This document shows, one piece after another, positions 1 through 64,000 of a stretch of DNA of 64,000 bases. A program made the translations under genes and the position numbers. Where the stretch lies: the NCBI RefSeq assembly GCF_988243305.1, contig NZ_OZ547136.1. One strand, given 5' to 3'. Within the stretch, counting starts at the first letter, position 1, and each line of letters starts with the position of its first letter. The notes under the pieces are model-generated. The model searched no databases. It worked only from the letters and a program-made list of their open reading frames with translations, and was not told the DNA's origin.

Positions 1-582
1 TCCGGATAAATTAGCTTTATCCCAGCCCATGATTTGCGGCGGCACGACGCCAATATAGCCAATCTTCAGCGTCTGTTTTTTTCCGTCTTTATCGACCACT
101 TCGGTATCTTTAATTAAATACGGTGTAAACATTGGCTGTTTGGTTCTGGCGTCAATGACGTTGGCATTTACATAAGGGAATTTCGCTCCCGCCAACGCAT
201 TTTTCAGGTAATCCAGACCGTAGTTAAATTCATGATTGCCGAGTGTACCGACCGTATAATCCAGCGTATTCAGCGCCTTATAAACCGGATGAACATCACC
301 TGCTTTTAATCCTTTCGCCGATATGTAATCGGCCAGCGGACTCCCCTGAATCAAATCGCCGTTATCGACCAGTACGCTGTTTTTCACTTCATTGCGGGCA
401 TCGTTAATCAGGCTTGCCGTACGTACCAGTCCGAATTTTTCCGTGGCGGTGTCTTTGTAATAATCGAAATCCATCATGTTGCTATGCAGATCAGTGGTTT
501 CCATGATACGTAGATCGACCGTCGCTGCATTCACACTGGCGGCAATCAGCGTGGCCAGGAGCGTTGCGCTAAACTTAATCAT
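1..582 (-). CDS. cpdB: 2',3'-cyclic-nucleotide 2'-phosphodiesterase/3'-nucleotidase, N-terminal part (runs off window start)
   Basis: Reverse-strand translation from the ATG at 582-580 gives [42 protein letters not shown]..., matching the CpdB signal peptide and metallophosphatase N-terminus; divergent from cysQ as in E. coli. Confidence 0.85.
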
Positions 583-771
583 CAGGGACATCCTTTTATC
601 ATCGGGAATACGAAAGAAAAGGGAGAATAAACGCCTTACTTATAGAACAGTGAAGAATGCCACAATTTTACGCTTTGAAAATGATGACACTATCACAGTT
701 GGCGCATTCATTAACGATAGGGTATAAGTAAAACAATAAGTTAACACCGCTCACAGAGACGAGGTGGAGAA

Positions 772-1512
772 ATGTTAGATCAAGTATGCCAGCTTGCACG
801 GAATGCAGGCGATGCCATTATGCAGGTCTACGACGGGACGAAACCGATGGACGTCGTCAGCAAAGCGGACAATTCTCCGGTAACGGCAGCGGATATTGCC
901 GCTCACACCGTTATCATGGACGGTTTACGTACGCTGACACCGGATATTCCGGTCCTTTCTGAAGAAGATCCTCCCGGTTGGGAAGTCCGTCAGCACTGGC
1001 AGCGTTACTGGCTGGTAGACCCGCTGGATGGTACTAAAGAGTTTATTAAACGTAATGGCGAATTCACCGTTAACATTGCGCTCATTGACCATGGCAAACC
1101 GATTTTAGGTGTGGTGTATGCGCCGGTAATGAACATAATGTACAGCGCGGCAGAAGGCAAGGCCTGGAAAGAAGAGTGCGGTGTGCGCAAGCAGATTCAG
1201 GTCCGCGATGCGCGCCCGCCGCTGGTGGTTATCAGCCGTTCCCATGCAGATGCGGAGCTGAAAGAGTATCTGCAACAGCTTGGCGAACATCAGACCACGT
1301 CCATCGGCTCTTCGCTGAAATTCTGCCTGGTGGCGGAAGGGCAGGCGCAGCTGTACCCGCGCTTCGGACCAACGAATATTTGGGATACCGCCGCTGGTCA
1401 TGCTGTGGCTGCAGCTGCCGGAGCGCACGTTCATGACTGGCAGGGTAAACCGCTGGATTACACTCCGCGCGAGTCGTTCCTGAATCCGGGATTCAGAGTG
1501 TCTATTTATTAA
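772..1512 (+). CDS. cysQ: 3'(2'),5'-bisphosphate nucleotidase
   Basis: 246-aa [25 protein letters not shown]... with inositol-monophosphatase family motifs (WLVDPLDGT). Confidence 0.95.
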
Positions 1513-2059
1513 TTAATTTATGCAGCAGGTCCATCACTTGCTGCACCTCTTCCTGTGTGAGCGCCCCGTCTTTGGCCCATTGCACGCGACCATCCTTATC
1601 CAGCACCACTACAGCGGAACTTTCTTCATCCAGCTGCCAGGCACCGCGCGCGACGCCATTGCTATCGACAATAAACTGCGACCAGGGATAAAGCTTTTTA
1701 TTACTCTCCAGACTGCTGCGCACAAACATCCCTGAACCCGGAATCGCGTCGTCGGTGTTAACAATGGTGGTGGTCTGGTAGCGATCGTGCGGTAACTTCG
1801 CTGATTTAATCGCTTCAATCAGCGTCGCGTTTTTCTCTTTTGCAGAGGTGCGACCAGCAATATGTTGCAGTACTCGCACTTTTCCCACTAACTGTGCGCT
1901 GTTCCAGGTTTTGTAGCTAAACTGATCTTTATCAAGCACCAACTCGCCTCGATCGGTAATGCCAATCGGCGGCACTCGCTGACCGGTTTCGAACTGATGT
2001 GCGGAAGCCATCATCGGCAACAGCAGGCAGGTGAGTGCCAGAATCTTGCGTAGGGTCAT
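1502..2059 (-). CDS. ytfJ: periplasmic protein YtfJ
   Basis: 185-aa ORF with N-terminal signal peptide ([20 protein letters not shown]); converges on cysQ with an 11-bp overlap. Confidence 0.9.
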
Positions 2060-2383
2060 GGTGTTTCCTTCTTATGATATGCAGGTGATCCGACCACTTG
2101 GGTCTGAGTTTTAATCATATGTGCTATTTATCGAATTTCCCGCAAGTGTGATGCCAGTTTGCGGTCAAGCGCACAAATCATATGAAAAATGAATGCTTAT
2201 ACTGAAGACCGCGCTTCGGTAAAAAGATAATTCTGAATAATTGTAACCTTTAGGTAAAAAAAGTTATACGCGGTGGAAACATTGCCCGGATAGTCTATAG
2301 TCACTAAGCATTAAAATTTGCGCCTCATAATAGTTGGGCCGATTGTGGCACCGCACAGGCGTAATACTCAGCAGGAGATAACA

Positions 2384-2590
2384 ATGAAAATTTTCCAACG
2401 GTACAACCCACTTCAGGTGGCGAAGTACGTAAAGATCCTGTTCCGTGGACGGTTATACATCAAGGACGTTGGCGCTTTTGAATTTGATAAGGGTAAGATT
2501 CTTATCCCAAAAGTGAAGGATAAGCTGCATTTGTCAGTGATGTCCGAAGTTAACCGTCAGGTTATGCGTCTGCAAACAGAGATGGCTTAA
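2384..2590 (+). CDS. ytfK: small protein YtfK (68 aa)
   Basis: Internal ATG at 2384 preceded by AGGAGA RBS; product [38 protein letters not shown]... The upstream 22 codons of the track ORF are probably not translated. Confidence 0.85.
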
Positions 2591-2651
2591 CCAAAGTGCT
2601 ATGCAGTAATAAGACGGCTCCTGATTCAGGAGCCGTTGATGTTTCTGGGGG

Positions 2652-3995
2652 TTACGCGACGCTTTCTTCTTTATCTTTAGCGTCAGGCAGTTTTGGCGAA
2701 AGGGCGGTGGCCTTGCTGTCGATCCGGGTCACCAGCAGCTGGTCGATGCGGTAGTTATCGATATCCACCACTTCAAATTTGTAGCCGGCGAATTTCACCG
2801 AATCGGTGCGTTTCGGGATCTTACGCAGCATAAACATCATAAAGCCGCCGATGGTTTCGTAGTTGCCCGACTGCGGGAACTCGTCAATATCCAGCACGCG
2901 CATGACGTCGTCAATTGGGGTGCCGCCGTCAATCAGCCATGAGTTCTCATCACGGGCGACAATCTGCTCTTCCAGCCCCTGACCGACTAGATCGCCCATC
3001 AGCGTGGTCATCACGTCATTGAGGGTGATGATCCCCACCACCAGCGCGTACTCGTTCATGATCACCGCGAAGTCTTCACCTGCGGTTTTAAAACTTTCCA
3101 ACGCCTCTGAAAGGGTTAACGTATCCGGCACAATCAGCGTGTTGCGAATTTGTACGCCGCTGTTCAGTGCCAGGCTTTGGTTAGCCAGCACGCGGTTCAG
3201 CAGGTCTTTAGAATCGACATAGCCGATGATGTGGTCAATATCTTCATTACAGACGAGGAACTTAGAGTGCGGATGTTCCGCCACCTTATTCTTCAGGCTT
3301 TGCTCATCTTCGTGGAGATCAAACCAAATCACGTTTTCACGCGGTGTCATTGACGACGGAACGGTACGGGATTCCAGCTCAAAGACGTTTTCAATCAGCT
3401 CGTGTTCCTGTTTACGTAACACGCCCGCCAGCGCACCGGCTTCCACTACCGCGTAGATGTCATCAGAAGTGATGTCATCTTTACGTACCATTGGCAGTTT
3501 GAAAATACGGAAGATTATGTTCGCCAGTCCGTTGAAGAACCACACCAGCGGGGTGCAAACGTACAGGCAGAAGCGCATCGGGTTGATGATACGCAAAGCG
3601 ACAGCTTCTGGTGCAATCATACCGATGCGTTTCGGGGTTAAATCCGCAAACAGGATAAACATGCCAGTCACTAACGAGAAAGAGAGAATAAAGCTCAGTT
3701 GCTCAGAGAGCTCTGCCGACATATAGCGGGAGAACAGGCTGTGAAAAGCTGGAGAAAATGCCGCATCACCGACGATACCGCCGAGAATCGCCACTGCGTT
3801 CAGACCGATTTGGACCACGGTAAAGAACATGCCGGGATTTTCCTGCATATTCAGAACGCGTTGGGCATTTATATTGCCTTCATCAGCCAGCAGTTTAAGT
3901 TTGATTTTGCGTGAGGCGGCAAGTGAGATCTCGGACATCGAGAAGAACGCACTTACAGCGATCAAGCAGAGTATGACTAAAATACTGTTTAACAT
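2652..3995 (-). CDS. ytfL: inner-membrane CNNM/CorC-family protein (DUF21-CBS-CorC), YtfL/PaeA
   Basis: 447-aa ORF with hydrophobic N-terminal domain followed by CBS/CorC-like region; position between ytfK and msrA. Confidence 0.9.
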   Translation of the reverse strand: MLNSILVILCLIAVSAFFSMSEISLAASRKIKLKLLADEGNINAQRVLNMQENPGMFFTVVQIGLNAVAILGGIVGDAAFSPAFHSLFSRYMSAELSEQLSFILSFSLVTGMFILFADLTPKRIGMIAPEAVALRIINPMRFCLYVCTPLVWFFNGLANIIFRIFKLPMVRKDDITSDDIYAVVEAGALAGVLRKQEHELIENVFELESRTVPSSMTPRENVIWFDLHEDEQSLKNKVAEHPHSKFLVCNEDIDHIIGYVDSKDLLNRVLANQSLALNSGVQIRNTLIVPDTLTLSEALESFKTAGEDFAVIMNEYALVVGIITLNDVMTTLMGDLVGQGLEEQIVARDENSWLIDGGTPIDDVMRVLDIDEFPQSGNYETIGGFMMFMLRKIPKRTDSVKFAGYKFEVVDIDNYRIDQLLVTRIDSKATALSPKLPDAKDKEESVA

Positions 3996-4194
3996 ATCTT
4001 ATCCGACCTTTCAGGCCAGATCCTCGGAAGGGGAAGTTGATTAATTTGTGTGAAATACACATTGAAAGCCGATTCGAAGAAAGTGAACCGGCATTTTCAG
4101 TGGCTAGTATAGCGTAAGGTACTGTAAAGTCGCCAGAGGGTTAAAATTCAGACTGCTGATAAATGCAATACTGCCTGATGCGCTATGCCAATCA

Positions 4195-5420
<1,226 letters not shown>

Positions 5421-5421
5421 C

Positions 5422-5480
<59 letters not shown>

Positions 5481-5596
5481 GCAGTCCTTGCAATATATTG
5501 AATTTGGACGATTTTGTAGGCCTGGTAAGGCGTTTACGCCGCATCTGGCATAAATAAAGCGCACTTTATCAACAATCTACATTTGTACCCGTAACG

Positions 5597-6235
5597 CTAT
5601 GCTTCCGGTGGCAGACAGACGCCAATTCCGCCAATTCCACAGTAACCATACGGGTTTTTATGCAGATATTGCTGGTGGTCATCTTCGGCATAATAAAACG
5701 GTGTGGCGTTAGCGATTTCCGTGGTGATGTGACGATCATCATCGGCGGCAAGCATCGCCGCCTGAAAACGTTCCAGACTGGCGCGAGCTGCGGCATCCTG
5801 TTCTGGGGTCAGCGGATAAATCGCTGAACGATACTGCGTGCCGTGGTCATTGCCCTGACGCATTCCCTGGGCGGGATCGTGATTCTCCCAAAATACCTGT
5901 AGCAACTGCTCATAGCTGATGACGGAAGGATCGTAAACAATGCGTACCGCTTCGGCATGACCCGTATCACCGGAGCACACTTCCCGATAAGTCGGATTTG
6001 GCGTATAGCCTCCGGTATAGCCTGCGGCGGTGCTGTAAACGCCGGGTAACTGCCAGAACAGACGCTCCACACCCCAGAAACAACCCATCGCAAAAATGGC
6101 AATCTCCATTCCGTCAGGTACATTGGTCATTGAGTGACCGTTGACCGCATGCAGCGTGGCTACGGGCATCGGGGTGTTACGTCCAGGCAGGGCATCGGCG
6201 GGGGAAACCAGATGCTTTTTATCAAATAAACTCAT
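5597..6235 (-). CDS. msrA: peptide methionine sulfoxide reductase A
   Basis: 212-aa product from internal start [12 protein letters not shown]... with GCFWG active-site motif; the track ORF is N-terminally over-extended. Confidence 0.93.
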
Positions 6236-6398
6236 GGTGTCGCTCTCCCGAAAATCGGTCATTGGGGTTAAGGTTGTAACAAGAGGCGTATTTGCACACA
6301 ATAACCACCGTGAATAGGTCTAAAGTAAAACATAAGAAATATTTGGGGTTTAGTCTGCTTTTTAATCCATATTACTGGATTTTTGTTAAGCCGTTTAA

Positions 6399-11950
<5,552 letters not shown>

Positions 11951-11952
11951 CA

Positions 11953-12294
11953 ATGCGAATATTTGTCTACGGCAGTTTACGCCACAAACAAGGCAACAGT
12001 CACTGGATGACCAATGCCCAGTTACTGGGCGATTTCAGTATCGATAACTACCAGTTGTATAGCCTGGGCCACTATCCAGGCGCAGTTCCGGGGAACGGAA
12101 CAGTACACGGTGAAGTTTATCGTATTGACAACGCCACGCTGGCCGAACTTGATGCCTTGCGCACCAGGGGCGGTGAATACGCGCGCCAGTTGATTCAGAC
12201 GCCGTACGGGAGTGCATGGATGTACGTTTATCAACGACCCGTCGATGGATTAAAGCTAATTGAAAGCGGCGACTGGTTAGACAGGGATAAGTAA
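11953..12294 (+). CDS. ytfP: gamma-glutamylcyclotransferase-family protein YtfP
   Basis: 113-aa ORF MRIFVYGSLRHKQGN... (GGCT-like YGSL motif) directly after tamB. Confidence 0.9.
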   Translation: MRIFVYGSLRHKQGNSHWMTNAQLLGDFSIDNYQLYSLGHYPGAVPGNGTVHGEVYRIDNATLAELDALRTRGGEYARQLIQTPYGSAWMYVYQRPVDGLKLIESGDWLDRDK

Positions 12295-12304
12295 TAATAA
12301 AAGC

Positions 12305-12330
12305 ACGCCACCTTCGGGTGGCGTTGTTTT
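12305..12330 (+). terminator. rho-independent terminator after ytfP
   Basis: Stem ACGCCACC / GGTGGCGT with TTCG loop followed by TGTTTT. Confidence 0.7.
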
Positions 12331-12673
12331 ATGCGATGTATCTCGCGATTTTTTTTTGTAACTTTTCCATCTTTTGCTTTTCTCTCCGAGCCGCTTTCCA
12401 TATCTGCAATCGCATAAAAAACTCTGCTGGCGTTCACAAATGTGCAGGGGTAAAACGGGGGCACGCTTTGAACGGTGAGTATGAGTGAGGTCGGCTAACT
12501 TCCAGCAAGTGGCTATGAACAGCAAAATGGTGGTCGGGTTTGCTTGTTCTTACCGTTCAAGCCTTGCAACCGCTGAGAATAATGATGGTGGAATAGAGAG
12601 TTTATTTATCGCGGGCATAAAAAAACCCTTACTAACCGAAGCCCGGCGTTCAGGGTTATTGCGCTAGAAGAAC

Positions 12674-13204
12674 TTATTTATTCTTTGCGCGCTCGAAGGA
12701 AGCAACGATTTCAGCTTTAGCGGCTTCTGCGTTTTCCCAACCTTCAACTTTCACCCACTTGCCTTTTTCGAGGTCTTTGTAGTGCTCGAAGAAGTGAGCG
12801 ATCTGCGCTTTCAGCAGCTCTGGCAGATCGTTAACGTCTTTAATGTGATCGTATTCTTTGCTCAGCTTGGTGTGCGGAACAGCAATCAGTTTCGCATCTT
12901 CACCGGCTTCGTCGGTCATTTTCAGAACGCCAACCGGACGGCAACGGATCACAGAACCCGGCTGCAGCGGGTACGGAGTCGGGACCAGTACGTCAACCGG
13001 GTCACCGTCCAGAGACAGGGTGTGGTTGATGTAACCGTAGTTGCACGGATAGAACATCGCGGTGGACATGAAGCGGTCAACGAACAGTGCGCCGCTCTCT
13101 TTGTCGATTTCGTATTTGATCGGATCTGCGTTAGCCGGGATCTCAATAACAACGTAGATGTCTTCCGGCAGATCTTTACCCGCAGGGACGTTGAGTAAGC
13201 TCAT
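12674..13204 (-). CDS. ppa: inorganic pyrophosphatase
   Basis: 176-aa [38 protein letters not shown]... Confidence 0.97.
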
Positions 13205-13513
13205 GTCTGTTTCCTTTAAAAATATGTGGCAAACAAGTGCCGAGTATTATAGCCAACTCGCGCCGAATGTCTTCGCTTGTTTTCGTCTTCATTTTCCTTT
13301 TTCGCCAATTTTAAGACGGTATACAGAGCAGGAAAATCCATAACCGTAGCCGCATTTTTCATAGTGAGATGAAAGCGATTACAAACTTGTGATTAACGTT
13401 TTATTTACTTCTTTGAAGTGTGATGTAACGCAATCCGTTACATAACGAATTGTCTATAGTTTTTTCGCGAACATCTTTTCACCAATAATAATTACCCCGA
13501 CGAGGACAACCCT

Positions 13514-14470
13514 ATGTGGAAACGCTTACTTGTAGTCTCTGCAGTCTCGGCAGCCATGTCGTCTATGGCGTTGGCCGCTCCATTAACCGTAGGATTTTCG
13601 CAGGTCGGATCGGAATCTGGCTGGCGCGCCGCAGAAACCAATGTGGCGAAAAGTGAGGCCGAAAAACGCGGAATTACGCTGAAAATTGCCGATGGTCAGC
13701 AAAAGCAGGAAAACCAGATTAAAGCGGTACGTTCCTTCGTCGCGCAAGGGGTGGATGCGATCTTTATCGCTCCGGTGGTTGCGACTGGTTGGGAACCGGT
13801 ATTAAAAGAGGCGAAAGATGCCGAAATCCCGGTCTTCTTGCTCGATCGTTCTATTGATGTGAAAGACAAATCTCTCTATATGACCACCGTCACTGCCGAC
13901 AACATTCTCGAAGGCAAGTTGATTGGTGACTGGCTGGTAAAAGAAGTGAATGGCAAACCATGCAACGTGGTGGAGCTGCAGGGCACTGTTGGGGCCAGCG
14001 TCGCCATTGACCGTAAGAAAGGCTTTGCCGAAGCCATTAAGAATGCGCCAAATATCAAAATTATCCGCTCGCAGTCAGGTGACTTCACCCGCAGTAAAGG
14101 CAAAGAAGTCATGGAGAGCTTTATCAAAGCGGAAAACAACGGCAAAAACATCTGCATGGTTTACGCCCATAACGACGACATGGTGATTGGTGCAATTCAG
14201 GCAATTAAAGAAGCGGGCCTGAAACCAGGCAAAGATATTCTGACAGGTTCTATCGACGGCGTACCGGATATCTACAAAGCGATGATTGATGGCGAAGCGA
14301 ACGCCAGTGTTGAACTGACGCCGAATATGGCAGGTCCCGCCTTCGACGCGCTGGAGAAATACAAAAAAGACGGCACCATGCCTGAAAAGCTGACGCTGAC
14401 CAAATCCACCCTTTATCTGCCTGATACCGCAAAAGAAGAGTTAGAGAAGAAGAAAAATATGGGGTATTGA
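13514..14470 (+). CDS. ytfQ: periplasmic sugar-binding protein of galactofuranose ABC transporter
   Basis: 318-aa ORF with signal peptide, periplasmic-binding-protein fold; first gene of the ytfQRT-yjfF cluster. Confidence 0.92.
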   Translation: MWKRLLVVSAVSAAMSSMALAAPLTVGFSQVGSESGWRAAETNVAKSEAEKRGITLKIADGQQKQENQIKAVRSFVAQGVDAIFIAPVVATGWEPVLKEAKDAEIPVFLLDRSIDVKDKSLYMTTVTADNILEGKLIGDWLVKEVNGKPCNVVELQGTVGASVAIDRKKGFAEAIKNAPNIKIIRSQSGDFTRSKGKEVMESFIKAENNGKNICMVYAHNDDMVIGAIQAIKEAGLKPGKDILTGSIDGVPDIYKAMIDGEANASVELTPNMAGPAFDALEKYKKDGTMPEKLTLTKSTLYLPDTAKEELEKKKNMGY

Positions 14471-14480
14471 GGGTTGCTAT

Positions 14481-14580
14481 GCCTGATGCCGATTCGTAGG
14501 CCGGATAAGGCGCTCGCGCCGCATCCGGCGGTGGTGCGCTGAAGCCTGATGCGACGCTTACCGCGTCTTATCATGCCTAC
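14481..14580. repeat. REP/BIME element cluster
   Basis: GCCTGATGCG...TAGGCCGGATAAGGCG...CGCATCCGGC palindromic units between ytfQ and ytfR. Confidence 0.85.
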
Positions 14581-14609
14581 TGGGAGCACGCTTTACACCG
14601 GGGGAAACC

Positions 14610-16112
14610 ATGACGACTAACCAACACCAGGAGATCCTCCGCACCGAAGGATTAAGTAAATTTTTCCCCGGCGTCAAAGCGTTAGACAACGTTGATTTCA
14701 GCCTGCGCCGCGGCGAAATCATGGCGCTGCTCGGTGAAAACGGGGCAGGAAAATCAACGCTAATCAAAGCATTAACTGGTGTATACCACGCCGATCGCGG
14801 CACCATCTGGCTGGAAGGCCAGGCTATCTCACCGAAAAATACCGCCCATGCACAACAACTCGGTATCGGCACCGTCTATCAGGAAGTAAACCTGCTACCC
14901 AATATGTCGGTCGCTGATAATCTATTTATAGGCCGCGAACCCAAACGCTTCGGCCTTCTACGCCGCAAAGAGATGGAAAAGCGCGCCACCGAACTGATGG
15001 CATCTTACGGTTTCTCCCTCGACGTGCGCGAACCGCTCAACCGCTTTTCAGTCGCGATGCAGCAAATCGTCGCTATTTGCCGGGCTATCGATCTCTCTGC
15101 CAAAGTGCTGATCCTCGATGAACCCACCGCCAGTCTCGACACCCAGGAAGTGGAGTTACTGTTTGACCTGATGCGTCAGTTGCGCGATCGCGGCGTCAGC
15201 CTGATTTTTGTCACTCACTTTCTCGATCAGGTCTATCAGGTCAGCGATCGGATCACCGTCTTACGCAACGGCAGTTTCGTAGGCTGTCGGGAAACGTGCG
15301 AGCTACCGCAGATCGAACTGGTAAAAATGATGCTGGGGCGCGAGCTGGATACCCACGCGCTACAGCGTGCCGGGCGAACATTGTTGAGCGACAAACCCGT
15401 TGCCGCGTTCAAAAATTACGGCAAAAAAGGAACGATCGCACCGTTTGATCTCGAAGTACGCCCCGGCGAGATCGTCGGTCTGGCTGGATTGCTGGGATCA
15501 GGACGTACCGAAACCGCCGAAGTGATCTTCGGTATCAAACCTGCTGACAGCGGCACGGCGTTGATCAAAGGCAAATCGCAAAACCTGCGATCGCCACATC
15601 AGGCTTCGGTACTGGGCATTGGCTTCTGCCCGGAAGACAGGAAAACCGATGGCATCATCGCTGCCGCCTCGGTGCGGGAAAATATCATCCTCGCTCTCCA
15701 GGCCCAGCGCGGCTGGCTACGTCCCATTTCCCGCAAAGAACAGCAAGAGATTGCCGAACGCTTTATCCGCCAGCTTGGCATTCGCACACCTTCAACTGAA
15801 CAACCGATTGAATTTCTCTCTGGCGGCAATCAGCAAAAAGTGTTGCTTTCACGTTGGCTACTGACCCGACCGCAATTTCTGATCCTTGATGAGCCAACTC
15901 GCGGCATTGATGTTGGTGCCCACGCCGAGATCATCCGCCTGATTGAAACGCTATGCGCCGATGGTCTGGCGCTGCTGGTGATCTCCTCCGAACTGGAAGA
16001 ACTGGTGGGCTATGCCGACCGGGTGATCATCATGCGCGATCGCAAACAGGTGGCGGAGATCCCGCTGGCAGAGCTTTCCGTTCCGGCGATCATGAACGCC
16101 ATTGCGGCGTAA
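14610..16112 (+). CDS. ytfR: ABC transporter ATP-binding protein (two ATPase domains)
   Basis: 500-aa ORF; Walker A GENGAGKST; duplicated ABC domains typical of sugar ABC importers. Confidence 0.93.
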   Translation: MTTNQHQEILRTEGLSKFFPGVKALDNVDFSLRRGEIMALLGENGAGKSTLIKALTGVYHADRGTIWLEGQAISPKNTAHAQQLGIGTVYQEVNLLPNMSVADNLFIGREPKRFGLLRRKEMEKRATELMASYGFSLDVREPLNRFSVAMQQIVAICRAIDLSAKVLILDEPTASLDTQEVELLFDLMRQLRDRGVSLIFVTHFLDQVYQVSDRITVLRNGSFVGCRETCELPQIELVKMMLGRELDTHALQRAGRTLLSDKPVAAFKNYGKKGTIAPFDLEVRPGEIVGLAGLLGSGRTETAEVIFGIKPADSGTALIKGKSQNLRSPHQASVLGIGFCPEDRKTDGIIAAASVRENIILALQAQRGWLRPISRKEQQEIAERFIRQLGIRTPSTEQPIEFLSGGNQQKVLLSRWLLTRPQFLILDEPTRGIDVGAHAEIIRLIETLCADGLALLVISSELEELVGYADRVIIMRDRKQVAEIPLAELSVPAIMNAIAA

Positions 16113-16122
16113 GGAGAACAGT

Positions 16123-17148
16123 GTGATGCCTCAATCTCTCCCGGACACTACGCCGCCGAAAAGGCGCTTTCGCTGGCCAACGGGAATGCCGCAGCTGGCG
16201 GCACTGTTGCTGGTGCTGCTGGTCGATAGCCTGGTGGCCCCGCATTTCTGGCAGGTGGTGCTCCAGGATGGGCGTTTATTCGGTAGCCCCATAGACATTC
16301 TTAACCGTGCGGCCCCCGTTGCGCTGTTGGCTATCGGAATGACGCTGGTGATCGCAACAGGTGGGATTGATCTCTCCGTGGGGGCGGTGATGGCTATCGC
16401 CGGAGCCACAACGGCTGCGATGACGGTCGCGGGATTCAGCCTGCCGATTGTTTTGTTAAGCGCCCTGGGCACTGGCATCCTGGCGGGATTGTGGAACGGC
16501 ATACTGGTAGCGATCCTCAAAATTCAGCCGTTTGTTGCCACCCTGATCCTGATGGTCGCCGGGCGCGGCGTGGCGCAACTGATCACCTCCGGACAGATCG
16601 TCACGTTTAACTCGCCGGATCTCTCATGGTTTGGCAGTGGATCGCTGTTGTTCCTGCCAACGCCGGTCATTATCGCGGTGCTGACGCTTATCCTGTTCTG
16701 GCTGTTGACCCGCAAAACGGCGCTGGGGATGTTTATCGAAGCCGTTGGTATCAACATTCGGGCGGCAAAAAATGCCGGGGTAAACACGCGGATCATCGTC
16801 ATGCTTACCTACGTGTTGAGCGGGCTGTGTGCGGCGATTGCGGGCATTATCGTGGCGGCGGATATTCGCGGTGCCGATGCCAATAACGCCGGGTTATGGC
16901 TGGAGCTGGACGCCATTCTCGCGGTGGTTATTGGCGGCGGATCGCTGATGGGCGGACGTTTTAACCTACTGCTTTCGGTGGTGGGGGCGCTGATTATTCA
17001 GGGGATGAACACCGGAATTTTGCTTTCGGGCTTTCCGCCAGAGATGAACCAGGTTGTAAAAGCGGTGGTGGTTCTTTGCGTGCTGATTGTCCAGTCGCAA
17101 CGCTTTATCAGTCTGATTAAAGGAGTACGTAGCCGTGATAAAACGTAA
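16123..17148 (+). CDS. ytfT: ABC transporter permease
   Basis: GTG start (MMPQSLPDTTPPKRRF...) after AAGGAG RBS; polytopic membrane protein. Confidence 0.9.
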   Translation: MMPQSLPDTTPPKRRFRWPTGMPQLAALLLVLLVDSLVAPHFWQVVLQDGRLFGSPIDILNRAAPVALLAIGMTLVIATGGIDLSVGAVMAIAGATTAAMTVAGFSLPIVLLSALGTGILAGLWNGILVAILKIQPFVATLILMVAGRGVAQLITSGQIVTFNSPDLSWFGSGSLLFLPTPVIIAVLTLILFWLLTRKTALGMFIEAVGINIRAAKNAGVNTRIIVMLTYVLSGLCAAIAGIIVAADIRGADANNAGLWLELDAILAVVIGGGSLMGGRFNLLLSVVGALIIQGMNTGILLSGFPPEMNQVVKAVVVLCVLIVQSQRFISLIKGVRSRDKT

Positions 17149-18130
17149 TTTGCCACTGATGATCACCATCGGCGTCTTTGTGTTGGGTTATCTTTACTGC
17201 CTGACCCAGTTTCCCGGTTTTGCTTCCACAAGAGTGATCTGCAATATCCTGACCGATAACGCCTTTCTTGGGATCATTGCCGTTGGCATGACCTTTGTGA
17301 TCCTCTCCGGTGGGATCGATCTCTCCGTCGGTTCGGTGATCGCCTTTACTGGCGTGTTTCTGGCAAAAGTGATTGGCGATTTCGGCCTCTCGCCGCTACT
17401 GGCGTTTCCGCTAGTGCTGGTGATGGGCTGTGCCTTCGGCGCATTTATGGGGCTTTTGATCGACGCCCTGAAGATCCCGGCATTTATCATTACCCTGGCG
17501 GGGATGTTCTTTTTGCGCGGTGTCAGCTATCTCGTTTCGGAAGAGTCGATTCCGATAAACCATCCCATTTATGACACGCTCTCAAGCCTTGCGTGGAAAA
17601 TCCCTGGCGGCGGTCGCTTAAGTGCGATGGGACTGCTGATGTTGGCGGTGGTGGTTATCGGTATTTTCCTCGCGCATCGTACCCGTTTTGGTAATCAGGT
17701 ATACGCCATTGGCGGCAACGCAACGTCGGCGAACCTGATGGGGATTTCCACTCGCAGCACCACTATTCGCATTTATATGCTCTCCACCGGACTGGCAACG
17801 CTGGCGGGGATTGTCTTCTCGATTTATACCCAGGCCGGATATGCGCTGGCGGGCGTAGGTGTGGAACTGGATGCTATCGCCTCAGTGGTAATTGGCGGTA
17901 CGCTTCTGAGCGGTGGCGTTGGAACGGTATTAGGGACGCTTTTTGGCGTGGCGATTCAGGGACTGATTCAGACTTACATAAACTTTGATGGCACGCTGAG
18001 CTCATGGTGGACGAAAATCGCCATCGGTATTTTGTTGTTTATTTTTATAGCATTACAGCGTGGATTAACGGTGCTGTGGGAGAATCGTCAGAGTTCGCCA
18101 GTGACAAGAGTCAACATTGCGCAGCGATAA
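17135..18130 (+). CDS. yjfF: ABC transporter permease
   Basis: 331-aa membrane ORF overlapping the ytfT 3' end (operon coupling). Confidence 0.92.
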   Translation: MIKRNLPLMITIGVFVLGYLYCLTQFPGFASTRVICNILTDNAFLGIIAVGMTFVILSGGIDLSVGSVIAFTGVFLAKVIGDFGLSPLLAFPLVLVMGCAFGAFMGLLIDALKIPAFIITLAGMFFLRGVSYLVSEESIPINHPIYDTLSSLAWKIPGGGRLSAMGLLMLAVVVIGIFLAHRTRFGNQVYAIGGNATSANLMGISTRSTTIRIYMLSTGLATLAGIVFSIYTQAGYALAGVGVELDAIASVVIGGTLLSGGVGTVLGTLFGVAIQGLIQTYINFDGTLSSWWTKIAIGILLFIFIALQRGLTVLWENRQSSPVTRVNIAQR

Positions 18131-18162
18131 AAACGCCTCTCCGTGTGGAGAGGCGCAGGAGA

Positions 18163-19161
18163 TTACGCGTCCGGGAACTCACGGATAAAGCGTTCGACAT
18201 CTTCAACCATATGGTCGTTGCCGACAAAGAACGAACGGCGCTGGTGCAGAGTTTCCGGGATGATATCCAGAATACGCTCTTTGCCATCGCTCGCTTTACC
18301 GCCCGCTTGTTCCGCCAGGAATGCCATCGGGTTGCACTCATAAAGCAAACGCAGTTTGCCGTCCGGGTGGCTGGCGGTGCTTGGGTAGAGATAAATACCG
18401 CCTTTCAGCAGGTTACGGTGGAAATCCGCGACCAGTGAACCGATATAACGTGAGGTATACGGGCGGTTGGTGGATTTATCTTCTTCCTGGCAGAATTTAA
18501 TGTACTTCTTCACCCCGTTCGGAAACTTAATGTAGTTTCCTTCGTTGATGGAGTAGGTTTTGCCTTTCTCCGGGAAGCGCATCCGTTCCTGGCACAGGCA
18601 GAAAACGCCGAGCGAAGGATCGTAAGTAAAGGCGTGAACACCGCATCCGGTGGTGTAAACCAGCATGGTAGAGGAGCCGTATACCACGTAACCTGCCGCA
18701 ACCTGTTTGTTACCAGGCTGGAGGAAATCTTCTTCCGTTACCGGCGTGCCGACGGGCGTAACGCGGCGGTAGATGGAGAAAATGGTACCGACAGAGACGT
18801 TAACATCGATGTTGGACGAGCCATCCAGTGGGTCCATCAGCACCACGTATTTTGCATGTTCACAGCCTTCAAAGACGACAATCTCATCTTCTTCTTCAGA
18901 GGCAATGCCCGCAACGATATCGCGTGCTTTCAGTGCGGCTTTCAGTTTTTCATTAGCGAACAAGTCGAGTTTTTGCTGAACCTCGCCCTGCACGTTCTCA
19001 GCACCGCTGGCACCCAGGATATCAACCAGTCCTGCTTTGTTGATATCGCGATGGATAATCTTGGCGCCCAGTTTTATTGCCGACAGCAAAGCAGTGAGCT
19101 CACCGGTAGCATGAGAAAACTCGTGCTGCTTTTCGACAATAAATTCACCTAACGTTTTCAT
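18163..19161 (-). CDS. fbp: fructose-1,6-bisphosphatase class 1
   Basis: 332-aa product from internal start [23 protein letters not shown]...; the track ORF is N-terminally over-extended. Confidence 0.95.
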
Positions 19162-19336
19162 AAAACTTTCCCTGCAATGTTTATGGAGTAAAGCGACCGT
19201 AACAATCTTAACAAATAATCGGAATGTTGCGCTCAGGTGAATCGCGCCAGCAAATTGCGGATTATCCTGAAATGCGTTTCTCACTTGCCCGACATATGCG
19301 TAAAATGAGCGGCAGATTAAAAAAGGATAGTGACGT

Positions 19337-20710
19337 ATGCGCATTCATATTTTAGGAATTTGTGGCACGTTTATGGGCGGTCTGGCGATGCTGGCGCGCC
19401 AGTTAGGCCATGAAGTAACGGGTTCGGACGCCAATGTGTATCCGCCGATGAGCACCTTACTTGAGAAGCAAGGCATTGAACTGATTCAGGGTTACGATGC
19501 CAGCCAGCTCGATCCGCAGCCGGATCTGGTGATTATTGGCAACGCCATGACCCGTGGAAATCCGTGTGTGGAAGCGGTACTGGAAAAAAACATCCCTTAT
19601 ATGTCAGGTCCACAGTGGCTGCACGATTTTGTGCTGCGCGACCGCTGGGTGCTGGCCGTTGCCGGTACACATGGCAAAACCACCACCGCGGGAATGGCGA
19701 CCTGGATTCTGGAACAGTGCGGTTACAAACCGGGATTTGTGATCGGCGGTGTGCCGGGGAACTTTGAGGTTTCGGCGCGTCTGGGCGAAAGCAACTTCTT
19801 TGTTATCGAAGCGGATGAGTATGACTGCGCCTTCTTCGACAAACGCTCTAAATTTGTTCATTACTGCCCGCGTACGCTGATCCTCAACAACCTTGAGTTC
19901 GATCACGCCGATATCTTTGACGACCTGAAAGCGATCCAGAAACAGTTCCACCATCTGGTGCGTATCGTTCCGGGGCAGGGCCGTATTATCTGGCCAGAAA
20001 ACGACATCAACCTGAAACAGACCATGGCGATGGGCTGCTGGAGCGAGCAGGAGCTGGTGGGCGAGCAAGGTCACTGGCAGGCGAAAAAGCTGACCACCGA
20101 TGCTTCCGAATGGGAAGTCTTGCTGGATGGCGAAAAAGTGGGCGAAGTGAAATGGTCGCTGGTAGGCGAACATAATATGCACAATGGCCTGATGGCGATT
20201 GCGGCGGCTCGCCATGTTGGTGTAGCGCCGGCAGATGCCGCTAACGCGCTGGGTTCGTTTATTAACGCTCGCCGCCGTCTGGAGTTGCGTGGTGAAGCGA
20301 ATGGCGTAACGGTATATGACGATTTTGCCCATCACCCGACGGCGATTCTGGCAACGCTTGCGGCGCTGCGTGGCAAAGTTGGCGGTACGGCGCGCATTAT
20401 TGCTGTGCTGGAACCGCGCTCGAATACCATGAAAATGGGGATCTGCAAAGACGATCTGGCACCTTCATTAGGTCGTGCCGATGAAGTCTTCCTGCTGCAA
20501 CCAGCGCATATTCCGTGGCAGGTGGCAGAAGTGGCAGAAGCCTGCGTTCAGCCTGCACACTGGAGTGGCGATGTGGATACGCTGGCAGATATGGTGGTGA
20601 AAACCGCTCAGCCTGGCGACCATATTCTGGTGATGAGCAACGGCGGTTTTGGTGGGATCCATCAGAAACTGCTGGATGGTCTGGCGAAGAAGGCGGAAGC
20701 TGCGCAGTAA
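19337..20710 (+). CDS. mpl: UDP-N-acetylmuramate:L-alanyl-gamma-D-glutamyl-meso-diaminopimelate ligase
   Basis: 457-aa Mur-ligase family [23 protein letters not shown]... Confidence 0.95.
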
Positions 20711-20715
20711 TTCGG

Positions 20716-20838
20716 CCTCAGCCTGATATAGTGTGCGTAGGCCGGATAAGGCGTTCACGCCGCATCCGGCATTTGAGCATAGTGCCTGATGCGACGCTTG
20801 ATGCGTCTTATCAGGCCTACAGGTGCACCGCATCCGGC
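20716..20838. repeat. REP/BIME element cluster
   Basis: Alternating REP palindromes (TAGGCCGGATAAGGCG / GCCTGATGCGACGC) between mpl and yjgA. Confidence 0.85.
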
Positions 20839-20865
20839 AAACCATACTCACATCAACAACGAAAA

Positions 20866-21417
20866 TTACCCTTCATTCTCCGCCAGTTCGCGCAGATACT
20901 GGAAAATCTGGCGTGCGGATTTCGGCGGCTTATTCCCTTCTTTCTCTTTCTTCGCGTTACGGATCAGAGTACGCAGTTGCTGACGATCGGCATCGGGCCA
21001 CAGATTTAATACCTCAGCGATGGCGTCATCACCTTGATCGATCAGGCGATCGCGCAGGTTTTCCAGTTTATGGAACAGCACCACCTGCTGGTTGTGACGG
21101 TTTTTCAGCTTATCCAGCGCCTGACGGATCGGTTCTACATCGCGCTGGCGCAGCATCTTACCGATGAGCTGCAACTGGCGGCGGCGACCTTCCATCTTAA
21201 TACGCTGGGCGAGCTCAATAGCCGCGCGCAGATCCGCATCTAACGGGATCTTATCCAGCGCGTTTTTCCCCAGATCAACAATTTCCGCGCCAAGGCGTTT
21301 TAGCTCCTCGGCATCACGTTTAATTTCACTTTTACTGACCCAGATAATTTCATCGTCTTCGTCTTCGATGTCATCACCGGGAACGTCGTCGAGCCAGTCT
21401 TCGGGCTGCTTAGTCAT
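20866..21417 (-). CDS. yjgA: ribosome-associated protein YjgA/DarP (DUF615)
   Basis: 183-aa acidic/basic [43 protein letters not shown]... Confidence 0.9.
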
Positions 21418-21510
21418 CTCAGGCTCCTTAAAAAAAGAGGCTAATGTTACCAGTTAAGATGCGCACTGAAAAACGGTTCTCTGTTAGACTTCAGAGAAAC
21501 TCTCTACATT

Positions 21511-22863
21511 ATGGCACTTGCAATGAAAGTAATCTCTCAAGTTGAAGCGCAGCGCAAGATTCTGGAAGAAGCAGTTTCCACTGCGCTGGAGTTGGCCTCA
21601 GGCAAATCGGACGGTGCGGAAGTTGCCGTCAGCAAGACCACCGGCATTAGCGTAAGCACGCGTTATGGTGAAGTGGAGAATGTTGAATTCAATAGCGATG
21701 GCGCGCTGGGGATCACTGTTTATCACCAGAACCGCAAAGGTAGCGCATCATCCACCGATTTAAGCCCGCAGGCCATTGCCCGCACCGTACAGGCGGCGCT
21801 GGATATTGCCCGTTATACCTCGCCAGATCCCTGTGCCGGCGTGGCAGACAAAGAGCTGCTGGCCTTTGAGGCACCGGATCTCGATTTGTTCCACCCTGCG
21901 GAAGTTTCCCCGGATGAAGCCATTGAACTGGCGGCCCGCGCAGAACAGGCAGCATTACAGGCGGACAAACGTATCACCAATACCGAAGGTGGCAGCTTTA
22001 ACAGCCACTACGGTGTCAAAGTTTTTGGCAACAGCCACGGCATGTTGCAGGGTTACTGCTCTACGCGTCATTCGCTCTCCAGCTGTGTAATTGCCGAAGA
22101 AAATGGCGATATGGAGCGTGATTACGCCTACACCATTGGTCGTGCGATGAGCGATCTGCAAACGCCAGAGTGGGTTGGGGCCGACTGTGCTCGCCGTACT
22201 TTATCGCGCCTGTCACCGCGTAAACTCTCCACCATGAAAGCGCCGGTCATTTTTGCCAATGAAGTGGCAACCGGGCTTTTTGGGCATCTGGTGGGGGCGA
22301 TAGCGGGTGGAGCGGTTTACCGTAAATCTACCTTCCTGCTGGATTCGCTGGGTAAACAAATTCTGCCGGACTGGCTGACCATTGAAGAGCATCCGCATCT
22401 GCTGAAAGGGCTGGCATCGACGCCATTTGACAGCGAAGGTGTGCGCACCGAGCGTCGCGATATTATTAAAGATGGCATCCTGACTCAGTGGCTGCTGACC
22501 AGCTATTCGGCGCGAAAACTGGGGCTGAAAAGCACCGGACATGCGGGCGGTATTCACAACTGGCGGATTGCCGGACAAGGGCTAAGCTTCGAACAAATGC
22601 TCAAAGAGATGGGCACCGGGCTGGTGGTGACGGAGCTGATGGGCCAGGGCGTGAGTGCAATTACCGGTGATTATTCCCGTGGTGCGGCGGGCTTCTGGGT
22701 AGAAAACGGCGAAATTCAGTATCCGGTTAGCGAAATCACCATCGCAGGTAATTTAAAAGATATGTGGCGCAATATTGTCGCCGTCGGTAACGATATTGAA
22801 ACACGCAGTAATATACAGTGTGGTTCTGTGCTGTTGCCGGAGATGAAAATCGCCGGGCAGTAA
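21511..22863 (+). CDS. pmbA: metalloprotease PmbA/TldE
   Basis: 450-aa [25 protein letters not shown]... Confidence 0.93.
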
Positions 22864-22914
22864 AAAACTGGCGCGACCTGCCGCGCCAAATCTTCATAAT
22901 AAAAAAGGAAGTGA

Positions 22915-23304
<390 letters not shown>

Positions 23305-23348
23305 TTCCTCATTTCCCTGTTGCCTGCACTCAGGTAACAGGGAACTTA

Positions 23349-23813
23349 TCATCGCAAATGATGCACCACCTGATTGCTGCTGCCGCGCCAGATCAGGGAA
23401 GGGTCTTTTAAATCCTGCACAAATTTGCCGTCGACCAGTACGTTAATCAAATCAACAACCTGCATTTGCGCAGCGTTGAGATCGTCGAGTTTATAGCCTG
23501 TCCACACCCAGATGTCTTTATCCGGACACTCGGCGCGGATGCGTTTTACCAGTTTCAGAATATCCGGCACGTTTTGCGGATGCAGCGGATCGCCGCCGGA
23601 GAGGGAAATCCCCTGGCGTTTGATACGAGTGTCATTCAGATCGTTAATGATCTGGTCTTCCATTGCTTTGGTAAATGGCTGACCAGAATTTACCCGCCAT
23701 GTGCTTTTGTTATAGCAACCGGGGCATTCATGAACACACCCGGAGACAAACAGGGTGCAGCGAGTGCCGGGGCCGTTGACGATGTCGACAGGATAGTACT
23801 GATGATAATTCAT
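23349..23813 (-). CDS. nrdG: anaerobic ribonucleotide reductase activating protein (radical SAM)
   Basis: 154-aa ORF with CxxxCxxC cluster (CVHECPGCYNK). Confidence 0.93.
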   Translation of the reverse strand: MNYHQYYPVDIVNGPGTRCTLFVSGCVHECPGCYNKSTWRVNSGQPFTKAMEDQIINDLNDTRIKRQGISLSGGDPLHPQNVPDILKLVKRIRAECPDKDIWVWTGYKLDDLNAAQMQVVDLINVLVDGKFVQDLKDPSLIWRGSSNQVVHHLR

Positions 23814-23825
23814 TATTTCGCCTGG

Positions 23826-23950
<125 letters not shown>

Positions 23951-23972
23951 TTTGCTTAGCGCAGAGTGAAGA

Positions 23973-26111
23973 TTAACCTATCTGCCCATTCCCCAAATGT
24001 TTAACGCGGCGCTTAACTTCTTCCTGCTTACCAGCGTTAAACGGACGTGCATCCGGGCTACCTAAATATCCGCACACGCGGCGAGTTACCGACACACGGG
24101 AGGCGTCATGGTTACCACATTTCGGGCAAGTGAAGCCTTTGCTGGTGCACTCGAACTCACCGGTAAAGCCACACTCGTAGCACTCATCAATCGGTGTATT
24201 GGTGCCGTAATACGGTACATGCTGATAGCTGTAATCCCAGACATCTTCCAGCGCTTTCAGGTTGTGCTGAATGTTTGGATACTCGCCGTAGCAAATGAAA
24301 CCACCGTTCGCCAGCGGCGGGTAAGGCGCTTCAAAGTCGATCTTGTCGTACGGGTTCACCTTCTTCTCCACATCAAGGTGGAAACTGTTGGTGTAGTAAC
24401 CTTTATCGGTCACGCCCGGCACCACGCCAAACTCAGCAGTATCGAGACGGCAGAAGCGGTCGCACAGGTTTTCACTCGGCGTGCTGTAGAGACTGAAACC
24501 ATAACCCGTTTCTTCTTTCCACTGATCCACTGCCTGACGCAGACGTTCAACAATCGCGATACCTTTCGCGCGGAGCTGCTCGTTGTCGTAAACATGCTCG
24601 CCGCCGAACAGCGCGTTAATGGTTTCGTGGATGCCGATGTAACCCAGCGAAATAGACGCACGACCGTTTTTGAAGATTTCAGAAACATCATCGTCAGCAT
24701 TCAGACGCACGCCACAAGCACCTTCCATATAAAGGATCGGGGCCACGCGCGCTTTCACGCCTTCCAGACGAGCGATACGGGTCATCAGCGCCTTACGTGC
24801 CAGCACCAGACGTTCATCCAGCAGCTTCCAGAAGGTGGCTTCATCGCCTTTTGCTTCCAGAGCAATACGCGGCAGGTTCAGGCTGATCACGCCGAGGTTG
24901 TTACGACCATCGTGGATCTGCTCGCCGTTTTCATTTTCCCACACGCCGAGGAAGCTGCGGCAGCCCATCGGGGTTTTAAACGAACCGGTGACTTTCACTA
25001 CCTGATCGTAGTTCAGGATATCCGGATACATGCGCTTGCTTGCGCACTCCAGCGCCAGCTGTTTGATGTCGTAGTTCGGATCGCCTTTTTTATGGTTCAG
25101 ACCATCGCGAATCGCAAACACCAGTTTCGGGAACACCGCAGTTTTACGGTTTTTACCGAGACCTGCGATACGGTTACGCAGGATAGATTCCTGAATCAGG
25201 CGCGATTCCCAGCTGGTGCCCAGACCAAAACCAAAAGTTACAAACGGCGTTTGACCGTTGGCGGTATGCAGGGTGTTTACTTCGTACTCCAGCGACTGGA
25301 AGGCATCGTAGCACTCTTTAATGGTACGAGAGTTAGCGTAGCCTTCTGCGTCCGGGATGTTCCACTCTTCTGCGGTCTTGCGATGTTTGTTGTAGCTGGC
25401 GGTGACAAACGGTGCCAGCACTTCATCGATACGGTTAATGGTGGTGCCGCCATAAATATGGCTGGCAACCTGAGCAATAATCTGCGCAGTTACCGCGGTT
25501 GCCGTTGAGATCGACTTCGGCGGTTCAATCTCGGCGTTCCCCATTTTAAAGCCCTGGGTCAGCATGCCTTTCAGGTCGATCAACATGCAGTTGAACATCG
25601 GGAAAAACGGTGAGTAATCGAGATCGTGATAGTGAATATCGCCACGCTCATGTGCCTGCACCACGTCACGCGGCAGCAGGTGCTGACGTGCATAGTGTTT
25701 AGCCACGATCCCGGCCAGCAGGTCGCGCTGGGTTGGAATCACCTTGCTGTCTTTGTTGGCGTTTTCGTTGAGTAACGAGGCGTTGGTCTGCTCGACCAGA
25801 CCACGGATCTCCTGGTTCAGGCGACCGCGTTTTTCACGTTCAATGTCGCGATCGTGACGGTACTCGATGTAAGCGCGAGCCAGTTGTTTGTATGGACCCG
25901 ACATCAGCTGGTTTTCAACTGCGGTCTGGATCTCGTTGATATCCACCTGGTTGCGGCCCTGCATCTGCTCGCTGACAACCGCGGCAACAGTGGCGCAATA
26001 ATCGGCATCATCGACTTCCGCTGCTTTAGCTGCACGCAGAATCGCTTCTTTGATGCGCTCTGATTTAAACGGCACTTTGCAGCCGTCTCGTTTCATCACA
26101 TGCGGTGTCAT
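23973..26111 (-). CDS. nrdD: anaerobic ribonucleoside-triphosphate reductase (glycyl radical enzyme)
   Basis: 712-aa ORF with C-terminal zinc-ribbon cysteines and glycyl-radical region (RVCGYLG). Confidence 0.96.
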   Translation of the reverse strand: MTPHVMKRDGCKVPFKSERIKEAILRAAKAAEVDDADYCATVAAVVSEQMQGRNQVDINEIQTAVENQLMSGPYKQLARAYIEYRHDRDIEREKRGRLNQEIRGLVEQTNASLLNENANKDSKVIPTQRDLLAGIVAKHYARQHLLPRDVVQAHERGDIHYHDLDYSPFFPMFNCMLIDLKGMLTQGFKMGNAEIEPPKSISTATAVTAQIIAQVASHIYGGTTINRIDEVLAPFVTASYNKHRKTAEEWNIPDAEGYANSRTIKECYDAFQSLEYEVNTLHTANGQTPFVTFGFGLGTSWESRLIQESILRNRIAGLGKNRKTAVFPKLVFAIRDGLNHKKGDPNYDIKQLALECASKRMYPDILNYDQVVKVTGSFKTPMGCRSFLGVWENENGEQIHDGRNNLGVISLNLPRIALEAKGDEATFWKLLDERLVLARKALMTRIARLEGVKARVAPILYMEGACGVRLNADDDVSEIFKNGRASISLGYIGIHETINALFGGEHVYDNEQLRAKGIAIVERLRQAVDQWKEETGYGFSLYSTPSENLCDRFCRLDTAEFGVVPGVTDKGYYTNSFHLDVEKKVNPYDKIDFEAPYPPLANGGFICYGEYPNIQHNLKALEDVWDYSYQHVPYYGTNTPIDECYECGFTGEFECTSKGFTCPKCGNHDASRVSVTRRVCGYLGSPDARPFNAGKQEEVKRRVKHLGNGQIG

Positions 26112-26504
26112 GATCGCTCCATATTTTTAAGAACAGGTTATCCACAGAAATTGGGAAAGGCGTTTTCCGGTTTTTTCGTTTCGTTTTCCGGTGCTTTCCG
26201 CAATCGCCATCCGCTTATCCACAACGCCGCACCTTTTTCGTGGGGAGCTGTAGTAGCAATTATAGTCGATTAATACAACATATTGGGTTGGGACGCATTT
26301 TAAAGTCTATATATAGTGCTTTGCATCAAGGATGTTTTAACTTTTTTTGATGTAGCTCAAAGTAAAAAGCAGAGCGTACGGATGACGGGCGCTACAGCGT
26401 TATGTAAATTTTTTAATGAATTTGCTGGTTGAAAAATCAACAAAAACAACATGCTGACAGACAAAACCCCGGAATGACCGGCATTACCGGGGCTTAGGGA
26501 AGAT

Positions 26505-28160
26505 TTACTTCTGTAACCACCAGACAGCCTCAAAAGGCCGTAAATTCATGGCACAGGGTTGTGGTGAGGCTTCTTCGTAGTTATGCATCACAAGCTGCCA
26601 GTTGCCGCGCATTTGCCCTGGCTGCCAGGGTTGGATCTCACGGCTAAGGTTGGCAATGACCAGCAAGGTTTGCCCCTTCCATTCACGGCGATAGCACCAC
26701 AATACAGGGCTGTTTGGCAGCAGATCCTGGTAATTGCCCCATGTCAGGATGGCTTCTTGCTTACGCAGTGCGATTAACTTTTGGTAGGTGTAAAACACCG
26801 AGGACTCATCGGCCAGCGCGGCTTCTACGTTGATTTGTTGATAGTTATCGCCCAGGCCAATCCACGGTTCGCCAGCCGTAAACCCGGCATTATCGCCGTT
26901 GCTCCATTGCATGGGCGTGCGGCTGTTGTCACGGGATTTACTGGCGAGGATTGCCAATAACTCGTCGGCATCACGACCATCGTTGCGCAGCTCGGCAAAC
27001 ATATTGAGGCTCTCCACGTCGCGATAGTCAGTAATGCGCGTGAAATGCGGGTTGGTCATGCCAATCTCTTCGCCCTGGTAGATATACGGCGTTCCCTGCA
27101 TGCCATGCAGCACCATCGCCAGCATTTTTGCCGCAGGCACGCGGTATTCACCTTCATCACCAAAGCGAGAAATAATGCGCGGCTGATCGTGGTTACACCA
27201 GAACAAGGCATTCCATGCCACGTTGTGCATTCCTTGTTGCCAGTGGCGGAACAATGTTTTCAACGCCACAAAGTCAGGTTTAGCCAGCGTCCATTTTTCA
27301 CCACCGGGATAATCGACCTTCAGGTGATGAAAATTAAAGGTCATCGACAATTCACTGCCTGTCAGTGCCGCGTATCGCTGGCAATGCTCAAGGCTGGTGG
27401 AGGACATTTCACCTACGGTCATTAACCCGCGTGGCGTAAACACATCGCGGTTCATCTCGTGCAAAAACTCGTGTGCTCGTGGCCCGTCGGTGTAGAAGCG
27501 ACGCCCGTCGCCATCCAGGTCATCAGGGAAACGTGGGTCTTTGGAGATCAGATTCACCACATCCAGGCGCAACCCGTCGACCCCACGATCGGCCCAGAAC
27601 TCACAGACTTTTTTCAGCTCTGCGCGTACCGCTGGATTCTCCCAGTTGAGATCCGCCTGCTCTGGTGCAAAGAGATGCAAATAGTACTGTTCGCTTTCCG
27701 CATGCCAGCGCCACGCACTACCGCCAAATTTTGAACGCCAGTTGTTCGGTGGCGTTTCTGGTTCGCCATCGCGCCAGATATAAAACTGGCGGTAAGGGCT
27801 TTCTTTGTTCAGCGCCTCGCGAAACCAGGCATGTTGGGTAGAGGTATGGTTAAACACCATATCGAGAATGATACGAATCCCGCGCGATTTTGCCTGCGTC
27901 ACCAGTTCGTCAAAATCGTCCAGCGTGCCGTAGGTGGGATCAATCGCCGTATAGTTCGCTACATCGTAACCGTTATCGACCTGGGGAGAGACATAAAAGG
28001 GGGTTAGCCAGATGGCATCAACGCCCAGTTTATGCAGATAGTCCAGGCGTTGGATAACGCCACGTAAATCGCCGGTGCCGCTACCCGTGGTGTCCTGAAA
28101 ACTCTTTGGATAAATCTGGTAGATAACGCCGTTTTGCCACCAGTGGGGAAGATTAGTCAT
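26505..28160 (-). CDS. treC: trehalose-6-phosphate hydrolase
   Basis: 551-aa GH13 product from internal start MTNLPHWWQNGVIYQIYPKSF...; the track ORF is N-terminally over-extended. Confidence 0.95.
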   Translation of the reverse strand: MTNLPHWWQNGVIYQIYPKSFQDTTGSGTGDLRGVIQRLDYLHKLGVDAIWLTPFYVSPQVDNGYDVANYTAIDPTYGTLDDFDELVTQAKSRGIRIILDMVFNHTSTQHAWFREALNKESPYRQFYIWRDGEPETPPNNWRSKFGGSAWRWHAESEQYYLHLFAPEQADLNWENPAVRAELKKVCEFWADRGVDGLRLDVVNLISKDPRFPDDLDGDGRRFYTDGPRAHEFLHEMNRDVFTPRGLMTVGEMSSTSLEHCQRYAALTGSELSMTFNFHHLKVDYPGGEKWTLAKPDFVALKTLFRHWQQGMHNVAWNALFWCNHDQPRIISRFGDEGEYRVPAAKMLAMVLHGMQGTPYIYQGEEIGMTNPHFTRITDYRDVESLNMFAELRNDGRDADELLAILASKSRDNSRTPMQWSNGDNAGFTAGEPWIGLGDNYQQINVEAALADESSVFYTYQKLIALRKQEAILTWGNYQDLLPNSPVLWCYRREWKGQTLLVIANLSREIQPWQPGQMRGNWQLVMHNYEEASPQPCAMNLRPFEAVWWLQK

Positions 28161-28209
28161 TACGTTATTCCTGCAAATGCGAGGGGGCGCAATTGCGCCC
28201 CGAAGAAAA

Positions 28210-29631
28210 TTAAACAATGTCCAGCGTGCCCAGGCGGTATTTCCGCTGATAGATAAACGAGGTGAGTACAATCGGGATGATGATGGCGATAGCCATTGCC
28301 AGCGCAAACACCTGCCAGTAGCTCGGTTGAATCGAGAGAATTCCCGGCAGGCCGCCTACGCCGATACCATTCGCCATAACGCCGTTCAGGCCGCATAGCA
28401 ATCCTGCCAGACCAGAACCAATCATCGCGCACAGCATCGGGAAGCGATATTTCAGGTTGATGCCGTACATTGCAGGCTCAGTGACCCCAAGCCAGGCGGA
28501 GATAGCGGCAGGCACGGAGATCTCGCGCTCATTGTGCTTGCGGCTGGAAATGATAATGCCTATTACGGCGGAGCCCTGAGCGATATTCGACAGCGCAATC
28601 AGCGGCCACACTGGCGTGCCACCCATGCTTTGAATCATCTGCAAATCAATAGCAAGGGTGGTCTGGTGTACGCCGGTGATCACCAGCGGCGCGTACAGGA
28701 AGCCAAACAATGCCGCACCAATCGGAGCAAAGCTGCCGGTCATCAGGTGACGTACCGCAAAGGCAACGCCATCGCCAATCATGCGACCAAACGGACCAAT
28801 CAGCGCATGGGCGAGGAACACCGCGAGGATCAGCGAACAGACGGGTACCACCACCAGATAGAGGTAATCCGGCACGATGCGTTTAAGGCGAGTTTCAATA
28901 ACGCCCAGCGCCAGTCCGGCTAACAGTGCCGGGATCACCTGCGCCTGATAGCCTACTTTGGCGATGCTGAACATGCCAAAGTCCCACACTTCCGGCAGCT
29001 GCTGCCCGAGCAGATAAGCGTTCATCAGCTGTGGAGAAACCAGTGTCACGCCAAGCACGATACCAAGGATCGGCGTGCCGCCCATTTTTTTCACCGCTGA
29101 CCAGCAAATACCGACCGGCAGGTAGAAGAAGATCGCTTCACCGATCAACCACAGAAAATCGTAGATCGTTTGCAGGGAAGGGTACATTTGCGCCAGCGTC
29201 TGACCGTTGCTCATGGGCAAATCGCCGATCACATTGCGAAAACCGAGGATCAAACCGCCGCTGATCAACGCGGGCAGCAACGGGAAGAAGATCTCCGCGA
29301 AATGAGAGATCAACTGCTCATGCCATTTCATATTCTGCCGGGCGGCTTTTTTTACCTGCTCTTTATCAACCTGCGCCTGTCCGGTTGACGCAATCAGTGC
29401 TTGATAGTAATCACCCACGTTGGTGCCAATCACCACCTGAAATTGCCCGGCATTGGTGAAACAGCCTTTCACCATGGGGAGTTGCTCAATTTCTTTCGGT
29501 CTGGCATTGGCCGGTTGGTTGAGGACAAAGCGCAGGCGAGTAATACAGTGGCTCACCGTCGCAATATTGCCGCGCCCGCCGACCAGTTCAATCAACCGAT
29601 CGATATCCGTTTGGTTTATTTTGCTCATCAT
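28210..29631 (-). CDS. treB: PTS trehalose-specific EIIBC component
   Basis: 473-aa ORF; EIIB cysteine motif (SHCITRLR) followed by polytopic EIIC. Confidence 0.95.
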   Translation of the reverse strand: MMSKINQTDIDRLIELVGGRGNIATVSHCITRLRFVLNQPANARPKEIEQLPMVKGCFTNAGQFQVVIGTNVGDYYQALIASTGQAQVDKEQVKKAARQNMKWHEQLISHFAEIFFPLLPALISGGLILGFRNVIGDLPMSNGQTLAQMYPSLQTIYDFLWLIGEAIFFYLPVGICWSAVKKMGGTPILGIVLGVTLVSPQLMNAYLLGQQLPEVWDFGMFSIAKVGYQAQVIPALLAGLALGVIETRLKRIVPDYLYLVVVPVCSLILAVFLAHALIGPFGRMIGDGVAFAVRHLMTGSFAPIGAALFGFLYAPLVITGVHQTTLAIDLQMIQSMGGTPVWPLIALSNIAQGSAVIGIIISSRKHNEREISVPAAISAWLGVTEPAMYGINLKYRFPMLCAMIGSGLAGLLCGLNGVMANGIGVGGLPGILSIQPSYWQVFALAMAIAIIIPIVLTSFIYQRKYRLGTLDIV

Positions 29632-29749
29632 AAAGCCCCATGGCAGATGACATTTTTGGTTGGCTGCAGAATATATTGCGCGGAAAAATTTAAAAACGGG
29701 AACGTTCCCGAAACGCAGCGAAGATCACAATTTATCGTTCAGGAAACGA

Positions 29750-30697
29750 TCAGGACAGGGTGGCGGGGATGATGATTTGTTGCGGTTCGCTGCGCCCGGT
29801 TACCTGCGCGATCAACTGGCAGGCCGCCTGGCGTCCAGCTTCGGCGTAACCGGGATCTACGGTGACGATCTCCGGATGGAGGAATTTCATTAACGGTGTA
29901 TTACCGACGCTCGCCAGTTGCAAGGTGTCGATGCGTTGCTCTTGCAGGTATTTACTTGCGCCAAGTGCCAGCGTGTCGGTTGCGCACAGTAACGCAGTAG
30001 TTTCAGGCGTAATCACTTTTGCCACGTTCTCATAGCCTTGCTTCATAGCAAGCCCTGGCAGAGCGGCAACGGGATGCAGTTTATGCGCTTTGCAGAACGC
30101 CAGGTAGGCTTCGTGACGTCGCTTACCGGTTGTCACGTCACTATGCGGCACGCCGAGATAACTGATATTACGATGCCCCTGGTCATACAGCCGTTGCATC
30201 AGGATCTTGATTGCCCCTTCGTCGTCATAACAGACCGAAGCAAAGCCTTTTGCGTCACGCGCCAGCAGAACCAGCGATGACTGCCAGTGGGCTAACATTT
30301 CTTCTGTTATGCCAGTAAAACCGAACAGCACTACGCCGTCGATATTACGCCGTTTCAGCACCCCCAAATGTTCGGCAACTAATTGCGGGGAAAACTGACT
30401 TTCCATCATGATTGGGTCGTAACCTTGTTCATAGAACGCTGGCAGCATGGTTTGAACGGCGAGATTTTCTGACAACGAATCCAGGCGGGTAACAATGATG
30501 GCGACCACTTTATCGCTTTGCCCACGCATAGCGCGCGCAGAGCGGGAAGGGGAAAATCCATGCTGATTCATCACTGCTTCAACACGCTCGCGGGTGCGCT
30601 GGCTCACGCCGCTTTCGTTATTCAGCACCCGGGAAACTGTAGATTTCCCCACGCCGCTTAAGCGTGCGATGTCTTTGATGGTCAGCCGATTTTGCAT
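29750..30697 (-). CDS. treR: trehalose operon repressor (LacI family)
   Basis: 315-aa ORF with N-terminal HTH (MQNRLTIKDIARLSGVGKSTVSRVLNN). Confidence 0.95.
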   Translation of the reverse strand: MQNRLTIKDIARLSGVGKSTVSRVLNNESGVSQRTRERVEAVMNQHGFSPSRSARAMRGQSDKVVAIIVTRLDSLSENLAVQTMLPAFYEQGYDPIMMESQFSPQLVAEHLGVLKRRNIDGVVLFGFTGITEEMLAHWQSSLVLLARDAKGFASVCYDDEGAIKILMQRLYDQGHRNISYLGVPHSDVTTGKRRHEAYLAFCKAHKLHPVAALPGLAMKQGYENVAKVITPETTALLCATDTLALGASKYLQEQRIDTLQLASVGNTPLMKFLHPEIVTVDPGYAEAGRQAACQLIAQVTGRSEPQQIIIPATLS

Positions 30698-30771
30698 CCT
30701 GTTGTCCTGTAACGTGTTGTTTAATTATTTGAGCCTAACTTTACCCGTGCATTCAGCAATGGGTAAAGTCT

Positions 30772-30788
30772 GGTTTATCGTTGGTTTA
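30772..30788 (+). promoter_or_regulatory. PhoP box of the mgtA promoter
   Basis: Direct repeat GGTTTA-TCGTT-GGTTTA followed about 15 bp later by a TATTAT -10-like hexamer. Confidence 0.75.
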
Positions 30789-30809
30789 GTTGCCAGCAGG
30801 TATTATATC

Positions 30810-42175: not shown

Positions 42176-42679
42176 TTAGAGTTCGCGTAGCATCCGCACT
42201 TCACAATCGACATGGCCCGTGCAGCCAAGCGCATAGTCGATATGCTCAAAGCCCAAATGCTCATAAAGCGCAATGGCTTCCTTTAAAAAAGCGGTCGTTT
42301 CCAGATAGCAGCGTTTGAAGCCCATCTCTCGTGCTTGCTCCATCGCCATTAAGGCCAGTTTTTTCGCCAGCCCTTTACCGCGAATAGCCGGAAGAAAATA
42401 CATCTTTTGCAGTTCGCAAATGTCCGATTCACTACCTGCTAATGGCGCAATCCCACCGCCGCCGACCACTTCACCCTCGTACTCAACCACCCAATATGCA
42501 TGACCAGGCTGACTATACACTTGATACAGCTCGTCAAGATTCGGATCGGCGACGGTGTAGCCTTTATCAGCGGTAAGACCGTATTCGGCGGATACCTGAC
42601 GAATGACGCGGGCGATAGCAGGATTATCCTGCAACGTCAGGCGACGCATTACAGGTGATTGCGGCGCAATGTTATTCAT
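42176..42679 (-). CDS. yjgM: GNAT-family N-acetyltransferase
   Basis: 167-aa ORF with GNAT acetyl-CoA-binding region ([21 protein letters not shown]). Confidence 0.88.
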
Positions 42680-42871
42680 AGTTTAACCCAATAAAAATAA
42701 AGTAATTATACATTTGTTTAATACCACTCTCTTCTTACGTGCGCAAGCGTCTTATAAAGCAATAAAGTTTTTGCCAGCCTATTACTGATAAGAGTATTGT
42801 AACGTGGCAGAACATTTTACTGTCTGTATCTATAAATTATATCAATGGATTTTTTAATTCAGGGAATTTTT

Positions 42872-44068
42872 ATGGCTCAAGTTATTAATGAAATGGATGT
42901 TCCGTCCCATTCGTTTGTTTTTCATGGTACAGGTGAGAGATATTTTCTTATTTGTGTGGTGAATGTGTTGTTAACGATTATAACGCTAGGTATCTATTTA
43001 CCATGGGCATTAATGAAATGTAAGCGTTATCTCTATGCTAATATGGAAGTTAACGGACAACGATTTTCTTATGGGATTACCGGTGGGAATGTTTTTGTTA
43101 GTTGTCTTGTTTTTGTTTTTTTCTATTTCGCAATCTTAATGACAGTGTCAGCAGATATGCCGCTTGTTGGCTGTGTTTTGACTTTGTCACTGTTGGTTTT
43201 GCTTATATTTATGGCAGCAAAAGGACTGCGTTATCAGGCCTTGATGACTAGTCTCAACGGCGTAAGATTTAGTTTTAATTGCTCTTTGAAAGGGTTCTGG
43301 TGGGTAACCTTTTTCTTGCCGATTTTAATGGCCATTGGGATGGGGACTGTTTTCTTTATCTCGACAAAGATGCTACATGCCAATAGTTCAAGTAGTGTTA
43401 TTATATCTGTGGTTCTGATGGCAATAGTTGGTATTGTTTCCATTGGTATTTTTAATGGTACTTTATATAGTCTGGTAATGAGTTTTCTCTGGAGCAATAC
43501 CAGTTTCGGTATACATCGTTTCAAGGTAAAATTAGATACTACGTATTGTATAAAATATGCCATTCTCGCATTTTTAGCTTTATTACCTTTTCTCGCTGTT
43601 GCTGGTTATATTATCTTCGATCAAATATTAAATGCGTATGATAGTTCTGTGTATGCAAATGATGATATTGAGAATTTACAGCAATTTATGGAAATGCAAC
43701 GTAAAATGATAATCGCGCAGTTAATCTATTATTTTGGGATTGCTGTTAGCACCAGTTATTTAACGGTGTCGTTGCGAAATCATTTTATGAGCAACCTGTC
43801 ACTGAATGATGGGCGTATTCGTTTTCGCTCAACTTTAACATACCACGGTATGCTTTATCGCATGTGTGCGTTGGTGGTGATATCCGGGATTACGGGCGGT
43901 CTGGCTTATCCACTGCTGAAAATATGGATGATTGACTGGCAGGCAAAAAATACGTATTTGCTGGGCGATTTGGATGACCTTCCTTTAATCAATAAAGAAG
44001 AACAACCAGATAAAGGCTTCTTAGCCAGTATTTCACGGGGAATTATGCCTTCTTTACCATTTCTGTAA
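42872..44068 (+). CDS. yjgN: inner-membrane protein, DUF898 family
   Basis: Polytopic, AT-rich membrane ORF; start chosen at MAQVINEMDVPSHSF... Confidence 0.8.
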   Translation: MAQVINEMDVPSHSFVFHGTGERYFLICVVNVLLTIITLGIYLPWALMKCKRYLYANMEVNGQRFSYGITGGNVFVSCLVFVFFYFAILMTVSADMPLVGCVLTLSLLVLLIFMAAKGLRYQALMTSLNGVRFSFNCSLKGFWWVTFFLPILMAIGMGTVFFISTKMLHANSSSSVIISVVLMAIVGIVSIGIFNGTLYSLVMSFLWSNTSFGIHRFKVKLDTTYCIKYAILAFLALLPFLAVAGYIIFDQILNAYDSSVYANDDIENLQQFMEMQRKMIIAQLIYYFGIAVSTSYLTVSLRNHFMSNLSLNDGRIRFRSTLTYHGMLYRMCALVVISGITGGLAYPLLKIWMIDWQAKNTYLLGDLDDLPLINKEEQPDKGFLASISRGIMPSLPFL

Positions 44069-44072
44069 GAGA

Positions 44073-44107
44073 TAAAAAAGGCCGGAGCATGCTCCGGCCT
44101 TCGTTTT
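44073..44107. terminator. bidirectional intrinsic terminator between yjgN and valS
   Basis: AAAAAAGGCCGGAGC-ATG-GCTCCGGCCTTCGTTTT: GC hairpin flanked by an A-run and a T-run. Confidence 0.8.
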
Positions 44108-44123
44108 CATCACTGTGTTTTGA

Positions 44124-46979
44124 TTACAGCGCGGCGATAACAGCCTGCTGTTCAATCAGTTTCGCTTTCGCTTCCGCATAGCCTTCCAGCTTCTCACGCT
44201 CTTTCGCGATGACCGCTTCCGGTGCGCGGGCGACAAAGCCTTCGTTCGCCAGTTTGTTCTCGATACGGCTGATTTCACCTTCAATCTTCGCCACTTCTTT
44301 CGCCAGACGCGCCAGCTCATCTTCTTTGTTGATGAGGCCAGCCATCGGGATCAGCAGCTCTGCACCGTCGATGATCTTCGTAACGGAAACCGGACCTTTG
44401 TCATCGGCAGGCAGCACGGTGATACTTTCCAGACGCGCCAGGGTTTGCAGGAAGCCACGGTTTTCATTTACGCGACGTTCTGCATCCGCGCTGCAACCAC
44501 GCAGCAGCAGCTCCAGCGGTTTGCCCGGCGCGATGTTCATTTCTGCACGGATGTTACGTACCGCAACGATCGCCTGTTTCAGCCATTCGGTGTCGGCCAG
44601 TGCGGCTTCATCAACCTGAGATGCATCGTACTGCGGGAACGGCTGCAGCATGATGGTGTCGGCAGTGATACCGCAAAGTACTTTCACACGCTGCCAGATG
44701 GTTTCGGTGATGAACGGAATGATCGGATGCGCGAGGCGCAGCAGACCTTCCAGTACAGTCACCAGCGTATGGCGAGTACCGCGCAGTTCTGCTTCGGTGC
44801 CACCGTTCATTACCGGCTTGGTCAGCTCGAGATACCAGTCACAGAACTGGTTCCAGGTGAACTCATACAGAATGCCTGCGGCGATATCGAAGCGGAAGCT
44901 GTCCAGCGCTTCGCGGTACGCTTTGATGGTCTGGTTGAACTCCGCCAGAATCCAGCGGTCCGCCAGCGACAGCGTCATTTCGCCGCCGTTGAAGCCGCAA
45001 TCCTGACCTTCTGTGTTCATCAGCACAAAGCGGCTGGCGTTCCACAGCTTGTTACAGAAGTTACGGTAACCTTCCAGGCGCTTCATATCCCAGTTGATGT
45101 CACGACCGGTAGACGCCAGTGCCGCCAGGGTGAAGCGCAGCGCGTCAGTACCGTGCGGTTCAATACCGTTCGGGAACTGCTTCTCGGTGCGCTTACGGAT
45201 TTTGTCCGCCAGCTGTGGCTGCATCATATTGCCGGTGCGTTTTTCCAGCAGTTCTGGCAGCGAAATACCGTCAACCATATCCAGTGGGTCGATAACGTTA
45301 CCCTTGGATTTGGACATCTTCTGGCCTTCGTCGTCACGAATCAGACCGGTCATGTAAACAGTGTGGAACGGCACCTGCGGTTTGCCATTTTCATCTTTGA
45401 TGAAGTGCATGGTCATCATGATCATGCGGGCAATCCAGAAGAAGATGATGTCGAAACCAGATACCATCACGCTGGTTGGGTGGAACTGACGCAGGGCGTC
45501 GGTGTTTTCCGGCCAGCCAAGGGTAGAGAAGGTCCACAGCGCAGAAGAGAACCAGGTGTCGAGAACGTCTTCGTCCTGACGCAGGACAACATCAGCACCG
45601 AGGTTATTTTCTTTACGCACTTCGTCTTCGTTGCGGCCAACATAAACGTTACCCGCTTCGTCATACCATGCCGGGATACGGTGACCCCACCACAACTGAC
45701 GAGAGATACACCAGTCCTGAATATCGCGCATCCAGGAGAAGTACATGTTTTCGTACTGCTTCGGTACGAACTGAATGTCGCCGTTCTCAACCGCTTCAAC
45801 TGCCGGTTTCGCCAGGACATCGGCACGCACGTACCACTGGTCGGTCAGCATCGGTTCGATGACCACGCCACCACGGTCGCCATAAGGAACGGTCAGGTCA
45901 TGTGGTTTAATTTCTTCCAGCAGGCCGAGTGCGTCAACCGCAGCAACGACCGCTTTACGTGCAGCAAAACGCTCCAGTTTCTGGAATTCTGCGGGGATCT
46001 CGCTGGAATAAACGTCAGATTCGTTACCTTTGGTATCGAACACCTGGGCACTTTCACGGATATCGCCGTCAAAGGTCAGGATGTTGATCATCGGCAGCGC
46101 GTGACGTTTACCCACTTCATAGTCGTTAAAGTCGTGCGCCGGAGTGATTTTCACGCAGCCGGTGCCTTTTTCCATGTCGGCGTGTTCGTCGCCAACGATC
46201 GGAATACGACGGTTAACCAGCGGCAGAATGACATATTTGCCAATCAGATCTTTGTAACGCGGATCTTCCGGGTTAACGGCTACGCCAGTATCGCCCAGCA
46301 GGGTTTCCGGACGGGTAGTCGCAACCACCAGATAATCTTTACCGTCTGCGGTTTTCGCACCGTCAGCCAGCGGATAGCGGATGTGCCACATCGAACCTTT
46401 CGATTCGCGGTTTTCCACTTCCAGGTCAGAGATAGCGGTGCGCAGTTTCGGGTCCCAGTTTACCAGGCGTTTGCCACGGTAAATCAGGTCTTCTTTATAT
46501 AGACGAACGAAAACTTCTTTCACCGCATTGGACAGGCCTTCGTCCATCGTGAAGCGTTCACGCTCCCAGTCGACGGAGTTGCCGAGACGGCGCATCTGAC
46601 GGGTAATCGTGCCGCCGGATTCCGCTTTCCATTCCCAGATTTTGTCGATGAAAGCTTCGCGGCCGTAGTCGTGACGGGTTTTACCTTCTTCTGCGGCAAT
46701 CTTGCGCTCAACGACCATCTGGGTAGCGATCCCGGCGTGGTCAGTACCGACCTGCCACAGGGTGTTTTTGCCCTGCATGCGCTGATAGCGGATCATGGTA
46801 TCCATGATGGTTTGCTGGAAGGCGTGACCCATATGCAAACTGCCGGTGACGTTCGGCGGCGGGATCATGATGCAGAAACTTTCCTGGCTTTCATCGCCAT
46901 TAGGCTTAAAGTAGCCCTGCTTTTCCCAGTGCTCGTAAAGCGGCTGTTCGATATCTTGTGGGTTATATGTCTTTTCCAT
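44124..46979 (-). CDS. valS: valine--tRNA ligase
   Basis: 951-aa class I aaRS with HMGH and KMSKS motifs and C-terminal coiled coil. Confidence 0.98.
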
Positions 46980-47422
46980 TATTTCCAGGTTGCCGTATTC
47001 AGGTTGAAACCAGCCACGCGGTAGGCTTTATAGCGTTCGCGCGCCAGTTGTTTCAGAGAATCTTCATAAGGAACGAAGTCTACCACTTCTGTGAAAGCGG
47101 TGGCAAAATCTGCAAAGCTTGTTCGCAGACTAATCAATATATCGCGCGGGCTGCTGCTGCGTTTTTGCGGCCAGGCGATCTCCACCGGCGCACCGCCGCG
47201 CGGTCCTTCTCCCGCTAAATTATGCGGAACAAAGCTTTCTGCCGGACGCGCCCACAGGGCTTCATCCAGCCGGTAAGCCTGCTTTTCATCTTCACAGGCG
47301 ATGAGCACTCGCTTACCGCTGCGCCAACGTTCTGCGGCAATTTCACACACCAGTTGCTCAACGGCGCTTAAGCCATCGACGGTGGTGTCATTGTCCAGAA
47401 GGTAGAACGTCGCGTTTTTCAT
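46979..47422 (-). CDS. holC: DNA polymerase III chi subunit
   Basis: 147-aa [49 protein letters not shown]...; 1-bp overlap with valS. Confidence 0.95.
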
Positions 47423-47449
47423 AAATGGGGCTTCTTGTGGTGGATTTAA

Positions 47450-47770
<321 letters not shown>

Positions 47771-47775
47771 CGCAA

Positions 47776-49290
<1,515 letters not shown>

Positions 49291-49553
49291 CTACGCTCCT
49301 GAATCTTAAAGACAACGGCGGTGGCTACAGATAGAATTGCAAGCTTTCGTAACTCATGTCCGCTGTTGCGATGACTTCGTGTTAATCTTAACGTTATTAC
49401 GGCATTGGCACGTCAGAACAAAATCTGAGAGGTGAATCCGTTGAGTATAATTATCTTAGCGACGATTTCGACGACTCAAGAGAATAAATGACGTTTAAGC
49501 CATGAAACAAGCTAAAATCCTGCAAAAGACGAGTTTTTACGGGCGTATTTAAA

Positions 49554-50654
49554 GTGATAATCATAAGATATCTGGTGCGGGAGACGCTCAAAAGCCAGCT
49601 GGCGATACTCTTCATCTTGCTTTTGATCTTCTTCTGTCAAAAGTTAGTGAGGATCCTCGGCGCAGCGGTTGACGGCGATATTCCGGCGAATCTGGTGCTC
49701 TCCCTTCTCGGGTTGGGCGTGCCGGAAATGGCGCAGCTTATCCTGCCATTAAGCCTGTTCCTCGGGCTGCTGATGACGCTGGGCAAACTGTATACCGAAA
49801 GTGAAATTACGGTAATGCATGCCTGCGGCCTGAGCAAAGCGGTTCTGGTGAAAGCGGCAATGATCCTTGCGGTATTCACGGCAATCGTCGCGGCGGTTAA
49901 CGTGATGTGGGCGGGACCGTGGTCATCGCGTCATCAGGATGAAGTGTTAGCAGAAGCGAAAGCGAACCCTGGCATGGCGGCGCTGGCGCAAGGGCAATTC
50001 CAGCAAGCGACTAATGGCAGTTCGGTGCTGTTCATCGAAAGCGTTGACGGCAGCGATTTCAAAGATGTGTTCCTCGCGCAAATTCGACCAAAAGGTAATG
50101 CACGTCCTTCTGTGGTGGTGGCCGATTCCGGACATTTAACCCAGCTGCGCGACGGCTCCCAGGTCGTCACTCTCAACCAGGGAACGCGCTTCGAAGGCAC
50201 TGCACTGTTACGTGATTTCCGCATTACGGATTTCCAGGATTATCAGGCGATCATTGGTCACCAGGCGGTGGCGCTCGACCCGAACGATACCGACCAGATG
50301 GACATGCGCACATTGTGGAACACTGACACCGATCGTGCTCGCGCAGAACTGAACTGGCGTATCACGTTGGTATTCACCGTGTTTATGATGGCACTTATGG
50401 TCGTACCGCTGAGCGTGGTTAACCCACGTCAGGGACGCGTACTATCGATGCTGCCAGCCATGCTGCTGTATCTACTTTTCTTCCTGATCCAGACCTCCCT
50501 GAAATCGAACGGCGGTAAAGGTAAGCTGGACCCGACGCTGTGGATGTGGACCGTTAACTTGATTTATCTGGCTTTGGCGATTGTTCTCAACCTTTGGGAC
50601 ACCGTGCCGGTCCGCCGCCTGCGCGCCAGTTTTTCGCGTAAAGGAGCGGTGTGA
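49554..50654 (+). CDS. lptF: LPS export ABC transporter permease LptF
   Basis: 366-aa membrane ORF; stop overlaps the lptG start. Confidence 0.93.
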   Translation: MIIIRYLVRETLKSQLAILFILLLIFFCQKLVRILGAAVDGDIPANLVLSLLGLGVPEMAQLILPLSLFLGLLMTLGKLYTESEITVMHACGLSKAVLVKAAMILAVFTAIVAAVNVMWAGPWSSRHQDEVLAEAKANPGMAALAQGQFQQATNGSSVLFIESVDGSDFKDVFLAQIRPKGNARPSVVVADSGHLTQLRDGSQVVTLNQGTRFEGTALLRDFRITDFQDYQAIIGHQAVALDPNDTDQMDMRTLWNTDTDRARAELNWRITLVFTVFMMALMVVPLSVVNPRQGRVLSMLPAMLLYLLFFLIQTSLKSNGGKGKLDPTLWMWTVNLIYLALAIVLNLWDTVPVRRLRASFSRKGAV

Positions 50655-51736
50655 TGCAACCTTTTGGCGTACTTGATCGCTATATCGGTAAAACTATTTT
50701 CACCACCATCATGATGACGCTGTTCATGCTGGTGTCGCTGTCGGGCATTATCAAGTTTGTCGATCAGCTGAAAAAAGCCGGGCAGGGGAGTTACGACGCG
50801 TTAGGCGCAGGAATGTATACCTTGCTGAGCGTGCCGAAAGATGTGCAGATCTTCTTCCCGATGGCGGCTCTGCTTGGGGCGTTGCTTGGTCTTGGGATGC
50901 TGGCGCAGCGCAGCGAACTGGTGGTGATGCAGGCTTCTGGTTTTACCCGTATGCAGGTGGCGCTGTCGGTGATGAAAACCGCCATTCCGCTGGTCTTGTT
51001 GACGATGGCGATTGGTGAATGGGTTGCGCCGCAGGGCGAGCAGATGGCGCGTAACTACCGTGCGCAGGCGATGTACGGCGGCTCGTTGCTCTCTACCCAG
51101 CAAGGCTTATGGGCGAAAGATGGCAACAACTTCGTCTACATTGAGCGGGTTAAAGGTGACGAAGAGTTAGGTGGCATCAGCATTTATGCCTTTAACGAGA
51201 ATCGTCGTCTGCAATCCGTACGCTATGCCGCTACCGCGAAGTTTGACCCGGAACATAAAGTCTGGCGTCTGTCGCAGGTTGATGAATCTGATTTGACCAA
51301 TCCGAAACAGATTACCGGTTCGCAGACGGTGAGCGGCACCTGGAAAACCAACCTCACGCCGGACAAACTGGGCGTGGTGGCGCTGGACCCGGATGCACTC
51401 TCCATCAGTGGTTTGCACAACTACGTGAAGTATCTGAAGTCGAGCGGTCAGGATGCCGGACGTTATCAGCTCAACATGTGGAGCAAAATCTTCCAGCCGC
51501 TATCCGTGGCGGTGATGATGTTGATGGCGCTGTCGTTCATCTTTGGCCCACTGCGTAGCGTACCGATGGGTGTGCGTGTGGTCACCGGTATCAGCTTCGG
51601 TTTTGTCTTCTACGTACTGGACCAGATCTTCGGCCCGCTGACGTTGGTTTACGGCATCCCGCCGATCATTGGCGCACTGTTGCCAAGCGCCAGCTTCTTC
51701 TTAATCAGCCTGTGGCTGTTAATGAGAAAATCGTAA
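50654..51736 (+). CDS. lptG: LPS export ABC transporter permease LptG
   Basis: 360-aa product MQPFGVLDRYIGKTIF... Confidence 0.93.
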   Translation: MQPFGVLDRYIGKTIFTTIMMTLFMLVSLSGIIKFVDQLKKAGQGSYDALGAGMYTLLSVPKDVQIFFPMAALLGALLGLGMLAQRSELVVMQASGFTRMQVALSVMKTAIPLVLLTMAIGEWVAPQGEQMARNYRAQAMYGGSLLSTQQGLWAKDGNNFVYIERVKGDEELGGISIYAFNENRRLQSVRYAATAKFDPEHKVWRLSQVDESDLTNPKQITGSQTVSGTWKTNLTPDKLGVVALDPDALSISGLHNYVKYLKSSGQDAGRYQLNMWSKIFQPLSVAVMMLMALSFIFGPLRSVPMGVRVVTGISFGFVFYVLDQIFGPLTLVYGIPPIIGALLPSASFFLISLWLLMRKS

Positions 51737-51752
51737 CCGAATGAACGAATAA

Positions 51753-51776
51753 AGGGAGCGAAAGCTCCCTTTATTA
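51753..51776 (+). terminator. intrinsic terminator after lptG
   Basis: AGGGAGC-GAAA-GCTCCCT hairpin followed by TTATT. Confidence 0.75.
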
Positions 51777-51896
51777 TTGTTAGCATAGTGTGCTTCGTTC
51801 ATTCCTGAAAAATCATTAAAATTCAATATATTGCAGTGGTGTAGGCATAATAAGACGCGCCAGCGTCGCATCAGGCAAAGACAAATCTCGCCTGAC

Positions 51897-53399
51897 TTAC
51901 CTTCTTCTCCCCCCAAGCAAACTCCCCAGCACTCCGCGTACAATCTGATTCGTCACCTGGCGAGCGGCGCTTTTGGCCATTGTTTGCACCACACCATCTT
52001 TCTTCCCGCCGCGTGGTCCGGTAGTGCCAAACAAAATATCCTTCAATCCACCAAGAATGCCGTCATCCACCGCCACCTCTTTCCCTTTCACGGCAGGATT
52101 ATTTTGCTGCTCGGTGCTTGCCTGTACGCCTTTTTGCAACATCTCATAGGCGGATTCCCGGTCCACGTCATCCTCGTACTTGCCATACACCGGAGAGTGA
52201 TTAATCAAGCCATTACGCTCATCTTCTGTCACCGGCCCCATCCGTGAACAAGGCGCGATCACCATCGCACGCTCCACCACAGAAGGACTTCCTTTCGCAT
52301 CCAGAAAAGAGATTAACGCCTCGCCGGTCCCCAGTTCCTGGATTGCCTTTTCCGTATCAAATGCAGGGTTGGGGCGCATGGTTTGCGCCGCAGCTTTTAC
52401 CGCTTTCTGATCTTTGGGCGTAAAAGCCCGCAAAGCGTGTTGAACGCGATTACCGAGCTGGCCGAGCACATTATCTGGAATATCAGACGGGTTTTGCGAA
52501 ACGAACCAGACGCCCACGCCTTTTGAGCGAATAAGCCTTATCACCTGCTCAATCTTATCCAGCAGTACCTGCGGGGCATCGTTAAACAGCAGATGTGCCT
52601 CGTCGAAGAAAAACACCAGTTTTGGTTTCTCCAGATCGCCTGCTTCCGGCAATTGTTCATACAACTCTGAAAGCATCCACAACAGGCTGGCGGCGTACAG
52701 TTTCGGCATCTGATAAAGCTTCTCGGCGCTGAGGATATTGATAACGCCTTTACCGTTGGCATCGGTGCGCATCCAGTCTTTGATATCCAGCATCGGCTCA
52801 CCAAAGAAATGCGCCGCACCTTGTTGCTCCAGCGACAGCAATCCGCGCTGGATGGCACCAACCGATGCGCTACTGATATTTCCGTACTGATTCTGGAAGG
52901 ATTTGGCGTTATCGCCGATGTACTGGGTAATCGCCCGCAAATCTTTAAAGTCGAGCAGTAACAGCCCCTGATCGTCAGCAATGCGGAAGATGATATTCAG
53001 CACGCCAGATTGCACATCGTTGAGATTCAACAGCCGCGCCAGCAACAGCGGCCCCAGATCCGAAACCGTCGCCCGCACCGGATGGCCCTTCTCGCCAAAG
53101 ATATCCCAAACCACCACCGGATTGGCATGCGGTTGCCAGTCATTGACGCCGATATTTTTAAGCCTTGCGAGCAGTTTTTCCGACGCCGTTCCTGCCTGCG
53201 CGATACCGGTCAGATCGCCTTTCACATCAGCCATAAACACCGGCACGCCGATTTCCGACAATGACTCTGCCAGTTTTTGCAGCGTAACGGTTTTACCTGT
53301 CCCCGTTGCGCCAGTAATCAGTCCGTGACGGTTAGCCATAGCGGGTAGTAAAAACAGTTCTGTGTCTGGCGTGCGGGCAATTAACAGGGGTTCGCTCAT
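51897..53399 (-). CDS. yjgR: DUF853-family P-loop NTPase (HerA/FtsK-like) YjgR
   Basis: 500-aa ORF with Walker A GATGTGKT and Walker B-like LVFFFDEAH. Confidence 0.88.
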
Positions 53400-53476
53400 G
53401 AGATATCCTCCAGTTTCCTGCCTGGAGTATAGGCAACGTCCGGCAAAGAGAATACGTGTAATGAAGAGAAAATAAC

Positions 53477-54475
53477 CTAAAGCGTGTTGCCGTGATAAAT
53501 CTGATACCCGAGGTCAACAGTGTTGTGGTTGTGATCGTTATTTTTAATTTTGCTCAGCAACATTTGGGCAGCCGTCCGACCAATATCAAAACGGGGAGTA
53601 ATTACGCTGGCGAGGCTTGGGATCATTTGCCTGCCAATCTCCAACCCATGAAAACCCGCAATGGAAATTTGTTCTGGCACGGCGAGGTTTCGCTCGCGGC
53701 ACAGCAGAAGCGCACCCATCGCAATATCGTCATTGGTGCAAAATACACCGTCTAAATCCGGGTTTGCGCTAAGGGCATCACGCATTAACTGCATTCCTAA
53801 ATGAATGGATGAGATGGCGCGTGGATTCATGCGTAATGGGGAAAGATTATGCAGCATCATCGCATCGCAATACCCCTGATAACGCTGTTCATCGCGGGTG
53901 TCATCTTTGGAACCGAGATACAGAATTTTGTGCCTGACTCGCTTCTCCAGCATGGTACACACCATGTCAAAAGCGGCCTGCCGATTATCAAAACCGACCT
54001 CCATATCCAGCCGTTCTCCCTGTACATCCATCAATTCCACGACCGGAATGGTGGCTGAACGCAGAAATTTCACCGTCCTGATGGTGTGATATTTTTCCGA
54101 AAGTATAATCCCGTCAATGTTATAAGAGAGCAGGTTAATCACCGACTCTTCTTCGGAATCGCGATCGTAATTGTAATTAGCAATAAGGGTCTGATAATTA
54201 TGCTCAGAGGTGACGGATTCTATTCCCGCGAGAATGTCAGCGAAGAGTTGATTTTGAAATGACGGAATCAAGATACCGAGGGTATAACTTTGTGCATTCA
54301 ACAACATGCCGGGAGCGCGATTAGGGATATAATTGATCTCTTCCATAATTTTGGCGATGCGCTCGCCTGTTTCCTTTGCCACCTTTTTCGGCGAGCGGAT
54401 ATAACGACTCACGGTCATTTTTGTTACGCCAGCCAGCGTAGCGATATCCTGTAAAGAAATTCTGTGATTGCGCAT
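53477..54475 (-). CDS. idnR: LacI-family transcriptional regulator of L-idonate/5-ketogluconate metabolism
   Basis: 332-aa product from internal start [27 protein letters not shown]... Confidence 0.9.
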
Positions 54476-54541
54476 AACTTCTCCCAACGTCGGGGGAATC
54501 TTCAATCTTCCCCCGAAACTACATCACAATATTTTATTCTT

Positions 54542-55861
54542 TCAGTGCAATACGGCGTTAATGGCTAACACGCCCAGCAAACCCATAATAGAAATAAGGG
54601 TTTCCATCACCGTCCAGGTACGCAACGTTTCACCAACCGTCAGATTAAAATACCCTTTAAATAGCCAGAAGCCAGGGTCGTTTACGTGTGACGCGATCAC
54701 ACTGCCCGCACCGGTTGCCAGTACCATTAAAGCGGGATCGGCATGGGTAACGTTGATAATCGGCAACACCACACCCGCGGTGGTAATGGCCGCGACGGTG
54801 GCAGAGCCCAGAGCGATACGCAACAGCGCCGCAACAGTCCAGCACATCAATAACGGCGAAAGCGTAGTTCCGGTCATTAAGTGTGAAATATACTGCCCGA
54901 CACCGCTATCTACTAATACCTGCTTAAACGCGCCGCCGCCAGCGATAATAAACACAATCATCGCGATAGCGCCTATAGAATCCCCAATGATATCCATGAT
55001 TTGCTCGATGGTGCGTCCATTACGTCGGCCCAGTGTGAAAATCGCAATAACAATGGCAATAAACAGCGCAACGGCAGGGTTACCGACAAATTCAAAGAAG
55101 AGGCGCACGGTGTTAGTTTTCGGTAACGTAATTTCACAAACGGCGGCGATAGCCATCAGGATGACCGGGATCACGGCAGCGAAAATACTGTTCCAGAAGG
55201 AGGGCATCTCCTCTTCGCTAAACAGATGAGGATTAAATAAGCCTTCCGGTGGTGCTTTCTCAAAGCGAGTTAGCAGTTTAGAAAACAGCGGTCCTGCGAC
55301 AATAACTGTCGGAATGGTAATGATAAATCCATACAGTAAAGTCGTTCCGAGATTAGCCTCAAAGATAGTCGCGATGGCAGTAGGCCCTGGATGTGGCGGC
55401 AGAAAACAGTGGGTTACAGAGAGCGCTGCTACCATTGGTACGCCAACATACAACAGGGGTAATCCTGATGATGCTACGATGGTAAATACCAACGGCAACA
55501 GCAGGACAAAACCCACTTCAAAAAACATGGCGAGGCCCACAACCAGACCGGTGATCACTAGCGCCCATTGCACGCGTTTTTTACCAAAAGTAGCAATCAG
55601 CGTAGTGGCGATACGTTGTGCCGCACCCGTATCAGAAATCAGCTTGCCTAACATGGCCCCGAAACCGAGGATCATTGCCAGCCCGCCGAGCGTGCTGCCG
55701 ATACCATTTTGTATAGAGTGCAGGACGGCCTGTGCATCCATCCCTTCGGCAAATCCGACGACGGCAGCTACCAGAACGAGGGCAATAAAGCCGTTAACTT
55801 TAAAGCCGATCATCAGGATAAGAAGCAGCGCGACGCCTGCCGCAATAATGATTAATGGCAT
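54542..55861 (-). CDS. idnT: GntP-family L-idonate/5-ketogluconate/gluconate transporter
   Basis: 439-aa polytopic ORF, GntP permease family. Confidence 0.9.
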   Translation of the reverse strand: MPLIIIAAGVALLLILMIGFKVNGFIALVLVAAVVGFAEGMDAQAVLHSIQNGIGSTLGGLAMILGFGAMLGKLISDTGAAQRIATTLIATFGKKRVQWALVITGLVVGLAMFFEVGFVLLLPLVFTIVASSGLPLLYVGVPMVAALSVTHCFLPPHPGPTAIATIFEANLGTTLLYGFIITIPTVIVAGPLFSKLLTRFEKAPPEGLFNPHLFSEEEMPSFWNSIFAAVIPVILMAIAAVCEITLPKTNTVRLFFEFVGNPAVALFIAIVIAIFTLGRRNGRTIEQIMDIIGDSIGAIAMIVFIIAGGGAFKQVLVDSGVGQYISHLMTGTTLSPLLMCWTVAALLRIALGSATVAAITTAGVVLPIINVTHADPALMVLATGAGSVIASHVNDPGFWLFKGYFNLTVGETLRTWTVMETLISIMGLLGVLAINAVLH

Positions 55862-55923
55862 AGTCTTTATCTCTTATTAGTGCCAGAAAAGCAGCGCTTT
55901 CGCGCTGCACGTAGGGGGGGCTG

Positions 55924-56688
55924 TTAAACAGCCACTAACATGCCGCCATCAACAAACAACAGGTGGCCGTTTACGAAATCAGAGGCTTTTGAAGAAAGGA
56001 ACACCGCAGCACCAATCAGTTCCTGCGGATCTCCCCAGCGTGCGGCGGGGGTCCGTTTGCACAACCAGGCGGTGAAGGCTTCGTCCTCAACCAGTGCTTT
56101 AGTCATTTCTGTTTTGAAATAGCCCGGCGCAATACCGTTGACCTGAATATTGTGGCGCGCCAGCTCGACGCACATGCCGCGGGTGAGCATTTTTACCGCC
56201 CCTTTCGATGCGGCATAAGGGGTGATGGTGTCACGTCCCAGTTCGCTTTGCATCGAGCAAATATTAATAATTTTACCTGCCTTGCGTTCAACCATGTGAC
56301 GAGTTACCGCTTGCGATACCAGGAACACGGCGGTCTGGTTTACTGCGATCACATCATTCCACTCTTGTTCAGGGAACTCAGTAAAAGGATGACGGCGCTG
56401 GATACCGGCGTTATTCACCAGCACATCAATGGGGCCGATGTCCTTTTCGATATGTTCAACGGCGGCATCAATTTCATGTTTATGAGTAACATTAAAAGGT
56501 GCGGCAACGGCCTGAATACCCTCCTGGTGGAGTTTTTCTACAGCAAGTTCTGCGCGTTCGGCAGTAATATCATTAATAATTATTTGTGCGCCATATTTAC
56601 CCAGGCCGGTTGCCAGTAAAAAGCCAATGCCCTGTGCTGAACCGGTAATCAAGATATTTTTTCCTGCCAGTGAAAATAGATCGTTCAT
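55924..56688 (-). CDS. idnO: 5-keto-D-gluconate 5-reductase (SDR)
   Basis: 254-aa SDR with TGSAQGIG Rossmann motif. Confidence 0.9.
   Translation of the reverse strand: MNDLFSLAGKNILITGSAQGIGFLLATGLGKYGAQIIINDITAERAELAVEKLHQEGIQAVAAPFNVTHKHEIDAAVEHIEKDIGPIDVLVNNAGIQRRHPFTEFPEQEWNDVIAVNQTAVFLVSQAVTRHMVERKAGKIINICSMQSELGRDTITPYAASKGAVKMLTRGMCVELARHNIQVNGIAPGYFKTEMTKALVEDEAFTAWLCKRTPAARWGDPQELIGAAVFLSSKASDFVNGHLLFVDGGMLVAV

Positions 56689-64000: not shown

Follow-up and report, generated by a model that had tools for sequence, protein, structure and literature searches.

The DNA analysed here is one contiguous stretch of 64 kb from E. coli (hereafter the window), in the first 4 kb of which cysQ and ytfJ converge tail to tail, with cpdB on one side of the pair and ytfK and paeA on the other. 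The features of this part of the window, some taken from the open reading frame list and others read from the sequence, are the following:

up to near 591, minus strand: cpdB, its 5' part
772-1512, plus strand: cysQ, 246 aa, 3'(2'),5'-bisphosphate nucleotidase, stop codon TAA at 1510-1512
1502-2059, minus strand: ytfJ, 185 aa, YtfJ-family protein ending in ...HKLINK, stop codon TAG (cta on the plus strand) at 1502-1504
1502-1512, both strands: tail-to-tail overlap of cysQ and ytfJ, 11 bp
1513-1516, no strand: insertion point of ytfI, unoccupied, 4 bases (ttaa) where K-12 carries 1,225 bp, as placed by BLAST breakpoints
2384-2590, plus strand: ytfK
2652-3995, minus strand: paeA/ytfL

The CysQ protein of the window matches the Pfam family PF00459 over residues 5-233 (176.7 bits against a cut-off of 27, E 8.8e-52) and is 99% identical in amino acids to CysQ of K-12 (b4214) over 246 aa. 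Its neighbours are also those of K-12, with cpdB upstream and ytfJ-ytfK-paeA downstream, and RefSeq names the gene likewise in a strain identical to the window. Orthology suggests that the enzyme would act on pAp/PAPS. YtfJ, which begins with a signal-peptide-like stretch, matches both PF09695 (259 bits, cut-off 24, E 1.6e-77) and TIGR01626 (306.8 bits, cut-off 151.1, profile positions 1-183 of 184), and the gene is also found in the RefSeq annotation of strain 214-4. On these sequence matches the identities of cysQ and ytfJ can both be regarded as secure. A scan of the window against Rfam also revealed a match to the ES239 sRNA at 583-705 on the plus strand (154.5 bits, gathering score 62), located in the divergent intergenic region between cpdB and cysQ and overlapping the start of cpdB. 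The further matches were to the STnc450 sRNA, four naRNA4 (REP-derived) copies, a Magnesium-II riboswitch aptamer, Ysr276 and one tRNA (coordinates 4057-4114 on the minus strand, 14499-14577, 20740-20817, 30867-30982, 47530-47701, 48535-48729 and 59742-59823), all of them unrelated to the cysQ/ytfJ junction.

The initial annotation had described cysQ and ytfJ as convergent genes sharing 11 bp, with the stop codon of cysQ inside the 3' end of the minus-strand ytfJ. This arrangement and the coordinates of the two stops are borne out, both by direct reading of the sequence and by PGAP, which calls an identical 11-bp overlap in strain 214-4 (100% identity with the window over 1,951 bp) and the same overlap in three more strains. 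The stop codon of ytfJ is the reverse complement of bases within Ser-Ile codons of cysQ. As stop codons set both ends of the overlap, its extent is independent of the choice of start codon. Because the two convergent ends overlap there is no intergenic DNA and no room for a gene, and the earlier statement that no separate gene lies here likewise stands: no open reading frame of at least 20 aa is present at the junction other than antisense frames inside cysQ and ytfJ, and the Rfam scan detected no RNA family at this position.

The gene order is different in K-12. In MG1655 cysQ ends at 4437495 and ytfJ at 4438708, and between them lies ytfI (b4215, 4437707-4438645) on the cysQ strand. The direct convergence seen in the window is therefore not shared by K-12, and the outcome that the initial annotation had named as refuting its reading did not occur when the interval was aligned to MG1655. 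Its low-confidence suggestion that K-12 carries an extra small open reading frame named ytfI between the two genes was right as to the presence of the gene and wrong as to its size, as ytfI comprises 939 bp and encodes 312 aa. In the alignment, window positions 700-1512 and 1517-2613 flank a K-12 segment of 1,225 bp (locus L001, 5497-6721), and the counterpart of window 1517 onward starts at L001 6722, leaving four window bases opposite the whole segment. AT-rich, repetitive sequence leaves the breakpoint at 1513-1516 uncertain by a few bases. DNA homologous to the K-12 segment is absent from the junction and from the rest of the window, and searches by tblastn and blastn found no ytfI-like sequence in the entire 64 kb. 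Going beyond the initial annotation, the indel also alters the 3' end of ytfJ: the K-12 protein has 184 aa and ends in ...LLQKLLK, and that of the window has 185 aa and ends in ...LLHKLINK. A second, separate length difference is located beyond ytfK, whose stop at 2590 is followed in the window by one copy of AAAGTGCTATGCAGTAA (2593-2609) and then by a hairpin that forms a bidirectional terminator (2613-2637). In K-12 this 17-bp unit is duplicated in tandem, and E. coli genomes include strains of either form.

In order to determine which of the two forms prevails, the frequency of each was recorded in 5,426 complete E. coli genomes, all but six of which (5,420) contain the cysQ-ytfJ-ytfK region. 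A 116-bp probe centred on the window junction found the contiguous, empty junction in 3,794 genomes, and the 1,225-bp K-12 segment was found in 1,623, so that the two classes account for approximately all genomes, about 70% being empty and 30% occupied. All empty-site E. coli strains that were sampled have identical bases at the junction. The ytfI segment has a median of one place per genome, and all inspected loci lie between cysQ and ytfJ. The window thus carries the majority form at the cysQ/ytfJ junction; its form is not the unusual one, and K-12 represents a minority, derived insertion state. The same counts dispose of the idea that the lack of ytfI in the window is an artefact of assembly or of open reading frame calling. 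Nothing was found in favour of this explanation, and it is already refuted by the identical or near-identical contiguous junctions in the 3,794 complete genomes, by the agreement of independent PGAP coordinates and by the stop codons that define both ends of the overlap.

The K-12 segment, here referred to as the cassette, has a GC content of 34.6% overall (27-40% in 300-bp windows), compared to 50-59% in its flanks. Its sole long open reading frame is ytfI, and it contains a hairpin just past the cysQ stop (-21.4 kcal/mol, z -5.4) and a second one between ytfI and ytfJ that can fold on either strand (about -15 to -17 kcal/mol, z -3.0). YtfI has no match in Pfam or NCBIfam, and its homologues form 17 clusters among 5.8 billion proteins, all from Escherichia or Shigella and reaching down to 69% identity. 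An AlphaFold2 model built on a 7-sequence alignment (mean pLDDT 51, pTM 0.36) was too poor for a fold search. A PADLOC match of YtfI to Cas6b was dismissed as meaningless, being a fragment with an E-value of 8e-4 and 17 bits and having no stretch that passes. Searches of the K-12 cassette with Pfam, NCBIfam and PADLOC revealed no transposase, integrase or recombinase. The polymorphism itself has been documented previously: Higashi et al. (2016, PLoS Genet; PMC4720273, S10 Fig) identified ytfI as a K-12 insertion absent from strains SE11 and SE15, and reported that H-NS binds the ytfI segment and extends from it over cpdB, cysQ, ytfJ and ytfK, which it does only in strains that have the insertion (PMC4720273). 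In an over-expression screen of the ASKA library, ytfI was among the clones conferring HOCl resistance and was called uncharacterised (PMC8228696).

To polarize the two states, one genome per species was scanned for YtfJ relatives, and 80 of 269 relatives were kept as representatives of Enterobacteriaceae species. The stop codons of cysQ and ytfJ overlap in 74 of the 80, Enterobacter being among the outgroups with an overlap of 11, 7 or 4 bp, and the representatives are distributed as follows:

11-bp overlap: 40 of the 80, comprising Citrobacter, Salmonella enterica subsp. arizonae, Klebsiella, Raoultella, some Kosakonia and three Escherichia species
7-bp overlap: 28 of the 80
4-bp overlap: 6 of the 80
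extra DNA between cysQ and ytfJ: 6 of the 80

Base for base, the junction of the window is colinear with those of the outgroups, and it has the same frame and the same TAG stop. Since the stops overlap in 74 of the 80 species representatives, the overlapping arrangement is ancestral for the family, and the window shares this empty ancestral state. Together with the 3,794 contiguous junctions in E. coli, these counts show that the overlap is no accident of this one sequence. Such wide conservation might also be taken to mean that the overlap has a function, with convergent transcription of cysQ and ytfJ leading to mutual antisense regulation, and with the hairpins of the ytfI cassette abolishing this coupling. 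In line with such a reading, no convincing intrinsic terminator is present on either strand at the window junction, where the scan gave weak candidates only (among them a weak 7-bp hairpin at 1480-1496) and folding gave z values of +0.69 and -1.69 with no hairpin of note, while the cassette brings strong hairpins at both of its ends. However, the length of the overlap varies by genus, several species tolerate insertions at this position, and in the roughly 30% of E. coli that have the cassette, cysQ is unharmed and ytfJ is changed in its last residues only. Compactness alone is a sufficient explanation of the overlap, and coupling of the two genes is considered highly improbable.

The age of the cassette is relevant to how the window came to lack it. 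A ytfI variant with 69% amino-acid identity is located in the same place in one of the species representatives, strain SCPM-O-B-8794 (L008). This strain is labelled E. coli, but the identity of its flanks to the window is only about 90%, and it is therefore assigned to a cryptic Escherichia clade. Between K-12 and this strain, dS amounts to 0.70 for ytfI and 0.66 for cysQ. For a second ytfI variant, of 78% identity and with flanks about 96% identical to the window, the values are 0.37 for ytfI and 0.20 for cysQ. On these values the cassette has diverged together with its flanks, and it is older than the separation of E. coli from one or more of the cryptic clades. The cassette is accordingly an old resident polymorphism of the genus rather than a recent acquisition by K-12. 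The dN/dS ratio of ytfI (0.12-0.37, compared to 0.01-0.04 for cysQ) shows that the gene is under some purifying selection. Eroded or altered copies are also found: ytfI carries a frameshift in strain ESY002 (L089) and an IS1 insertion in strain 2900 (H68), and in APEC O78:H4 (L090) it has a shorter form of 303 aa, annotated as a hypothetical protein. In E. coli ETEC1738 (L002, 2501-3794; H80) an IS1 element is located 164 bp into the cassette and the remainder is deleted into ytfJ, which is truncated. Two sequences initially considered as intermediate alleles were discarded, H80 because its retention of only the first 164 bp of the cassette is explained by this IS1-associated deletion, and H79 (93.7% identity) because it is a frameshift-ridden assembly.

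An old cassette that decays in several strains raises the possibility that the compact junction is secondary, the lineage of the window having once carried ytfI and lost it by deletion. Both the co-divergence of the cassette with its flanks in a clade roughly 10% divergent and the decay of ytfI in ESY002, strain 2900 and ETEC1738 are in agreement with such a loss, as are the 2-4 clustered bases, located directly at the junction, that set the empty allele of E. coli apart from those of other Escherichia. A deletion would, however, have to be base-exact, restoring the 11-bp overlap, the frame, an ancestral-type YtfJ tail and the TAG stop, as found in 40 other species, and the need to restore these features exactly makes a local deletion unlikely. 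The sole deletion observed, that of ETEC1738, is untidy and truncates ytfJ, and by-eye reading indicates that the observed junction is not what a simple loss of the DNA between the short terminal repeats of the cassette would produce. A swap to the empty allele by recombination is possible, yet this constitutes allele exchange and not deletion. Loss by deletion is thus judged improbable, and the preferred explanation remains that the window retains the ancestral, unoccupied state. The related notion that the empty E. coli junction (TTAATTAAT) is an excision scar was also rejected as less parsimonious, as the junction has the exact ancestral length and frame and is approximately three substitutions from the nearest empty allele (E69), and as additional bases would stay behind if the cassette were lost by deletion between its end repeats. 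The ytfJ tail of the occupied alleles (...GTTGCTC...) is nearer to the deep-ancestral sequence than is that of the E. coli empty allele (...TTAATT...), a pattern which would also fit a more complex history.

The ends of the cassette were compared between variants for traces of the insertion process. In L008 the two ends (4057-4068 and 5279-5290) form a perfect 12-nt inverted repeat (ATTAATTCCATA / TATGGAATTAAT), of which K-12 retains only 7 of 8 bases, according to by-eye reading of the junction sequences. The repeat in L008 may be a relic of mobilisation or a split palindromic target. The comparison of the junctions gave no clean target-site duplication, the candidates being short, AT-rich and imperfect, and it gave no terminal inverted repeats conserved across the cassette variants in these short AT-rich junctions. 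With regard to the features of a mobile element, the K-12 cassette is devoid of a transposase or integrase and, in the genomes and loci inspected, is neither typically multi-copy nor found at multiple locations.

Inserts other than ytfI occupy the same junction in further species of the family:

Escherichia albertii NBRC 107761 (L010), 4056-5559: 1,504 bp, 33% GC, encoding a 385-aa pentapeptide-repeat protein
Citrobacter youngae ATCC 29220 (L046), 4059-6178: 2,120 bp, encoding a TIGR04222 membrane protein with a Cys/Gly/Ser-rich tail and a radical-SAM/SPASM enzyme
two Kluyvera species (L063, L064), about 4056-4960: about 905 bp, with an S11-type peptidase gene
K. intermedia (L071), 4056-4126: 71 bp, a hairpin only

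The E. albertii protein weakly resembles effectors of the PipB2/SopA type in their repeat regions and has no homology to YtfI by BLASTP (E 0.62), and no DNA similarity was found among the inserts of different genera. The C. youngae insert is flanked by a repeat of roughly 35-40 bp of the ytfJ 3' end, as read by eye. Counting ytfI of E. coli, the pentapeptide-repeat gene of E. albertii, the TIGR04222 and radical-SAM/SPASM genes of C. youngae and the S11 peptidase gene of Kluyvera, at least four unrelated cargoes have entered this junction, and in all four insertions the last ytfJ codons are replaced, cysQ is preserved and a recombinase is lacking. This recurrence might indicate an insertion hotspot of the Enterobacteriaceae, served by a targeted insertion route that has so far escaped recognition, although we regard this as rather unlikely; the recurrence could simply mean that a convergent junction is a harmless landing place. 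If a hotspot does exist, the route would be aimed at an AT-rich, terminator-less junction, and the insertions would not reflect chance at a harmless site. The unrelated inserts in other genera constitute a minor lead on the landing sites of small foreign cassettes.

Taken together, the cysQ/ytfJ junction is polymorphic for the presence of the cassette, which was inserted there in part of Escherichia, and the allele of the window is very probably the ancestral one, in which the site is empty. The superimposed ends of cysQ and ytfJ are the norm in Enterobacteriaceae. In the proposed course of events, an AT-rich cassette of 1.2 kb, with ytfI as its single orphan gene (on the strand of cysQ) and strong hairpins at both ends, would have entered ytfJ within its final few codons in some members of the genus. 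The insertion would have spared cysQ and provided ytfJ with a new five-residue tail and a stop codon of its own. Homologous recombination in the core genes on either side has probably maintained or reshuffled the resulting old polymorphism, and the lineage of the window may never have contained the cassette or may have regained the empty allele by recombination. The boundaries, composition, frequencies, outgroup polarity and co-divergence on which this scheme draws derive from the present comparisons, and H-NS binding is taken from the literature; the foreign origin of the cassette, its insertion route and its mode of spread we infer.

The cysQ/ytfJ overlap of the window is consequently an ordinary, ancestral and majority allele at a site where the polymorphism was already documented. 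No gene is missing from the window, and the finding matters little beyond correct annotation, apart from the reminder that gene order in E. coli at large cannot simply be read off from K-12. The locus as such is a published and clean example of a small AT-rich insertion that nucleates H-NS binding over adjacent core genes, and the empty allele offers a natural control for experiments on H-NS nucleation.

Compared to the ytfI segment as described by Higashi et al. (2016), the locus and the polymorphism are the same, and the window corresponds to the empty site of the SE11/SE15 type. Their work differs in encompassing three strains and in its focus on H-NS binding. The present analysis places the boundaries to the base and shows the altered end of YtfJ, and it adds counts over 5,426 genomes, a polarity drawn from outgroups and evidence on how old the cassette is. 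The K-12 allele also resembles the small, AT-rich, horizontally acquired islets of enterobacterial chromosomes that carry orphan genes and are silenced by H-NS. Like these it is low in GC, occurs in some strains and not in others, contains one orphan gene, is reported to bind H-NS and lies between convergent core genes, at a site where no promoter is disrupted. It differs from such islets in lacking an integrase, a transposase, a tRNA target and clear direct repeats, and in having diverged together with its flanks in cryptic Escherichia, which points to an old resident and not to a recent gain. The empty junction, in turn, is similar to other convergent overlapping gene pairs, as the 3' ends are shared, the stop of either gene is embedded in sense codons of its partner, and related genera have kept the arrangement. 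Set against these pairs there is nothing unusual about the window, where the overlap is short and any regulatory effect only putative.

Follow-up and report, generated by a model that had tools for sequence, protein, structure and literature searches.

The chpS-chpB (chpSB) toxin-antitoxin (TA) pair of Escherichia coli K-12 lies between ytfP and ppa. In the stretch of E. coli chromosome analyzed here (64 kb, referred to as the window), the two genes are much closer together, and a preliminary description of the sequence proposed that the locus lacks the pair. This raises the question of whether the module is indeed missing, and if so, whether the short interval was never occupied, was emptied recently or is the product of an old loss.

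Content of the ytfP-ppa interval

The interval is 379 bp long (12295-12673), between the end of ytfP at 12294 and the end of ppa, which is on the minus strand, at 12674. Gene names follow a RefSeq-annotated genome whose ytfP-ppa sequence is 100% identical. The features of the region are as follows.

8171-11950, plus strand: tamB
11953-12294, plus strand: ytfP, gamma-glutamylcyclotransferase family protein, ORF of 113 aa; left border of the interval
12297-12357, plus strand: ytfP terminator, from a terminator scan and folding; its hairpin is kept across Enterobacteriaceae
12358-12457, plus strand: homologue of the K-12 region upstream of the chpS promoter, ending with GGGGTAAAACG; aligns to ~1905-2004 of L001
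12458-12466, no strand assigned: junction of deletion 1, from pairwise and multiple alignments
12467-12591, plus strand: chpB relic, homologous to chpB nt 19-145 (codons 7-49)
12586-12596, plus strand: junction of deletion 2, with TGGTGG microhomology, then the vestigial last codon and stop
~12618-12657, minus strand: likely ppa terminator, an AACCCT...AAGGGT stem followed by a T7 run, positioned just after ppa
12674-13204, minus strand: ppa, inorganic diphosphatase, ORF of 176 aa; right border of the interval
13514-14470, plus strand: ytfQ

The preliminary description had given the separation as about 380 bp with a terminator and no ORF for a MazF/ChpB-like product, and the interval agrees with it on these points. 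The ytfP terminator consists of an 8-bp G+C-rich hairpin (12305-12324) nested in a longer stem (12297-12332); a small hairpin (12332-12347) and a T9 run come after it. The hairpin with its extension folds at -24.5 kcal/mol (z = -4.4 vs shuffles), and in our alignment the hairpin is invariant across Enterobacteriaceae. The minus-strand hairpin at ~12618-12657 is likely the ppa terminator, judging from its position and T-run; it is absent from the results of the consensus terminator scan, and the 69-nt stretch that holds it is no more stable than shuffles (z = +0.46).

No ORF in the interval has a Pfam match to MazF/PemK or MazE, and the 60-aa ORF at 12485-12667 has no Pfam match of any kind. 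When the K-12 proteins were used as tblastn queries, no intact ChpS or ChpB was found in the window, which supports the proposal that the locus lacks chpSB. The sole ChpB match in the 64 kb is the relic, which has an in-frame stop inside, and no ChpS match is better than E = 2.5. An Rfam scan of 11800-13600 at E <= 1 returned only a chance-level match to the S15 leader inside ppa (16.8 bits vs a gathering score of 39.5), and a promoter scan found no sigma-70-like sites in 12200-12750. Upstream of the relic, the blocks 12369-12403 and 12410-12457 are nearly invariant in alignments of Escherichia alleles with and without chpSB, and nothing in the Rfam and promoter scans matches them. The stretch from the ytfP terminator to the first of these blocks varies considerably among Escherichia alleles.

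The chpB relic and the missing segments

The short interval is not found in K-12, where the preliminary description had correctly placed chpS-chpB between ytfP and ppa. The interval of a K-12 derivative measures 886 bp and contains chpS (252 bp) and chpB (351 bp); MG1655 matches it at 100%. The published ytfP-chpS and chpB-ppa distances are 211 bp and 79 bp, respectively (table in PMC5120126).

Locally aligned to K-12, the window shows three collinear blocks. ytfP has a single mismatch in 342 nt, and a divergent haplotype begins exactly at its stop codon, beyond which the following 163 bp diverge from K-12 by 13.5%. The ytfP-proximal block (208 bp) is 86.5% identical to K-12, and the last 137 columns, which form the ppa-proximal block, are ~95% identical. 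The relic, bordered by these two homologous blocks, occupies the orthologous position in the orientation of chpB and aligns to K-12 chpB with 72.4% identity over 127 columns (blastn, E = 1.8e-14). Similarity to chpB by chance is excluded. A global MAFFT alignment of the window and K-12 set the relic against the start of chpS and was dropped in favor of local and segment-wise alignments.

The relic is identical to K-12 at 91 of 125 positions and has two single-base gaps, which shift the reading frame, and two in-frame stops. Its differences from K-12 fall evenly on the three codon positions (12/9/13), as is typical of a gene that has been dead for a long time. Its frameshift-corrected translation has no Pfam match even at E <= 10; as controls, K-12 ChpB matched PemK_toxin (1.1e-25) and K-12 ChpS matched MazE_antitoxin (1e-11). 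Homology at the orthologous site is thus combined with lost coding capacity and a neutral substitution pattern, the hallmarks of a chpB pseudogene. None of the components of a functional MazEF-family type II TA module (toxin ORF, antitoxin gene, autoregulated promoter) was found in the interval. In place of an intact toxin ORF with a PemK/MazF-like domain (PF02452) there is only the relic. No antitoxin gene (MazE/AbrB-type, PF04014) lies upstream of it or overlaps it, and chpS-homologous DNA is absent from the alignments. The palindromic operator GTTATACTTTGTATAAC, which five genera share upstream of chpS, is lacking in every relic allele aligned. Judged from its sequence, the 'empty' site is a dead chpB gene rather than a vacant one. 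The preliminary description was right that the gap is free of intact chpSB genes, but it missed the 125-nt decayed fragment.

Two segments of K-12-type sequence are gone. At deletion 1, ~295-312 bp are missing, including the operator palindrome TTATACTTTGTATAA, the Shine-Dalgarno sequence, the whole of chpS and chpB codons 1-6. The breakpoint has been blurred by later decay and the source of the 9 nt at 12458-12466 is ambiguous; the alignment suggests a possible GTGAnTT microhomology. At deletion 2, ~195 bp are missing (chpB nt 146-340). The motif TGGTGG is present at both K-12 breakpoints of this deletion and as a single copy in the window (12586-12591). It is followed by a vestigial chpB end that reads GAA TAG, as compared with GAA TAA in K-12, where the 3' end of chpB is GGTGGTGGAATAA.

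We consider it very probable (about 90%) that the window carries a chpSB-null allele derived from a chpSB-bearing ancestor by two deletions, and that the loss is old. One deletion would have taken out the chpS operator/promoter core, the entire chpS and the first six chpB codons in one stretch. The other would have removed chpB codons ~49-113 between the TGGTGG microhomologies. A promoterless, frameshifted 125-nt chpB fragment would be left over, and has probably been drifting neutrally since. A type II TA module can be lost without poisoning if the antitoxin and the toxin start are removed together, or if the toxin is inactivated first. The two deletions could have occurred in either order, since both orders avoid an active toxin left without its antitoxin. 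The strain is predicted to make neither the ChpB mRNA endoribonuclease, a MazF-family toxin, nor the antitoxin ChpS, and ytfP and ppa would terminate toward each other across dead DNA.

Direction of change and age of the loss

The neighborhood of ytfP was taken from 80 species representatives. Four of the non-coli Escherichia representatives have an intact chpS-chpB ~215 bp downstream of ytfP (91-98% protein identity), and the pair is also found at this site in Lelliottia, Enterobacter asburiae, Kluyvera, Pseudocitrobacter and Enterobacteriaceae RIT691 (63-78% protein identity). The residence of chpSB at this site therefore predates these genera, and the module is an old syntenic resident. The short allele is also found outside E. 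coli. In the type strain of E. albertii (L010) and in a non-coli Escherichia (L008) the interval is 378 bp long and 89-90% identical to the window end to end, and the relics are 87% and 96% identical to that of the window, respectively. Both deletions are common to the four relics compared (window, CFT073, L008 and E. albertii), which are 83-96% identical end to end. In a neighbor-joining tree of the 127-nt segment, all four relics group together at the end of a long private stem, as the sister clade of Escherichia chpB; the intact Escherichia chpB genes are 95-98% identical among themselves in this segment. Since the short allele contains a chpB relic, the direction of change is loss and not gain.

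L008 (NZ_JAATUR010000006.1, titled 'E. coli SCPM-O-B-8794') and another sequence, L005 (CP089930.1, titled 'E. coli E69'), have a tamB gene only ~91% identical to that of the window, with a four-fold site difference of ~0.29-0.30. Despite their titles, they likely represent cryptic Escherichia species.

It might be argued that the short interval is the ancestral, never-occupied state and that chpSB was inserted in the K-12 lineage as a mobile module. TA modules are often acquired horizontally, the site is a hotspot for cargo in other Enterobacteriaceae (a TonB-dependent receptor, an Hcp-fused effector, a chemoreceptor, esiB), and minimal intervals of ~93-165 bp in many genera have no detectable trace of chpSB. 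Such a history is nonetheless very improbable and is contradicted for this allele by the relic. It does not explain why the short allele holds chpB-derived sequence in the right position and orientation, followed by a vestigial stop, or why chpSB occupies the identical position in several genera with a divergence that tracks phylogenetic distance.

The length of the ytfP-ppa gap ranges from ~93 bp to more than 3.8 kb across Enterobacteriaceae. A cargo of ~3.4 kb is present in nine of the neighborhoods, from Citrobacter, Enterobacter and Lelliottia; in one of them (L011) it encodes a TonB-dependent receptor (Plug and beta-barrel) and a YncE-like beta-propeller protein. Receptor and propeller protein together form the cargo in Citrobacter and Enterobacter. 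In Salmonella enterica subsp. arizonae (L017, 4734-6227) and Citrobacter youngae (L016, 4603-5945), the gap encodes Hcp-domain proteins that differ in their C-terminal extensions, with a small ORF behind each; each combination is likely a type VI secretion Hcp-effector/immunity pair. An apparently truncated version of the Hcp protein is found in C. amalonaticus (L028, 4446-4943). In Silvania and Pluralibacter the gap contains a gene for a methyl-accepting chemotaxis protein. A conserved hydrophobic ORF of 107 aa (MLSFFLQSIKMGYIKAFDCYG...) lies on the opposite strand directly after ytfP in four sequences from Enterobacter and Citrobacter (4389-5711 in L033; also L051, L055 and L034), accompanied in some species by ORFs of 156 aa and 194 aa. 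No Pfam family was found for these three ORFs.

Fragments of the module were also seen at ytfP-ppa in two species with no intact copy. In Enterobacter cloacae DSM 26481 (L033, 6085-6168) a fragment resembles ChpS residues 1-31, and in Citrobacter sedlakii (L027, 4430-4471) another resembles ChpB residues 63-76. These fragments suggest independent losses of chpSB, and that loss recurs.

The age of the null allele is harder to constrain. The relic diverges from that of the window by 12.6% in E. albertii and 4% in L008, and is far less diverged than the four-fold degenerate sites of tamB (34.5% and 30%, respectively), which does not fit simple vertical inheritance. To account for it, one must assume recombination between species or local constraint. 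Most simply, homologous recombination through the conserved flanking genes may have exchanged alleles of the interval, between species too. A molecular clock based on the tamB four-fold sites is at odds with how little the relic and ytfP diverge between species, and the age can be given as an order of magnitude only. Judged from the extra divergence of the relic lineage, inactivation may, very roughly, be about as old as the genus Escherichia. The relic has only 125 nt, so both the tree and this estimate are coarse.

An alternative is that the relic, or the conserved block upstream of it, has persisted because it took on another role, such as a small RNA or a site that regulates ytfP or ppa. 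The low divergence of the relic relative to the tamB four-fold sites and the near invariance of 12369-12403 and 12410-12457 in both allele types across Escherichia would be consistent with this. We find it very improbable, however. The interval has no Rfam match and no promoter-like site, the substitutions in the relic follow no codon or structural pattern, and PGAP annotation is absent at the relic among the matches listed. Moreover, the four-fold sites of ytfP are equally under-diverged (13%), which points to regional introgression and not to constraint on the relic.

Allele frequencies and comparison with known loci

Of 5,426 complete E. coli genomes surveyed, 3,098 (57%) contain full-length chpSB. 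The 171 bp around the relic were found in 2,321 (43%), with at least 99% identity in 1,527; BL21(DE3) matches at 100% and B2 strains at 91-94%. The short-interval allele as in the window accounts for ~2,100 genomes (39%), a figure obtained by subtracting the 3,098 with chpSB from the 5,198 that were covered at least 80% by the ytfP-ppa query. The esiB-type (CFT073-type) interval is found in 188 genomes (3.5%), and other interval types in ~40. The sets of genomes with chpSB (3,100) and with the relic (2,321) sum to 5,421 of the 5,426. The null allele segregates at ~43% in E. coli beside the intact module, probably shuffled by recombination through the flanks.

These counts bear on whether chpSB may reside elsewhere in the chromosome or on a plasmid of this strain, which would then not be ChpB-negative. 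The inspected part of the genome is 64 kb, and three ytfP-chpSB-ppa matches are on plasmid-labelled records. However, the number of genomes in which a ytfP-chpSB-ppa query is covered at least 80% is exactly 3,098, the same as the number with full-length chpSB, which indicates that every full copy is at the ytfP-ppa locus. The plasmid-labelled records also match the ytfP and ppa flanks, and presumably are misassigned chromosomal fragments. The counts allow only about two genomes with both the relic and chpSB, and the one that was seen, HH45, resembles an artefact. The 64-kb window has no copy, and E. coli B, which has the same allele at 100% identity, is reported to lack chpSB (Yoon et al., 2012; PMC3446290). 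A copy of chpSB elsewhere in this genome is therefore very unlikely. A recent strain-specific deletion, a laboratory event or an assembly collapse is extremely unlikely: poor assemblies can collapse short intergenic regions and nothing more specific favors it, while the same sequence is found in 2,321 of 5,426 genomes, including BL21(DE3), and in E. albertii, and the 28% by which the relic differs from intact chpB is too much for a recent event.

HH45 (L004, NZ_CP116411.1, 1207-1718) has a relic-type backbone in which ~90 nt identical to K-12 chpB replace the decayed relic. It also carries, at the position of chpS, a 133-bp G/C-rich insert that is almost free of T and resembles nothing, and PGAP annotates a partial PemK/MazF pseudogene. 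We rejected HH45 as a less-decayed intermediate and judge it to be a consensus or assembly artefact or a mixed sample.

An old loss by two deletions, as we propose for the null allele, could be part of a broader history. The live module and the dead allele may form an ancient trans-species polymorphism that has existed since about the origin of the genus and has been passed on by recombination via ytfP and ppa. Its 57:43 ratio would be held by opposing selection, for instance a benefit in phage defence or stress against the cost of the toxin, and not by drift. We regard this extension as rather doubtful.

Our analysis places the strain among the ~43% of E. coli, including the B/BL21 lineage, without the ChpB mRNA interferase. 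Findings made with chpB in K-12, for instance in strains with multiple TA deletions, therefore cannot be carried over to this strain. More generally, a chromosomal TA pair can be an old syntenic resident that has been lost repeatedly, and the ytfP-ppa locus could be used to ask whether selection maintains chromosomal TA modules. The same dead allele in E. albertii and another non-coli Escherichia could serve as a handy marker of inter-species recombination.

Absence of chpSB from ytfP-ppa is an ordinary, frequent and already published condition. Among 47 genomes, Pastorello et al. (2013, mBio; PMC3735183) distinguished three states of the locus, namely chpBS (53%), esiB (15%) and neither gene (32%), and noted short repeats flanking esiB. 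The window belongs to their 'neither esiB nor chpBS' class. It also resembles the E. coli B genotype (PMC3446290); the 171-bp relic region of BL21(DE3) is 100% identical. The share of this class was 32% of 47 genomes in 2013, compared with ~39% of 5,426 here. In the relevant parts of these two reports the locus is described as lacking both genes and a chpB remnant is not mentioned, unlike here; a limited literature search found no published mention of such a remnant at ytfP-ppa. The added detail from our study is that the null allele is a decayed chpB pseudogene resulting from two old deletions and common to other Escherichia.

Compared with the K-12 chpSB locus, the window has the same ytfP-ppa site with homologous flanks, 125 nt of chpB and the vestigial stop. 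What it lacks is chpS, the operator palindrome, the start of chpB and the distal two thirds of that gene. The paralogous chromosomal MazF-family module mazEF (chpA) adjoins relA, and its toxin and antitoxin belong to the same families as those of chpSB. Unlike chpSB, mazEF is a separate locus beyond the window and is unaffected by the loss.

The esiB allele is that of ExPEC/B2 strains (CFT073, Nissle 1917). CFT073 has the same double-deletion relic downstream of esiB, with ~94% identity to that of the window. It differs from the window in a 1.6-kb cargo between two copies of the ytfP terminator hairpin; the window has one copy of the hairpin and no esiB sequence, and aligns to CFT073 only outside the cargo. 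In CFT073 (L003, 1334-3368) esiB lies between two copies of the 26-bp hairpin found at 12307-12332 of the window. The window matches the left copy with its flank at 100% and the right side at only ~90%, in agreement with the repeats noted in the published account of the locus (PMC3735183). The presence of the relic beside esiB in CFT073 indicates that esiB was inserted into a null-allele background.
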